This document shows positions 1 through 64,000 of a stretch of 64,000 nt of DNA, piece by piece. A model generated the notes under the pieces. That model searched no databases, was not told the origin of the DNA, and saw nothing but the letters and a program-made list of their open reading frames with translations. Source of the stretch: an uncultured Chloroflexia bacterium (GTDB lineage Bacteria; Chloroflexota; Chloroflexia; QHBQ01; JADMIH01); NCBI GenBank assembly GCA_963797095.1, contig CAWCNY010000001.1, forward strand, positions 448,001-512,000, read 5' to 3'. The number at the start of each line of letters is the position of its first letter. The first letter of the stretch is position 1. The position numbers were made by a program, and so were the translations under genes.

Positions 1-332
1 GTGTTGAACTGGTGCAAATGCTCGCGATCAAGCAGGAGTTACCACCTCCAAACATAAGTGTCAAGATCCATGCCATTTTGGATCGCGCCAACCCGGTGCG
101 CCAGGACTATACAGTGTTCAATCATGTGCAGGTGGATTGCCACCTGAGAGGCGTCACCCAGGAGTTGGCCGATGAACTGGTGGAAGGGTTCACACGTCGC
201 TGCCCACTGTTCGGCTCAGTGAGGGTGTCCTGTCCGGACGTAAAGGTGAGCGTGACGGTGGATAGGGAAGTGTCAGAACCAAGGGCTCCCAATCTCTCCT
301 TTAGCGCTCAAAACGTTTCAGCCAAGCCTTAG
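1..332 (+). CDS. OsmC-like protein, 5'-partial
   Basis: Open frame from the window edge (VELVQMLA...), with an OsmC-type C-terminal Cys motif 'ELVEGFTRRCPLFGSV'. Confidence 0.6.
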   Translation, partial: VELVQMLAIKQELPPPNISVKIHAILDRANPVRQDYTVFNHVQVDCHLRGVTQELADELVEGFTRRCPLFGSVRVSCPDVKVSVTVDREVSEPRAPNLSFSAQNVSAKP

Positions 333-571
333 ACGCAAATATGATTTGCTGTTAGGCTGCAATCAGCGAGTTTTGCAGAGCACCAAACCGCTGCCGGAAT
401 AGCCGGCGTTGTTCAGACAGCGGCACCTGATCCAAAACCTCGCATCGGATAGTAGCGCTGCTTGATCCCTCGGTGGTCTTGCTCATAGGGTCGAAGAGCG
501 GCGCGCCACAGTCTTGCAACTGCACGTTTCCGCCCAGCGCCCTCAGAACTGGGCGGGCAACTCGTCGCTGC

Positions 572-1839
572 TGTAGTGTGTAAATACCCGTCCGACGCCT
601 GGATCTCCCTTGTGTACGGGTCAGAGTCGGTTTATGCTTTTGCATGCCCACCCATTTCTACCTGCTGGTGCAGCTTCTCAGACTGCTCTTGGATCTGCTC
701 GCCACCCGCCGTTTGTCTGACCAGCACAAGGACCTTGAGATCCTCCTGCTTCGCCACCAGCTCCGTATCCTGCAGCGCAGACTCCCCAACTCCCGGCCAC
801 CCCGCGTCTCTGTCTGGGAGAAAGGCATTCTCGCGCTGCTCGCTGCCCAATTCAGAAGGTACACCGAAGGCACGCGTCGCACCCTGGATGAAGTCGTCTT
901 GCTGTTCAAGCCCGACACAGTCCTTCACTGGCACCGACAACTGGTCAGACGAAAATGGACCTTTCGACGGGTTGGCAGACCATGCGTTGCAATTGAGTTG
1001 GCAGAGCTCATAGTTCGGCTGGCCCAAGAGAACCCAAGATGGGGTTACAGCAAGATCCAGGGGGAGTTGCTCAAGCTTGGTTACTCGGTCAGCCGATCTA
1101 GCGTGAGAAACGTCCTCAGAAGCCATCGGATCCCGCCCGCTCCACAGCGTAAGAAGAGTGGCACCACTTGGCGGAGCTTTCTTGGGCACTATGCCCACCA
1201 GATGTTAGCCGCTGATTTCTTCACGGTAGAAACCGCACGCTTGAGGACATTGTATGTCTTGTTCTTTATCGAGCTGAGCACTCGCCGAGTGCATCTATCC
1301 GGTTGCACTACCCATCCGACGTCTGCGTGGGTGACACAGCAAGCGCGAAATCTCGCCTGGGAGTTGGGCGACATGCAGGATATCCAGGATGTGGGAGATC
1401 GAAAGTTGCCAATACGCTTCCTGATCCACGACCGAGACGCCAAGTTCACCTTCCGTTTCGATGTCGTGTTTGCTTCAGAGAGCATCGAGACGATACTCAC
1501 TCCGTACCGGTGCCCTAAAGCGAATGCGTTTGCTGAGCGCTGGGTTCGGACAGCGAGGGAGGAATGCCTGGATCAACTGCTCATAATCAGCGAGGGGCAC
1601 CTACACCGAGTGCTAGCCGAGTATGTGGAGTATTACAACCAAAGAAGGCCGCACCAAGGTATCGGCCAGCGTATTCTGGTGCCCGTTTCAGTGAGAAGGG
1701 CAGCCAAGCCAGCAGTCGGAAGTGTTGTTAGCCTTGGTCGCCGGGATGTGCTTGGAGGGGTCATCCACGACTACGATTGGGTCATTATCGATGCTGCATA
1801 AGCCCCTTCCTGTGCACGGACGAGTTATTGCACACTACA
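572..1839 (+). mobile_element. IS481/IS3-like insertion sequence (rve integrase-type)
   Basis: Imperfect 22-bp terminal IRs TGTAGTGTGTAAATACCCGTCC (572-593) and the reverse complement of 1818-1839, TGTAGTGTGCAATAACTCGTCC (18/22); no TSD seen. Confidence 0.85.
644..1801 (+). CDS. Integrase-core (rve) DDE transposase
   Basis: Motifs ENPRWGY, ADFFTVET, LIHDRDAKF, ANAFAERWVRT, YYNQRRPHQG. Confidence 0.92.
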   Translation: MPTHFYLLVQLLRLLLDLLATRRLSDQHKDLEILLLRHQLRILQRRLPNSRPPRVSVWEKGILALLAAQFRRYTEGTRRTLDEVVLLFKPDTVLHWHRQLVRRKWTFRRVGRPCVAIELAELIVRLAQENPRWGYSKIQGELLKLGYSVSRSSVRNVLRSHRIPPAPQRKKSGTTWRSFLGHYAHQMLAADFFTVETARLRTLYVLFFIELSTRRVHLSGCTTHPTSAWVTQQARNLAWELGDMQDIQDVGDRKLPIRFLIHDRDAKFTFRFDVVFASESIETILTPYRCPKANAFAERWVRTAREECLDQLLIISEGHLHRVLAEYVEYYNQRRPHQGIGQRILVPVSVRRAAKPAVGSVVSLGRRDVLGGVIHDYDWVIIDAA

Positions 1840-3121
1840 GGCCCCCCTTTTTGGTGCCAGTGCCATCTTGGCCATCTTGGCCATCTTGGCCATCTTGATC
1901 AGTGGCATTGGGGGCACTCACTGCAGAAGCAGCAGGCGCTGCAGAAGCATTGGTACGGATGACTTCGAGGTAGGCATGTGCAAACATAGCCAGCGTGATA
2001 TGACGGTACCATGCATTCCAACGCCGCACTTCATATTGATCCAGCCCCACATTCCCTTTGGCTGCCTCAAAGCTTTCCTCAATCGCCCACCTCACACCTG
2101 CTACCCGCACCAACTCCTCAACAGGTGTAGCGTCTGGACCAAAAGCAAGATAGTAAGCAAGTTCCGTAGGGTCGCTCAAACTGCGCCGAGCCAGTAGCCA
2201 ACGGGCCATGTGAGCCGTACCAGCTCTGTGCTGGTGAGGGAGTTGAATACAAGCCCACTCATAGAGCCGCTCTCCTTGGCTCCCTTCCCCTGCGGAGAGT
2301 GTGGCCCATGCCTGCGCCTCCAGTTCGCCGATCAAGGTATCTGCTCGTTGCTGGTGACCGGCGCGCCAGATAGCGTGATCACAGGAGACCGCCAACACGT
2401 AGGAGTGTTGATTAGTTTCTAACCAGTGCCGTAATTCGCTGTCGTCCCCGTAAACTGCATCTCCCGTCACCCACCCAGCCGGAGTTGGAACCTGACCCCC
2501 AAACGCCCGCGCTAGCATCTGCTGAGCAAGCTGTGGTTTGGTAGCAAACACTACCTCGTCCGGTACGCCTGCCTCCTTGCGGCGCTGCTCATCAAGTGCC
2601 CACTCTTTTGGCAGATACAGTTCTCGGTCCAAGAAGGTATGTCCGTTAGGGCTTGCATAGGCGAGAAAGACGCCAATTTGGCAGTTCTCGATGCGCCCTG
2701 CTGTTCCACTGTACTGCCTCTGCACGCCGACCGACTTGGTACCCTTCTTGATGAAGCCGGTCTCATCCACGATTAGCACTCCCCGTCCCCGAGGATCGCC
2801 AAGATGCTCGACCACGTAGGAGCGCAGGTCGTCGCGGACAGCATCAGCATCCCAGTGAGCGGCATTGAGCAGGCGCTGTACTCCTTGTGGCCCAGCTTCG
2901 CCCAGGTGCTCAGCCAATTGCCAGCCATTCTTGCGCTCGACACGATCCAGGAGTGCTGCCAGATACCGCAGGGCTCGATCCCGGACTTCAGATCGGCGGA
3001 ACCGGCTACTGATACGAACATGCAAGGCATCCAATCCCCCTCGCCAGCCCTCAATGTCCTCTCGCCATATACGTTCTTGCTCTGTCTGCTGCGTTTGCAC
3101 TCTTCTCTCACTCGTCATCAT
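1835..3121 (-). CDS. IS701-family transposase (3' end truncated by the IS481-like element)
   Basis: [54 protein letters not shown]; the stop codon lies inside the neighbouring IS IR. Confidence 0.9.
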
Positions 3122-3190
3122 CTGGTATCCTCCCTCCATTTCCATTCTAATCAGGATACCATACATTTGGATATAAGTGTCGCTGTAGTA
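1840..3190 (-). mobile_element. IS701-family element, left end intact, right end lost
   Basis: Left end on the minus strand reads ctaa|TACTACAGCGACACTT (ending at 3190), typical of IS701; no matching right IR. Confidence 0.7.
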
Positions 3191-3270
3191 TTAGCAGGCT
3201 GCTGGTCACGGCGTATCAATGACGAGCACCGCCTCGTGTACCAGGTACTCGAAGACAAGATCCGCATCCT
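3191..3270 (+). pseudogene. yoeB: Txe/YoeB toxin, middle fragment (5' part lost at IS701; interrupted by Tn3)
   Basis: Translates LAGCWSRRINDEHRLVYQVLEDKIRIL, the YoeB signature. Confidence 0.85.
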
Positions 3271-3579
3271 GGGGATCCGACCTCATCCGGACAAAAAACA
3301 ACGGTACAATTCGGTTAGGCTGGGGCTATTTGCCATAAGATGTATTCTCTTTCTCGATGTCGTTCGCTAAGGGCAGATTGTGAGGTGAATAACAAAAGGG
3401 GCGATATCCTGAGCCTGACCGATCCTAGAGAACTTCGGCAAACATTACAGTACTTCCACGCGATCAGTAGCTACAAAATCGAGATACGGGCGATTGTAGC
3501 TATCACATAGCTCAAGTACTAGTACTTAAGGATTAGTACGAATGCTGTACATTGTGAACTATACTACTTGCCGAAAGTA

Positions 3580-3608
3580 TTGACATAGCATTTTAGTCGA
3601 TCTATAAT
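3580..3608 (+). promoter_or_regulatory. Consensus sigma70 promoter for the cargo operon
   Basis: TTGACA (3580-3585), 17-bp spacer, TATAAT (3603-3608); perfect palindrome AAGTACTAGTACTT upstream at 3514-3527. Confidence 0.75.
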
Positions 3609-3874
3609 CTGGTTCTCAGCCTCGGCAAATTGCCTAACTTACAAGAAACCTAGCGAACAAGCGGGGGTAGTCCGTTACTTTTACCTCGGCATTTGAGCCT
3701 CAGTTGTACAACCCCTTATTGGTAAGGGACAGGACCATATCTGTTTGGCACAAACATCACTCCGCAGTTTCTACCCTCAATGTCTTGTCTTCGACTAGGT
3801 GATTCTCTTTCTCATCGTTTTAGGCTTTTCCACGATCCTCCAAGGTCGATAGACCGCTAGATAGCGGAGGTCAT

Positions 3875-4423
3875 ATGGATCCGGCCCTTACTCAAGCTAT
3901 TGCTTATGTGTCTATGGTTGCACAGGTCACTCTTGGCCTTGTATTTGCAACCTCCGCCATCGGTAAAGTTCTGAATATGGCCGAATTTGCGCGAACGATT
4001 GTCCAATTCAAACTCTTGCCACCTAGAATTACGAGAGTGGCCGCTACTCTCGTCGTTGTTGGCGAGTCATCAATAGTCGTCCTACTTATGGCTGGAGGTA
4101 TCATGACCTGCCTAGCCGCAATAATGGCTCTGATGCTCCTGCTGATCTTCTCTGGCGCCATCAGTTCGGCTCTCGCCAGGAATCTGGATACCGCATGTAG
4201 TTGTTTTGGGTCCAATCGGGAGCGCATTTCGCCATACGAGCTATGGAGGAATGGTGTTTTGATCCTTTGTTGCTTGTTGGTGCTAGCTCCTCTTGTCATA
4301 GGTACGTCCATCCCTCGCGAAAACGAACTTGCTACCTGGCTTCTGATCGGAACAACGGCAGGGATTCTTACGATTGTCCTAACCAATCTGCATAGAATTG
4401 GTCGGCTGGTACGCATGAGCTAA
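3875..4423 (+). CDS. MauE/DoxX-family membrane protein
   Basis: Multiple TM helices, VFATSAIGK, CSCFGS motif, 'WRNGVL'; RBS GGAGG. Confidence 0.85.
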   Translation: MDPALTQAIAYVSMVAQVTLGLVFATSAIGKVLNMAEFARTIVQFKLLPPRITRVAATLVVVGESSIVVLLMAGGIMTCLAAIMALMLLLIFSGAISSALARNLDTACSCFGSNRERISPYELWRNGVLILCCLLVLAPLVIGTSIPRENELATWLLIGTTAGILTIVLTNLHRIGRLVRMS

Positions 4424-4440
4424 ATACGGAGCGTGGAGTT

Positions 4441-5022
4441 ATGGAATCAATTCTCATATTCAGCAATGTAGCTCTTTGGGTGTTCGTCCTCTTCAACTTC
4501 ATCTTGACGCTTGCCTTAATACAACGATTGGGCTCTGGGCCTGTTTCCGCCGCCACACAGCAAGGTTTGCCAGCAGGAGAGCAGGCACCCCCATTTACAG
4601 CCGAAACACTGGCTGGTGAACAAATCACCCTTTCATCCTTTGCGGGTAGGAATGTGGCATTCATCCTTTTCGGGCTTGACTGCGCACCATGCCTGGAGGC
4701 TCTACCTGACTACGAGGCGCTTTCTCCAAAGGCTAAGCGCAAAGGCACAGAGATTGTGTTAGTAAGTCTGAACACTTTGGAGAACACCCGAGCATTTGCG
4801 GATGAACACAAGGTTCAGTGCCCAGTGATTATCGGGAACAAATCTTTTATGACAGACTACAAGGCGCGTGGCACGCCATTTTACACTCTCGTAGATGGTC
4901 AGGGCAAAGTTATCTCATCAGGGCCACCAAGCCGTAATGTGAAAGGCTGGCGCGAGTTAGCAAGTTCCTGGGAGGCGGTGGAAGATATTGTGCTTGAACC
5001 CGCTGGCGCCGCCGGCAATTGA
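4441..5022 (+). CDS. Membrane-anchored TlpA/MauD-like thiol-disulfide oxidoreductase
   Basis: N-terminal TM helix, GLPAGEQAPPF, CAPC active site, cis-Pro motif GTPFYTLVDGQG. Confidence 0.85.
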   Translation: MESILIFSNVALWVFVLFNFILTLALIQRLGSGPVSAATQQGLPAGEQAPPFTAETLAGEQITLSSFAGRNVAFILFGLDCAPCLEALPDYEALSPKAKRKGTEIVLVSLNTLENTRAFADEHKVQCPVIIGNKSFMTDYKARGTPFYTLVDGQGKVISSGPPSRNVKGWRELASSWEAVEDIVLEPAGAAGN

Positions 5023-5125
5023 GATGGGAAAGGAGGTGCTTGCGTAACTATAAGGATTTCGATTAGCAGGTTTGGATTGATGTGAAGACTCATGAGTAGA
5101 GGAAGGTACCTCAAAGGAGAAGGAT

Positions 5126-5446
5126 ATGGACAGCCTTGCAACTACGCTACCTATCACGAATACCTTGCTCGCCGTTGTTGACCAGCTAGGTAAGCGCGTT
5201 CGGATCCTTGATGTTCTGGTCAAGATGGCCGCAGATCGTATTACGCCCATCAGGAGTGCATCTGCAGCCTGTGATGGTGCGGTATGCTACACTCAATGTG
5301 AGCAGACCGAAGACTGTTGCACATGCGGCATCAATCAGCATGTACAGCTTATTAGGTACAAAGCAGTGGAAGTGTTTGGCTGCGACGGTGCAGACTATTG
5401 CCCGGGACCATGCTCTTCCAGTTGCCCGTTCTGTAACGGCTGCTAG
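5126..5446 (+). CDS. Cys-rich secreted peptide precursor (47-aa leader + 59-aa core with 12 Cys)
   Basis: Strong RBS AAAGGAGAAGG; leader ends TPIRSASA|A (A-X-A); all 12 Cys lie in the C-terminal 59 aa. Confidence 0.8.
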   Translation: MDSLATTLPITNTLLAVVDQLGKRVRILDVLVKMAADRITPIRSASAACDGAVCYTQCEQTEDCCTCGINQHVQLIRYKAVEVFGCDGADYCPGPCSSSCPFCNGC

Positions 5447-5755
5447 AAACAGGTTGAGCGATTACGCTGGGCCGCAAAGATTACCGCATGATAGCTCCTG
5501 ATAGCTCTCAAATACATGTCAGCCCAGGAGCGCGCAGGTTACCGTGAGCGGCTGTTGTGCAGTCACAGGCGGGGCAAGTAGTCAGAATGGGATCAATTCA
5601 GCTAATCTGCCATTCCAAGAAGTATGGCCTTTGTCAGCTTGGATGGGTTCCAATCAGTTAGGAAGAGCGCACGACCTGGCGAATCTAACTCGTCAGGTCG
5701 TGCGCGCACACTTCGACGCGGCTTCACCTGCTCATCTCGTAAGTAGCTAAGCAGG

Positions 5756-6427
5756 GTGGAGCCAGCTAGCGCACAACCCGAGTTGACGCAGGTTTTGTAC
5801 TTATTGGACCTGGAGGGTATTGCTTACTTGGAAAGGGTGTCGGTAGAGTTCATTGGCTGTCTCATGCTCGTTCTGTCGATCCTTCTGGCGGGCGGCTGTG
5901 TCGTGCTGTGGTTTTCCTTTGTCATCGTCAGAGTTGAAAACAATAGTATGGAGCCAACTCTCAAACACGGTGAGCGCGTGCTGATGTTCCGCCTCTGGCC
6001 CGACAGGTGGCTACGAAGGGGACAAGTTGTCATCATCTTGCCCTTGTTGCGCAATCGACCTGAGACACATCTGAGCCGCACGGTCAAGCCAGGGCGCAAG
6101 CCATTTATTAAGCGCATCGTTGGTTTGCAAGGAGACATCATCACAGCCCGAATCGCTGACCGGAATTCGCCGCATGAAGCGTACGATCCGACCTATAATA
6201 GCAACGGTCAACGAACTTGGCATATACCTCCCCGCCATATCTTTGTGCTTGGAGATAATTACCCTCGGGGCGAGGATTCTCTCGTCTGGGGACCGATCCC
6301 TGAGTGGAATGTTCTGGGTATTGCCTTACTCAAGTTGCCAATAGGGAGGTTAGGACTGAGAGAACGTGCGCGGTATGCAGATACCCTTACTTGCACCAAG
6401 ATGAGCGAGTTTCGGAGAGGCGGCTAG
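5756..6427 (+). CDS. S26-family signal peptidase I (start may be the ATG at 5864)
   Basis: Catalytic Ser box NNSMEPTL, Lys box FIKRIVG, FVLGDN..EDS. Confidence 0.88.
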   Translation: MEPASAQPELTQVLYLLDLEGIAYLERVSVEFIGCLMLVLSILLAGGCVVLWFSFVIVRVENNSMEPTLKHGERVLMFRLWPDRWLRRGQVVIILPLLRNRPETHLSRTVKPGRKPFIKRIVGLQGDIITARIADRNSPHEAYDPTYNSNGQRTWHIPPRHIFVLGDNYPRGEDSLVWGPIPEWNVLGIALLKLPIGRLGLRERARYADTLTCTKMSEFRRGG

Positions 6428-6584
6428 GTGTTGCCTTCCAGACTACAGAGGTTAACTTGGTCATTCCATGCCAACATTATCGAGCTTCAGTGGATAGAGT
6501 TTATGGAGAGATCGACCAGAAGTCTTCTTGCACACCAAACAGGTGTACGATATTTAACGCCAGTTCCAAGGTCACTAATCCAAC

Positions 6585-7592
6585 ATGGCCGAAGTAATAG
6601 CTACATCTCACACACATGAGCAAGAACTACTAGCTGCGTCTCTCAGGATGGAGAGCCCGTTCCGAATCGTCTGGCGGCGATTTCGCAAGAAGAAAGCGGG
6701 CGTCTTAGGGGTCATTTTGCTGGTTCTGCTGTCCATTGCGTGCATTGTGCTGCCCATGTTGTCAACATTTGATATCCAGCAAGTGAATGCAGTTCAAGGT
6801 TACGCCACATTTGGACAGACAGACCTGCTTGTGGGTGGTACGCATTGGCTAGGCACCGACTGGCTGGGCCGCGACTTTATGGTTCGCCTGTTCGTTGCTG
6901 GACGCACCACTCTGTTTGTGGCACTGATTTCTACATTGCTGGTGGTAATTATTGGTTCCATAGTTGGCGGGATAGCCGGTTATTACGGCGGGTGGATAGA
7001 TACGGTGCTGATGCGCTTCATTGACTTCTTACTAGCGCTCCCATTGCTGCCGCTCTTCCTACTTGCTGTCAGATTTCTACGCCAGACCCCAATCCTAAAG
7101 CCGTTATGGCTTGACCCAAACGCAAACTCGTATCTAACACTGGCTGTGATCAGCGGAGTGTTCATTTTGTTTAGTTGGATGGGGTTGGCGCGCCTGGTTC
7201 GGGGCTCAGTGCTGTCTTTGCGTACACTGACTTACGTGGAGGCGGCGCGTGCCCTTGGGTCGAGCAATCGGCGCATTGTCGTCCGCCACTTGCTCCCAAA
7301 TAGCATCGCGCCTATTCTTGTATCCGCCACCTTCGCCGTGGGTGATTTTATCATTCTGGAATCGGTTTTAGCATACTTCAATCAGGGAATCTACGACCCA
7401 CCGCTTCTGTCATGGGGTAATCTGCTAGTCGCCAATCTGACGCTGGCCTATAGCATTACCGAGCCTAACCCCTTCGTGAGCGTGCGCGGATGGCTCTTTT
7501 TCCTGCCTGGCCTCCTGGTGATTGCTACTGTGCTTTCCATCAACTACATTGGCGATGGGCTTCGAAACGCACTCGACCCGCACAGACGATGA
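6585..7592 (+). CDS. Opp/Dpp-type ABC permease (OppC-like)
   Basis: HWLGTDWLGRD, EAARALGSS loop, GDGLRNALDP. Confidence 0.92.
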   Translation: MAEVIATSHTHEQELLAASLRMESPFRIVWRRFRKKKAGVLGVILLVLLSIACIVLPMLSTFDIQQVNAVQGYATFGQTDLLVGGTHWLGTDWLGRDFMVRLFVAGRTTLFVALISTLLVVIIGSIVGGIAGYYGGWIDTVLMRFIDFLLALPLLPLFLLAVRFLRQTPILKPLWLDPNANSYLTLAVISGVFILFSWMGLARLVRGSVLSLRTLTYVEAARALGSSNRRIVVRHLLPNSIAPILVSATFAVGDFIILESVLAYFNQGIYDPPLLSWGNLLVANLTLAYSITEPNPFVSVRGWLFFLPGLLVIATVLSINYIGDGLRNALDPHRR

Positions 7593-7677
7593 AATAAGCC
7601 AATGGAGAATTACACGATTGTAACCCTCATGTCTCCACCATGTCGTGACCGTCAAATGCACGAATAAGTAGGACGCG

Positions 7678-8871
7678 ATGCTAACATACCTGATACGCCA
7701 ATTCATTCAGACACTAATCTTCATCTTGCTTGCGTGGCTAGTGCTTTATACCGTGCTGATTTATCTCATGCCAGGGGGGCCAGCGAACCGTTACAGTGCG
7801 GTAACGCAAGATCGTGCATTCCGTAATACACAGCGCCTCCTGGAGCAGCAGTATAGCCTCGATAAGCCCTGGCCACTCAGTTTCCTGGGGTGGCTCTACA
7901 ATCCTGATGAAATGACCGACACAGTCCTCGATGAAAACGACAAGCCAATTGAGATCACGAAGGGTATTGATTTTACAGTCGGCCCTATTCACCTCAGAGG
8001 GTCCGGTATGCTGACGGGAGATTTCGGTCGTCAAGAGCGCGTTCTAGGAGCACGCTTTATACCTTCGCAGCCGGTTGCAGACGCTATCGGTGCACGCTGG
8101 GTCAACACGGTCACGATGATAGGTTTGGCCTTCATAATAGCCGTGCTAGCGGCCATCCCCATAGGAATCATAGCAGCAGTAAGGCAAGGAACCTTGCTGG
8201 ACAATACGCTGACTTTCGCCACTTTTACGGGATTCTCTATACCCCCTTTTATGCTTGGTCTACTAATGGCGATCATTTTTGGGATACTGCCCTATCAGTT
8301 CAGAGCACGCTTTGGTTGGGAGTGGCTCCCCTATTTCCCAGGAGCGCTTGCATCAAGTAGTCTAGATTTGTCCAATAACCTCGCTGATCGCCTGTACCAT
8401 CTGGTGCTGCCAGTCGCCACTCTGGCCTTGCCCCAGATAGCGCTGTTATCCAGGCATGTGCGCTTCTCCATGCTTGAGATTATTGGGCAGGACTACATAC
8501 GAACCGCCTGGGCTAAAGGGTTATCCGCCAGACGAGTGATATTAAGGCACACGTTTCGTAATGCCCTAATACCCATAATTACAACAGTGGGGCTGATTAT
8601 GCCCGTCTTGCTAACAGGGGCAGTCATGGTGGAATCAGTTTTCGGTTACCCAGGCATGGGACAGCTTTATTTCAAGGCGCTCGGCGGGTGCCTCGCAACC
8701 GGTACAACGGGCGAGGGATTATGTCCTCCGGGCCAAGCTCTACTTCCCTTGGACTATCCGATGACCCTTGCGCTTACCATTATGATGATTGCGGCGGTCG
8801 CCTTCGCCAATATGATTGCGGATATCTTCTACACTTTCGCCGATCCAAGGATCAACTACAAGACTCTTTAG
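7678..8871 (+). CDS. Opp/Dpp-type ABC permease (OppB-like)
   Basis: QDYIRTAWAKGL, RHTFRNALIP, ESVFGYPGMG, ADPRI. Confidence 0.92.
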   Translation: MLTYLIRQFIQTLIFILLAWLVLYTVLIYLMPGGPANRYSAVTQDRAFRNTQRLLEQQYSLDKPWPLSFLGWLYNPDEMTDTVLDENDKPIEITKGIDFTVGPIHLRGSGMLTGDFGRQERVLGARFIPSQPVADAIGARWVNTVTMIGLAFIIAVLAAIPIGIIAAVRQGTLLDNTLTFATFTGFSIPPFMLGLLMAIIFGILPYQFRARFGWEWLPYFPGALASSSLDLSNNLADRLYHLVLPVATLALPQIALLSRHVRFSMLEIIGQDYIRTAWAKGLSARRVILRHTFRNALIPIITTVGLIMPVLLTGAVMVESVFGYPGMGQLYFKALGGCLATGTTGEGLCPPGQALLPLDYPMTLALTIMMIAAVAFANMIADIFYTFADPRINYKTL

Positions 8872-8933
8872 GTCGAGTTTTCAAGCATAGAAGGCTTCTA
8901 GACAATTCCATTTCGATAGTTCCCAACCACCAA

Positions 8934-9031
8934 CATCCGATAATATTGATTATCTGCTGGTTTCCCTGTGGTATACTGCTGATAACGCGCAAAATCTGGG
9001 GTGCTAATCCGCCTAAAGTACATCCGATAAC
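8934..9031. promoter_or_regulatory. Putative TnpI-type internal resolution site (inverted pair + two direct repeats)
   Basis: CATCCGATAAT (8934-8944) / ATTATCTGCTG (8949-8959) inverted pair with a 4-bp spacer; direct copies CTGCTGATAAC (8976-8986) and CATCCGATAAC (9021-9031), just upstream of the recombinase. Confidence 0.6.
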
Positions 9032-9045
9032 AGGGAGAGTGGGTT

Positions 9046-10047
9046 ATGGGTGCCAGCAATGCCAGGACAAGAGCCACTAGGAGTACCGATGCTACGACTG
9101 CTACCACTACCAAGAACTCATCTACTCCTCTGGCGCCCTCTGTAGCCCTGGTCACCTATCTGGAGTGGCTCAACAAGCAGCCTCTGGCCGGTAACACCCG
9201 GCGCACTTACCGTGTTCGTGTAACCCAGTACTGCGACTTCCTGGCGAGCTACCCCACTCGCTATGGTGACTATGGTGACCCCCTGCGGGAACGGTCCGCC
9301 CGCGACTACGCCGTCCGTGACTACAAAGCACATCTGCAAACTGTTCGCCATGCCAAACCCAGCTCAGTCAATCTCACCCTGGCAGCCCTGGATCACTTCT
9401 ACCGCTTCCTGAGCCTTGGCCCTCCCCGTGTTGATCGAGAGGACCTGCCTCAGCAGGCTCCGAAGGCGTTAGAACAAGACGAGCAAGTGCGCTTCTTGCG
9501 TGCAGTGGAGCGCAGCGCCTCGGTACGTGATCGAGCCATTGCTCTGTTGCTATTTTACACCGGTCTACGAATCGGTGAAGTTGCCGCCCTTGATGTCGAC
9601 GATGCCCCCGTGTCTGCCCGCAAAGGCAAGGTCATCGTCCGGTTGGGGAAAGGCCAGACCTACCGTGAAGTGCCACTGAACGTCGAAGTTCGCAATGCTC
9701 TCACCGCATGGGTGGAGGATCGAAGCAAGGACTTTCCTCAACATGGTTATGGTCAATACGATACCAAGGTCGGTAATGATGCTTTGTTCTTGAATCGCTC
9801 AGGTGGTAGGCTCTCATCCCGCGCCATTGACTCGCTGCTGCGTCGTCTAGCCACCGAAGCTGGATTGAGCCTGTCCGCCCATACCTTACGCCACACCTGC
9901 CTTACCAACCTTGTGCGGCAGGGTACGGACCTGGTGCTGGTGGCGGAACTTGCCGGACACAAACGCCTTGAGACCACTCGTCGCTACAGCCTGCCGAGCG
10001 CAAGCGAGCGGGAAGCTGCTATGGAAAAGCTGAAGGTACGCTACTAA
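9046..10047 (+). CDS. Tyrosine recombinase (TnpI/XerC-like resolvase of the Tn3 element)
   Basis: TGLRIGE, GKG, HTLRH, LAGH, TTRRY catalytic motifs; upstream of tnpA inside the IRs. Confidence 0.92.
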   Translation: MGASNARTRATRSTDATTATTTKNSSTPLAPSVALVTYLEWLNKQPLAGNTRRTYRVRVTQYCDFLASYPTRYGDYGDPLRERSARDYAVRDYKAHLQTVRHAKPSSVNLTLAALDHFYRFLSLGPPRVDREDLPQQAPKALEQDEQVRFLRAVERSASVRDRAIALLLFYTGLRIGEVAALDVDDAPVSARKGKVIVRLGKGQTYREVPLNVEVRNALTAWVEDRSKDFPQHGYGQYDTKVGNDALFLNRSGGRLSSRAIDSLLRRLATEAGLSLSAHTLRHTCLTNLVRQGTDLVLVAELAGHKRLETTRRYSLPSASEREAAMEKLKVRY

Positions 10048-10197
10048 GGCCACTAGCGCCACTAGCGCCACTAGCGCTACAAACGCCACTAAGACTGCTG
10101 AGCTTGAGCTACTAATGTCCTCCGGTTCGAACCAGGGGTTCAATTAACGTGCCGTTTATTAATTCATTCTTGAATACATAATTGAGGTGAGCCACTA

Positions 10198-13100
10198 ATG
10201 CCTGGCCAGTTTCTCACGGAGGCGGAGCGCGCTCGTTTGAACCGCTTTCCAGACGAGATTGCACCCGACGATCTGAATACATATTTCACACTTAGCCCAT
10301 CGGATCGCCAGTACATCCAGCTTCATCACCGGCCCGCGACTCAGCTGGGCGTCGCCCTTCAGCTCTGTGCCCTGCGCTACCTTGGCTTCTCTCCCGCCAA
10401 CTTGAAGGCGGCTCCCAAAGATGTGGTCCACTTCCTCTCCCAGCAACTTGCAGTGTCAGATGATACTCTGACCAGCTATGGGCAAAGAGCGCAAACTCGC
10501 ACCGAGCAGTGGCAACTGGTGCAGGAATACCTGGGTTACATGGGAGCAACGTCAGCAGACCTGGAGATGCTTACCACCTGGCTCATTGAGCGGGCACAAG
10601 AACACGATAAGCCTACTGTGCTCTTCCAATTGGCAGCCGAAAAGCTGCACACCGACAAGATCGTGCGGCCGGGAGTAACTGTCCTGGAACGGATAGTCGC
10701 TCGTGCTCGAGATCGAGCTTACAAGGAAACTCTACACAAACTTCAACCATTGTGCTGAGTGCGGAGCGTGGAGAGCGTGGAGAGCGTGGAGAGCGCGGAG
10801 AGCGACGAGCGTGGTTGGACAGCTTGCTGGTGCCCGATGAGAGTTTGGGCCGCACCCGCTTCGACTGGCTCAAGAGGCGAGCGAGAGGCAACACCCCTAA
10901 AGCTGTGCTGTCGGCTATCGCTCGCATTACCTATCTGCGAGAGCAAGGGGTCGACAACTGGGATTTGTCCGCTATAAACCTGAACCGGCGCAAGTTCCTG
11001 GCGCGGTTGGGCAGGAAAACCTCCAGTTGGGCGCTTGGACGGGCACCTGGGTACCGCCGTTATCCGATCCTGGTGGCCTTTCTGCAGCAGACGCTCGAGG
11101 AGTTGATAGATGAAATCCTCGATCTGTTCGACCGCTACCTGGCTGATGCCGATAGCACCGCTCGCCAGAAACTGGACGAGTTCCGACGCACCACGGCAAG
11201 GGCAGCCAATGAGAAAGTGGTCCTCTTTGAAGAAGTGGGCGAGATCGTGTTGAACCCGGAAATCGCAGATGGGCAGTTGCGCCGATCCATTCACGAGCAG
11301 ATCTCTCCCGAAAAGATGAGAGTGGCGGTGGAGGAATGCAAGCGCCTACGCCGACCGCTTGACGACAACTACTACGACTTCCTGGCCGACTGCTACCCTA
11401 CGCTGCGCCAGTTCACGCCTGCTCTTCTTTCTACTCTCACTTTCCGGTCTAATCGAGCAACCAGTGCCTTGCTTGAAGCCGTCGACTTCGTGCGACAGTT
11501 GAACGAGGAGCGTAAGCGCAAGGTATACACTACCGCTCCAATGGGGTTCGTGCCGTCTCGTTGGCACTCCTACCTCCGCCCAATCAGCCCCATCAGTAAA
11601 GTAACCAGTCGGGATACGAATAAGGATACAAAGAGATACCGCAACACGCACAAGATGAACAACAAAGGGGAGAAGGATCATGGAGAGATCTCCCGCCGTT
11701 ATTACGAGTTGTGCGTGTTGTGGGAGTTGAGGGTAGCGTTGCGAGCAGGCAATATCTGGGTGGAGGGCAGCCGCCGCTATGCCGACCCGGAGAGCTACCT
11801 TATGTCACAAGCGGAGTGGAAGACCAGGCGGGCTGAATTCTGCACGCTGATGGGTGCTCCTATTGACGGTGCCGAACGCCTGGGCGAGCATAAGCAGGCG
11901 CTGACTGAGCACATGAACGAACTTGGCGAGGTGTTGGACCGCGACGAGCATGAGGATGGGCACGGGCACGGCTATGGGTATGAACAAGTGAGGCTGGAAG
12001 ATGGGGAGTTGGTGATTTCGCCTTTGGAAGCTGAGGAGTTACCGGACAGCATGCATTTGTTGGAGGGTCAGGTAGCGGCACGTCTGCCGAGGCTGGAACT
12101 GGCTGACCTGGTGGTTGAGGTAGATGGCTGGACCCACTTTACTGACCATTTCACCCATGCGGCAGGGAGCGAACCCAGAACACAAACAAACCTGGGTCTG
12201 CATGACATGGAGCACATCACCGAGTTCTCGCCCAAGGAGTTGGCCTGGTGTTCGAATTGGTACTTGAGGGACGATACCCTTCGCCCGGCAATCGCCACGT
12301 TGGTGAACCACCAACACCGCCAACCTCTGAGCCAGCTGTGGGGTGGAGGCACACTCTCCTCCTCGGACGGTCAGCGCTTTCCAGTGGGAGTGCCCTCGCG
12401 TCACGCACGTCCCCTGCCTCGATACTTTGCCTACCGGGACGAAGGGGTGACGTTTTACACCTGGACGGGTGACCAATGGCCACAGTACGGTACGAAGGTG
12501 ACACCGGTGACAGCCCGTGATGCCGCTTATGTGCTGGATGAGATTCTCGGCAATGAGAGTGAGTTGGAGATTGCCGAGCATACTACAGATACTTCGGGCT
12601 ATACCGAAATGCTGTTTGCCGCGTTCGCGCTTCTGGGACTGCAATTCGCGCCACGCATCCGCGACCTCCAAGATCAGCGCCTCTACCGCCTGCCTGGGAT
12701 GGTAGTGAGTCCCGACGTAGCTCCCCTCTTCAAAGGCACGATCAACACGGGCTTAATCCTGGAGAACTGGGACGAAATGCTGAGGCTAGCGGGGTCTCTG
12801 AAACTGGGCTTGGTCACAGCCTCGCTGACGTTAGGGAAGTTGCAGACGGTGCCCCGCAAGAATGTATTGGCAAAGGCTCTGCAAGAATATGGGCGGCTCG
12901 TAAAGACGTTGTTCATCCTGCGCTACCTGAAAAGCCCTGAGTATCGCCATCAGATAGAGCGGCAACTGAACAAGGGAGAGTCTCTGCATGCACTGCGACG
13001 CTTTCTGTTCTTCGGCAATTTGGGTCGGTTGCGCAAGGGAGAGGAAGAAGAGCACACGACACAGGCGCAAGTGCTGACGCTGGTCACAAATACCGTGGTG

Positions 13101-13319
13101 GTGTGGAACACAGTGTATATGATGGCGGTACTTGATGAACTACGAGCGGGAGGCTATGAGGTACGGGACGAAGATGCGAAACACCTCTCGCCAGCACGCC
13201 ACGAGCACATCAACCCACATGGCAAGTATCACTTCGATTTGGAGCGGGAGTTGGGGCGGCAAGGATTGCGACCATTGCGCAAACCTTCATCAGTACCTAT
13301 GAAACGACAACCCAACTAA
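10198..13319 (+). pseudogene. tnpA: Tn3-family transposase, frameshifted near 10752
   Basis: ORF 10198-10758 (DUF4158-like N-terminus) continues in ORF 10752-13319 (SSSDGQRF, HTTDTSGY, QLNKGES); an extra TG at ccattgtgctg shifts the frame. Confidence 0.92.
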
Positions 13320-13358
13320 TCCAACCGTTGTTTTTTGTCCGGATGAGGTCGGATCCCC

Positions 13359-13385
13359 ATCCTCGCGTGCCGGTACCATTATTGA
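13359..13385 (+). pseudogene. yoeB: YoeB C-terminal fragment after the Tn3 insertion
   Basis: ATC CTC GCG TGC CGG TAC CAT TAT TGA = ILACRYHY*, which completes ...KIRILACRYHY once the element and one TSD copy are removed. Confidence 0.88.
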
Positions 13386-13570
13386 ACCGTCATTTATTGA
13401 ACCGTCATTGAACGACTTATCGTCGAACCCACATTGAGTGAGCCGGTCCCCAGGCTCCCCTGGGCTCTCGCTGCCGACCCAGGTCAGACTGGAAACCGCC
13501 CGATTACCCTTCACAGATACCCTGTCGGACCGTTTTAGTGCGTAACCTAAGTTTGGCTAACAGCAACCCC

Positions 13571-15097
13571 TTACCTGCCCAGTCTGCCCGTAAGCAGGTA
13601 ATAAGCATCATTCCACTGCACTTCCTTTTTGAAACCTGATAGCCGAGTATCTGCATCTATCAGGAGGAACTCCAGGCCTGCGATCTCGGCAAAATCCGCA
13701 AGGTGCTGCGACGTTAGCGAGAAGCTAAAGCCTGTGTGGTGGGCGCCGCCCGCCAGGATCCAGGCAGTGGTCGCGGTCTTGAAGTCGGGCCTGGGCAACC
13801 ATAGAGCTCGCGCCGTTGGCAGCTTGGGCATTGCCTCTTCTCGCTCCACCGCGTCTACCTCATTCACAATCATGCGGAAGCGGTTGCCCAAGTCAACGAT
13901 CGAGGTGGCCACTGCAGGCCCCGTCCGCGCGTCGAACACCACACGCACGGGGTCCGCCTTGCCGCCGATGGAGAGGGGGTGCACCTCAAGCCGGGGCCTG
14001 CTGCCGCTCACGGCTATAGTCTCGCACACTTCGAGCATGTGCGAGCCGAGTATCTTTGTGTCGCCCTTGCCGAAGTGATAGGTGTAGTCCTCCATGAAAG
14101 AGGTGCCACCTTCGAGCCCTGCGTCCATGACCTTCATGGCGCGCACCAGCGCCGCGGTCTTCCAGTCGCCCTCTGCTCCGTACCCGTAGCCGTCTGCCAT
14201 CAGTCGCTGCGCAGCCAGGCCTGGTAACTGGTCTATCCCGTGCAGATTCTCGAAGGTGGTGGTGAAGCCCTTGAAGTTGCCCTCCTCAAGGAAGCGTCGT
14301 ATACCCGCCTCCAACCGTGCTCCCGCCCGGAGGCGCTCATGTCTCTCGCCGTTCTTGCCAAGCTCTGCGGCCACGTCGTACTGGTCGTTGTACGCCTCTA
14401 CCAAGTTATCTATCTCCAGCTCGGGTACTGCCTCTACGTACTCGACCAGATCGCCCAAGCCGTAGCCGTTGACCGAATAGCCGAAGCGCAGTTGCGCCTC
14501 TACCTTATCTCCCTCAGTGACCGCCACCTCTCGCATGTTATCGCCGATGCGGGCGAAGCGAGCGCCCTGCGCATCGGCCCACGCGCATGCCGCTCTTGCC
14601 CACGTGCCAAGCTCCTTCTGCACGTCTTCGTCCTGCCAGTGGCCCACGACCACCTTGCGGTGCAGGCGAAGGCGCGAGCCGATGAAGCCGAACTCGCGGT
14701 CTCCATGGGCTGACTGGTTCAGGTTCATGAAGTCCATGTCGATGTCGGCCCACGGGATCTCGCGGTTGTACTGGGTGTCCAGGTGCGCCAGCGGCTTCTG
14801 CAGCAGCGACAATCCCGCGATCCACATCTTGGCGGGCGAGAAGGTGTGCATCCACGCCACTAATCCCACGCACTTCTCGGTGGAGTTGGCCTCGAGGCAC
14901 AAACGACGGATCTCGTCAGGGCCAGTTAGCACAGGTTTAACCACTACTCTCACCGGTATAGCTACCACCCTGTCCAGCGCATCGCCAATCTCCTTGGAGT
15001 GCTCAGCCACTTTCTCCAGCGTCTCGGGACCATAGAGGTGCTGGCTGCCTGTGATGAACCAGGCCTCGTATTGCTTCAGGTCAATTGCAGAAGGCAT
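13571..15097 (-). CDS. araA: L-arabinose isomerase
   Basis: [50 protein letters not shown]. Confidence 0.97.
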
Positions 15098-15153
15098 GCT
15101 CGTTTCTTCTCCTTTTGTCCTAGTGTCGTCGTGTCCTCATGCCGCCTACCCAC

Positions 15154-15795
15154 CTACTGGCCATAGACATTCTTATACCTATAGTGCAACTTGGCAACGT
15201 CCTCAGCCGGGATATTGTCAGGGGTGCCGAGTTGGAGGGCCAGCCAGACGGATGCGGCCACATCTTCAGTCATCACTGCGGCTTTGACCGCGGCATGGGC
15301 ATTCTTGCCAATCGTAAACACACCATGGTTCTTCAGTAGTACCGCTGGGGAGTTGCCTATGCTCTCGACCACCAGCTTACCGATTGACTCGTCACCGATC
15401 AGCGAGAAGCCGCCGCACGGTATCTCGCCGCCGAACTCATCGGCGATTGCCGTGAGCACCACAGGGATCGGCCTCCCTACTGCAGCGAAAGCAGTTGCGT
15501 AGCGGGAATGGGTATGTACCACGCCACCCACATCGGGGCGATGCCGGTAGATATATAGGTGGCTATAGGTATCGGAGGACGGCTTGAGGTCACCTTCAAC
15601 AATATTCCCCTCCAGGTCAAGCACCACCATATGCTCGGGACGCAGATGCTCGTAGCGTATGCCTGAAGGCTTTATAGCCACAAGCCCGGTTGCCGGGTCG
15701 CGGCAGCTGACGTTGCCCCCGGTCCAGGACACCAACTGGTTTTTCGGTAGCTCCAGGTGCAACTGGTAAAGTTCTTCTTTCAGTTCCTCTAGCAT
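15154..15795 (-). CDS. araD: L-ribulose-5-phosphate 4-epimerase
   Basis: WTGGNVS, IKPSG, KPSSDT, VVHTHS, LKNHG, YKNVYGQ. Confidence 0.93.
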   Translation of the reverse strand: MLEELKEELYQLHLELPKNQLVSWTGGNVSCRDPATGLVAIKPSGIRYEHLRPEHMVVLDLEGNIVEGDLKPSSDTYSHLYIYRHRPDVGGVVHTHSRYATAFAAVGRPIPVVLTAIADEFGGEIPCGGFSLIGDESIGKLVVESIGNSPAVLLKNHGVFTIGKNAHAAVKAAVMTEDVAASVWLALQLGTPDNIPAEDVAKLHYRYKNVYGQ

Positions 15796-15921
15796 AGTTT
15801 CTCCATTATTGTAGGACGGGTACCGCAGCTTTCAAGCTGTAACGTGATTTCGACTGCTAGCGACACCATGAATAGTGTAGTCCCCAAGTTATACCACGAG
15901 CGGTGTGGCACTAAATGCCTT

Positions 15922-17523
15922 CTACCTGAGGGTATCCACTGCGGCTCGTTCGATAACAAGTCCCTTCTTGTAGCGTTCCATGAACGCCGCAAAACCCTCG
16001 ACATCCCTCTGATCGGAAGCTATCGTCGTGCCGTGTTCCCCGGCAAAGACCTTGTTGTCGAGATAGGCTTCCAAGGGCTCATTCGTCGCCTTGCGGAGCA
16101 TATAGGCGGCAAGCAGTGCAATCCCCCAGGCGCCGCCCTCGCCTGCGGTCTCCATCACAGAAACGGGAACATTCATCGCTGCTGCCATGATCCTCTGCCC
16201 CACTTCCGCGGTTTTGAAGAAGCCGCCGTGACCGAGAACTTGCTCGAGTTGCACCTTTTCTTGTTCGAAGAGGATGTCCAATCCGATCTTCAAGGCGCCG
16301 AGTGCCGAGAACAGATGCACACGCATGAAGTTTGGTAGTGTGAAACGGCTTTGGGGCGTGCGAACGAATAGTGGGCGCCCTTCTTCAAGGTGGGTGATGT
16401 GCTCACCAGAAATATAATTATAAGCAAGGAGACCACCGCAATCTGCGTCGCCTGCCAGTGCCTCTTTATATAACACTTCAAACAGCTTGGCTTCACTCAT
16501 CTCCACACCAAGCGCACTGGCAAATTCCTCGAACAGATCGACCCATGCATTGAGATCGGACGTGCAGTTATTGCTATGCACCATGGCGACAGGCTTGCCT
16601 GTGGGCGTGGTCACCATGTCAATCTCGGGATATACTCTCGACAGAGCCTTCTCCAGAACGATCATGGCAAAGACTGATGTTCCTGCGGATACATTGCCGG
16701 TTCGCTCTGCAACGCTGTTCGTCGCGACCATGCCTGTGCCGGCGTCACCCTCAGGAGGACAGAGCGGGATACCCACCCGCAGTCGTCCGGTGGGGTCAAG
16801 CAACTTTGCGCCTTCTTCAGAGAGCACACCCGCGGCATCCCCGGCTACAAGCACCCTGGGCAGGATATCCTGGAGTTTCCACGGGAGCCCTTCCACTGCT
16901 AGATGTTCGTTGAACAGTTCTATCATGTGCTCATTGTAGTCGTTGGTCTGGCTATTTATGGGGAACATGCCTGATGCTTCGCCAACGCCCAATACCTTTT
17001 GCCCCGTCAGCTTCCAATGGACACAGCCTGCCAGCGTGGTCAGATAGTTGATGTCCTTGATATGAGGTTCGTTATTCAATACCGCCTGGTAGAGGTGTGC
17101 AATGCTCCAACGCTGGGGGATGTTAAATTGGAGGAGATCGGTGAGCTTCTCTGCTGCCTGGGCGGTGATTGTATTTCGCCATGTGCGAAACGGGGCGAGT
17201 AGATTCCCATTCTTATCGAATGCCATATAACCGTGCATCATTGCGCTGAAGCCGATGGCGCCAACAGTCTGGAGAGGGGTGTTATACCTCTCAAGCACTT
17301 CGTTGCTGAGCTTCCGAAAGCTGTGCTGCAGCCCTGTCCAAACATGGTCCAGGCTGTATGTCCAGATGCCGTCTTCGTACCGGTTCTCCCACTCATAGCT
17401 TCCTGATGCAATGGGTGCATGATCCTTGCCGATCAACACTGCCTTGATGCGCGTCGAACCGAACTCCACACCAAGAACGGTCTTTCCACTCTCAATTGCT
17501 TTCCCGGTAGCGTTTTGATCCAT
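15922..17523 (-). CDS. araB: FGGY-family sugar kinase, probable ribulokinase
   Basis: [34 protein letters not shown]; operonic with araD and araA. Confidence 0.8.
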
Positions 17524-17786
17524 GTTTCTGCATCCTATTTCTTGAAATCGTTAGTTCGCACGTATAGCACCTACCGCGCTGCACAAGCGTGAGCCTGTCT
17601 CGGGACGAAATGGGGAAGCAGGCGCTGGTAAAGGCTGTAAAATTCGTCGTCCCATATCTACCATATGTCAGACTTGCTGCTTTCAGTCTGATCAGTTATA
17701 TCACTCATGTGGTGGCACTCTCTGTTTGAGGGTAGCTTACCGCGTGGTCCGAAGAAGCGTCACTGTAATACTAGAAGAGTAGAGGC

Positions 17787-19790
17787 TTATTGAGGGGCCT
17801 CCAGCAGGAGCACATCACGAGCTGCTATAGTGGCCCTCCCGGCAGAAACTATGCTACCGTGCAGTAGGTCGACGTAAGTTCCAGGTAAGCTCACCTCACG
17901 GGGGGCAGGTGTATGATTGAGGACAAACAACAGCCTATGGCCATTCCCTTCCCGTGTGACCACCTCGACTCCTTGCGGTGCCGATTCGGCTGTAGCAAGA
18001 CCCGCCTCAGGCAGAAGCCAGCGCAGCAGCATCTCGCGGGCGGCAACATCAAGTGCCGCACCCACGTACATCGCCTTCCCATTACCGTATCGGTTTCTGG
18101 TGATGGCGGGCTGACCCGAGTAGAACTCCTGAGCGTACCGCGCAATAACCTCCGCCGTAGTGGGAGCAAGAATGTCAGCCCAGGCGTATGCGGCGCCACG
18201 AACCGCTCTTTCCAGCCCTGGAACGTGCCACTCGATATCGTTCGTCACGCCCGCAGGTAGGGAATCGTACTCGGCCACCTCTATACCGCACACCTCGGCC
18301 AGAAGGCCGGGTAGCCGCCGGTTCACGACAGCATTAGCTTCGTCTTTGACACCACTTCGGAAGAAGCAAACTAGGGTACCGCCGCCCCTCACATAAGATT
18401 GCAAGTTTGCCGCCACGTCGCTCGAGAGAACGTACAGCGGCAGCGCCACCACGAGCCTGTACGCGCTGAGGTCGTCGGTCGGAGAGATTACGTCGATACC
18501 TAAGTTGCTATCGTGGAAAGCGCGGTAAACGTCATGGAAATGCTTAGGGTAATCATAGCCCGGGTTATTGGCCTGCACCTGAAAGGCGAAACGTGAGTCG
18601 TATGAAAGGATCATGGCAACCTGAGCGTGAGGGCGCGTGCCGAGGAGGGTGTCGCCAACCTGCTTCAGCTCGGATCCCATGCGTGCCGCCTCCTCATAGC
18701 GCCGCCCGGGCGTGCCGGCGTGGTCCAGCAACCCGTGCCAGTATTGCTCGGTCCCGTGTCGTGCAGTTCTCCACCGGAAGAAGATAATGGCGTCGGCACC
18801 GTGCGCAATCTGCTGGTAGGCCCAGAGACGCAACTCGCCGGGGCGCGGCACAACGCTTACCAGGTCCCAACCGCCTGGCCCGGCTTGCTCCTCCATGACC
18901 CAGAAGTTCTTCTGCTTCAACCCCCTCATGGTCGTGGCAGCCAAGGCAGGAGCGCTCGGATCCACGTCGGCTTCGAGGCTCCATTGCGTGCGGGGGTAAT
19001 TGTCCCAGGAGACGAAGTCGAGATCCCTTGCCAGATCAAAGTAGTTGATCTGGTTGTAAATGAAGCCCATCAGATTGTGCGTGATGAACTGTGACGACGT
19101 GTGGCGGCGCAGGATGTCAATCTGCATCTTCTGGTAGTCGACGTAAGTGTCGGAGGTGAAACGACGGTAATCTAGAGCAAGCCCGGGGTTTGGAACCCCG
19201 CCCGACTTCAGAGGCACCGGGATCTGTGACCAGTCCGTATAAACATGGCTCCAGAAGATGGTGCCCCAGGCCGAGTTGAGCGTCTCCAGCGTGCGGTAGC
19301 GGTCTTGCAGCCACTGCTGAAAATGCGCCTGGCAAACCGGGCAATAACAGCGATCTCCGAACTCGTTGTCGATCTGCCAGCCAACAACGTTGGCGTTACC
19401 AGCGTAGTGTTCGGCCATTGCTGTAACGATTGCTCTGGAGTGCTCACGGTAGAGCGGGTGACTGGGGCAATACTCCCGGCGGTTACCGAAAGTGCGCCGC
19501 AACCCAGTCTCATCCACGAGAAAGAGCTCGGGGTGAGCTTGCATCAGCCATGGCGGAGGGGACGCCGTCGGGGTGCCGAGGATAACACGGATGCCTTGCT
19601 CGGCGAGAATATCCATCGCGCGGTCGAGCCAGGAGAAATCGAAGGTGCCTTCGCGCGGCTCAAGATAAGACCAGGCGAACTCCGCCAGCCGAGTGATGTT
19701 GAACCCTGCTTTGGCCATCAAATCCGCATCGATGGGCCAACGCTCTTCAGGCCAGTGCTCAGGATAGTAGTCGACTCCGTACGTGAACAT
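17787..19790 (-). CDS. GH42 beta-galactosidase
   Basis: GVDYYPEHW, AEFAWS, WQIDNE, WVMEEQ, trimerisation domain. Confidence 0.93.
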   Translation of the reverse strand: MFTYGVDYYPEHWPEERWPIDADLMAKAGFNITRLAEFAWSYLEPREGTFDFSWLDRAMDILAEQGIRVILGTPTASPPPWLMQAHPELFLVDETGLRRTFGNRREYCPSHPLYREHSRAIVTAMAEHYAGNANVVGWQIDNEFGDRCYCPVCQAHFQQWLQDRYRTLETLNSAWGTIFWSHVYTDWSQIPVPLKSGGVPNPGLALDYRRFTSDTYVDYQKMQIDILRRHTSSQFITHNLMGFIYNQINYFDLARDLDFVSWDNYPRTQWSLEADVDPSAPALAATTMRGLKQKNFWVMEEQAGPGGWDLVSVVPRPGELRLWAYQQIAHGADAIIFFRWRTARHGTEQYWHGLLDHAGTPGRRYEEAARMGSELKQVGDTLLGTRPHAQVAMILSYDSRFAFQVQANNPGYDYPKHFHDVYRAFHDSNLGIDVISPTDDLSAYRLVVALPLYVLSSDVAANLQSYVRGGGTLVCFFRSGVKDEANAVVNRRLPGLLAEVCGIEVAEYDSLPAGVTNDIEWHVPGLERAVRGAAYAWADILAPTTAEVIARYAQEFYSGQPAITRNRYGNGKAMYVGAALDVAAREMLLRWLLPEAGLATAESAPQGVEVVTREGNGHRLLFVLNHTPAPREVSLPGTYVDLLHGSIVSAGRATIAARDVLLLEAPQ

Positions 19791-19799
19791 GGACTTCCC

Positions 19800-20909
19800 C
19801 TAATTAGTGGGTGCTTGACGGCCCGTGTCAACATTCACGGGGTTGTGCTCTAGGGTGATAACCCGGGAACTGCTTGATCGGATTACGAGTTCAGGCTCGA
19901 GGCTGTAAGGCTCGGCAGGCGTCAAGCTGCCTGTCCTATGCCTTGCATCGACGAGACCGTTCAGCACGCGAACGGCAGATCGGCCTATCTCCTCAGAAGG
20001 CTGTCGCACAGTTGTGAGGGGTGGGATGAAATATGACGCCTCAGGAATGTCATCGAAGCCCACGATTGCCAAGTCATCTGGAACTCGAAGACCTGAGATC
20101 CAGGCACCATGCAACACGCCTTGTGCCATCTGGTCATTCGACGCGAAGAGGGCATCCATCTCCGGAAATCTCTCGCAAAGTTTGATGAAGGCCTGCTCGC
20201 CACTGGCCGCGCCCCAATCTCCCTCGAAAATCTGGCGATCGTCATATTGGATACCTGCGGTGGATAGAGCGTCCTCCCAGCCTAGCTTTCGCTCTCGTGC
20301 CTCCCACCAGTCCAGCGGCCCCGTAATGAGGCCGATTTGTCTATACCCTTGCTCCACCAAGTGCTCGGTCGCGAGGCGCCCACCTGCTCGGTTGTCAAGA
20401 GCCACCACGGACAACTCGGATCGTGGCTGCATGGTGAGGAAGACGATAGGCACGGCGATCTGGGGCACTTGATGCTGGACCCAACTGCGGTTGTTGCCGA
20501 TCTCCGGAACGGCCCATACGATGCCCTCCACCTGCCGTGACAGCAGGTTGGTAAGAATGGGGTCTATTTCTTCTGTACTTGGCTCGTGAACGATGCTCAG
20601 TAGTACGGAGTAGCCCAACGCGTTCGCCTGACGTTCAATGCCAACCACGGTCCGCGAGGGGCCGTAGAACTCGGGCGCGGTTCCAACTACGCCTAGAGTT
20701 TGGCTGCGACGGGAGACCAGCCCACGGGCAATTGCGTTGGGGCGGTAATCCAGCCGCGCGATGACCTCCAGCACGCGGTCGCGCGTTTCTTCCGAAACAT
20801 CGGGGCGGTCATTGATGACTCTTGATACAGTCTGAATAGAGACCTGCGCCTCTTTGGCCACTTGCTTGATGGTTGTGTGGCTATTCAACCTGTGACGGGC
20901 GATTCTCAA
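19800..20909 (-). CDS. LacI-family transcriptional regulator
   Basis: TIKQVAKEAQVSIQTVSRVIN HTH, YRPNAIARGL, VGFDD, PPLTTV. Confidence 0.95.
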   Translation of the reverse strand: MRIARHRLNSHTTIKQVAKEAQVSIQTVSRVINDRPDVSEETRDRVLEVIARLDYRPNAIARGLVSRRSQTLGVVGTAPEFYGPSRTVVGIERQANALGYSVLLSIVHEPSTEEIDPILTNLLSRQVEGIVWAVPEIGNNRSWVQHQVPQIAVPIVFLTMQPRSELSVVALDNRAGGRLATEHLVEQGYRQIGLITGPLDWWEARERKLGWEDALSTAGIQYDDRQIFEGDWGAASGEQAFIKLCERFPEMDALFASNDQMAQGVLHGAWISGLRVPDDLAIVGFDDIPEASYFIPPLTTVRQPSEEIGRSAVRVLNGLVDARHRTGSLTPAEPYSLEPELVIRSSSSRVITLEHNPVNVDTGRQAPTN

Positions 20910-20958
20910 GCCTTACGCTCCTTCTCAGGATCTGCACCCTCCAGCAGCTTTGAAAGAC

Positions 20959-22113
20959 CTAGACGTTCTGTTCTGCTGGGTCGAGCGGCAAGCGAATGGG
21001 TCGTCCGCCCTGCATAGCAGACATTCTGATAGCCAGTGTTATCTCCTGATCCAGCCTGGCCTGCTGCGCCCCGTAGGTCGGCTCAGTATCCTTACGCACG
21101 GCGTCGACCAGACTCATTATGCTGCCCGCGATGCCGATCTCATCGTCATGCCACTGCTGGTTGCGTTTCTTCTGCATGGTAAAGAGTGGATTATCCCAGC
21201 GGACTATAGGGGTTTGGGGGTCGCCGGTGTGGGCGACCATCGCTTCGAGTATTCCGCCGTCTACTCGCTCCCAACGGCGCTCAACACTGATGAAGCGCGG
21301 CCCTTCTCCGCCTGGGGCAAGCAAACTGAGCCACTCCTGCACTTCCAGGCCCCGGCCCACCGTTATGCCCATGCCCCTTTCTGCCAGGAAACGGCTACTG
21401 CGCCACCACCGGAGGGCGGAGTCGTAACCCACATCGGTCCAGTGGAAAATGCCGAGCCGGCCGTCCTCATACTCGATGAGACCATGTTCTTGGGTCTCGG
21501 TTCTTGGGCCTCTGCTGTTATCAAGTTTTGACCAATGAGGCGCCAAATCGTAAGAGTGGACGGAGCCTGTCACCTGCGCTGGCCGCGCGTCGAACCCCAG
21601 GTAGCTCCGCATCACGCTCACCCCATGGTAACCGTGGCCTGCGAAGTCGTTGAACGAGGAATAAACGCGGCCGAAAAGCCCCGACTCGATCAACTTAAGC
21701 TTTATCTGCTCGAGCGGGCGGCGGTGAAACTGCTCGTCGACCTCGATCTTGAGCCTCTGCCGCGCTGCGCACTCGATGATAGCGTCGGCCTCGCTCAACT
21801 TATGTGCTATCGGCGTAGCCAGCAATACGTGAAGGCCATGCTCGACCGCCATCAGGCCGACCTGTCCGTTAGCCATGTGGGTCACCGATACAACAGCCAT
21901 GGTAGGCTGCGTCTCCCGTACAAGAGCATCCAGATCCGTGTAGAAAGGAACGCCCAAAACCTGTCCCAGACGTGAGGCAGACTCCTCCCTGCGGCCCCAG
22001 ACCGAGACAAGCTTAACTTCGCCGGGCAACGCCTTGAGGATCGGCCCGTAGACGTTCGCTGATCTCGGGGTCGCCCCGAGGAGCGTCACTCTTATTGGTT
22101 GGTTCTTAGGCAT
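20959..22113 (-). CDS. Gfo/Idh/MocA-family oxidoreductase
   Basis: Rossmann N-terminus; 'HVLLATPIA' in place of the EKP motif. Confidence 0.8.
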   Translation of the reverse strand: MPKNQPIRVTLLGATPRSANVYGPILKALPGEVKLVSVWGRREESASRLGQVLGVPFYTDLDALVRETQPTMAVVSVTHMANGQVGLMAVEHGLHVLLATPIAHKLSEADAIIECAARQRLKIEVDEQFHRRPLEQIKLKLIESGLFGRVYSSFNDFAGHGYHGVSVMRSYLGFDARPAQVTGSVHSYDLAPHWSKLDNSRGPRTETQEHGLIEYEDGRLGIFHWTDVGYDSALRWWRSSRFLAERGMGITVGRGLEVQEWLSLLAPGGEGPRFISVERRWERVDGGILEAMVAHTGDPQTPIVRWDNPLFTMQKKRNQQWHDDEIGIAGSIMSLVDAVRKDTEPTYGAQQARLDQEITLAIRMSAMQGGRPIRLPLDPAEQNV

Positions 22114-22166
22114 TTACATTCTCCTTCCAGCCACCTAGTTCGTGCAATGACAGGTTCGCGATGCAA

Positions 22167-23033
22167 CTAGGCAGCCAGTAAGCGCTTCATCTCCAGCAGG
22201 TGGTCCAGACCGATAGCCAGCTCCGCGTCCAGCGTGGCGGCAGGGATGTTGCCCTCCCGTGCGTCATACGGCGCCTTGCCTTTGGGGAGCGGCTCCAGAG
22301 AGATCCCGCCCTCAAAGTCGATGTCATGCAGAGCCCGCACGATCTCTTTCCAATGCATTGTGCCTATGCCCGGCGCCTGGCGGGTATTGTCCGCAACGTG
22401 CAAATGCTGGAACCAGTAGTGACCTGCTCGCCTTACGGCGTTCGGAATGCCATCAGCTTCTTCGATCTGCATGTGGAAGGTATCGCCCATAACCCTACAC
22501 GCTGGGTGATCAATCCGTTTTGCCAGATCTATAGCATCCTCTACGCTGTTGACGAGCCCGACCTCGTAGCGGTTGATAGGCTCAATTGTCAGGAGTATAT
22601 TCGCCTGCCCGGCGTACTCCGCCGCTCGCCGCATCGGCTCGATCGCGGTGTCAAGGTCCACCTCCTTCGAGACCAACGGCACTGGCTTACCTACTAGGCT
22701 CGGCACTATCAGGACGCTGCGCGCCCCCACAGCAGCTGCCAGATCGACACAAGCCTTTGCGTAATCCACGGCCTTCTCGCGCTCGCCTGAATCGGGGTGG
22801 GAGAAGAGCCGCAGGTCATTCGGAGCAGGGCCGGGGTGCATGCCACATATGGACTGGACTGTCAGCCCAGCGTCTTTAACCAGTTCATTGACACTGTTAC
22901 CGTTGTAGATAGCAGGCTCGCCGACAAGTTCGATGCCATGGAAGCCGATGGACGCTGCGCGGCTCACTACCTCGGGCAGCGGGCAGGCACCAAATATCCA
23001 GGTGTTGACAACTATCTTTATGTCGCGATTTAC
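22167..23033 (-). CDS. Sugar phosphate isomerase/epimerase (TIM barrel, ketose 3-epimerase-like)
   Basis: IEPINRYE, MGDTFHMQIEE, HLHVADNTRQAPG; the frame extends upstream of the called GTG (22967) to a GTA behind AGGAGG. Confidence 0.85.
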   Translation of the reverse strand, partial: VNRDIKIVVNTWIFGACPLPEVVSRAASIGFHGIELVGEPAIYNGNSVNELVKDAGLTVQSICGMHPGPAPNDLRLFSHPDSGEREKAVDYAKACVDLAAAVGARSVLIVPSLVGKPVPLVSKEVDLDTAIEPMRRAAEYAGQANILLTIEPINRYEVGLVNSVEDAIDLAKRIDHPACRVMGDTFHMQIEEADGIPNAVRRAGHYWFQHLHVADNTRQAPGIGTMHWKEIVRALHDIDFEGGISLEPLPKGKAPYDAREGNIPAATLDAELAIGLDHLLEMKRLLAA

Positions 23034-23072
23034 GGAAACCTCCTTTCCGAGGTCACTCTTATTGCTATCAAA

Positions 23073-24302
23073 TTATCCGCCCCAGCCCTGGGCGGTGCCA
23101 ACCCTTTCGGCAGCAGCACGCTCTCCGTACCCGGTACGCGCATACTCCGCAAGGGGATCTTCCGCCCCACCTAACCCCGCTCGCACCCTGGCTGTCAACG
23201 GGCTTACGTCGGTATCGAACGCCTCGCGCAGAACCAGATAGGCTCCGAGTATATCGCCCTCCTCCTGTTGGGTTCTCAGGCGCTCACGGTTCACCAACAG
23301 CGCCTTTGCGTACGCTTGCTGTACAGCCAGGACTGAAAGGATCATGGCTGGAATCTTGGGCTCTATGTTGTGCGACTGGTCAATCATGTACGCGACGCTA
23401 CGCGCTGTTCTTGCCACCAGCGGATCCGTATCCTGTTCGCCACCCGTCAGTTCGTGGAAGATGAGGAAGAGCGCGAACGGGTTGATGCTCCCGACTATTA
23501 GGTCGTCATCGGCATACTGGCGGTCGTTGAAATGGAAGCCGCCGAGCAGACCTTCGGCGAGGAGCCCGGCCACTATGGCAGCCACGTTTGTCCCTTGTGC
23601 GTGATGCCCTGTGTCCACCAGCACCTGAGCCTGTGGGCCCAGCCCCCGGGCCAGCAGCGCAGCCGTTCCCCAGTCAGCTAGATCCGTGTGCCAGAACGCG
23701 GGCTCAAAGAACTTGTACTCGATGAGCATACGGCTGCCCTCAGGGAGAGCAGCGTAGACCTCCTCTAGAGTCTCGCGAAGGTATTGCCTTCGACGACGGA
23801 TATCGTCCTGCCCCGGGTAGTTCGTCCCGTCGGCGAACCACAGGCTCAAGATATCCGAGCCGGTCTCGCGCATCACTACTATGCAGTCAAGCATGTGCTG
23901 CACGGCCTGCCGCCGAACTCTCGCATCCGGGTGGGTGACACTCCCCAGCTTGTATTCGTCCTCTTGGAAGAGGTTGGGGTTGATTGCACCAATGCTTATC
24001 CCTTCGCGCTCAGCATGGTCGCGAAGTGCTCTGTAGTCATCGACCTGATCCCAGGGAATGTGTAGGGCCACTGTCGGCGCAATTCGCGTGAGCCTTTGCA
24101 CGAGGGCGGCATCTGAGATCTTCTCGAAGGCGGTGCGTGGTACTCCCGGCGCCTTGAACACTTTGAAGCGCGTTCCCGAATTGCCGTAGCCCCACGAGGG
24201 TGTTTCAATGCGTTGCTGTTTCAGCCGGGCCTCAACGCCAGCCACGTCCACCCCACGATCTCTTAGATCCCTGACCAGGCGCTCGTACCTGTTCTCGTCC
24301 AT
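23073..24302 (-). CDS. rhaI: L-rhamnose isomerase (xylose-isomerase-like RhaI type)
   Basis: IETPSWGYGNSGTRFKVF, ALHIPWD, WFADGTNYPGQ, EYKFFEP, DTGHH. Confidence 0.9.
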   Translation of the reverse strand: MDENRYERLVRDLRDRGVDVAGVEARLKQQRIETPSWGYGNSGTRFKVFKAPGVPRTAFEKISDAALVQRLTRIAPTVALHIPWDQVDDYRALRDHAEREGISIGAINPNLFQEDEYKLGSVTHPDARVRRQAVQHMLDCIVVMRETGSDILSLWFADGTNYPGQDDIRRRRQYLRETLEEVYAALPEGSRMLIEYKFFEPAFWHTDLADWGTAALLARGLGPQAQVLVDTGHHAQGTNVAAIVAGLLAEGLLGGFHFNDRQYADDDLIVGSINPFALFLIFHELTGGEQDTDPLVARTARSVAYMIDQSHNIEPKIPAMILSVLAVQQAYAKALLVNRERLRTQQEEGDILGAYLVLREAFDTDVSPLTARVRAGLGGAEDPLAEYARTGYGERAAAERVGTAQGWGG

Positions 24303-24374
24303 GGAACTACTCCCATCAAGCTATTAGCGCGAGTTGCCGACTAGGCAGCTGCGGCCAAACAACACTTCGCCAAC

Positions 24375-25769
24375 TCAATTGCAGGCTGCACTTACGATCT
24401 CAGCGAGGCCCCGCTTCGGCGTGCAATTCTCGAAGGAAAACGACTGCATCATACGGTCGATCTCCTTTTCTCCCATCCCTCTAAACTGCTCCGCGAACGC
24501 GGGCAGAAGCGCCTGTGAGAGTGTCTCCTGGCATATAGAGCCATAAAGGTTCTCCAGGAGTAGCTCCCACTCCTCGCCCTCTATCTTAATCTCCCGGCGA
24601 ACGGCCGCCGCAAGCGCGTCAATCCGTTGGCTGACGTCTGTCCGCCCTCGTTCGATCCAATAATCGCAGCGCAGGCTGGTCTTGAAGGCTCGCACGCCCC
24701 TCGTCCGCTCCATCCACTCTGAGCGCGGATCGACATTCAGCACGCCCATCGGGCCGATGTCCTTATAGTGCCAGAGCGTCCAGTGGTGTCCTTCTCGATT
24801 CATGATCTCAAGCATATCGGAGAGGACGGCCAGTCCGGCCGAGTCCGTCGCTCCGCCGTTAAAGATGGCTCCGAACTCGCCTGCCCACGCAGGCACCCCG
24901 TTGGAGCGCATGTAGGCAGAGCGCTCCAACAGCACGCCCTCTAGCCAATCGCGACCGCATAGAGTGTCGTCCAACTCGACCGGGTAGCTGCCTGTTTCCA
25001 GGACGGGCTCGGGATAGAAGTGATAGCTGTAGACGGCATTGCCATCAAAGGGCAGCTCAAGCTCGTGGCACCGCTGGGCGTAATGGTTCCCGTCCAGGAA
25101 GATGATGTGATGCCGGTCGATCTCACGAATAGCCTCCGTAGCTCGACGGTAGAATCGGTGCAGCCATGGAAGCTCGCGCTTCGAGGCGACCGGCTCATTC
25201 ATCAGGTTGTATCCCGCGACCGTCGGCTCGTCCTTGAAGTGCGTGGCGAGATCGCGCCAGACCGCGAGAGCCATCCCCTCAAACGCCTCGTAGCTCCAGA
25301 ACAGAGCCTGGCGACCGGGATTGTCGCAATGCCAGCCGGGGCTTTGCCAGCCGGGCAGGGTATGCAAATCCAACACGACGTGCAGGCCATGCTTCCTTGC
25401 CCAGCCAACCAACTGATCCAGACGCTTCAACCCGTCGGCCGTGTACTCGGAGAGCCGCTCGTCCCGTACAAAGTGCCTGTAGTTGAACGCCACCCGGACG
25501 GCAGTCGCGCCCAGCGAGGCGACGTAGTGCAGATCAGCCTCGCTCAGGAAGTAGTCGAGGAACCGGTCAAAGAAGAAGCGTGCCTTCTCCTGTCCAAGCA
25601 CCTCGGCCACGGCCTGCCGCTGCCGGGTTTCGTTGCCCGGGTAGCCGGTGATCGAATTCTCCATGTTGAGCCAGCCGCCGAGACAGACACCCTTGAGCCG
25701 CACGGGGGCATCTTGCTCGTCGACTATCTTACTTCCCTTGACACGCCACCAGATTGGAGTCTGCATCAT
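24375..25769 (-). CDS. GH5 glycoside hydrolase (no signal peptide)
   Basis: LGGWLNME, LDLH, YNLMNEP acid/base, WAGEFG nucleophile. Confidence 0.9.
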   Translation of the reverse strand: MMQTPIWWRVKGSKIVDEQDAPVRLKGVCLGGWLNMENSITGYPGNETRQRQAVAEVLGQEKARFFFDRFLDYFLSEADLHYVASLGATAVRVAFNYRHFVRDERLSEYTADGLKRLDQLVGWARKHGLHVVLDLHTLPGWQSPGWHCDNPGRQALFWSYEAFEGMALAVWRDLATHFKDEPTVAGYNLMNEPVASKRELPWLHRFYRRATEAIREIDRHHIIFLDGNHYAQRCHELELPFDGNAVYSYHFYPEPVLETGSYPVELDDTLCGRDWLEGVLLERSAYMRSNGVPAWAGEFGAIFNGGATDSAGLAVLSDMLEIMNREGHHWTLWHYKDIGPMGVLNVDPRSEWMERTRGVRAFKTSLRCDYWIERGRTDVSQRIDALAAAVRREIKIEGEEWELLLENLYGSICQETLSQALLPAFAEQFRGMGEKEIDRMMQSFSFENCTPKRGLAEIVSAACN

Positions 25770-25780
25770 CTAAGCTGGTC

Positions 25781-26797
25781 CTAAAGCTGAACCGGGCGGC
25801 CGGTGCGAGCCGACTCGAGGATAGCGAGGGCGCTCTTCAGGAGCTCGCGGCTGAGGCTGAGCGGGACGACCGGCTGCGCGCCATCGAGCACACAGGCCTC
25901 CATCGCCTCGACTTCCTTCTCCCATGGGTTGGAAGCCGGTACGACGATCTGCTCTTCGTTCCCGTCCATGTCGGCAAGCCTAATGATGGTGTCGGTACCG
26001 TGCTGGCTGCGCGTGTTCATACCGGGGATTATGGTTTTGTCGAGGCGAATGACACCTTCGCTGCCGATGATTTGAGCGCCCTCCACAAATGGTGAGCGCC
26101 AGCCCGAGTAAATCTGCGCGAATGCGCCGGTGTCAAAGCGCATCTGGCTGGCCGTGATAAGGTCCACTCCGGTCGACCCCATCTCGCTGGTGGCCCACAC
26201 CTCAACGGGCGCTTTCCCGCCCGCCAAGGTGATCGCGAGGCTGTTCGGGTAGACGCCTACGTCCCACAACGAGCCGCCGTGCAGTTCGGCGCTGAGGCGG
26301 ATATTTTCGATTTCGTCGAGCGGCAAATTGTAGCTGAACCAGGCGTTGAACAGGCGCAGTTCGCCGATTCGCCCGTCCTGGATCAGTTGGAGCACCTGGC
26401 GATTCTGTGGGGCATGCAGGGCCATGAAGGCCTCAAAGATGACGACATTGTGCTCGCGCGCCGCGGCCTCTACGGCCTCCATGCCCGCCACCGTCGTGAC
26501 GAGCGGTTTCTCCACAAGCGCGTGTTTGCCGGCCTGTGCAGCCTTGACTGCCCACTCTCCATGCATCGTGTTCGGCACGGGCATATAGACAGCATCGATC
26601 TGAGGGTCCGCTAGGAGCTCATCATAGCTGCCGTATGCTGTTGGGATGCCCTGCTCGTCGGCGAACTTTCGGGCTTTGCCTGGATCTCGGCTAGCGACCG
26701 CCACGAGCTCGCTGCGTGGGGCTTCGCGAAGCGCGAAGATCAGCGCCTCTGTTATTGCCGCAGTCGAAAGAATACCCCAGCGAAGATGTTGTGCCAT
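25781..26797 (-). CDS. Gfo/Idh/MocA-family oxidoreductase
   Basis: WGILSTAAI, HALVEKP, GGSLWDVGVY. Confidence 0.92.
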   Translation of the reverse strand: MAQHLRWGILSTAAITEALIFALREAPRSELVAVASRDPGKARKFADEQGIPTAYGSYDELLADPQIDAVYMPVPNTMHGEWAVKAAQAGKHALVEKPLVTTVAGMEAVEAAAREHNVVIFEAFMALHAPQNRQVLQLIQDGRIGELRLFNAWFSYNLPLDEIENIRLSAELHGGSLWDVGVYPNSLAITLAGGKAPVEVWATSEMGSTGVDLITASQMRFDTGAFAQIYSGWRSPFVEGAQIIGSEGVIRLDKTIIPGMNTRSQHGTDTIIRLADMDGNEEQIVVPASNPWEKEVEAMEACVLDGAQPVVPLSLSRELLKSALAILESARTGRPVQL

Positions 26798-26807
26798 GGT
26801 AGCCTCC

Positions 26808-27854
26808 TTATTTATGCTCTTGCGTGCCGGCAACCGGAACTTTGGCCTGCGCGAAGATGGTGTCCATTTGATCTCGGGGAACGGCCTCTACCCCACTGTA
26901 AAGCATGCAGGCTGCTACTCTATGCTCGTCCGTTCTGAACAAGGGTGGGGGCGCAGGCAAACAGACCGGCATCGCGAACGGACAGCGGTCGGCGAATTTG
27001 CAGCCATGATAGGGCTGGCCGAGGGTGATCGCGGACGAAGGTGCGGGTTCGCCGCCCCACTGCTTCTCCGGGTCGGGCTGTGGGATCGAGTTGATTAGTT
27101 GCTGAGTGTACGGGTGCTTCGGAGAGAGGACGATCTGCTCAACGTCTCCTGCCTCGGCGACCGAGCCGTGATACAGCACTATCATATTGTCAGAGAGCTG
27201 GAAAGCGGTCGCCAGGTCGTGGGTAATGTATAAGATAGATATGCCGAACTCCTTGTTCAGCTGCTGCAAGTTGCCCAGGATCGTCGCTCTTAGCGAGGCG
27301 TCGACCATGGAAACGGGCTCGTCGGCTATTATCAGCTTGGGCCGGATGAGAAGGGCGCGGGCGATGGCAACCCTCTGCCTCTGCCCGCCACTCAGTTGGT
27401 GCGGGTAGCGGCCGAGGGTCTCACTTGGATCAAGGCCGACGGTTGTCAGCACCGTTTCTATCAACTTCGTGCGTTCGGCCCGCGACGCCGCAAGCTTGAA
27501 CTTGTCGATAGCGACGGTGAGGAGGTGGTCGACCCTGTAGAAGGGGTTGTAAACTTCGAAGGGGTCCTGAAAGATGATCTGCACGTCCCGCCGGAACTGC
27601 TGCCGCTCGGCAGAGGTGAGGCGCTGCAGGCTCTTGCCCATGTACAGCACATCACCTGACGTGGGTGCGATCAGCCCCAGGAAAAGGCGAGCCACCGTGG
27701 TCTTGCCGCTACCACTCTCACCGACTAGAGCGGTGATGGAAGGTGGCTGCCCCTCGATAGTGAGCGAGAAGTCCTCGATAGCGTAGTTGGTGTTCTTGCT
27801 CGACACTCTGCCAAAGGCTTTGGTGACGTCGCGGGCCTGCAAGAGTGGTGGCAT
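26808..27854 (-). CDS. ABC ATP-binding protein (OppF-like)
   Basis: GESGSGKTT, LSGGQRQR, IIADEP, C-terminal Cys cluster. Confidence 0.95.
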   Translation of the reverse strand: MPPLLQARDVTKAFGRVSSKNTNYAIEDFSLTIEGQPPSITALVGESGSGKTTVARLFLGLIAPTSGDVLYMGKSLQRLTSAERQQFRRDVQIIFQDPFEVYNPFYRVDHLLTVAIDKFKLAASRAERTKLIETVLTTVGLDPSETLGRYPHQLSGGQRQRVAIARALLIRPKLIIADEPVSMVDASLRATILGNLQQLNKEFGISILYITHDLATAFQLSDNMIVLYHGSVAEAGDVEQIVLSPKHPYTQQLINSIPQPDPEKQWGGEPAPSSAITLGQPYHGCKFADRCPFAMPVCLPAPPPLFRTDEHRVAACMLYSGVEAVPRDQMDTIFAQAKVPVAGTQEHK

Positions 27855-28729
27855 CAGGCGCTCTCCCCTACAACCGCCGGTGCCTCTTTCCTCTCAAGAG
27901 AGGGCAAGCTCGAGATCAACATGCGGGTGTAATTGTGCTGCGGCCTGAGCAGCACTGCCTCGACCGAGCCAAGCTCGACTATCTCGCCTGCACGCATGAC
28001 GGCCAACGTGTGGACCGACTGTGCCATCAGCCCCATATCATGCCCGATAAGCAGTACCGCCGCCTGAATCGCCTCTTGAGCGTGGCGTAGCGTCTCGATC
28101 ACTTGCCGCTGGACGATGACATCCAGAGCGCTGGTGGGCTCGTCAGCAATGATCAACTTGGGTCGCATCGATATGCCGATGGCGGTAACCACCCGTTGCT
28201 TCATGCCCCCGCTCAACTCGTGCGGGTACATGTTAGCCACTTGCCGGTTGAGCCCAACGGACTCCAGAAGCTCTTGAACTTTCATTTCCTGCTCACGCCG
28301 CGACAGGTGGACGCCGTGATCCCGCAGCCCGTCGAGTAGTTGAGTGTGGATGCGATTGACGGGATTCAAGGAGTTCATAGCGCCCTGGGCGATAAGCGAC
28401 ACCCCCGCAAGGCGCAACTGCCGCATCTGCTCGTCGCTGATTTTGAGTAGGTTCACCGCTTGCCCGTTACCGTTGGGCCGCGCTCGGCGGTTTAGGAGAC
28501 CAGATGCTCCGTCCAGCCAGATCTCGCCGCCAGTAATCCGGCCGGGCCGCTTGATCAGGCGCAGAATGGCCATAGCGATCGTGGACTTGCCCGAGCCGGA
28601 TTCTCCCACCAGTCCGAAGCGCTCGCCCGGCTGAATATCGAAGCTGACACCATCTACGGCCTTTACCAAGCGATTAGGCGTCGGGTAGTAGACGCGAAGG
28701 TCTTTAACCTGCAGGACGGGTGCGCTCAT
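27854..28729 (-). CDS. ABC ATP-binding protein (OppD-like)
   Basis: GESGSGKST, LSGGMKQR, ADEPTSALD. Confidence 0.95.
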   Translation of the reverse strand: MSAPVLQVKDLRVYYPTPNRLVKAVDGVSFDIQPGERFGLVGESGSGKSTIAMAILRLIKRPGRITGGEIWLDGASGLLNRRARPNGNGQAVNLLKISDEQMRQLRLAGVSLIAQGAMNSLNPVNRIHTQLLDGLRDHGVHLSRREQEMKVQELLESVGLNRQVANMYPHELSGGMKQRVVTAIGISMRPKLIIADEPTSALDVIVQRQVIETLRHAQEAIQAAVLLIGHDMGLMAQSVHTLAVMRAGEIVELGSVEAVLLRPQHNYTRMLISSLPSLERKEAPAVVGESA

Positions 28730-29646
28730 ACTCCCCTCCGCAGGCGTGGGTTTGTTACGTAGTCCATACCCACGGAGAGCAGGTACAGGCCGAGGAAAAG
28801 TATCACGATTACCACTATTGGCGGCGCCCAGACCCACCATGCCCCGTGTAGAAGGGAAGAGTTGTAAATTGCCCAGTAAATGCTCATGCCCAGCGTAGGC
28901 GTACTCAGGGATCCGAGGCCTAGCGCTTCGAGCCCAATCGAAGCGAGCACGGCCTGGGCGATGGAGTTCACAAGGCTGGCCGCGATGAAGGGCAGCAGGT
29001 TGGGCATCATCTCCCGGAAGATTATTTCGGGGCCACCCATTCCCGATAGCCTGGCCACCTGCACATAGGTGCGTTCTCGCATCGAGAGGACCTGCGAACG
29101 CATGCTGCGTGTTGGCCAGAGCCAGGCTGTCGATGCCACGATCAGACCGACTTGCGCTACCGAGAGGCTTCCCCTGACCGATACGGCGATGATGATCAAG
29201 ATGACCAGGCTCGGCACCGTGAGGCCGACGTCGACCATCGTGCGTATGAAAGCATCGACGAACCCGCGATAGTAGCCTGCAACAAAGGCCAGGATCGTGC
29301 CCGCACCGGTGCCGATAACTCCGGCAATTAAGCCGATCTGCAGAGTGAGCGGCGTGCCCGCAATCATCATCGCCAGGACGTCACGCCCCTGTAAGTCGGT
29401 GCCCAGCGGATATTCGGCCGAGGGGGAGAGGTCGGTCGGCACGGAGAGGGGTGAAGCCTTGTCGGTTCCATAGGTGAGAGCCCCGATCACGGCAAATAGC
29501 ACCAGAGCGAGGAGAAGGAGCAGCCCAAAGGTGAGCGCGGGGGTGCGGCGCATGTACTTCGCTGTGAGCGAGAGCACTCTCCATTGCGGTGCGAGCGCCC
29601 TGGATGTGTAGCCGGGTTGTTCGGGTGCTGCGGTAGCGTTGGCCAT
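28726..29646 (-). CDS. ABC permease (OppC-like)
   Basis: PLGTDLQGRD, TM helices, NPRLR. Confidence 0.93.
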   Translation of the reverse strand: MANATAAPEQPGYTSRALAPQWRVLSLTAKYMRRTPALTFGLLLLLALVLFAVIGALTYGTDKASPLSVPTDLSPSAEYPLGTDLQGRDVLAMMIAGTPLTLQIGLIAGVIGTGAGTILAFVAGYYRGFVDAFIRTMVDVGLTVPSLVILIIIAVSVRGSLSVAQVGLIVASTAWLWPTRSMRSQVLSMRERTYVQVARLSGMGGPEIIFREMMPNLLPFIAASLVNSIAQAVLASIGLEALGLGSLSTPTLGMSIYWAIYNSSLLHGAWWVWAPPIVVIVILFLGLYLLSVGMDYVTNPRLRRGV

Positions 29647-30650
29647 TAGGCCCTCCCGTAGCGGATGCGCGGGTCAAGTAGAGGCAAGATCAGGTCGAGA
29701 ATCAATGCGCCGAGCGCGATAGCCACCACGACCGTGAAGACTATGCCTTGGATGAGGAAGTAGTCGAAGCCTCGGATGGCATGATAGAGTACCGACCCGA
29801 TCCCTGGGTAGCCGAAGATGACCTCAACAAGCACCGATCCGGACAGAATGTAGCCTAGTGAGAGGACGAGGGAGGTGGTTTGGGGCAGGATGGCGTTGCG
29901 CATACCGTAGCGGAAGAAGAGCGTCCTCTGCTTCAGCCCCTTGGCTTCCGCTAGCACCATGTAGTCCTCGCCCTGCACCGTGAGCATCATCCCGCGCATC
30001 GAAAGCGCCCAGAAGCCCAGCCCGGATAAGACTATTGACGCCGCAGGGAGGATCCCGTGCTGGAGCACGTCCAGAATGAAGGGCCAAGACCACTGCTTGA
30101 CCATCGTGGGCGAGTAACCCCCAAAGAGGGGCAGTATCTGAGAACGAAACGCAAAGAGGTAAACGAGTATGAGGCCTAGCAAATAGTAGGGAATGGCGGA
30201 CAGGATGACAAAGGGCGTATTCAGAGCCTGAGCAAAGCGCGGTGCGCGCTCCCAGGCGACGAATGCTCCCAGTAAGCTGCCGAGAACGAACATGAGAATG
30301 GTGGACAACCCGAGGAGCCCGATAGTCCAGGGGATGGAATCTGTGAGTATCTGTGTTACCTTGGCAGGGTAGTCGCTGATAGAGTAGTTGAAGTTGAACT
30401 GGCTGACATCGCCAAGGTAGGTGAGGTATTGCTTCCACAGTGGCTGATCGAGGCCGAACTTGCGGTTGTATTCGGCGACCATCTCCTGCATGCCGGTCTC
30501 GACGGAGCCGCCGCTGACGGCGCGCTCCATCAGCCTCTGTTCGATAGGATTTTGCCCGGACAGGCGTGGGATGAAGAAGTTGATAGTCGCCGCTACCCAG
30601 ACAGTAAGCAGAAATAAGCCAAAGCGGCGCGCCACGTAACTCCAGGACAT
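29646..30650 (-). CDS. ABC permease (OppB-like)
   Basis: FGLDQPLWKQY, AEAKGL, RNAILPQ, LDPRIR. Confidence 0.93.
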   Translation of the reverse strand: MSWSYVARRFGLFLLTVWVAATINFFIPRLSGQNPIEQRLMERAVSGGSVETGMQEMVAEYNRKFGLDQPLWKQYLTYLGDVSQFNFNYSISDYPAKVTQILTDSIPWTIGLLGLSTILMFVLGSLLGAFVAWERAPRFAQALNTPFVILSAIPYYLLGLILVYLFAFRSQILPLFGGYSPTMVKQWSWPFILDVLQHGILPAASIVLSGLGFWALSMRGMMLTVQGEDYMVLAEAKGLKQRTLFFRYGMRNAILPQTTSLVLSLGYILSGSVLVEVIFGYPGIGSVLYHAIRGFDYFLIQGIVFTVVVAIALGALILDLILPLLDPRIRYGRA

Positions 30651-30678
30651 TGGGTACTCCAGGTTCTAAGGGGGCATG

Positions 30679-30707
30679 GGGGAGTTGAGCGCGCGGCTCA
30701 ACTCCCC
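30679..30707 (-). terminator. GC-rich hairpin between SBP and permease genes (stabiliser or partial terminator)
   Basis: 12-bp perfect stem GGGGAGTTGAGC / GCTCAACTCCCC with a 5-nt loop. Confidence 0.6.
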
Positions 30708-30728
30708 AGCACGGTTTGGTCCGTCTAG

Positions 30729-32618
30729 CTACTGTGCAGGCTTGAGGTGCATCAGCACGAGGTTCCAGGTGAGTGAGTACGAATGCTCGTTCACGTAGTT
30801 ATCCTCGTTGGACGGCCAGCCGGTCCAGTAGGTCGTGTTCAGGGCGATGTTGTGTATATCCTCCACGAGCTGGATATCGGGAAGGTTAGGCAGCCAGATC
30901 GCCATGGCCTGGTGGTACAGGTCCTTCAACTTTGCCTGATCGTCCATAGGCGTAGCATACACCTGGTCGACGATTTTGTCATAATCCGCGTTCGACCACA
31001 GGGAGAAGTTGGCGCCGTTGACGCCCGGTACGGAAGTAGAACTGGACTGGTAGAGGCGCAGGGTCTCATATGGATCCTTGACGCTACCACCGTGACCGAA
31101 GATTGCCGCAGTATAAGTCCCCTTCTGGATCTGGGTGAAATTGTCGGGCGGCATAGAGAACGTAGCGTCAACGCCCTGCTTTTTCAACTGCTCTGCGACC
31201 ACGGGGGCAATCGACTGGATGAAGCTGAAGCTCAGGATGTCCATTTTTAGCTTGTTGCCGCTGGCATCAGCCCAGATACCGTCACTGCCCTTCGTCCAGC
31301 CCTTCTTCGTCAGGAGCGCGGCGCCCTTCTCGGGGTTGAACTCGTTCGTCGGGTATTTCTCGAGCAGGTCGTTTATGTTGTCAATGAACGGCTTGAGGCC
31401 GGGATACGGCGGCATAGGCAGCGGGGAAGCCACGCCGGCGCCCTGGTAGGCAACGTCCACAAGCTGCTTGCGGTCGATGAAGTAGCTCAGCGCCCAGCGC
31501 ACATCCGGATCGTCGAATGGCGGCTTGGTGTTATTTACGTAGAGGGAGATGGGCCACCAGTCTACGTACCCATACGGGAGCTCGCGCCCGCTGTGCGATG
31601 TGGCCTTGGGATTGCCCTCGAGGACCGACTTCATGTTTTGCACAGAGATACGGGCGTGATCCGCCTGGTTGCTCAAGACCGCCTGCGCAGCCTGGTCGGA
31701 GTCACCGAAAGGTAGGAGAATCAAGCGCTCGGGACCCGGCAGAGACTTGACTAGGCCGGTCTTGTAGGCCCACCAATCATCGCGTCGATCCCAGACTTTC
31801 TGCTCAGGAGATCCAAGAACGACCTTGTAAGGTCCAGTAGTTACAGGCCAGCCCTTGGCGAGGTCGTAGTCAGTGAAGCTAGTCCAGTCCTGGCCCTCGA
31901 AGATGTGCTTCGGTACGATGTAGACGCCGTTGTCCATCTTGAATTCCATGAAGAAGAAGAAGCGCGGGGCAGGGACGTTGAAGGTGATATCCACGGTTAG
32001 GGGATCGGTTGCTTTTGCTTCTGCGACGTAACGCTGGACGTCAGATCCCCACTGCACCTTCGAACCCAGTTCCTTCAGGGTGGTGAGCGTATAAGCAACG
32101 TCGTCAGCCGTGAACGGCTGGCCGTCGCTCCAGGTTACGTTGGGGCGGATCTTGATTGTCAGAGACTTGTAGTCAGGGCCATACTTGTAGCTCTCCGCCA
32201 GCCAAAGTATCTCCTGATCCGAGAAAGCGCTGTAGTAGGCGAGTGGCTCATAAACCACATTGTCGCCGAAGCCGGGGAACGCACCGATGGAGTAGGGATT
32301 CCAGTTGTTGTAGTCGGCCCACTTGTTCTCGGGGCCATTCTGGACATCGATCAGGGTCCGGTTTCGGGGCACATCTTTGAGTTGGCCCGACGACGCTGCC
32401 TGCGTGGCTGCGGGTGTGTCAGTGACGGCTGGCGCGGGCGCCGTAGTGGCAGCCGATGCGGCAGTAGGCGCTGATACCGCTGCAGCGGTATCGGTGGGGT
32501 TGGGCAGCACAGGCGTCGGGGTGGCTACAGTGGTTCCAAGATCGCAGCCAGCCAGCAAAGTGACAACCAAGAACGAAAGGAGTACCAGAAGCCGATTTCT
32601 ACGTTGCGCGCGAGACAT
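30729..32618 (-). CDS. Family-5 ABC substrate-binding lipoprotein (probably binds oligosaccharide)
   Basis: Lipobox LLAGC, Ala/Thr/Pro linker, WSDGQPFTADDV. Confidence 0.92.
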   Translation of the reverse strand: MSRAQRRNRLLVLLSFLVVTLLAGCDLGTTVATPTPVLPNPTDTAAAVSAPTAASAATTAPAPAVTDTPAATQAASSGQLKDVPRNRTLIDVQNGPENKWADYNNWNPYSIGAFPGFGDNVVYEPLAYYSAFSDQEILWLAESYKYGPDYKSLTIKIRPNVTWSDGQPFTADDVAYTLTTLKELGSKVQWGSDVQRYVAEAKATDPLTVDITFNVPAPRFFFFMEFKMDNGVYIVPKHIFEGQDWTSFTDYDLAKGWPVTTGPYKVVLGSPEQKVWDRRDDWWAYKTGLVKSLPGPERLILLPFGDSDQAAQAVLSNQADHARISVQNMKSVLEGNPKATSHSGRELPYGYVDWWPISLYVNNTKPPFDDPDVRWALSYFIDRKQLVDVAYQGAGVASPLPMPPYPGLKPFIDNINDLLEKYPTNEFNPEKGAALLTKKGWTKGSDGIWADASGNKLKMDILSFSFIQSIAPVVAEQLKKQGVDATFSMPPDNFTQIQKGTYTAAIFGHGGSVKDPYETLRLYQSSSTSVPGVNGANFSLWSNADYDKIVDQVYATPMDDQAKLKDLYHQAMAIWLPNLPDIQLVEDIHNIALNTTYWTGWPSNEDNYVNEHSYSLTWNLVLMHLKPAQ

Positions 32619-32861
32619 AGCAACTCTCCTCGCCAGTCTATCGTGGCATCAAAGACAGACTGACAATAACCTCCGGGCCTGCCTCGATCTTAAACGACTG
32701 CGAACCAGTCATAAGCTCACGTCGTCCAGATAAATACCTAACTCAGCTGGCCGAGGTGCAGAAACCTGACGTTATAGGAGGGGCCCAAGCGCTTGGTGCT
32801 CTCCATTGAACGCCAGCGAAGTCACAGGTCCATCCGGCGAGTTTGGACGGAGACACTCACC

Positions 32862-32914
32862 GTGAACGTTACCGTGAACGTTCACATCATACTACTGGAC
32901 GGCTTGCATGTCAA
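32862..32914 (-). promoter_or_regulatory. sigma70 promoter with tandem LacI-type operator
   Basis: Minus strand TTGACA (32914-32909), 17 bp, TATGAT (32891-32886), followed by the palindrome GTGAACGTTCAC (32874-32885) and a second copy GTGAACGTTACC (32862-32873). Confidence 0.85.
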
Positions 32915-33263
32915 GGGCTTACCAGACGAAAGGTGCCGAGAGATCTGGGCTTACCTCCATATCGAGCAAGAGAGTTCCGTTATCTCGTTGGCTTTCAGAT
33001 TAACCCGGTCGACTGCTCGGTAGGATAGTTATCTCGTGCGCTTGTACCTTCGCATTCGTAACCTCTTCTGGCGTTCGCCTGTGTGCCCTCGTACCATCGT
33101 CGCTGAGCACTTGCCCACTCTGGTTGCCCCAATGCCCGTCGCACCCTTCGTCAGAGGGAAATCGTGCGATTAGTTGGATTGGCGGTGGTGTGCTTATGGG
33201 TAGTGGTCTGGCTGAGCGACTGTAGCTGCTTGTAAGCCCATCTGTAAAGCACAGAATTATCTG

Positions 33264-34085
33264 GGATCTCCCGCGCTTTTGGTGAAGCAGCATGGCGGGC
33301 CTCAAACATTGTAGAATCTAGTGAGCAGCCTTCCAAATTTAATCCCCACTAATCCTCTGCTGCTCCTGGAAGACTATGCCGTGCTTGCTCAATTCTTATT
33401 GCCAGCGCCAGGAACCCTCGATTTGCGGGCCATCTTTGCTGATGCCACTGGCCTCACCCTCGTGGTGGCTACAACTGCCGCCCACGTATCTTGTCCTACT
33501 TGCGAGGAACCGACCACTCGCCGCCACAGCCACTATCAGCGCATGCTTGCTGATGTTCCCTGGGCCGCCCTTGCCGTCCGTCTGCACCTGCAGACCCGCC
33601 GCTTCTTCTGTCCCAATCCCTTCTGCCCACAGCGTATCTTCACTGAACGCTTTCCGGCGCTCGCTGCCCCTTCTGCCCGCCGTACCGCTCGCCTGACCAC
33701 CCTCTTGCACAGCGTGGGTCAGGCACTTGGTGGCGAACCCGGCGCTCGCCTCAGCCAACAGCTGAGCCTGCTTACAAACTTGCGCAGGAACTTGGGGCGA
33801 TAGTGCGCGAGCACAAGCGGATGGAGTTTGATGGTTGGCTCCAACAAGCACTAGACAGTGGAGTGGAGGAGATGGTACGATTCGCCCGTGGATTGCGGGG
33901 GGACTATGCAGCGGTAGCCGCAGCAATTGAACTGGCTTTTAGCAATGGACCGACGGAAGGCCACGTCAATCGCCTGAAAGCCGTCAAACGGACCATGTTC
34001 GGGCGGGCTAAGTTCGACTTACTACGCAAGAGGGTGCTCTATGCCAGTTGACAGCAGGTCCATTCACCAAAAGCGCGGGAGATCC
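33264..34085 (+). mobile_element. Internally deleted ISL3-family element
   Basis: Perfect 23-bp IRs GGATCTCCCGCGCTTTTGGTGAA; contains the N-terminal (CPTC...RHSHYQR..RRFFC, 33321-33803) and C-terminal (SNGPTEGHVNRLKAVKRTMFGRA, 33803-34051) transposase parts, catalytic core missing. Confidence 0.9.
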
Positions 34086-34596
34086 TGTGTGCTTTTTTGC
34101 GGACAATTCCGGCGCGCCCTGTATGATTTCTTAGGGCTTGGTGTCAGCTTTTTTATGATTGCCGGGCCTACAGCCGCGCGGTTAGAAGGCCAAATCAAAG
34201 GCTTGGCCTACAAGCTACTTCCTGCCTTGAGCATAGATTCGGTCTTGAGCCGCAAAAGGAGAAACATGAAGGGAAATGGGCCTCTATTCGGGCGTCCCGT
34301 CGCGCTCTCTTCTTTGAGCGAGGTGCTGTAGTTGCCAATCATGCACGCCGGCCAGCCAATCCTTGTCGAACGTGGCCGATGGCCCGATCCTTGGGTCGCC
34401 AGAGCCTCGAGCACTCGCAGCTGCGTGTCCGACAGCCGACCTCGGACAATAGCTGCACACAGGAGTGACGATGAACCGGTCAGAAGGGTGAAGTTCAAAC
34501 AGTGCCTCTGCTTTCATCATGATATACTTTGTGTCTGGATGAGCAGTAAGCCCAGCCATATATAGCTTAACCAAAAATCAGAAGAGGAAGGTCAGC

Positions 34597-35298
34597 ATGC
34601 TAGCGAAAAATCGCGCTGTCCACAATGACGACCTGAGCAAATTACCGCTATTCGAAGGGCTGAGCCACGCGGACCTGGCAACTGTCAACAATATGCTCCA
34701 CCGCAAGATATCTCCAGAAGGCACCAACTTTATAAGCTCCGATCAGCCGGGCGAAGTCGTCTACCTAATCGAGCACGGCACTGTAAAAGTGCATGCTGAG
34801 CAGGCAGACGGCACCGACGTCATAATCGCTATTCTGGGGCAAGGAGAAATAGTGGGCGAGATAGCCATCCTGGAAAAGACACCCCGCACCGCCAGCGTCG
34901 TAACGCTCGAGCGAACGCAGCTTCTATGGATGTCGGGTGCCGACTTCCTCCAATGTCTCAATACTATGCCTCTGATGTCCATAAACCTTCTGCGTATGCT
35001 CGCGAAAAGGCTACGCTTGTCGAGTGCGCAGATACAGTCACTGGCAGCCCATGACGTGTACGGGCGGGTAGCACGCCAGATATTGGCGTTTGCCCAGGAA
35101 TACGGTGACACAGCACCTAATGGAGACATTGTGATACCCCTGCGTATTACACAGAGCGAGATAGCAGAGCTGGTAGGGGCATCAAGAGTGCGCGTCAACC
35201 AGGTACTCGTCTACTATAAGCAGCAGAAGTATATCTCGGTGGACCAGCACCATCGGATAAGCGTTCGAAATTACCAGGCGTTGGCTCAACGACAATAG
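34597..35298 (+). CDS. Crp/Fnr-family transcriptional regulator
   Basis: cNMP-binding GEIAILEKTPRTASV; HTH ITQSEIAELVGASRVRVNQVL. Confidence 0.95.
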   Translation: MLAKNRAVHNDDLSKLPLFEGLSHADLATVNNMLHRKISPEGTNFISSDQPGEVVYLIEHGTVKVHAEQADGTDVIIAILGQGEIVGEIAILEKTPRTASVVTLERTQLLWMSGADFLQCLNTMPLMSINLLRMLAKRLRLSSAQIQSLAAHDVYGRVARQILAFAQEYGDTAPNGDIVIPLRITQSEIAELVGASRVRVNQVLVYYKQQKYISVDQHHRISVRNYQALAQRQ

Positions 35299-35900
35299 GC
35301 ACACTATATAGGAGGAGCCGCAAGGTTTTCGAGGAGCCGGACAACAGCGAGCAAATCACGAACGTGGTGTGTGGCCTTGGCATCGTCACGCGCCACAAAG
35401 GCAACAACAGAAAAGCCCGCGATTTGTTCGGCCTGGATCTGGCAACAGCGCCACTAGAGTGCTGCCATCTCCAATTCTCTGCACCTCATCGACTTCCCAA
35501 TTCACTCACTCGTTAGACTTTGACGCAGCCCGGAGCGGGCGTTCCTTGGTACTTGACGAGAGAGCAAACTCATGATAGTGTTTGCTATCCGGCGCTGCTG
35601 GAGGCGGGCTGCGTTTGCTGCCACACCTTTGAGACAGCCGTTATTCGTATTGCATGGTCGGATGGCGCAACGGTGAGCAGTTCTATGACGAGCTATTCAG
35701 CCCCTGGTCACCGCTGTATCTTCGAGGCCGCCCCAGCGTGGGGACTGTAGCATATTTGACTCCGGGAATATCAATCATTTGGCTGTAAGGGTTATGCCGC
35801 GCATCTATAATGACCTTGTAGGAAAGAGGTTCAGCATAACGTAGCGACCTCTAAGTGTTGTCAGGTCAGCAAAGAAGCATAAGACGAAAGGAGAAATGAA

Positions 35901-36260
35901 ATGGAGAAGAACGCCACCGATCAGAAAGTGCTGTTGCTTACAGACGAATCGGGGAGCCACTATGCGATCCCATTCGAGGCTCTCGAGCGATACCGAGTAA
36001 GTGATGAGCAAAGGTCCGAGATAGAAGGTCTGCTCGGCCCTGACGTCTCTGGCTACGGAATGTTTGAGCAGTCTGTGGCCGAGCACAGGGCTGCCCAGTA
36101 CCAGGCAGACAGGCAGGACGAGGCCGCCCGCGAGAGGCTTCTGAAATCGGCTGGAGAGAGTGCAGATGTTGAGGCAGGGTCGTTGCCGGGGCGTGGGTTC
36201 TTCACCGGGGTGGTGGCCACCTTGCGCTCTATGTCGCGTGTTGTACCCGAACAGGCGTAG
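35901..36260 (+). CDS. Small hypothetical protein (possible leader/core peptide precursor)
   Basis: RBS AAAGGAGA; acidic N-terminal region ending GPDVSGY, followed by a variable tail. Confidence 0.7.
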   Translation: MEKNATDQKVLLLTDESGSHYAIPFEALERYRVSDEQRSEIEGLLGPDVSGYGMFEQSVAEHRAAQYQADRQDEAARERLLKSAGESADVEAGSLPGRGFFTGVVATLRSMSRVVPEQA

Positions 36261-36542
36261 CTTATCACAAGGTTCTCTTTCTGGTTAGTCCCCGGTTGTT
36301 TCCTAGCTCTCTCGTAAAATAGGCGGCGGGTGTAGTCCATCCGCATCACTGTAGCGACGTAGAGGATAGGACGAAACGCTGCGAGCACTCCCCCCAGGCG
36401 ATTAGTGCTTCCCTGTCCCCCACGATGACCTTCTCCGCGCTGCCTTCGAAGCCAATGGCGATATGTCCTTAAGACGGTGGGCGATGCTTTCTGTACTGCT
36501 TTTCCCACAGCCCCTCAACTCGACTGATCTGAAAATCGTGGC

Positions 36543-38023
36543 TCAAGCTGCCTCAACCACGGGGGCCAGTGTCACCTGGAAGCCGAGTTTTTCAATCTGC
36601 TTCGCCAACCTTCTTGCGGTGGCCTCTGGTCTGCGCTTCTCGAAGTAATCAGCTCCCAACTCTCGATAGGGCTCCTTACGAAGGATAACATGGTAAGCTA
36701 TCACCAAAATCGAATGAGCTACCGCCACCAAAGCCCGCTTGTCCCCACGTCTGGTGACCAACCGCCGGTACTGGGCCGCCAGGTACGTCCCTCTGGTGCG
36801 TACCGCCGCCCGTGCTGCTTGCACAAGTCCCACCCGAAGCCACGCGTCTCCTTTGCGCGTCTTGCCCGACCGCCTCTTACCCGCACTCTCGTTGTTCCCA
36901 GGTGCCACTCCCGCCCAGGCTGCCAGGTGTCCGGCCGTCGGGAAACGGGTCATGTCCGTCCCGATCTCGGCCACCAACATCTCAGCCACCAACATCTCAG
37001 CCACCAACATCTCAGCCACCAACATCTCAGCCACCAACATCTCAGCCACCAACATCTCAGCCACCAACATCTCAGCCACCAACATCTCAGCCACCAACAT
37101 CTCAGCCACCAACATCTCAGCCACCAACATCTCAGCCACCAACATCTCAGCCACCAACATCTCAGCCACCAACATCTCAGCCACCAACATCTCAGCCAAC
37201 TCCCGCCCTACACCCGGGATTGTATCAAGCAAGCTGATCACCTCTTCGTTCCCATCAGCCTGACACGCTGCGCGGATCTCGTCATCAAAGTGGTCAATCG
37301 TTTCGTCCAGAGAGTCGATCTGGCACAACAACTCGGTCAACAGGAAGCGGTGATGAGGTCGCACTCTGCTTCTCAAGGCCCCTTCCAATTCGGAGCGTTT
37401 GCTGCGCAGCCTCCCCACCGCCAAACTGGCAAGCACTTTGGCATCGGTTTCGCCACTGATGATGGCCGTAAGGATCGCCCGCCCCGACACACCCATCACA
37501 TTGGTAGCTACATCGCCCAGCTTGAGGTTAGCTCCCTCACGTCCTTCGTCCTCAGCACTTTCTGCACACGGTTCACCAACGTAGCTCGCTGGCGCACGAA
37601 GTTGGTGCGCTCACGGGTCAAGTCTCGCAAGTCACGCTGAGATTGTGGTGGGATGAAGGAGGGCTGCACTAAACCATGACGCAGCAAATCAGCCAACCAC
37701 TCGGCGTCTTTGACATCTATCTTGCGGCCAGGCAGCTTCTTTACGTGCTGGGCATTGAGTACCCAGACAGTGAAATTGCCTTCCAACAGGTTGAAGATGG
37801 GTTTCCAATAGACCCCGGTGCTTTCGAGGGCTACATGTGTCACTCCCCCCTCGCTCAACCAGTCACTGAGATGCAGCAATTCGGGGATGGTGGTGCCAAA
37901 GGAGCGGGTCTGGGTCTCGCTGTGAGGCGACACAGTGGACCCTGCAAGCATTCGACACGCTACCACACTTTGTTTATGCACGTCCAATCCAGCGCAGCGC
38001 TCAAACATTACGTTCATCGCCAA
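36543..38023 (-). pseudogene. IS110 DEDD recombinase, frameshifted and repeat-expanded
   Basis: CAGLDVHK, ALESTGVYW, KIDVKDAEW, IPGVG, PGNNESAGK; a 14-bp insertion near 37540 shifts the frame; 15 copies of AEMLV inserted. Confidence 0.92.
36970..37194. repeat. 15-bp perfect tandem repeat x15
   Basis: (GCCACCAACATCTCA)15, in-frame in the IS110 transposase. Confidence 0.97.
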
Positions 38024-38029
38024 TACCTC

Positions 38030-38325
38030 CTGAGTTCATTGAGCTCAACAAGGGCGAGTTGTCGAGGCTGGATATCGGCGGGGAGGAGGATACCCGATGG
38101 ATCAGAAACTGATCTACGCGCTTCCAGCTTCCATTGCACAGAGTGGGCCGTGGAAAACGGAGCAGCAAATGGTGGTGCTTGCGGGTATCCGGGTCAGTCT
38201 TTGTATCAGGCTCATAGCACCAAGTCGAGGCGACCGCATGGTTCGCCGAATCCATCCATTGCTAGCATACATCTATACACCCATTTTCATCCGGGGTGGT
38301 GACCGTGACCCGGGGGTCATGGCGT
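38030..38325 (-). ncRNA. Putative IS110 bridge RNA
   Basis: Minus strand GGTCGC-CTCGACT-tggtgctatgagcctga-TACAAAG-ACTGACC; the two guides match both halves of the reconstructed target CTCGA-CT-TTGTA. Transcript ends are approximate. Confidence 0.7.
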
Positions 38326-38851
38326 CTTTGTACACTTTCAGTATTGCGGCCAAACACGAACTTCGATATCTTCATTCGCACGCGCGAGAGTTTTCAACAT
38401 CCCCCCTTCGCGTGATGCGTGAAAAAGCCTCGAACGAGTACTCGAGTACTGGTGCCCGCACGAACCATGCCCCTCAGTAAGCTGCAAAAGTGTACAAAGT
38501 CGAGCTCAGGCTCTGCAAGCTGCCTTCAATGCCCGGTACTCGCCCCATTCAGAGCAGTGGCCTTCGGAAACCGGGCATATGAAGGTGCGCATGGCGCTAT
38601 TTGTACGGGCAGCCACGAAGCGAAGAGGGGATTACTTCAGCCAACCTGTCAATCGCTTGGCTGGCCTCCTTTCTGCCGGGCGCGGCGGGCAGGGGCTCTT
38701 GTTCTTGTCCGATCCCGCATATCAATAGCCTCCCGTTGCAGCCTACTCCATGGACAGGCAGAGAAAAGGAGATGGCTGCTATTGAGATTCTGCTGTTTGG
38801 GGCATGGGGCAGCCGAGGCGATGTAATTGCCGGCAATGGAGGGTCGTCCAT

Positions 38852-39757
38852 ATGGATAATGAACCTAGAATGGCGTCCTATGACGAGGCTGAGCACGCGC
38901 AGAGGACGATTGAGCAGCAGGCCCGGGAGATAGAGCACCTGCGACGCCGCCTTGCCGACGAGCAGGTGGCGACCCAACTTCGACAAGCTCTGGCACTAGT
39001 CTCGATGACCGGCACAATAGCCTCGCCAGTCAGTCACAATCATCTTCTCGAGATGATCGTCGAGACAGCTGCTCAGGTCATCGAGGCAAGTGCCGCCTCC
39101 CTCTTCCTCACAGATCACGAGAGCCAGCAACTCGTGTTCGAAGTGGCGCTGGGTGAGAAGGGCCAAGAGGTAAAGAAGTTCACCGTTCCGATGGGCCATG
39201 GTATCGCTGGCCTGGTGGCGGTGAGCGGCCAACCCATGGCTATCTCCAACGCCCAACAAGACCCTCGTCAAGCGGCAGACATAGCTAAGAGTGTTGGCTA
39301 TATGCCCGAGAGCATCCTCTGCGTGCCCCTCTTCTACAACGAGGAGATAATCGGCGTGCTCGAGTTGCTCGACAAAAAAGGTGCGCCGTCCTTTGATGCT
39401 GCCGATATGCACCTGCTAGGTGTCTTTGCGAGACAGGCCGCCGTCGCTATCGAGCAATCGCTTACTCACCACAACTTGGCTGCCCTCGTAGCCGAGGTGC
39501 TGGCCTCGCTCGGCAACGTGCCCGAGCAGCAAAAGAAGTCATTGCAGGCGAGCATCAGGACCTTCGTGGGCAACATGGAAGCCGATCTGACTTACCGCCA
39601 GGCGCTGGAGCTTGCCCGGCTCGTGCAGGAGATAGCCACACAAGGCAATGGTGAGTTGAAGGCTTGCCGCGCCATCCTTGAAAGCTTTGCGGAATACCTG
39701 CGCTCGCGCCCAGCTATTCTCAGCGAGAGCGACGAAGCAGGAGGGGTGTGGGGATGA
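38852..39757 (+). CDS. GAF-domain protein without output domain
   Basis: N-terminal coiled coil, GHGIAGLVA, SILCVPL, IIGVLELLDK, FDAADMHLL; RBS GGAGGG. Confidence 0.88.
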   Translation: MDNEPRMASYDEAEHAQRTIEQQAREIEHLRRRLADEQVATQLRQALALVSMTGTIASPVSHNHLLEMIVETAAQVIEASAASLFLTDHESQQLVFEVALGEKGQEVKKFTVPMGHGIAGLVAVSGQPMAISNAQQDPRQAADIAKSVGYMPESILCVPLFYNEEIIGVLELLDKKGAPSFDAADMHLLGVFARQAAVAIEQSLTHHNLAALVAEVLASLGNVPEQQKKSLQASIRTFVGNMEADLTYRQALELARLVQEIATQGNGELKACRAILESFAEYLRSRPAILSESDEAGGVWG

Positions 39758-40593
39758 TTCGTCCTGCCTGGAGCCAGCAGTTCGTCGCGGATGCTCTCAA
39801 GGAACTCAGCCCGATCCTGCCTATTGATAACGTTACAGCCGAATGGGCCTGGGGAGGCAGCACGGGCAAGGGCGTGAAGGTTGCCATCATCGATAGCGGC
39901 ATCGAGGCTTCCCATCCTGCCATAGGCGGCAGGGTCAGGGGGTACGTTTCCATCGCCGAAGGTCCGGATGGCCCTGTTTACAACACCGAAGCACATGAGG
40001 ACGCCTATGGGCATGGAACCGCCTGTGCCGGCATCGTGCGCACGTTGGCTCCTGATTGCGATCTTTATAGCGTGCAGGTGCTGGGACCGGCGCTGACTGG
40101 GCGCGGCGCTATTTATGTTGCAGGGCTGCGCTGGGCTGTCCAGCACGGCATGAATGTGTGCAACATGAGCCTGGGCACCACCAAGAAGGAGTTCTACGCG
40201 GCGCTGCACGAGCTTGCTGACCTTGCTTCTTTTCGCAATACGATGCTGGTCACAGCGGCCAATAACATGCCTATCCCGAGCTTCCCCTCCATGTTTGCCT
40301 CCGTCATCTCGGTCGCCGCCCACGACCTGAAAGAACCGGGAGTCTTCTTCTATAACCCACAGCCTCCTGTCGAGTTTGGCGCGCCGGGTATCGACGTGCA
40401 GGTGCCCTGGCGAGGCGGCGGTTGGATTACAGCCACAGGCAATAGCTTTGCCGCGCCGCACATGGCAGGCCTGGTCACGCGAATACTCGCCAAGCACCCA
40501 GATCTTACCGTCTTTCAGATGAAGGTGATCTTGCGTGCCCTTGCCGCAAACATGTTCCACCAGGAAGACGAACGAGCACGTAGAACAGGCTGA
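39754..40593 (+). CDS. S8 subtilisin-like serine peptidase, cytoplasmic, minimal
   Basis: Triad IIDSG, GHGTACAG, TGNSFAAPH; no signal peptide; ATGA overlap with the GAF gene. Confidence 0.92.
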   Translation: MIRPAWSQQFVADALKELSPILPIDNVTAEWAWGGSTGKGVKVAIIDSGIEASHPAIGGRVRGYVSIAEGPDGPVYNTEAHEDAYGHGTACAGIVRTLAPDCDLYSVQVLGPALTGRGAIYVAGLRWAVQHGMNVCNMSLGTTKKEFYAALHELADLASFRNTMLVTAANNMPIPSFPSMFASVISVAAHDLKEPGVFFYNPQPPVEFGAPGIDVQVPWRGGGWITATGNSFAAPHMAGLVTRILAKHPDLTVFQMKVILRALAANMFHQEDERARRTG

Positions 40594-40679
40594 CATGAAT
40601 GATGGCTGAATTGCGGCGCTGCCGATTGTGCCATACCTCGATATGGTCGAGGATCGACCGGTGTGCTTGAGCCCTCCAT

Positions 40680-41125
40680 GCGTAAGCGCCGGTCGCATAC
40701 TCAGCCTTGAGGGTTGATCAAAAGCTCTCGACTATTGTGTTTACTGCGTTGTCGTGACAATCCCCCTTCCCGCTCATGCTCAGGTCCATGTGGTGCGCGC
40801 GGAGCAACTGCTGGTAGCCGCGCGAAGCGTACTGACTATCTCCACCAGTTCATTCGGATGACTCTGGGCTTGGCAGTCCTGGTGCTTGGGAAGGCTTGCT
40901 CCAGGTTACCCCCTCCTTATTGAGTACCTCCTCCCACGGGTGCAGTTACCCTTGGTACAGACCCGGTTCTCGTTCCAACTCAGTCTTGGTTTTGCCGCTG
41001 CTTTTCAGCAACCACAGTGCCTCTAACTTGAACTCGTTGCTGTATACTTTCTTCAGTGGCCTTGCTGGCCTTGCTGGCCTTGCTGGTCCTGTCGGTTGGA
41101 TGGATTGGGACTTGTCAGGTATCAT
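40680..41125 (-). pseudogene. Degraded IS3-family remnant (orfA HTH + orfB integrase fragments)
   Basis: KKVYSNEFKLEALWLLKSSGKTKTELERE and [12 protein letters not shown]...[21 protein letters not shown]. Confidence 0.75.
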
Positions 41126-41179
41126 TTAGTGGTCCCTCCATATTGTGGGCCTGAGTCTTTCTCAGCCCACAATATGGGG

Positions 41180-41308
41180 AAGCTCGGTTGCGCTCGCACG
41201 CTGGGTGGTAATATGCAGAAGAAGTTTGAGAAAGCAAGGACAGACGGGAGCGTCATGAGCATGGAGGAGGCTGTTGCCTACTCGTTGGAGGACACAAGCG
41301 GTGAGTGA
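41180..41308 (+). pseudogene. C-terminal remnant of a STAND-TPR paralog
   Basis: KKFEKARTDGSVMSMEEAVAYSLE resembles the C-terminus EEYEKAWQEGQAMSMEQTIEYAL of the downstream gene. Confidence 0.6.
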
Positions 41309-44300
41309 GCGTCCCACTGGCACCGTCACATTCCTGTTCACTGATATCGAGGGCTCAACCAAGCGCTGGGAAGTTCACCCTGATGCAATGCGCTCCGCCC
41401 TCGCTCGCCATAATGCCATCCTTCGGGGTGCCATAGAGGCATACGGTGGCTACATCTTCAAGACTGTGGGTGACGCTTACTGTGCCGCGTTCTCTTCTCC
41501 GCACAATGCCTTGAGCGCTGCACTCTCCACCCAACACGCTCTGCAAGAGGAAACCTGGCCGGAGGAGACAGGCTCAATCGCCGTCAGGATGGCTCTGCAC
41601 ACGGGTGCTGTGGAAGAGCAGGAGGGAGATTACTTCGGCCAGCCTCTCAACCGTGTTGCTCGCCTCGTCTCCGCAGGGTATGGAGGGCAGGTGCTCCTCA
41701 CCCGCGCAAGCGCGGAGCTTGTGAGGGACAGCCTTCCCGGGGTCAATCTCCTCGACATGGGAGAGCATCGGCTCAAGGATCTAATCAGTCCCGAGCACAT
41801 CTTCCAGGCGGTGGAGAGTGGCTTACCTTCACACTTCCCACCCCTCAAGACGCTGGATAACCGGCCCAATAACCTCCATCTACAGATCACCCCCCTCATT
41901 GGCAGGGAGAGAGAGCTCACCCAGTTGAAGGAGGTGCTGAGTTATGAGGATGTCAGGCTCGTGACCTTGACCGGGCCGGGTGGCATGGGTAAGACCCGCC
42001 TCGCTTTGCAGGTAGCCTCCGATCTGCTGGACGAATTCCCTGATGGAGTGTGGTTGGTGGAGCTTGCTGCCCTGACGGAGCCTAAGCTGGTGGTGACTAC
42101 CGTCGCTGCGGTGCTAGGTGTGAAGGAAGTGGGCAGTATCCCAATCATTGACACGCTCAAGGAGTACCTCAGAGACAAGAACCTGTTGTTGGTGCTGGAT
42201 AACTTCGAGCAGGTGGTGGAAGCAGGCAGGGAGGTGAGCTTGTTGATAGCGGCCTGCCCCAACCTCAAGGTGCTGACTACTAGCCGCATACCCCTCCATA
42301 TAAGGGGAGAAAAGGAGTATTCGGTGCCATCTCTTTCCACTCCAGATATAGGTTATCTGCGCCCTCTTCCGCCCCTGGAAAGCCTCACTCAGTATGAAGC
42401 AGTGCGGCTATTCATCGAGCGGGCCACAGATGTCAAGCCCGATTTCCTGTTGACCAACAACAATGCCCAAGCAGTGGTGGAGATATGCGCCCGCTTGGAC
42501 GGGCTGCCATTAGCCATAGAGCTGGCAGCAGCTCGCACGAAGCTCTTCCCGCCGCAGGCCCTCCTCTCCAGGCTATCCTCCACCTTATCAGGTCGCCTCA
42601 ATCTGCTGACCGGAGGAGCCAGAGACCTACCCGCCCGCCATCAAACCTTGCGCCGCACGATAGAGTGGAGTTACGACCTCCTCTCAGAGGGAGAGAAGCA
42701 GCTCTTTTGGAGAATGGCTCCCTTCAGCGGGGGGCGCACTTTGGAAGCGTTGGAAGAGGTATGCAATTACGACAGGAAGCTGCAGATGGACTTATTCGAT
42801 GGTGCCCAATCTCTCATAGACAATAGCCTGCTGCTGCAGAGGGAAGGGCAAGACGGAGAGCCAAGGTTTTGGATGCTGGAGACGATACACGAGTACGCAA
42901 TGGAGAAGCTAGAGGAGAGTGGGGAAGGAGAGGCACTGCACAAGGAGCACGCCCTCTATATGATGAGACTGGCGGAGGAGGCTGAGCATCATCTTGTGGG
43001 AGCTAAGCAGCAAGAATGGTTGGACCACCTGGAGGCAGAGCACGACAACATCAGGGCTGCTCTGCGCTGGACAATGGAGAGCAAGGAGGGACGGCACAAG
43101 GAAGCACAGCCCGGAGAAGATGAAGACGACGAGGCTGCACCCATCCATATCGGCCTAAGAATAGGTGGAGCGGTTGGGCGCTTCTGGTCTGTACGTGGTC
43201 ACTTCAGCGAGGGGCGAGCGCAGTTGAATGAATTGTTGGAGATGGAGAAAGTGCGGGGCGCACAAGCAGCAAAAGCCAACATGGTAGAATCAAGCGCGAA
43301 TGAACGGCAGACACGGGAAGCATACACAAAACGCAAGGCAATCAGTGCCAAGGTTCTCGATTGGGCAGGCATGCTAGCTTCGCAGCAAGGGGAACCGGCT
43401 CGCGCACGCTCCCTCTTTGAGGAGAGCCTGGCTATCGGACGGGAGTTGGGAGACAAGCGGGGCATTGCCTCATCGCTCCACAATCTGGGGAATTTGGTGT
43501 GGGATCAGGGGGACTACGCTTTGGCTCGCTCCATATCTGAGGAGAGCCTGGCTATCGGACGGGAATTGGGAGACAAGCGGGGCATTGCCTCATCGCTCCA
43601 CAATCTGGGGAATGTGGTCGCCGATCAGGGGGACTACGCTTCAGCCCGTGCGCTGTTTGAGGAGAGCCTGGCTATTCGGCGGGAACTGGGAGACAAGCGG
43701 GGCATTGCTATTTCACTCAACAATCTGGGAGCTGTGGCCTTGGATCAGCAAGATTACACGTCCGCGTGCTCCCTCTTTGAGGAGAGCCTGGCTATTCGGC
43801 GGGAACTGGGAGACAAGCGGGGCATCGGCTTATTGCTCAGCAATTTGGGAGCTGTGGCCTTGGCTCAGGGGGACTACGCTTCGGCTCGTGCGCTGTTTGA
43901 GGAGAGTTCTGACTATTCGGCGGGAACTGGGAGATAAATCGGGGATCGCCAATTCACTATCTGATCTGGGAGATGTGGCCTTGGCTCAGGGGGACTACGC
44001 TTCGGCTCGTTCGCATTACGAGGAATGCCTGGTTACGATGCGGGAACTGGGAAATAGGCTGGGCATCGCCGTATCGCTGGCCGGGCTTGGTGGTCTGGAG
44101 GTATCTATCGCGGGCAGTGCAAGCGGAGTGAGAGTGGCAACTGCACAAAGCAATGCAACATCTGAGACAAAAGTAGCGGACAAGCTAAAGAGGGGTGCCA
44201 AGCTGTTCGGGTCTGTGGATATACTGTTGGAGAGTACCCACATGGTGCTACCTTCAGATGACCGCCTGCCGTACGAGCACGGAATAGCCATCGCTCGGGA

Positions 44301-44394
44301 GCAACTTGGCGTTGAAGAATACGAGAAGGCATGGCAGGAGGGGCAGGCTATGAGTATGGAGCAGACTATCGAGTATGCCCTACGAGGGAGCTAG
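41301..44394 (+). CDS. Class III adenylate cyclase - NB-ARC/STAND - TPR protein (one +1 frameshift near 43908)
   Basis: FLFTDIEGST, KTVGDA, GDYFG, NRVARL; P-loop GPGGMGKT, LVLDNFE, GLPLAIELAA; TPR repeats; 'gagagttctgact' has one base more than sister repeats 'gagagcctggct'. Confidence 0.9.
43410..44060 (+). repeat. 120-bp near-identical TPR-coding repeats (about 5.5 copies)
   Basis: Recurring GAGGAGAGCCTGGCTAT..CGGGAA.TGGGAGACAAGCGGGGCAT at 120-bp spacing. Confidence 0.9.
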
Positions 44395-44450
44395 CGAAAA
44401 GCATGTCAAACGATCGCCAACATATCTGCGTCGGCTGTATTGCAACAACC

Positions 44451-44590
44451 GAAGCAACTACTTTGATGAGCGAGAACGGCAGATGGTAGAGAAGCGGGCA
44501 GTCCGTCGCTTGGAGAGCCTTGGATACCAGGTGCAGCTTGTGCCTATTCAACAGGTTCAACAAGTGGCCTAACTCTTATTTTCAGAGGAG
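44451..44590 (+). pseudogene. IS110 transposase C-terminal fragment and element end
   Basis: SNYFDERERQMVEKRAVRRLESLGYQVQL* then ATTTTCAGAGGAG, similar to the end of the IS110 at 36526. Confidence 0.75.
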
Positions 44591-46777
44591 TTACGCTCGA
44601 TACGTCTAGCATTTAGGGAATATGGGATTGCCCAACGGGCCGAGAGGCCCAGGGTAACGGAGCCTCCGTAGTACTCAGAGGACGGGAAAGCCGTCCACAT
44701 TGACCAGGGTACGTCCACGTGAAACCACGTGAGGATTTCATGTTGAACGTAACCAGGCGGGGAAGGGAGGCAGGTGCTTTGAAACCCAGCAAGAGAGGTA
44801 CTCGAGATGAGAAACGCCGAAACTGTACTGGGGATAATCCAGGATCGCGGCAGGAGAGGACTGCTGCTAGAAGATGTCTATCGACAACTGTTCAACCCGC
44901 AACTGTACCTGCTCGCCTATGGCAAGATTTACCGAAACAAAGGAGCGACGACACCGGGAACGACACCGGAAACTGTGGATGGAATGTCCATGATGAAAAT
45001 CGATGCCATCATCGAAGCCTTACGCTTCGAGAGATACAGATGAACACCGGTGAGGCGTATCTACATCGAGAAAAAGCACTCCAAAGGGAAGCCCCAGAGG
45101 AAGTCTCAAGGAAAAGCAATCTCGAAAAAGAAGCGCCCCCTCGGAATACCCGCATGGTCAGACAAACTGTTGGCGGAGGTAATACGCCTCATCCTTGAAG
45201 CATACTACGAACCGCAATTCAGCCCATCTTCCCACGGTTTTCGCCCTGACCGAGGTTGCCACACAGCGCTACGGGAAATCTACCATAAATGGGTGGGCAC
45301 AAAGTGGTTCGTGGAGGGCGACATTTCCGACTGTTTTGGCTCGCTGGATCACACCATCATGATGTCAATACTCAGGGAAAAGCTCCACGATAACCGCTTT
45401 CTGCGCTTGATTGAAGGTTTGCTCAAGGCCGGATATTTGGAAGGGTGGAGATACAACGCCACGCTCAGTGGTAGTGCACAAGGCTCGGTACTTAGCCCCA
45501 TCCTCGCCAATATCTACCTTGCCAAACTGGATAAGTATGTCGAGACGACGCTCTTGTCAACCTACAACCAAGGGAACCGACGCAAGATCAACCCGGAGTA
45601 TCTCCGGCTACGCGCCAGTGTCACGAGGCTAAAACGGATGGGGAAAAAAGAGCAAGCACACAAGTTGCGTCGTCAGATGCAGCAGCTACCCTCCCTTGAC
45701 CCCAACGACCCAGCCTACAGACGGTTGCGCTACATACGGTATGCAGACGATGTGCTTGTGGGTTTCAGCGGCCCACGTAAGGAAGCTGAAGAAATCAAGC
45801 AACTCCTCAAAGAGTTTTTGGGTGATGAACTCAAGCTGACCCTCTCAGAGGAGAAAACGTTGATCACCCATGCACGGAGCAAAGCTGCACGCTTTCTGGG
45901 TTATGAGGTCGTAGTGCTCAACAACGACCACAAACTGGACCGGCGTGGACATCGGAGCATCAACGGCCAGATCGGGCTGAAAGTACCCTCGGACGTAGTA
46001 CGTGCGAAATCTACTGGCTACCTGCACAACGGCAAACCGATACACCGAACGGAACTTATCCACGACAGCGTGTACAGCATCATGGCACAGTACCAGGCGG
46101 AGTACCGGGGCATTGTGGAGTACTATCGGCTGGCTTACAACCTGCACCAACTCAACCGGCTGAGGTGGGTGATGGAACGGTCGCTAACTCAAACACTGGC
46201 ACACAAGCTACGCATCAGCGTGAGCAAAATCTACCACCGTTACCAAACCAACATTCAGACAGAAGCGGGTCCACGTGTTGGCCTGCAAGTGGCGGTTGAG
46301 CGCGGAGAGGGAAAGAAGCCACTGATAGCGAAGTGGGGCGGTATTACTCTCGCACGGAATATGAAAGCAGTCCTCAACGACCAACCTACACGTGTTTGGG
46401 GATCACACTCACACACAGAGCTAGAAAAACGGTTCCTGGCAGACACTTGTGAGCTATGCGGCTCACGTGAAGATGTCGAGGTACACCATATTCGAGCACT
46501 AAAAGACCTCAAACGAAAGGGACGTGCTGATAGACCTGAATGGGTGAAAGTGATGGCGGCACGCCAACGCAAGACGCTGGTGGTCTGCCGAGCATGTCAC
46601 GATGAAATCCACAGAGGGAAACTAACACAGCATACACTACCACGAGTACAACACGAAGCCGCTAATGGAAATGGAGAAGCACTGGAGAGCCGGGTACTCC
46701 GAAAGGCGTAAGCCCGGTTTGGGGAGGGGCGGACAGAAAAGTATCGGTAACGACAACTCGCTGGCCGCCTACTCTAC
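44591..46777 (+). mobile_element. Group II intron (5' truncated), inner element of a twintron
   Basis: DII/DIII-like GGAGCCTCCGTAGTACTCAGAGGACGGGAAAGCCGTCC; DV GAGAGCCGGGTACTCCGAAAGGCGTAAGCCCGGTTTGG; DVI ending CTACTCTAC. Confidence 0.9.
44807..46711 (+). pseudogene. Group II intron RT/maturase/HNH with a premature TGA at 45041
   Basis: RYR*TPVRRIYI (Trp expected), HGFRP, EGDI, QGSVLSP, YIRYADD, C-terminal CELC...HH...CRACH. Confidence 0.93.
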
Positions 46778-47757
46778 TTCGTGGTCATGCACGAGAAATT
46801 GGAGGTTATTGAGCGATGTCAACAAATCGTGACAGAATGGCTCAAGGGCATGGGGTTGGAACTGAAACCCAGTAAAACCCGTATCACGCACACACTACAC
46901 ACCTACCAGGGAAACACCGGGTTCGACTTTCTCGGTTTCTCGGTCCGACAATTTCCAGTGGGCAAGACCCACACAGGAAAGAACGGACAGGGCCGAAAGC
47001 TAGGGTTCAAGACCATCATCAGACCAAGCGAAGAAGCTCAGAAACGACACGCCAAAGCACTTGGTGATATCATCCGGAAGATGCGAGGGATCAGTCAGAT
47101 CGACCTGATAACTCTGCTAAATCCAAAGATACGAGGGTGGTGTAATTATCACTCCACCGTCATATCCGGGAAGGTATTCAGCAAGATGAGTGACGTGCTG
47201 TACCATCAGCTAAGACGCTGGGCACAACGCCGTCACCCCAAGAAATCCAAAAGATGGATTGCCAACTGCTACTGGCACCCAAATGAGGGCAAATGGGATT
47301 TTGCATGCAAAGAAGGAAGGCTAATCCAACATAGGGAGATACCTATCAGAAGGCATGTGAAAGTACAGGGTGTCAAAAGCCCTTATGACGGAGATTGGGC
47401 CTACTGGGGCCGAAGGCTACAGCGCTACCCTGGATTGCACCCGATGGTAGCACAGCTACTAAAGAGGCAGGAAGGGAAATGCGCCTGGTGTGGATTGCAA
47501 TTGAGAAGTGAAGAAATCATGGAGCGTGACCATGACGTCCCAATCGTACTGGGAGGTGGACATGGTATCACAAACCGTAGACTACTTCACGGGTATTGTC
47601 ACGACGCAAAGACAGCTCAGGATGGTTCTTCAACCTCTAGAGTTGTCAGAAGTTCCAAAGTTAGGGACCGTAGGACTGAGGAGCCGGATGAGGCGAACAG
47701 TCTCATGTCCGGTTTTGTAGGCGGGCGGGAGGCAGTGATGCCTCTCGCCTAGCCAGC
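46778..47757 (+). mobile_element. 3' half of an outer group II intron (RT after YADD, maturase, HNH, DV/DVI)
   Basis: Starts FVVMHE directly at the inner intron's 3' end; GLELKPSKTRI, GFDFLGF, LNPKIRGWCNY, CAWC..HNH; DV GAGGAGCCGGATGAGGCGAACAGTCTCATGTCCGGTTTTG. Confidence 0.9.
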
Positions 47758-47870
47758 GCAGCAAACCTTCTCTGCGACAACCTAATATATGGCGAGTTGA
47801 GCTTTAGATACTTTAGCGGGGCGAAACGCGCTTCCCGGTCGCGCACTGCTCACCATTTTTGGGCGTGGCC

Positions 47871-48129
47871 TTAATACTGTCGCCTGGGAAGGTCCTGGGC
47901 AGCGGTGTCCTGGCGAAAGATATCCTCTTTGGACCTGACCCACTTTTCGACCGGCTCGTTGTTCGCCGGCTTCAGCGCGGTCTCGAAGAACTGCGGCCCG
48001 AGCAGCGGGTTGCACTCAATAGTCGCGTTCAGCTTGCCCGCGATCATCGCCTCGAAGGCGGCGCGTTCGGCATCGACCGACACGATTTTGATGTCGACGC
48101 CGGGTTTGAGGCCATATTCTTCCAGGGCC
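47871..48129 (-). pseudogene. C-terminal fragment of a sugar ABC binding protein (YtfQ-like)
   Basis: ALEEYGLKPGVDIKIVSVDA...GKLNATIECNPLLGPQ...PRRQY*; 5' end lost at an IS end. Confidence 0.75.
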
Positions 48130-48607
48130 TGTTCTGGCTACATACCTCATCCGTGCCTGAGAGCCACACATCAAACTCGAGAAGCTGTGCGTCTTCAGAT
48201 TTTCCATTGGCATAGCGAGTGCGCAACGATTAGAATCTTTCCGTCGTCCTTCGCTGGACAATTCCTGTTTGGGAGAAGCACCGCAATTGGTCGAGTTCGT
48301 TCAGTTCCTCATGCTCCTTGTCATCCCCGCATTCTGGCAGAATATTGTTAGCCGGGTTTGGAAAAGACCAACAGCTGACTCGTCTCTCACAGGCGTAGTG
48401 GCTGGCGCTATGGCAGGAGCGATCATGGACCTTTGCCGCAGTAAGCGAGAACTCATAGTGGAGAATGCCTTGCTACGCCAGCAGTTGGTCGTTTTGCGCC
48501 GCCAGGTCAACCGACCTCAACTCACCACTACTGACAGAACTCTGCTGGTGCTGTTGGCTGGTAGGCTTCGAATGTGGAAGAGCGCCTTGCTCATCGTCGG
48601 CCCTTGA
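48130..48607 (+). pseudogene. IS481-like (rve) element 5' fragment
   Basis: End TGTTCTGGCTACATACCTC; ELIVENALLRQQLVVLRRQ..RPQLTTTDR resembles the N-terminus of the 644-1801 transposase. Confidence 0.7.
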
Positions 48608-49002
48608 GTAGCAACGGAACAGGATTGTACGCCGGGTGTGGGTCAGAATTCGTATCCCTTGTTCACCCAATAGTGCCAATCCTCTATCGCCTGTTGGGTC
48701 TCCTCGTCTACCTCGATCCCTTCCAATTGGGACAGCGGCACGGCAAGCTCTCGCCCCGACCACTTGATCATGACGAACATCTCGTGCTCGCACTCCTCTT
48801 CGGCAGGCATCCCGACCACCTCCACTTCCTCGCTTACCCGTAGCGGCGATATGCGCCTCTCCACTACACATTTGGCGCGAAACGGGAGCTGGAGTCTTTC
48901 CTCCAGATAGTAGTACCAGCTTAGCTTATGATTTAACCAGGAGGGTGGCAATTGGCAGGTAAGGTGGTCATTTTGCGAGAGAGGGAGCGTACTGGATTCG
49001 CT

Positions 49003-50565
49003 ATGGAATCCAACGCTCTGTACTCTCTTGATGCTTTGGCTACATTTCGCGCTTCCCTCTATGCTTGTTTTTCCAAACGAGCCGATGCTCTGTTTGAGCT
49101 TACCGATGCTATCATAACGGGCGGGCCTCTGCCATCTCCGGTGCAACTGAGCCTTGAGCCAGTGCATCGGCGGGGCTGGGGTAGCCTGTACGCGGCCCTC
49201 TCCGAAGGTCAAATCGATGTTGATCGCCTCAGAACCCTGCTTGCTGAGCACCCACTGCACCCTTTGGACATGGATAACTCAAACTCTAGAACAGTCTACG
49301 CAGTAGATGTCAGCGTATGGCCGCGGTGTGATGCCGAAGCAAGCCCAGATCGAGGCTTCTACTACCACCCCTCTCGCCACTCGGCCGGTCAGCCCATCGT
49401 GGCTGGTTGGGCTTATCAATGGATCGCTCAGCTCGGTTTTACCCGCGATAGCTGGACTGCGCCTCTCGATGTGCGTCGTGTTCACCCCAATGAGAACCTC
49501 CACGTGGTTGCTGTACAGCAGATCGGGCAAATGCTTGCTTCGCTCGGTCCGGAGCTGGACACAGATCAACAAGCTGCCTCTCCAACCGCTCTAACACCTC
49601 TATTCGCATTTGATGCCGGGTACGATCCGGTGCAACTGGCTGAAGAGCTTGCCAACTCTGATAACCCTGACTTGGCGGCTTCTGTTTCTATCCTGGTTAG
49701 GTTGCGCTGTGGTCGTTGCTTCTATGCAGACCCCCTTTCCCCTGCTGAGTGTGGCACTGGACGGGGCACTTTGGGTGGTCGCCCACGTCGGCATGGTCGC
49801 AAGTTCGAGTGCTACAACCCGGCCACCTGGCCCACTCCCACCCTTGAGCATTGATGCGAGGATAGTCAATACGGAAGTGTGAGGGTGCGAGCGTGGTGTG
49901 GCTTGCACCCCAAGACCCAAAACCACCCCACTCATGGCACCCGCCAACCCCGCCAACCCCGCCAACCCCGACCTATATCTAAGGGCATGTTGGTGCTGGT
50001 TGAAGTCTCTCGGCTGCCCAGAAAGACGCGAGAGCCACAGGTGCTTTGGTTGTGGTACTCAGGCCCTGACGCAAATGAGCCAGGCTTGGATCTGTTAGAT
50101 ATGCTCTGGCGTTCCTATGTCAGACGCTTCGTCTTGGAACACACCTTCATCTTCATCTTCATCTTGGAACACACCTTCCGCTTCATCTTCATCTTGGAAC
50201 ACACCTTCCGCTTCATCTTCATCTTGGAACACACCTTCCGCTTCATCAAACAAACCCTCAACTGGACGGTGCCTCGCGTTCGACTACCTCAGCAAGCCGA
50301 CCGTTGGAGCTGGCTTATTATCGCCGCTTACACTCAACTGCGTCTTGCCAGAAGCTGCGTGACTGACCAACGTCTGCCCTGGGAGAGACCACTTGAGGCA
50401 GGCAAGCTGACTCCTTACCGAGTGAGGCGGAGGTTTTGGACACTTCTGCTAGAGGTGGGTACTCCGGCGAAGTTGCCAAAACCGTGTGGACGCTCGCCTG
50501 GCAGACCCAAGGGACGACGTTCAGGGCCCGCTCGACGCTATCCAGCCATCAAAAAGGCTGCATGA
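49003..50565 (+). pseudogene. DDE transposase with an in-frame TGA at 49852 and 30-bp repeat expansion
   Basis: RADALFELTDA, AVDVSVWPR, FDAGYD, RRF.LEHTFRF.KQTL, GRSPGRPKG. Confidence 0.88.
50132..50247. repeat. 30-bp tandem repeat, about 4 copies
   Basis: TCTTGGAACACACCTTCCGCTTCATCTTCA units (LEHTFRFIFI). Confidence 0.92.
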
Positions 50566-50927
50566 GCGTACATGAGCGGGCCATCGGTGGCAATTTGAGC
50601 GTTTGGTAGTTGGTTGTTAAGGTATCGGCAAAAGTCGATCAAGCTCTTGCCGGTTTCGTGACGGTTAAATCATAAGCTTAGAGCACGTTCTTCTTCCCCA
50701 TACGCGTCAACTACTATCTCCATTTCAATTCGCTCTTCTCGCTCCTCGTCACTCTTGCCTTTGGGCATTTCATTCCCCCGTCGCTATCGCCGATATTGCC
50801 AAGCGAGTATTCTCCCTGACAAACGTCTCACAATGTATGGCAGTGCATACTGCATACACGCTCAAAAGCGCGTTGCTGCCTTGGAACCACGTGACCCCGC
50901 TGTCACCACCCCAACCACCCCGACCGG

Positions 50928-51242
50928 CTACGCTTCGCCTTCGCTCCCTTCGGCTTCCTCGCCGAATTGTTCGCGCATCCAGTTTGCCAGCCCTTCCTCC
51001 AGATCATGCAGCATGTCATCCATCGACGCGTACTCACTCTGCTCCTGTCCCTCCCACACCATTCCACCGCCATCCAACGCTCCTACAAACGAGTGGCTGT
51101 ATTCATCCTTTCCTATCTCAATCCAGCCATACCTCTTCACCCAGCGAGTGAGCCGAGGGTATAACTCCTCCAAGGATCGCTCCGACTGCTTAGGTTGCTT
51201 AGGTTGCTCAGACGGCCCGGATTGCTTGGACCGCTCGTGCAT
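50928..51242 (-). CDS. Hypothetical protein
   Basis: Protein-like composition (YPRLTRWVKRYGWIEIG...GGMVWEG), co-oriented with the TA locus. Confidence 0.6.
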   Translation of the reverse strand: MHERSKQSGPSEQPKQPKQSERSLEELYPRLTRWVKRYGWIEIGKDEYSHSFVGALDGGGMVWEGQEQSEYASMDDMLHDLEEGLANWMREQFGEEAEGSEGEA

Positions 51243-51299
51243 TGGCTTGTCCTTGGGTTTAGTCTTGCGGGTTGGTATAGAGGCATACCTGCCAGGTTG

Positions 51300-51821
51300 C
51301 TAGGGTACGACAGTTACGGTGCCAAACTGCCGGAAATGGTGGTCGAAGGAGAAAGCATGTGTGAGGCCTAGCTTCTCAATCACGACTTTGCTCGTGCAGT
51401 CTGTGAAACTCCATTCCTTATCCTCATACTGCCTGAAGACTTGCCATGCTGCCCCGATATCTTCAGGTGTGAGATAATACAGCCTCACGGCGCTGTTGCC
51501 CTTGCCATCACCATCGCCCCCCGTGGCACCACTACTCCCGGTGGCTTCATTGCCTGCGGCTCCGGCGGAACCAGCCTCGCCAACGCGGGCTTCGCCAGTG
51601 CGATCCTCGACAATATGGATGCCACCAAACAGCAGCGAACCCAATTGCCGAGCACGAGCCGGTTCACCACGGGTCTTCAGCAGTGTCAACAACTCGTCGA
51701 GCACGTAGTCGGTGGTCACAAGTATCTGCCTGTTGCTGCGCATCCAGGGTTCAGCCTGCGGATGATACTCGTCATCGGGCGAGACATAGCCAACCCACCC
51801 GCCAGTGTCCACGAAGATCAA
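51300..51821 (-). CDS. vapC: VapC-type PIN domain toxin
   Basis: IFVDTGGW, TTDYVLDE, WSFTDCTS, FSFDHHF. Confidence 0.9.
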   Translation of the reverse strand: MIFVDTGGWVGYVSPDDEYHPQAEPWMRSNRQILVTTDYVLDELLTLLKTRGEPARARQLGSLLFGGIHIVEDRTGEARVGEAGSAGAAGNEATGSSGATGGDGDGKGNSAVRLYYLTPEDIGAAWQVFRQYEDKEWSFTDCTSKVVIEKLGLTHAFSFDHHFRQFGTVTVVP

Positions 51822-52189
51822 GGCATTTTCCCCTGCTTGGGATACAAGATGGCGTCATGGTTGCGTACCGTGTGCGGTTGTCTAGCACTCTGTAGCGGCA
51901 GGGCAGCAATACTGTTCAGTTCATTGAGGAACGCCGCGTACGAAGTCTCGTCGACTTCTCTCGCCTCCCTAGCTTCCTCCGGTTGCTCTTGTTCGGTTGA
52001 GGGGGAAGAGGGGGTAGCAGGAGTAGAGGGGGTAGCGGTTCCAGCGGCGTCTATCGCCCCAATTACAGTGGTTAGGGTCACTTCGAGGCGTGTCCCTTCT
52101 TCCAAATCCAGTGGATGCACGGGACGAAGAACACCCTTCTCATACACCACTTCTATCTGTTCAGCTTCAATAGGTTCGATGGGTGGCAT
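51818..52189 (-). CDS. AF2212/DUF104-like antitoxin
   Basis: IEVVYEKGVLRPVHPLDLEEG; overlaps the vapC start. Confidence 0.8.
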   Translation of the reverse strand: MPPIEPIEAEQIEVVYEKGVLRPVHPLDLEEGTRLEVTLTTVIGAIDAAGTATPSTPATPSSPSTEQEQPEEAREAREVDETSYAAFLNELNSIAALPLQSARQPHTVRNHDAILYPKQGKMP

Positions 52190-52290
52190 TGATACCCTCC
52201 TGTCCTAACCGTTGGCTTCTAACCATGATAGTGTTCATATGCTTGTCCCTGTTCCCATTTCCTGCCTCTTCACCTACCTGTTACCTGCGC

Positions 52291-52572
52291 TCACCTGTGA
52301 TCCTGCCGTCGACGCCAGGCGCGGATCTCTGCATCTGCCACTGTATCTGTTTGCTCTGCGTAGCGCAAGGTCGTTTGGAGGTTCTTGTGCCCCAGCCGCA
52401 AGCGGCTGGTAGTTAAGCTTACTCCATCGTTGACCAACTCGGTGGCATGGGTGTGTCGAAGTTGGTGCAAAGTGCATCCAATTCCTGCTTTTGCACAGTA
52501 GCCTGCCCACCGCTCCTGGACCGATTGGTAGCGCAGCAGTCCACCCCGCCCGTTCTTCTCCGCACGGAACAA
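52291..52572 (-). pseudogene. Tyrosine recombinase C-terminal fragment
   Basis: LHQLRHTHATEL, LGHKNLQTTLRY; N-terminal half absent. Confidence 0.8.
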
Positions 52573-52750
52573 CGGTCCATGCTTGTATCCTGCCTGCTTG
52601 AGATAGGCGCGGAGTTGCTTTACCGGCCTGTTGGGGTGGTTGGTTTTGTTGGTTCCGAGAGGACGGAGGCGTCGAAGGGGACGAAGACGGTGGCGGTGGT
52701 TGCGCGGGTTGAGGGGGCGTAGTCATCAGAACATCAACTCCGCCACCCGG

Positions 52751-53875
52751 TTACGCCCCAGCGTACTCGGCATACACCCTCGCCGCCTTAATGGCCTCTC
52801 GCAGCCGTCCGGCACGGATAACTTGCGCTGGCGCATGGAAGTCGAGATACGGGTTGGTGTTGGTAAACCAGTTCTTTATGACCGAGGGCCTTTCTTCCTG
52901 CTGTAGGATCAGCAAGCACGTAAGGGCTGCTCGAAGCCTGCTGGCCGCTTCCGGACGGGCCTGCTCGACTGACCCCGCCAACCAGTTGCGTACCGTCCTG
53001 GTGGAGGCGTTTGCCATGTATGCGAGCTCTTTAGTAGGGAACAACTCGCGTAGACGGGCCACTACCTCCCGTAGTTCCAGGGCGTTAGCCTCCCGGTAGG
53101 TGGCCAGGAGCTGTGGGTGCTCCGCCCGAAGCGCCTCTTCCAAGGCAGCGTCGGCTTGCGCACCTGCTGCTCCCGATATGTCTGTAGAAGTTATAGGGCC
53201 TGTAGGGGTAGGGAAGGCAACATCCCCTGGCGCCGCTGGAGAAGTCGTAGATGCTAGCTCAAGCGCAGGTACAAGACCATGCGCCATAGCGTTCCGTAGC
53301 TGCTCCTGTTCAACAAGCCACTCTACCAGTTCCGTAACCCCGTTGATTATCCGAGCCTGTGCTTCCCTGGAGAGCGCGAGTTTCCAGAACTCAGCGCCAG
53401 CTACCGGTCGACCCTCATACAACAGCTCTATCCCGTCGGGGGAAGGCATATCCGCAAGCACGGCGGAGAGGTCTATGAGGCTGGGTAGTTTCTGCATCTC
53501 CACAGCCCCCATTTGTCCGGACCATATTTGCCCATGTAAGTCGCCCTGTATATCCACCTCTTGCACTCCAGGCACATAGGTTCGCCGATGGAATGAACCC
53601 GGCAGCGCCAGTTCGCTTACACCCCGCTGAGCAAACTCGAACGAGTAAAGCGCCTCCCGCATGCTATCTTGGCTCAAGATCAATTCCCCACCCTGCCAGG
53701 GGCGGGGCGCAGGCGTTAGCACTGGATGCGCAGTGATCCCACCCCGTATACGTCTAGCCGTACGGAATACGTAGTGCTGCCCGGTACCGGGGCTATCATG
53801 CTCCTCACCTCGTGCTGCACGACCAACAGGTACGCCCTCAGTTGTGGATCTCAACTTCGCCACCCCACTCTCCAA
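52751..53875 (-). CDS. Protein with C-terminal Xre/MbcA(ParS)-like antitoxin domain; start uncertain
   Basis: HTH KELAYMANASTRTVRNW followed by VIKNWFTNTNPYLDFHAPAQVIR. Confidence 0.6.
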   Translation of the reverse strand: MESGVAKLRSTTEGVPVGRAARGEEHDSPGTGQHYVFRTARRIRGGITAHPVLTPAPRPWQGGELILSQDSMREALYSFEFAQRGVSELALPGSFHRRTYVPGVQEVDIQGDLHGQIWSGQMGAVEMQKLPSLIDLSAVLADMPSPDGIELLYEGRPVAGAEFWKLALSREAQARIINGVTELVEWLVEQEQLRNAMAHGLVPALELASTTSPAAPGDVAFPTPTGPITSTDISGAAGAQADAALEEALRAEHPQLLATYREANALELREVVARLRELFPTKELAYMANASTRTVRNWLAGSVEQARPEAASRLRAALTCLLILQQEERPSVIKNWFTNTNPYLDFHAPAQVIRAGRLREAIKAARVYAEYAGA

Positions 53876-54180
53876 TGCTATATCCCTCGTCTATTGCCGC
53901 CTAATTTCCGCTTCGTTTCCATAGTATGGCATTAGAGCCCTTTCCTGTCAAGACCTGCGGGCGGTCTCATAGAGCCCCAAGGGTCGCCCAGTCGCCCACT
54001 GTTGCCCGCTGGAGTGCTAGAACGGAGCATCCTCACAGGGCAGTGCACATACCGAACGCACGTGCTATAATAAGGCAATAAGACATGGTCATCGATCTCG
54101 AGAGAGTCGGATATTCCGGCCAGGGAATAGGAGAGATATGGAGCTACAAGGCGCCGCAGCAGAGGCGCAGCAGAACCCGC

Positions 54181-55525
54181 TAGTACAGCTTGGCTCAAGT
54201 GAGGCCACAGTTATGCCACCAAAGCCTTGCCACGGTAGGTCCAGGCAAACGGCTTTGCCATCGTCTTGTTGTAGTAATCTATGAACTCCATCACTTTAGC
54301 TTCTAATTCCTCGACCGTGCGGAAGCTGCCTCGTTTCAGCAGCTTGCGCACCAATATGCTCAGCCATATCTCGATCTGGTTCAGCCATGAACTGTGCTTG
54401 GGGGTGTAGTGAAACACGATCTTGTGACTGCCTTCGCTCAGAAACGCTGCTCTCGAAAGGCGGTTGTGGCGGTTGTGCAGGATGCCGCTCTTGCCTTTCT
54501 CCCCCAGGTCCATCTCCTCCAGCCCACTTACCCTGGCTACCAAACGCACCAGCGTCTCGGAGCGGTGCGTGTCGAGGTTGTCCACCACAAAGTGCCATTT
54601 CCTAACCAAAGGCTCCCTCTCCACACTGCGCTGCACATGGGCCGCAAAGTCGGCCTCGTTGCGCGTGGGGCCACTCGAGGTGTTGCCAATCCCCCCAGTT
54701 GCCACGTCCAAGTCGATGATGAACGAACGGGTGCCATGACGAATGTACTCGAACTCTCGCCTCTCCACCTTGCCAGGCTTCATCGGCAGGGTGGGGTGGC
54801 AGCGCTCCAGGGCTTGTACTCCGGTCATCTCATCACTACTCAGCACCCTCTCTCCTCTCCTGCCCTGGTCAACTCCTGTGCCATACGGTAAAGAGAGCAT
54901 ACGTCCGAAACCTTCTCATCGAAGCGCTCCTCTCGCTCATAAGAGGGTGGGGTCAGCCAGTAACGGCTCAGGTGCGGTTTGAGATCCCCCTTTTGAGCAG
55001 GCGGGCTGCATGGCGAGGTGATATCTGCTCAACGATGCCGCGATTCTTCACCTCATCGGCAATCTCACGACTGCTCCACTGGCTGATAGGACGCCCACTC
55101 TGTGCAGGAGCTTCACATGCCAGAGCCACAATCTGGCACACAGCCTCAGCACTGATGCGGGCAGGCGCACCCGACCGGGGCACATCAGTCAGGCGCTCTG
55201 GGGCGCTCAAGTCATCCGCTGACACGGCTTGCAGATCGAGCCAGCGCCTCCGCCACAGTTGGGCCATATCACGGCTAACCCCTAGCTCTCGGACAATCTG
55301 GCCGTTGTTGAGGCCGTCGGCTGCGGCTAGCACGATGCGGGCACGCAAGGTCAGTTGCTGTGGTGTCGAGTGGCGGCGCAGCAGGTTGTTCAGTTCCTGG
55401 CGCTCTATGCTGGTGAGTTCAATCATCGGCGGTTTAGGTCCTCTAGGTCCACGCATTGGCTGTTACCTCTCCCTTGGTGTTTCAGCCATTATATACTGGG
55501 GTCTCATTTGAGCCAACCTGTACTA
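54181..55525 (-). mobile_element. IS630-family element
   Basis: IRs TAGTACAGCTTGGCTCAAGTGAG / revcomp TAGTACAGGTTGGCTCAAATGAG (21/23), with TA ends. Confidence 0.9.
54211..55456 (-). pseudogene. IS630 transposase (orfA/orfB; extra 5-bp duplication frameshift)
   Basis: orfA HTH ending in slippery AAAAGGGGG; SSDEMTG, VDNLDTH, HSSWLNQIEIW; TCTCC duplicated at 54851-54860. Confidence 0.88.
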
Positions 55526-55557
55526 GGAACCAGGAACCATAATCTGACTACCAACTA

Positions 55558-56349
55558 CTACAGACTGCTCTTCACGATGCCGCCATCGATCTGTATTGTG
55601 GTGCCCGTTATGTAGGCAGCTTTGTCCGAGGCCAGGAACGCCACGAGATAGCCCATTTCTTCAGGTGCGCCATACCTGCCTAACGGGATCTGGCTGAGCG
55701 ACAGCTTCTTCGACTCCTCGTCAGATACGCCCAGCGAGCGGGCACGGCCCGCATCCAATTGGCGGATGCGCTCTGTATCAAACCTGCCTGTGGCAATAGT
55801 GTTGACCGTGATCTGATTGGGTGCTAGCTCCTGCGATAAGGTCTTGGCGAGGCCCACCACCGCCGACCTGATCGAATTGGATAAGATCAAGCCTGGAATC
55901 GGCTCTTTTACCGCCGTGCTGGTCAAATTGATGATGCGCCCCCTGCCGCTCTTCTGAAGGTGAGGCAGAGCCTGGTGGATCATGCGCACTGTGCTCATCA
56001 GGTTCAACTCAAATGCTTTCTGCCAGGCCACATCGTCGTGCTTGATGAACTCGCCGGGAGGTGGGCCACCTGCATTTGTGACCAGAATATCCAGCCTGCC
56101 CAGCCGCTCGACCGTCAGGGCAATCGCGGCCTCTATATCGCCGGGGTTGGTAACGTCGGCCACCACGGGCAGCACTGTCGCCCCGGTCGCCTGGCGCACC
56201 CTCTCAGCAGCCGCTTCGATAGCATCCTGCCTGCGGGCGCACATAGCCACCGACGCACCCTCCCGTGCCAGCTCCAATGCTATAGCCTCTCCCAGCCCCT
56301 GGCTGGCCGCCGCCACGAACGCCACCGTCCCACGCAAACCCATATCCAT
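55558..56349 (-). CDS. SDR-family oxidoreductase
   Basis: AASQGLG, LVTNAGGP, ITGTTIQIDGG. Confidence 0.93.
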   Translation of the reverse strand: MDMGLRGTVAFVAAASQGLGEAIALELAREGASVAMCARRQDAIEAAAERVRQATGATVLPVVADVTNPGDIEAAIALTVERLGRLDILVTNAGGPPPGEFIKHDDVAWQKAFELNLMSTVRMIHQALPHLQKSGRGRIINLTSTAVKEPIPGLILSNSIRSAVVGLAKTLSQELAPNQITVNTIATGRFDTERIRQLDAGRARSLGVSDEESKKLSLSQIPLGRYGAPEEMGYLVAFLASDKAAYITGTTIQIDGGIVKSSL

Positions 56350-56370
56350 AGCTCGCTCCTGCCGGGACGT

Positions 56371-56412
56371 AGGAGGAAAGACGAAGGCAGTATGACCTTT
56401 GTCTTTCCTCCT
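56371..56412 (-). terminator. Hairpin downstream of sodA
   Basis: AGGAGGAAAGACGAAGG ... CCTTTGTCTTTCCTCCT stem-loop. Confidence 0.5.
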
Positions 56413-56431
56413 TCGTTCTTCGTCGCTAACT

Positions 56432-57046
56432 TTACCTGTTCGCCGCTTCGAAGCGCCGTGCGACTTCGTTCCAGTTGACCACGTTCCACCAGGCCGCTAG
56501 ATATTCGGGCCTGCGGTTCTGGTACTTCAGGTAATACGCATGCTCCCATACGTCGTTGCCCATGATCGGGAACTGCCCGTCCGAGATCGGGCTGTCCTGG
56601 TTGGCCGTGCTGACGAGCTTCAACTCGCCCGCTGATGTGCGCACCAGCCACACCCAACCGCTGCCGAATCGTTTCGCGCCCGCGTCCTGGAATGCCGACT
56701 TGAAGCCGTCAAAGCTGCCGAATGTCCTCACAATCGCCTGTCCAAGCTCACCCTGAGGATCGCCACCGCCATCCTGGCTCATGATCTCCCAGAACATGGT
56801 GTGGTTGACATGTCCGCCGCCGTTGTTACGGACAGCCGTGCGGATATCCTCCGGTATGCTGTTCAGGTCTCCAACCAATTGTTCGACACTCTTGTCTTGC
56901 AAATCAGGGTAATTGGCGAGAGCGGCGTTCAGGTTGTTAATATACGCCTGGTGGTGCTTGTCGTGATGCAAATGCATGGTCTCTTCGTCAATGTAGGGCT
57001 CCAGTGCATCGTACCCATAAGGCAGAGGGGGAAGTTCGAATGCCAT
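56432..57046 (-). CDS. sodA: Mn/Fe superoxide dismutase
   Basis: [31 protein letters not shown]. Confidence 0.96.
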
Positions 57047-57192
57047 TGTTATTATCCTCCTGTAATTCGTGCGATTCTTCTATCATTTGATATTTGTTGT
57101 GCGCGCCGAGCACAGTCCGGTGGCAGTGTAATTGTACTCAGGCTGGGATTTACGTCAAGGAAAATGACGCGCTAATAGAACTCCTGCATTTA

Positions 57193-58398
57193 TCATGCCA
57201 GGCCCGCCATGGAGGGCTGTGTGTACACCTGCATCGCCGCCTGCAGGCCAACCCCCGGCTCGACATTGTGGCCCCTCCCCGACAGCACTATCTCAAGCGA
57301 TGCCAGCAGTTGGAGCACATACTCCTGCTGCGATCCATAGCCCATCAGCCCCACGCGCAGTAACCGTCCTTTGAGGGGTCCCAAACCGCCTCCGATTTCG
57401 ATGTCATACTCTTTGAGCAAGGTGCTTCTGATCTGCATTTCGTCCAGGCCATCGGGCACCTGTATCGCGTTCAGAGGCCACAAGCTATAATCTTCAACGG
57501 GTAGGAAGTTGAGGCCCATCGCTTCAACCCCCCCGCGGAAGGCAAGGTGGTTGTGCCTGTGTCTCTCCCACCTTGCCTCCAGTCCCTCCCTATGGAGCAG
57601 CGATAGCGCCGCGTGGAGAGAGTAGATCAGGGGGGCTGAAATCGTGTGGTGGTACTGCCTATCCTCCCAGTATTTGCTCAAGAGGATGGCGTCCAGGTAG
57701 AAGCTATGGACCGGCTCCTTTCTGCCCTTGATCCTCTCTATGGCCCTGCTGTTGAAGGTGATCGGGGAGAGGCCCGACGGCGCACCCAGGCACTTCTGGC
57801 TGCCGCTGTAACACACATCAACGGCCCAGTCGTCAACTAGCAGCGGTTGCCCGCCGAGCGACGTAACGGCGTCCACCACCAGCAGCGCGCCAACTCCATG
57901 CGCCGCCTCCGCTATCCCGCGCAGGTCCTGGCAGACCCCGGTGGACGTTTCTGCGTGCACCAGGCATACCACTCGCGGTTCGACCTCGCGGATCGCTGCG
58001 ACCAATTTCTCGGTATCAACAGGCGTGCCCCATTGCGCTTCCACCCGGTGGACTTCGCCCCCGGCGCGCCTGGCGATCTCACACATACGCTCACCGAAGT
58101 AGCCCATCACACCCACCAGCACTTTATCGCCCGGCTCTATCGTATTGAGAAGCGCCGATTCCATCCCCGACGTGCCCGTACCGGAGAGGGCAAGGGTCAA
58201 GTCGTTACCGGTGCGAAACGCGCTCCTGAGCATACCCTGCAACTCGCCCATAAGCTCCAACAGGGCGGGGTCAAGGTGCCCAAGAGGCGGAAGAGTCATC
58301 GCCCGTAGCACCTCCGGATCAACCTCGCTTGGGCCGGGGCCGAGCAAGAGCCGCCGAGGCACCATGCCATACTCGCTGTCACTGGATCGTTCTGCCAT
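57193..58398 (-). CDS. Alanine-glyoxylate/serine-pyruvate aminotransferase (class V PLP)
   Basis: LLGPGPS, HAETSTGV, DAVTSLGG, SGSQKCL. Confidence 0.93.
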   Translation of the reverse strand: MAERSSDSEYGMVPRRLLLGPGPSEVDPEVLRAMTLPPLGHLDPALLELMGELQGMLRSAFRTGNDLTLALSGTGTSGMESALLNTIEPGDKVLVGVMGYFGERMCEIARRAGGEVHRVEAQWGTPVDTEKLVAAIREVEPRVVCLVHAETSTGVCQDLRGIAEAAHGVGALLVVDAVTSLGGQPLLVDDWAVDVCYSGSQKCLGAPSGLSPITFNSRAIERIKGRKEPVHSFYLDAILLSKYWEDRQYHHTISAPLIYSLHAALSLLHREGLEARWERHRHNHLAFRGGVEAMGLNFLPVEDYSLWPLNAIQVPDGLDEMQIRSTLLKEYDIEIGGGLGPLKGRLLRVGLMGYGSQQEYVLQLLASLEIVLSGRGHNVEPGVGLQAAMQVYTQPSMAGLA

Positions 58399-58659
58399 TG
58401 CTTCGATATCCTCCAATCTGCCGCGTCTTTTGTACTCCAACATTCCTATTATAATCCCACATTCTCTTATCATGGTTTTGAGGGAGGTTATTCTTGCCCT
58501 CATTAACTATATGGCAAAGGTGGGACAAAACTGGACAGGTTTTGGGGTGTACTTTGGTACAGTCTTTTTTGGTTCGGGGGCTATAGCCAAACCCCACCCA
58601 AAAATGCTAATATAGGTGAAGCACAGTTCATCGTCACATATCACCCGGCAAGAGATCGC

Positions 58660-59538
58660 ATGAACGACACGCAACCATATCGCAAGAACTTACTCCGCGC
58701 TGCAGGGCTGACCAAGCGCTTCGGCGAGTTGGTGGCCGTAGGTGGGGTGGACTTCGATATCCCGCGCCACGGGATCGTGAGCTTGATAGGGCCTAACGGC
58801 GCGGGCAAAACGGTCTTCTTCAACATGCTGACCGGACTGATCAAACCGGATAGCGGTGATATCTGGTTCAACGGCGAGCGGATCACCGGCCAACCGCCCG
58901 ACCGCGTCACACACCTGGGCATAGCCCGGACATTCCAGGGCATACGTCTCTTCAAGAACATGACCGTGCTGGAGAACGTGATGGTGGGCCAGCACACACG
59001 CATGAGCAGAGGCTTGCTGGAGGTAGTGCTCCGCAGCCCTGAGATGAAGCAGGAGGAGAGGGCTGCCCACCTTAAGAGCCTTGAGTTGCTCGATTTTGTC
59101 GGGCTGCGCCACCTCGCCGATGAGAACGCCAAAAACCTTCCTTTTGGCATCCAACGCCGCATCGAAATAGCCCGCGCCCTGGCAACCACGCCCCATCTGC
59201 TGCTGCTGGACGAGCCGACAGCAGGCATGAACCCCAGCGAAACCGCCTCTGTGATCAACCTCATATCGCGCCTTGACAATGAGTTAGGGCTTGCGGTGCT
59301 GCTAATCGAGCATGATATGAAGGTGGTTATGCGTATCTCGGCACGCGTCTCCGTGCTGGATTATGGCCTGAAGATAGCCGAGGGCACGCCCGAAGAGATC
59401 AGGCATGACGCCCGCGTGATCGAGGCCTACCTGGGCCGCAGCGCCGGTGCCGAGCGCGAGCTAAACCCGCCAGAGCAAGAACCTGAGACCCGTTCAACCG
59501 AGGGGCTTCAAATAAGGCCGGAGCCTGCCACAAGCTGA
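58660..59538 (+). CDS. livG: Branched-chain amino acid ABC ATP-binding protein (LivG-like), stand-alone
   Basis: GPNGAGKT, IARTFQ, LLDEPTAGMN, IEHDM, EAYLG. Confidence 0.88.
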   Translation: MNDTQPYRKNLLRAAGLTKRFGELVAVGGVDFDIPRHGIVSLIGPNGAGKTVFFNMLTGLIKPDSGDIWFNGERITGQPPDRVTHLGIARTFQGIRLFKNMTVLENVMVGQHTRMSRGLLEVVLRSPEMKQEERAAHLKSLELLDFVGLRHLADENAKNLPFGIQRRIEIARALATTPHLLLLDEPTAGMNPSETASVINLISRLDNELGLAVLLIEHDMKVVMRISARVSVLDYGLKIAEGTPEEIRHDARVIEAYLGRSAGAERELNPPEQEPETRSTEGLQIRPEPATS

Positions 59539-59595
59539 TCAGGCAAACTTATTGCGACAGCATTTTGGTTGAACACTGGCTTTTTAGGGGGGTCT

Positions 59596-62496
59596 ATGAG
59601 AACCCTCTTCAGTATATGGCTGCGAGACCAAAGCGAAAAACTGGGGCTTTCAAATGAAAGCCTGGCAGAAAGTGCGAACTGCTCGCTCGATCTCCTGAAC
59701 GCTATCGAGTCGGGCACAGGACACCCTGATAGGGCGCTGGCCGAAAAACTGGCACGCATCTTCGACGTGCCGGAGGACCAGCACCCGAACTTCATCCTCT
59801 TTGCCGTCTCCGACCTGGACGCGCCAACTGCGGGCTATGATCACAGGGCAGTGTCTGCCGACATAGATAGAGAGCTACCCTGGCGCACTCATGTGCATCC
59901 CCCAACCAACCTTCCGGCACAGCTTACGACCTTCGTCGGGCGCGATGAGATCGTTGAGAACCTGAGCGCGCTCCTGGCCGGACCGAACGTGCGCCTGCTC
60001 ACGCTGCTTGGGCCGCCCGGCATTGGCAAGACTCGTTTGAGTATTCAGGTGGCTACCAGGCTCCTGGACGACTTTGAAGACGGGGTTTTCTTCATACCTT
60101 TGGCCCCGGTCACCGATCACACGCATGTGGCGGAAGCGATAGCCCAATCGCTGGGGATCAAAGAGACCTCCAACCGCTCTGCATCCGAACTTGTCACGGA
60201 TTTCCTAAGCCCGAAGCAGATGATCCTGGTACTGGACAACTTCGAGCAGGTGGTAGAGGCCGGGCCGTTCGTGACAGAACTTCTGGTGGCCTCTCCTTTA
60301 CTCAAGGTACTGGTGACGAGTCGCTTTGACCTTCACCTGTATGGAGAGCATGTATATCGCTTGCCGCCGCTCGTACTGCCGCAAAGCGGGCCGGACCTGA
60401 CCGCCGATACATTGTCCGTTTCAGAGGCTTCCCAACTTTTCGTGCAGCGCGCTCAGTCGGCCCAACCCGACTTCAGGGTGGACGGTGAGACGGCGGCGGC
60501 GATAGCCGCTATTTGCCGTAAGCTGGATGGCCTGCCTCTCGCTATCGAGCTTGCAGCAGCCCGTACCAACGTACTCTCACCGGCGGGCATCCTGGCGCGG
60601 TTGGACCACCGTCTTCAACTGCTGACGGCCGGACCCCGCAACCTTCCTCCACGCCAACAGACCTTGCGGGGCGCGCTTGATTGGAGCTACGACTTACTGA
60701 GCGAGAAAGAAAAAACCCTCTTCCGGCTTCTGTCGGTATTCGTGGGGGGTTGCACGATGGAGGCGGTGGAGCGTATTTGGGAAATGAGCCAACAGGCAAA
60801 TCCCGCCTTCCAATACTCACCATCCGAGCAACTGGACCTGATCACTTCCCTGCTCGATAAGAGCCTGCTGAGGCACGAGATCGGCCCGCAGGGTGAGCCT
60901 CGCTTTGTGCTACTCGAAACGATCCGGGAATACGGGCTGGAAAAGCTTGAGGAGGCCGGGAATGAGCAGGCAGTAAGGCGAATACATACCGCGTATATGA
61001 TCGAGCGTGCCGAACAAGCTGAGCCGCACCTTACCGCCGCCGACCGCGACCCGTGGCTCCTGGTCCTGGACGCCGAGTTGGACAACTTCCGCGCGGCCCT
61101 TGCCTGGTCATTGAGTGATAGCGGAGACCGAGAATACGGGCTGCGACTTGCCGGGGCGCTAAACTGGTTCTGGTATTTCAGCAACCACGTGCGGGAAGGC
61201 CACAAATGGCTCACCGAGCTGCTTTCGCCCCCGGACACTCCTTCGGCGGTCGAGATACGAGCCAAAGCGCTGTACGCCGCAGGTTGGATGACACGCTTCC
61301 TGGGCGACCTGGAAGGCGCTATCTCTTTACTTGAAGAAAGCGTGTCACTCCGGCGTAATACCTCAGATAGGAGGGTGCTGGCTTACGCGCTTGCGGAGCT
61401 GGGGTTGGCGGAAGCGATAAGTCGCAAGCCATCGGCAACCGCCTTTAGCAGCGAGAGTGTAAGTCTGTTCCGGCAGGTAGGAGACATCTGGGGGCTGGCG
61501 CTTGCCCTCGATTATCAAGGGGATGTAGAGAACTTGTCGGGCAACCCCACAAGGGGCGACGAGTTGTACTCGGAAAGCCTGGTGCTGTTTCGCGAATTGA
61601 AGGACAAGTGGGGCATCGCAGCCGAATTGGGGCAGCTTGGCAACGCGGCCTTGAGATCGGGGGATTATGAAGCAGCGCAAAACTGTATCAATGAAGCGCT
61701 GGCAATAGAGCGTGTCAAGCGGGACAAGTGGAATGTTGCCCACTTGTTGCGCAGCCTGGGCATGATCCTCCAGCATCAAGGAGAGTACGCGAAGGCTATC
61801 AATCTCTACGAGGAGAGCCTTGCCGCCTATAGAGAGATTGGCGATAGGAAGAACATGGCTGCCGCCCTTCTGAGCCTGGGAAACCTGGCTCAGATTCAAG
61901 GGCACTACCAGCGCGCGGTTGCTTTATACCAGGAAGCCATCACTCTACCCGGGAGATACGAGGGCAACAAAACCGTGGGGTTGTGCTGCGCGGGGTTAGC
62001 CAGGATCGCGTCCATACACAATCAATGGGAGCAGGCGGTACTGCTCTTTGCCGCAGCCGATACGTTGTCCAAAGATTTCCTCAAGGATGTAACCCAGGTA
62101 AACGCATATCTCAAATACAGCCGTTTTCTGGCGAGAGCACGGGCTCGCCTGGGAAAAACAGCTTCCGGAGTGGCCTGGGCGAAAGGGCACGCCATGAATC
62201 TTGAGCAAATCAAGGCGATGGCCCTCAAATTCGATGTTGCACTGAAGCAGACAAAGAGGCCGAGCCGTGTATCTGCGGCGAATGAGCCTTCGAGCATACA
62301 GCATACAGACCTGAGCAAGCGAGAGCTTGAACTGCTGCGACTGACCGCGCAAGGGCTGAGCAACATAGAGATCGCCGAACGCCTCCTGCTCAGCCCGAAT
62401 ACAGTGCGAGCACACCTATACTCGATCTACGCCAAGATAGATGTCACATCCCGTGCGGCTGCCACGCATTTCGCTATCAAAAATAAGCTTCTATAG
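59596..62496 (+). CDS. XRE-HTH - NB-ARC/STAND - TPR - LuxR-HTH regulator
   Basis: N-terminal HTH, GPPGIGKT, LDNFE, GLPLAIELAA, TPRs, LSKRELELL...SPNTVRAHLYSIYAK. Confidence 0.93.
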   Translation: MRTLFSIWLRDQSEKLGLSNESLAESANCSLDLLNAIESGTGHPDRALAEKLARIFDVPEDQHPNFILFAVSDLDAPTAGYDHRAVSADIDRELPWRTHVHPPTNLPAQLTTFVGRDEIVENLSALLAGPNVRLLTLLGPPGIGKTRLSIQVATRLLDDFEDGVFFIPLAPVTDHTHVAEAIAQSLGIKETSNRSASELVTDFLSPKQMILVLDNFEQVVEAGPFVTELLVASPLLKVLVTSRFDLHLYGEHVYRLPPLVLPQSGPDLTADTLSVSEASQLFVQRAQSAQPDFRVDGETAAAIAAICRKLDGLPLAIELAAARTNVLSPAGILARLDHRLQLLTAGPRNLPPRQQTLRGALDWSYDLLSEKEKTLFRLLSVFVGGCTMEAVERIWEMSQQANPAFQYSPSEQLDLITSLLDKSLLRHEIGPQGEPRFVLLETIREYGLEKLEEAGNEQAVRRIHTAYMIERAEQAEPHLTAADRDPWLLVLDAELDNFRAALAWSLSDSGDREYGLRLAGALNWFWYFSNHVREGHKWLTELLSPPDTPSAVEIRAKALYAAGWMTRFLGDLEGAISLLEESVSLRRNTSDRRVLAYALAELGLAEAISRKPSATAFSSESVSLFRQVGDIWGLALALDYQGDVENLSGNPTRGDELYSESLVLFRELKDKWGIAAELGQLGNAALRSGDYEAAQNCINEALAIERVKRDKWNVAHLLRSLGMILQHQGEYAKAINLYEESLAAYREIGDRKNMAAALLSLGNLAQIQGHYQRAVALYQEAITLPGRYEGNKTVGLCCAGLARIASIHNQWEQAVLLFAAADTLSKDFLKDVTQVNAYLKYSRFLARARARLGKTASGVAWAKGHAMNLEQIKAMALKFDVALKQTKRPSRVSAANEPSSIQHTDLSKRELELLRLTAQGLSNIEIAERLLLSPNTVRAHLYSIYAKIDVTSRAAATHFAIKNKLL

Positions 62497-62701
62497 CGAG
62501 CCTATGTATTGACACCGGAAGCAGACGGGTTCATAATGATGAGAACCTGGAGCCTATTCTTGTTGGTGCTGTTATCTCTAGTGCGCCGCGTGTAGCGTTG
62601 GGATGGCGAACATACAACCACCCATAACCACGTGGCGCGACGAGTATTTGTGGGAGAAATGAAATCCACCCAGCGTGACGATTATCATCAGGAGGAAAGC
62701 A

Positions 62702-63025
62702 ATGTCGAAGAGTCAAGCTTTGCAAGATAGAGCCCCCGCTGCCCTTAGCGAGGGCAACAAATCGATTGCGCAGCGGGATTTCCTGTGGGGAGATATTTTT
62801 GATGAATATTACTCTGCCTCGGATTTCCACGGGTTCTTCATAGTGCGGGCAGCCAATAGCACCGACCTGTGCGAAGGTAGCAATGTCTTTCCATGTGGCG
62901 AACAACCGGATAAGACCAAGACGTCCGATGCAGCCTGCCAACCACCTCCAGCGAACCCGACGCCGCCACCGCCTCCACCCGCAGATGAAACGGATAAGAG
63001 TGACGCGGGCCAGCCACACGGATAA
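62702..63025 (+). CDS. Small hypothetical protein with a Pro-rich tail
   Basis: RBS AGGAGG about 7 nt before the ATG; the 3' end runs into the 28-bp repeat. Confidence 0.45.
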   Translation: MSKSQALQDRAPAALSEGNKSIAQRDFLWGDIFDEYYSASDFHGFFIVRAANSTDLCEGSNVFPCGEQPDKTKTSDAACQPPPANPTPPPPPPADETDKSDAGQPHG

Positions 63026-63073
63026 GAGTGACGCGGGCCAGCCACACGGATAAGAGTGACGCGGGCCAGCCAC
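62990..63073. repeat. 28-bp perfect tandem repeat x3
   Basis: (ACGGATAAGAGTGACGCGGGCCAGCCAC)3 with no spacers. Confidence 0.95.
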
Positions 63074-63132
63074 AAGGTACGGACTTAAAGAAGCAGGCAA
63101 CTCTGCCGCTCCTGCTTCTCAGGGCGATTTTG

Positions 63133-64000
63133 CTATCTGGCGGGCGAGCACTCCGGGAAGAAGGTGTTCGCCACGATTTTCGATGCCTGACCGCGGGTAG
63201 TGGTGTTGTTGGGGCGGAAGTATGGACGGTTGTCGGGCGGCACGCATGGCTCGCCCGGACTGCCGCACGGATAGCCTTGTATGGTGGCTTGGCCTGCCAG
63301 CCTCTGCACGAATTCGTAGAACGTAGACCCCGGCAGCACGTCCTCGAATAACTGTGCACCTGGAGGGTCTGTGAACCCGGCAGCGTTGCTCACTATTTTG
63401 GAGATCTGACCCCTCGTAGCGTTATTGTTGGGACGGAAGTAGGGGCCGTTGTCGGGCGGCACACATGGCTCGCCCGGACTGCCGCACGGATAGCCGCTTA
63501 TGTACCCCCTGGAGGCCAACTGCTGAATATATGTGTAGAAGGTTGAACCGGGTGGCACGTCCTCGAATAGTTGGCCGCCGGGTGGGTCGTCGTAGCCCGC
63601 CGATAGGGAGACTATCTTCGATAGTTGGCCTCTGGTGACATTATCGCCCAGCCTGAAGTAAGGGTCGTTATTGGGATCGCAAGGCTCGCCCACGCCACCG
63701 CATGGGTAGCCGTTGATGATGCCCCGGCAGGCCATGCACTGGATGTAGGGGTAGAAGGTTGAGCCGGAGGGCACATCCTCGAAGGCGATGGTGCAGGCTG
63801 CGGGCGTGCCGGTGGGGATGGTAGGTGTGGCCGTTGCCGTGCTGGTGAGGCTAACGGTGGATATGGGACTGCTGGTGGCCGTTGCCGTGCCGCTGGCTAC
63901 AGGGGTATCTGTGGAGGTGTTGGCAGCTATGCCGGTGGGGGTATTGGTGACTGTGGAGGTGTCGGTGACTGTGGGAGGTGTGCCCGTTACCGTTCCGGTG
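63133..64000 (-). CDS. S-layer homology (SLH) domain protein, C-terminal part (gene starts beyond the window)
   Basis: Three repeats FEDVP.GSTFY....GYPCG.PGEPC...YFRP....TRGQ.SKIV preceded by a Thr/Pro linker. Confidence 0.9.
   Translation of the reverse strand, partial: TGTVTGTPPTVTDTSTVTNTPTGIAANTSTDTPVASGTATATSSPISTVSLTSTATATPTIPTGTPAACTIAFEDVPSGSTFYPYIQCMACRGIINGYPCGGVGEPCDPNNDPYFRLGDNVTRGQLSKIVSLSAGYDDPPGGQLFEDVPPGSTFYTYIQQLASRGYISGYPCGSPGEPCVPPDNGPYFRPNNNATRGQISKIVSNAAGFTDPPGAQLFEDVLPGSTFYEFVQRLAGQATIQGYPCGSPGEPCVPPDNRPYFRPNNTTTRGQASKIVANTFFPECSPAR

What the first reader, a model, noticed from the sequence alone, without database searches (positions are those of the whole stretch)
36519..38504. 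IS110 bridge RNA whose guides match the reconstructed target, the inverted repeat of a MITE
Seen: removing 36526-38327 restores an 18-bp IR, CTCGACTTTGTACACTTT, that pairs perfectly with 38487-38504. The target is therefore CTCGA-CT-TTGTA with a CT core. In the non-coding end (minus strand, 38236 to 38191) a GGTCG/TGACC stem encloses CTCGACT (left target guide) and TACAAAG (reverse complement of the right half). AGATCAG (38115-38109) matches the donor junction side CTGATCT; I did not find its partner donor guide. Known: IS621 bridge RNAs use this left-then-right guide layout and a CT core, and IS4321/IS5075 target transposon IRs. This is a natural guide-target pair programmed against another mobile element.
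Basis: partly seen in the sequence, partly recalled or inferred. Interest (0 to 1): 0.7.

Follow-up and report, generated by a model that had tools for sequence, protein, structure and literature searches.

The report
RNA-guided IS110-family element targeting IS701 ends
A decayed RNA-guided jumping gene of the IS110 family sits in the terminal repeat of another jumping gene, and its non-coding region carries short guides that spell out that site; the mechanism is known, but this target is new.

Summary
Window 36526-38327 (minus strand) is an 1802-bp IS110-family element. Removing it restores a perfect 18-bp inverted repeat.

Its 304-nt non-coding end upstream of the transposase holds two words that match the two halves of the restored site, inside a stem that covaries in 27 relatives. 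A third word matches the element's own right end.

A second copy in the same genome sits in the same 14-bp word. That word is the tip of the terminal inverted repeats of a 1476-bp IS701-family element. It has 10 free copies in the genome, so 2 of 12 sites are occupied.

- The real target is the IS701 repeat tip. The "MITE" is a single-copy 184-bp derivative.
- Read in the sense of the RNA and transposase, the core is AG and the guide complementary to the top strand comes first. That is the IS1111/seekRNA order, not the IS621 order.
- Sister elements carry the same RNA scaffold downstream of the transposase.

Both copies share a 14-nt frameshifting insertion and an expanded 15-bp repeat, so the element is probably no longer autonomous.

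Relatives in other genomes (L058; L109 by its left flank only) sit at the same position of variant IS701-type repeats, with matching guide changes.

Verdict: a new member of a known kind.

The parts
36519..36525 (+). Outer 7 bp of the left terminal repeat of the 184-bp IS701-derived miniature element: left half-site plus the CT core.
36526..38327 (-). IS110-family element, 1802 bp including one copy of the core.
   Evidence: The second copy is 100% alike over the aligned parts.
36530..36536 (-). Subterminal inverted-repeat heptamer at the right end. It lies 4 nt plus the core from the tip.
   Evidence: It is conserved just after the stop codon in relatives with a long left end.
36543..37499 (-). 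C-terminal reading frame of the transposase (Transposase_20 domain).
36964..37198. In-frame 15-bp tandem repeat with 15.7 units inside the transposase gene. Copy 2 has about 4 units (my count by eye). The homologue L019 has one.
37539..37552 (-). 14-nt insertion, relative to the homologue L019, that splits the reading frame. It is present in both genomic copies.
37508..38023 (-). N-terminal reading frame of the transposase (DEDD/RuvC-like domain).
38088..38190 (-). Donor-binding module. Outer stem: 38190-38182 with 38096-38088. Inner stem: 38167-38159 with 38125-38117.
   Evidence: centroid fold; outer stem of 8 or more pairs in 22 of 27 relatives; inner stem, 5 of 8 pairs compensatory.
38108..38115 (-). 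Donor guide. It has the same sense as the last 5 bases of the right end plus the core, plus one base equal to the first base of the right flank.
   Evidence: own 20 of 27, cross 17 of 570.
38192..38235 (-). Target-binding module: outer stem, 5' guide, bulged inner hairpin, 3' guide.
38222..38229 (-). 5' target guide, 8 nt. It is complementary to the transposase-sense top strand (one base of the left half-site, the core and the right half-site).
38197..38205 (-). 3' target guide of 7 nt (left half-site plus core, transposase sense), followed by 2 nt equal to the first two bases of the left end. The extra 2 nt look like a handshake guide.
   Evidence: own 22 of 27, cross 14 of 648.
38283..38289 (-). 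Subterminal inverted-repeat heptamer in the left end, starting 38 nt from the tip (the core counted).
38303..38322 (.). GC-rich hairpin between the left tip and the heptamer. Relatives have one at the same place with different sequences.
   Evidence: and by eye.
38328..38504 (+). Rest of the 184-bp miniature element. The right 18-bp repeat lies at 38487-38504 and holds an unoccupied copy of the 14-bp target.

Best explanation
**What it is.** Window 36526-38327 (minus strand) is a member of the IS110 family in the wide sense. It is an RNA-guided DEDD recombinase element. It belongs to a clade that has the IS1111/seekRNA guide order and short subterminal inverted repeats, yet carries its bridge RNA upstream of the transposase.

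**How it works (inferred from the family).** The element excises as a circle, which joins its right and left ends at a 2-bp core. A roughly 150-nt RNA from the non-coding left end (about 38240-38088, minus strand) folds into two modules.
[quoted passage not shown] - Recombination at the core (CT on the window's + strand) inserts the element in one orientation.

**What it hits.** The site is 7 bp inside the tip of the terminal inverted repeat of IS701-family elements. This splits the repeat and probably disables that end.

**Shown here.**
- The element, its ends and its core.
- Two independent insertions in the same 14-bp word.
- The identity of that word as the IS701 repeat tip.
- The covarying RNA fold and its strand.
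- Family-wide agreement between two of the guides and each element's own junctions.

**Inferred only.** Transcription, RNA-protein complex formation and the chemistry.

**Present state.** Both copies share a frameshifting 14-nt insertion and an expanded in-frame 15-bp repeat. The element is therefore most likely a non-autonomous relic, or dependent on a helper.
For: **Family.** Pfam PF01548 (E 2e-28) and PF02371 (E 2e-21) hit the two reading frames. NCBIfam NF033542, "IS110 family RNA-guided transposase", hits both halves.

**Target.**
- Copy 2 shares only the 14-bp word with copy 1 in its flanks.
- That word has 10 uninterrupted copies. Nine are at ends of IS701 copies and one is in the right repeat of the miniature element.
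- The host element scores 334 against a cut-off of 170 for NF049999, IS701 family.
- A contig of an independent soil run, 95-99% alike, leaves the left end through the same half-site. By eye it then runs into an IS701-type left-repeat variant. Its guides are unchanged.

**Guides.**
- An 8-nt word and a 7+2-nt word match the site. Both 7-mers occur together in 3 of 20000 shuffles.
- Motif-anchored windows: 14 of 19 relatives have a sense match of 8 nt or more to their own left junction, against 41 of 340 mismatched pairs. 15 of 19 match their own right end, against 78 of 340.
- Alignment-defined guide columns: own 22 of 27 against cross 14 of 648, and own 20 of 27 against cross 17 of 570.

**Fold.**
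- 18 pairs are 93.9% paired, against 83.1% in shuffles (0 of 500 shuffles reach it). Slid controls give 18-57%.
- 10 pairs have compensatory changes.
- G-U pairs are conserved in 21, 25 and 26 of 27 rows, which fixes the strand.
- The outer stem of the second module is 8 or more pairs long in 22 of 27 rows.

**Clade.** Five relatives with a short left end carry the same scaffold downstream of the transposase.

**Same lifestyle elsewhere.**
- L058 lies in the right repeat of an IS701-family element whose transposase is 38-49% identical to ours. Its guides are changed to fit (by eye).
- L109 has the same left half-site.
Against: - No RNA evidence. The one metatranscriptome contig covers only 37759-37960, inside the transposase gene.
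- No sigma-70-like promoter was found in the region, nor in the circle junction plus left end at 8 of 12 matches or better.
- The guide for the left-end side of the donor was not found. Neither word matching nor the column-by-position matrix on 16 elements gave a diagonal.
- Covariation of the 5' target guide across relatives is weak in that matrix: isolated cells at z about 3 with n = 13.
- Several downstream-RNA relatives show no match of that guide to their right flank (by eye).
- The whole left end does not fold better than shuffles (z -0.16).
- The transposase frame is broken in both copies, so present activity is doubtful. It is also unexplained how a broken element reached two sites.
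- Relatives are related to each other, so own-versus-cross counts overstate independence.
Confidence: 0.85

Rival explanations
1. This is an IS621-type (IS110-group) bridge RNA in which the left target guide comes first, the right target guide second, and the core is CT in the element's own orientation.
For: Read on the window's + strand, the first word equals left half-site plus CT and the second is the complement of CT plus right half-site. The 2 nt after the second word behave like IS621's handshake guide. The bridge RNA lies upstream of the transposase, as in the IS110 group.
Against: The transposase and the RNA are on the minus strand. The strand is fixed by three conserved G-U pairs. In that sense the core is AG and the first guide pairs with the top strand. 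This is the reverse of IS621 and ISEc21 and the same as IS1111-type seekRNAs. Sister elements with the same scaffold have it downstream of the transposase, together with subterminal repeats. IS621 matches only the C-terminal domain, at E 2e-14.
Confidence: 0.08
2. The element is still mobile. Either the broken frame is bypassed by frameshifting or slippage, or the two copies are moved by a helper recombinase from an intact paralogue or a lost master copy that uses this element's own RNA and ends.
For: Two copies at different sites share the same 14-nt insertion and differ by one base and in repeat number. This suggests movement after the lesion arose. Six intact paralogues, 49-55% identical to the homologue L019 and carrying the same RNA scaffold, are in the genome.
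Against: No intact near-identical copy was found in this genome, in 25 genomes of the genus or in the species-representative collection, where the best hit is 73%. The repeat expansion lies in the C-terminal (Transposase_20-bearing) frame of the transposase, where the homologue L019 has a single unit. Only 2 of 12 sites are occupied. Gene conversion between copies could also spread the lesion.
Confidence: 0.25
3. The matches are chance or are DNA-level features, for example protein-binding sites or captured target fragments. The site would then be chosen by the protein without an RNA.
For: There is no transcript evidence and no promoter match. One donor side has no recognisable guide. Subterminal repeats and a conserved hairpin suggest that protein recognises the ends.
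Against: Both target 7-mers occur together in 3 of 20000 shuffles. The words sit in the unpaired strands of stems that covary. The same alignment columns hold different words in relatives, each matching its own junction. The mechanism has been shown by experiment for both subfamilies (passages read).
Confidence: 0.04

Closest known systems
[quoted passage not shown] I saw only the title in reference lists and one passage on the IS4321 target.
   Same: Both are DEDD-transposase elements with subterminal repeats. Both insert at one position and in one orientation inside the terminal repeat of another transposable element.
   Different: The host here is an IS701-family insertion sequence and its miniature derivative, not a Tn3-family transposon. 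The non-coding RNA region is upstream of the transposase, not downstream. The distance from tip to subterminal repeat is about 38 nt on the left and 6 nt on the right with the core counted, against 7 and 3 nt as quoted.
IS1111-type seekRNA elements ISEc11, ISKpn4 and ISPa11 (Siddiquee et al. 2024, PMC11187229; passages read).
   Same: The guide complementary to the top strand precedes the guide complementary to the bottom strand. Subterminal inverted repeats are present. Sister elements of ours have the RNA downstream of the transposase.
   Different: In ours the RNA region is upstream. The paper notes such exceptions, for example ISMtsp17. The subterminal repeat is only 7 bp.
IS621 bridge RNA (Durrant et al. 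2024, PMC11208160; Hiraizumi et al. 2024, PMC11208158; passages read).
   Same: The RNA is upstream of the recombinase. It has two modules, each with an outer stem, a guide, a bulged inner hairpin and a second guide. Both target guides cover the core. Two nt after the 3' target guide match the donor, like a handshake guide.
   Different: The order of top-strand and bottom-strand guides is reversed relative to the gene. Equivalently, the core reads AG rather than CT in the gene's sense. The second donor guide was not found. The protein is only distantly related (E 2e-14, C-terminal domain only). There is no Rfam match.

Membership tests
IS110 family in the wide sense (DEDD transposase elements) | A DEDD/RuvC-like N-terminal domain plus a Transposase_20 C-terminal domain. 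| tested here: met
   PF01548 scores 99.5 bits and PF02371 scores 76.5 bits. NF033542 scores 125.6 and 122.4 bits on the two halves, each below the whole-protein cut-off of 140 because the gene is split.
IS110 family in the wide sense | Site-specific, orientation-specific insertion with a short core repeated at both junctions. | tested here: met
   Two copies sit in the same 14-bp word in the same orientation, with a 2-bp core at both junctions.
Bridge RNA / seekRNA | Two guides in one internal loop that pair with opposite strands of the two half-sites and overlap at the core. | tested here: met
   Words of 8 nt and 7 nt in the unpaired strands of a covarying stem-hairpin-stem. The 3' guide fits each relative's own junction in 22 of 27, against 14 of 648 cross pairs.
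Bridge RNA / seekRNA | A second loop with two guides for the donor (the junction of the element's ends). | tested here: inconclusive
   The right-end guide was found: own 20 of 27, cross 17 of 570. The left-end guide was not found.
Bridge RNA / seekRNA | The RNA is made and binds the recombinase. | not testable with these tools
   Only one metatranscriptome contig was found, and it lies inside the transposase gene.
IS110 group (IS621-like) | The bottom-strand guide comes first in each loop, and the core reads CT in the gene's orientation. | tested here: not met
   The top-strand complement comes first and the core reads AG in the transposase sense (set).
IS110 group (IS621-like) | A long left end holds the RNA upstream of the recombinase. 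| tested here: met
   304 nt lie upstream and 17 nt downstream of the coding region.
IS1111 group | Subterminal inverted repeats (7-17 bp). | tested here: met
   A 7-bp repeat lies at 38283-38289 and 36530-36536. It is conserved in most relatives.
IS1111 group | In the RNA, the top-strand complement lies 5' of the bottom-strand complement. | tested here: met
IS1111 group | The non-coding RNA region lies downstream of the transposase, with terminal extensions of 7 and 3 bp. | tested here: not met
   The region is upstream here. The extensions are about 38 nt and 6 nt with the core counted. Sister elements L047, L056, L057, L060 and L094 do have the RNA downstream.
MITE | Small, non-coding, terminal inverted repeats, and a target-site duplication. 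| tested here: met
   184 bp with 18 of 18 bp in the repeats. The 5-bp flanks agree at 4 of 5 positions.
MITE | Present in many copies. | tested here: not met
   One copy in this genome and none in 39 other genomes of the order.
IS701 family (the host element) | An IS701-type DDE transposase, terminal repeats and a short duplication. | tested here: met
   NF049999 scores 334 bits against a cut-off of 170, and PF13546 matches. The 14-bp tips are shared by both ends. The same 5-bp word flanks all copies (by eye).

The most novel reading that the evidence does not exclude
This would be one clade of IS1111-like elements, found in Chloroflexota and many other phyla, that keeps a single bridge-RNA scaffold. 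The scaffold has moved between the 3' and the 5' side of the transposase without changing guide order.

Several of its lineages have become specialised parasites of IS701-family elements. Their guides are re-written to follow variant repeat tips (ours, L058, L109, perhaps L105). The left-end side of the donor would be recognised not by RNA pairing but by protein binding to a conserved hairpin and subterminal repeat.
Probability: 0.45. Interest if true: 0.6.

Novelty: new member of a known kind. Interest (0 to 1): 0.45.

Why it matters
This is a clean natural case in which guides, target, empty sites and a second insertion can all be read from one genome.

It shows an RNA-guided insertion sequence using the conserved repeat tip of another insertion sequence as a multi-copy, probably harmless, landing pad. 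This extends the IS4321/IS5075-on-Tn21 precedent to an IS-on-IS case in environmental bacteria.

The clade offers paired examples of upstream and downstream RNA placement with one scaffold. It also offers natural guide re-programming against variant targets. Both are useful for working out what fixes orientation and donor recognition in the IS1111-type systems, which are less studied than IS621.

It does not change the known mechanism.

Tried and rejected
**Steps that led nowhere**
- **Rfam.** Run at E up to 1 on 35500-39500. It gave no bridge-RNA family, only a chance snoRNA hit.
- **Single-sequence fold.** The 304-nt end folds no better than shuffles (z -0.16). Only the comparative fold was informative.
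- **Promoter scans.** None in 36400-38600. None at 8 of 12 matches or better in the circle junction plus left end. This is no evidence against a promoter in this phylum.
- **Metagenome scan.** An exact 19-mer of the left tip gave 2 loci with no other likeness to the element.
- **Order-level DNA search with the left end.** 0 of 25 genomes of the genus. Only diverged relatives in 3 of 14 other genomes of the order, many of which are incomplete.
- **Miniature element.** No other copy found.
- **Left-end donor guide.** Not found by word matches or by the column-by-position matrix. In L019 a discontinuous 10-nt complement can be drawn by eye at the 5' side of the second module, but ours does not fit it.
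- **The matrix's strong diagonals.** Those for the 3' target guide and the donor guide are circular, because junctions were located with those guides. The independent tests are.
- **RNA run X9.** It covers only 37759-37960. No cover of the non-coding end was seen, which shows nothing either way.
- **Plasmid tblastn for a named nearest relative.** It gave only generic "IS110 family" names.
- **Solved structures.** Only the distant IS621 and ISCro4.
- **L105 and L109 flanks.** Searched with this genome's IS701 transposase: no hit within the loci. Their host elements are therefore inferred from the repeat tip alone.
- **L105's right flank.** It is another IS110-family element, so its right half-site could not be read.
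- **Literature.** None of the 15 papers listed, out of 35 that hold two or more of IS701, bridge RNA, seekRNA and IS1111, holds IS701. This is a limited search. Supplementary tables of the 2024 papers, which I could not open, may list this clade or its targets.
Full report
**What is there**

The region holds two overlapping-frame reading frames on the minus strand, 38023-37508 and 37499-36543. They carry the DEDD_Tnp_IS110 and Transposase_20 domains. Both hit NCBIfam's "IS110 family RNA-guided transposase".

There are 304 nt of non-coding DNA upstream of the gene and 17 nt downstream. The element is 36526-38327. CT stands at both junctions.

Taking the element out joins 36519-36525 to 38328 onward. 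This restores an 18-bp word that is the perfect reverse complement of 38487-38504.

**The real target**

A second copy lies at G000:C5:324928-326564. It scored 100% over the aligned parts, with one base difference by eye and fewer 15-bp repeat units. Its flanks agree with the window's over exactly 14 bp, 7 on each side of the junction with the core counted once, and not beyond.

That 14-mer occurs 10 more times uninterrupted in the genome:
- at both ends of four near-identical 1476-bp elements;
- at the free end of a diverged, internally deleted copy on C5, the one that hosts copy 2;
- in the right repeat of the window's 184-bp element.

The 1476-bp element encodes an IS701-family transposase: NF049999 scores 334 bits against a cut-off of 170, and Pfam DDE_5 matches. 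By eye, every copy is flanked by the same 5-bp word.

So the target is the tip of the IS701 terminal repeat, and 2 of 12 sites are occupied.

The 184-bp element shares only those 14 bp with the IS. It has near-identical 5-bp flanks (4 of 5). It is a singleton: one copy here and none in 39 other genomes of the order. It is MITE-like in structure but not a repeated family.

In three related genomes the 14-mer, allowing one mismatch, is abundant: 18, 6 and 3 hits against 1, 1 and 0 for the reversed control. There it forms the tip of several different elements.

**The guides**

On the minus strand, a 5-bp stem (38235-38231 with 38196-38192) encloses three features:
- an 8-nt word at 38229-38222;
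- a small bulged hairpin;
- a 7-nt word at 38205-38199, followed by 2 nt.

The first word is complementary to the transposase-sense top strand across one base of the left half-site, the core and the right half-site. The second has the same sense as left half-site plus core. Its 2 extra nt equal the first two bases of the element's left end.

A third word, 38115-38108, equals the last bases of the right end plus core plus the first base of the right flank.

Both target 7-mers occurred together in 3 of 20000 dinucleotide shuffles.

**Comparative support**

A scan of species-representative genomes gave 80 loci, 41-73% identical in the N-terminal domain. They come from Chloroflexota and many other phyla. 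Most carry a conserved heptamer in the left end and its complement just after the stop codon.

Tests anchored on that motif:
- 14 of 19 loci have a sense match of 8 nt or more between the non-coding region and their own left junction, at a constant position. Mismatched pairs reach this in 41 of 340.
- 15 of 19 match their own right end. Mismatched pairs reach this in 78 of 340.

Tests with guide columns taken from a 27-row alignment (A2), reported:
- the 3' target guide finds its own left junction, allowing one mismatch, in 22 of 27 loci, against 14 of 648 cross pairs;
- the donor guide finds its own right end exactly in 20 of 27, against 17 of 570.

Rows are related to each other, so these counts overstate independence.

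Evidence for the 5' target guide in relatives is weaker. There are isolated matrix cells at z about 3 with n = 13. By eye, about half of the loci with a readable right flank show contiguous matches of 6 or more. The dedicated control was not run (see Tried and rejected).

**The fold and its strand**

The 18 pairs I proposed are the outer and inner stems of the first module and the inner stem of the second.
- They are 93.9% paired, against 83.1% in shuffles. 0 of 500 shuffles reach this.
- Slid controls give 18-57%.
- 10 pairs show compensatory changes.
- The outer stem of the second module differs in sequence between relatives, but is 8 or more pairs long in 22 of 27 rows.
- Three G-U pairs are conserved in 21, 25 and 26 of 27 rows. 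They would be mismatches on the other strand, so the RNA has the transposase's sense.

**Which kind it is**

[quoted passage not shown] There the element is read left end, gene, right end, and is flanked by CT.

Here, in the gene's sense, the order is the reverse and the core reads AG. Siddiquee et al. report exactly this reversal as the difference between IS1111-type and IS110-type seekRNAs.

Five relatives with a short left end (L047, L056, L057, L060, L094) carry the same scaffold downstream of the transposase, the classic IS1111 layout.

So this element belongs to an IS1111-like clade in which the RNA lies upstream. Both 2024 papers mention such exceptions and a translocation of the RNA between ends.

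**State of the element**

Against the intact 413-aa homologue L019, the gene carries a 14-nt insertion at 37539-37552 that shifts the frame. An in-frame five-residue unit is also expanded to 15.7 copies in the window and about 4 in copy 2, where the homologue has one.

Both copies share the frameshift. No intact near-identical copy was found. Six intact paralogues of the clade, each with its own guides, are in the genome.

The element is most likely non-autonomous now. How a broken element came to occupy two sites is open. A helper, gene conversion and frame bypass all remain possible.

**Same lifestyle elsewhere**

- A contig of an independent soil run, 95-99% alike with unchanged guides, leaves the left end through the same half-site. 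By eye it then enters an IS701-type left-repeat variant.
- L058 (52% identical in the N-terminal domain) lies about 25 nt after the end of an IS701-family transposase gene that is 38-49% identical to ours. Its flanks form a variant of the same repeat tip, and both target guides are changed to fit. There are 3 extra bases at its right junction (by eye).
- L109 has the same left half-site and a near-identical 3' guide. L105 has a variant half-site with matching guide changes. Their right flanks could not be read.

**Verdict**

This is a real, well-supported natural guide-target pair of a known mechanism. It has a new host target, the IS701 repeat tip. It has the IS1111 guide order with an upstream RNA. 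The element is decayed.

Noticed in passing
window 36964-37198; G000:C6:792468-794030, C5:608016-609400, C8:94373-95750: The 15-bp in-frame repeat differs in unit number between the two copies. Other IS110-family paralogues of this genome carry their own short tandem arrays in the left end near the ribosome-binding site or just outside the right end (by eye). These elements seem prone to repeat expansion.
   Followed up: partly
G000:C5:606344-609281 and G000:C8:92728-95638; L105 about 2890-3136; L096 downstream of the stop codon: IS110-family elements lie head to tail, with the right end of one abutting the left end of the next. In L020, L028 and L066 the left flank also looks like another element's right end. 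These may be tandem insertions next to relatives' ends, or dimer or circle junctions.
   Followed up: no
window 38099-38115 (minus strand): The donor guide is followed by its own complement and can form a hairpin. In the closest relatives (L019, L106, L110, and L105 and L109 with a bulge) both arms change together (by eye). This could be self-masking of the guide or a structural stem.
   Followed up: partly
window 38055-38066 (minus strand): Near the ribosome-binding site there are two further 6-7-nt matches to the left half-site and to the window copy's own left flank. They are unexplained and possibly chance.
   Followed up: no
L109 about 1665-1760: The relative's transposase gene is interrupted shortly after its start by what looks like the left end of yet another IS110-family element, with a hairpin plus the heptamer (by eye).
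   Followed up: no
L058 about 4757-4775: Three extra bases lie between the core and the right half-site at this relative's right junction.
   Followed up: no
window 38303-38322: The conserved left-end hairpin, read on the + strand and followed by the T-rich half-site, scores as a terminator-like site. It could stop read-through out of the host element.
   Followed up: no
window 37759-37960: A 203-nt contig of a soil metatranscriptome run is identical to the N-terminal part of the transposase gene. It could be RNA or carried-over DNA.
   Followed up: no
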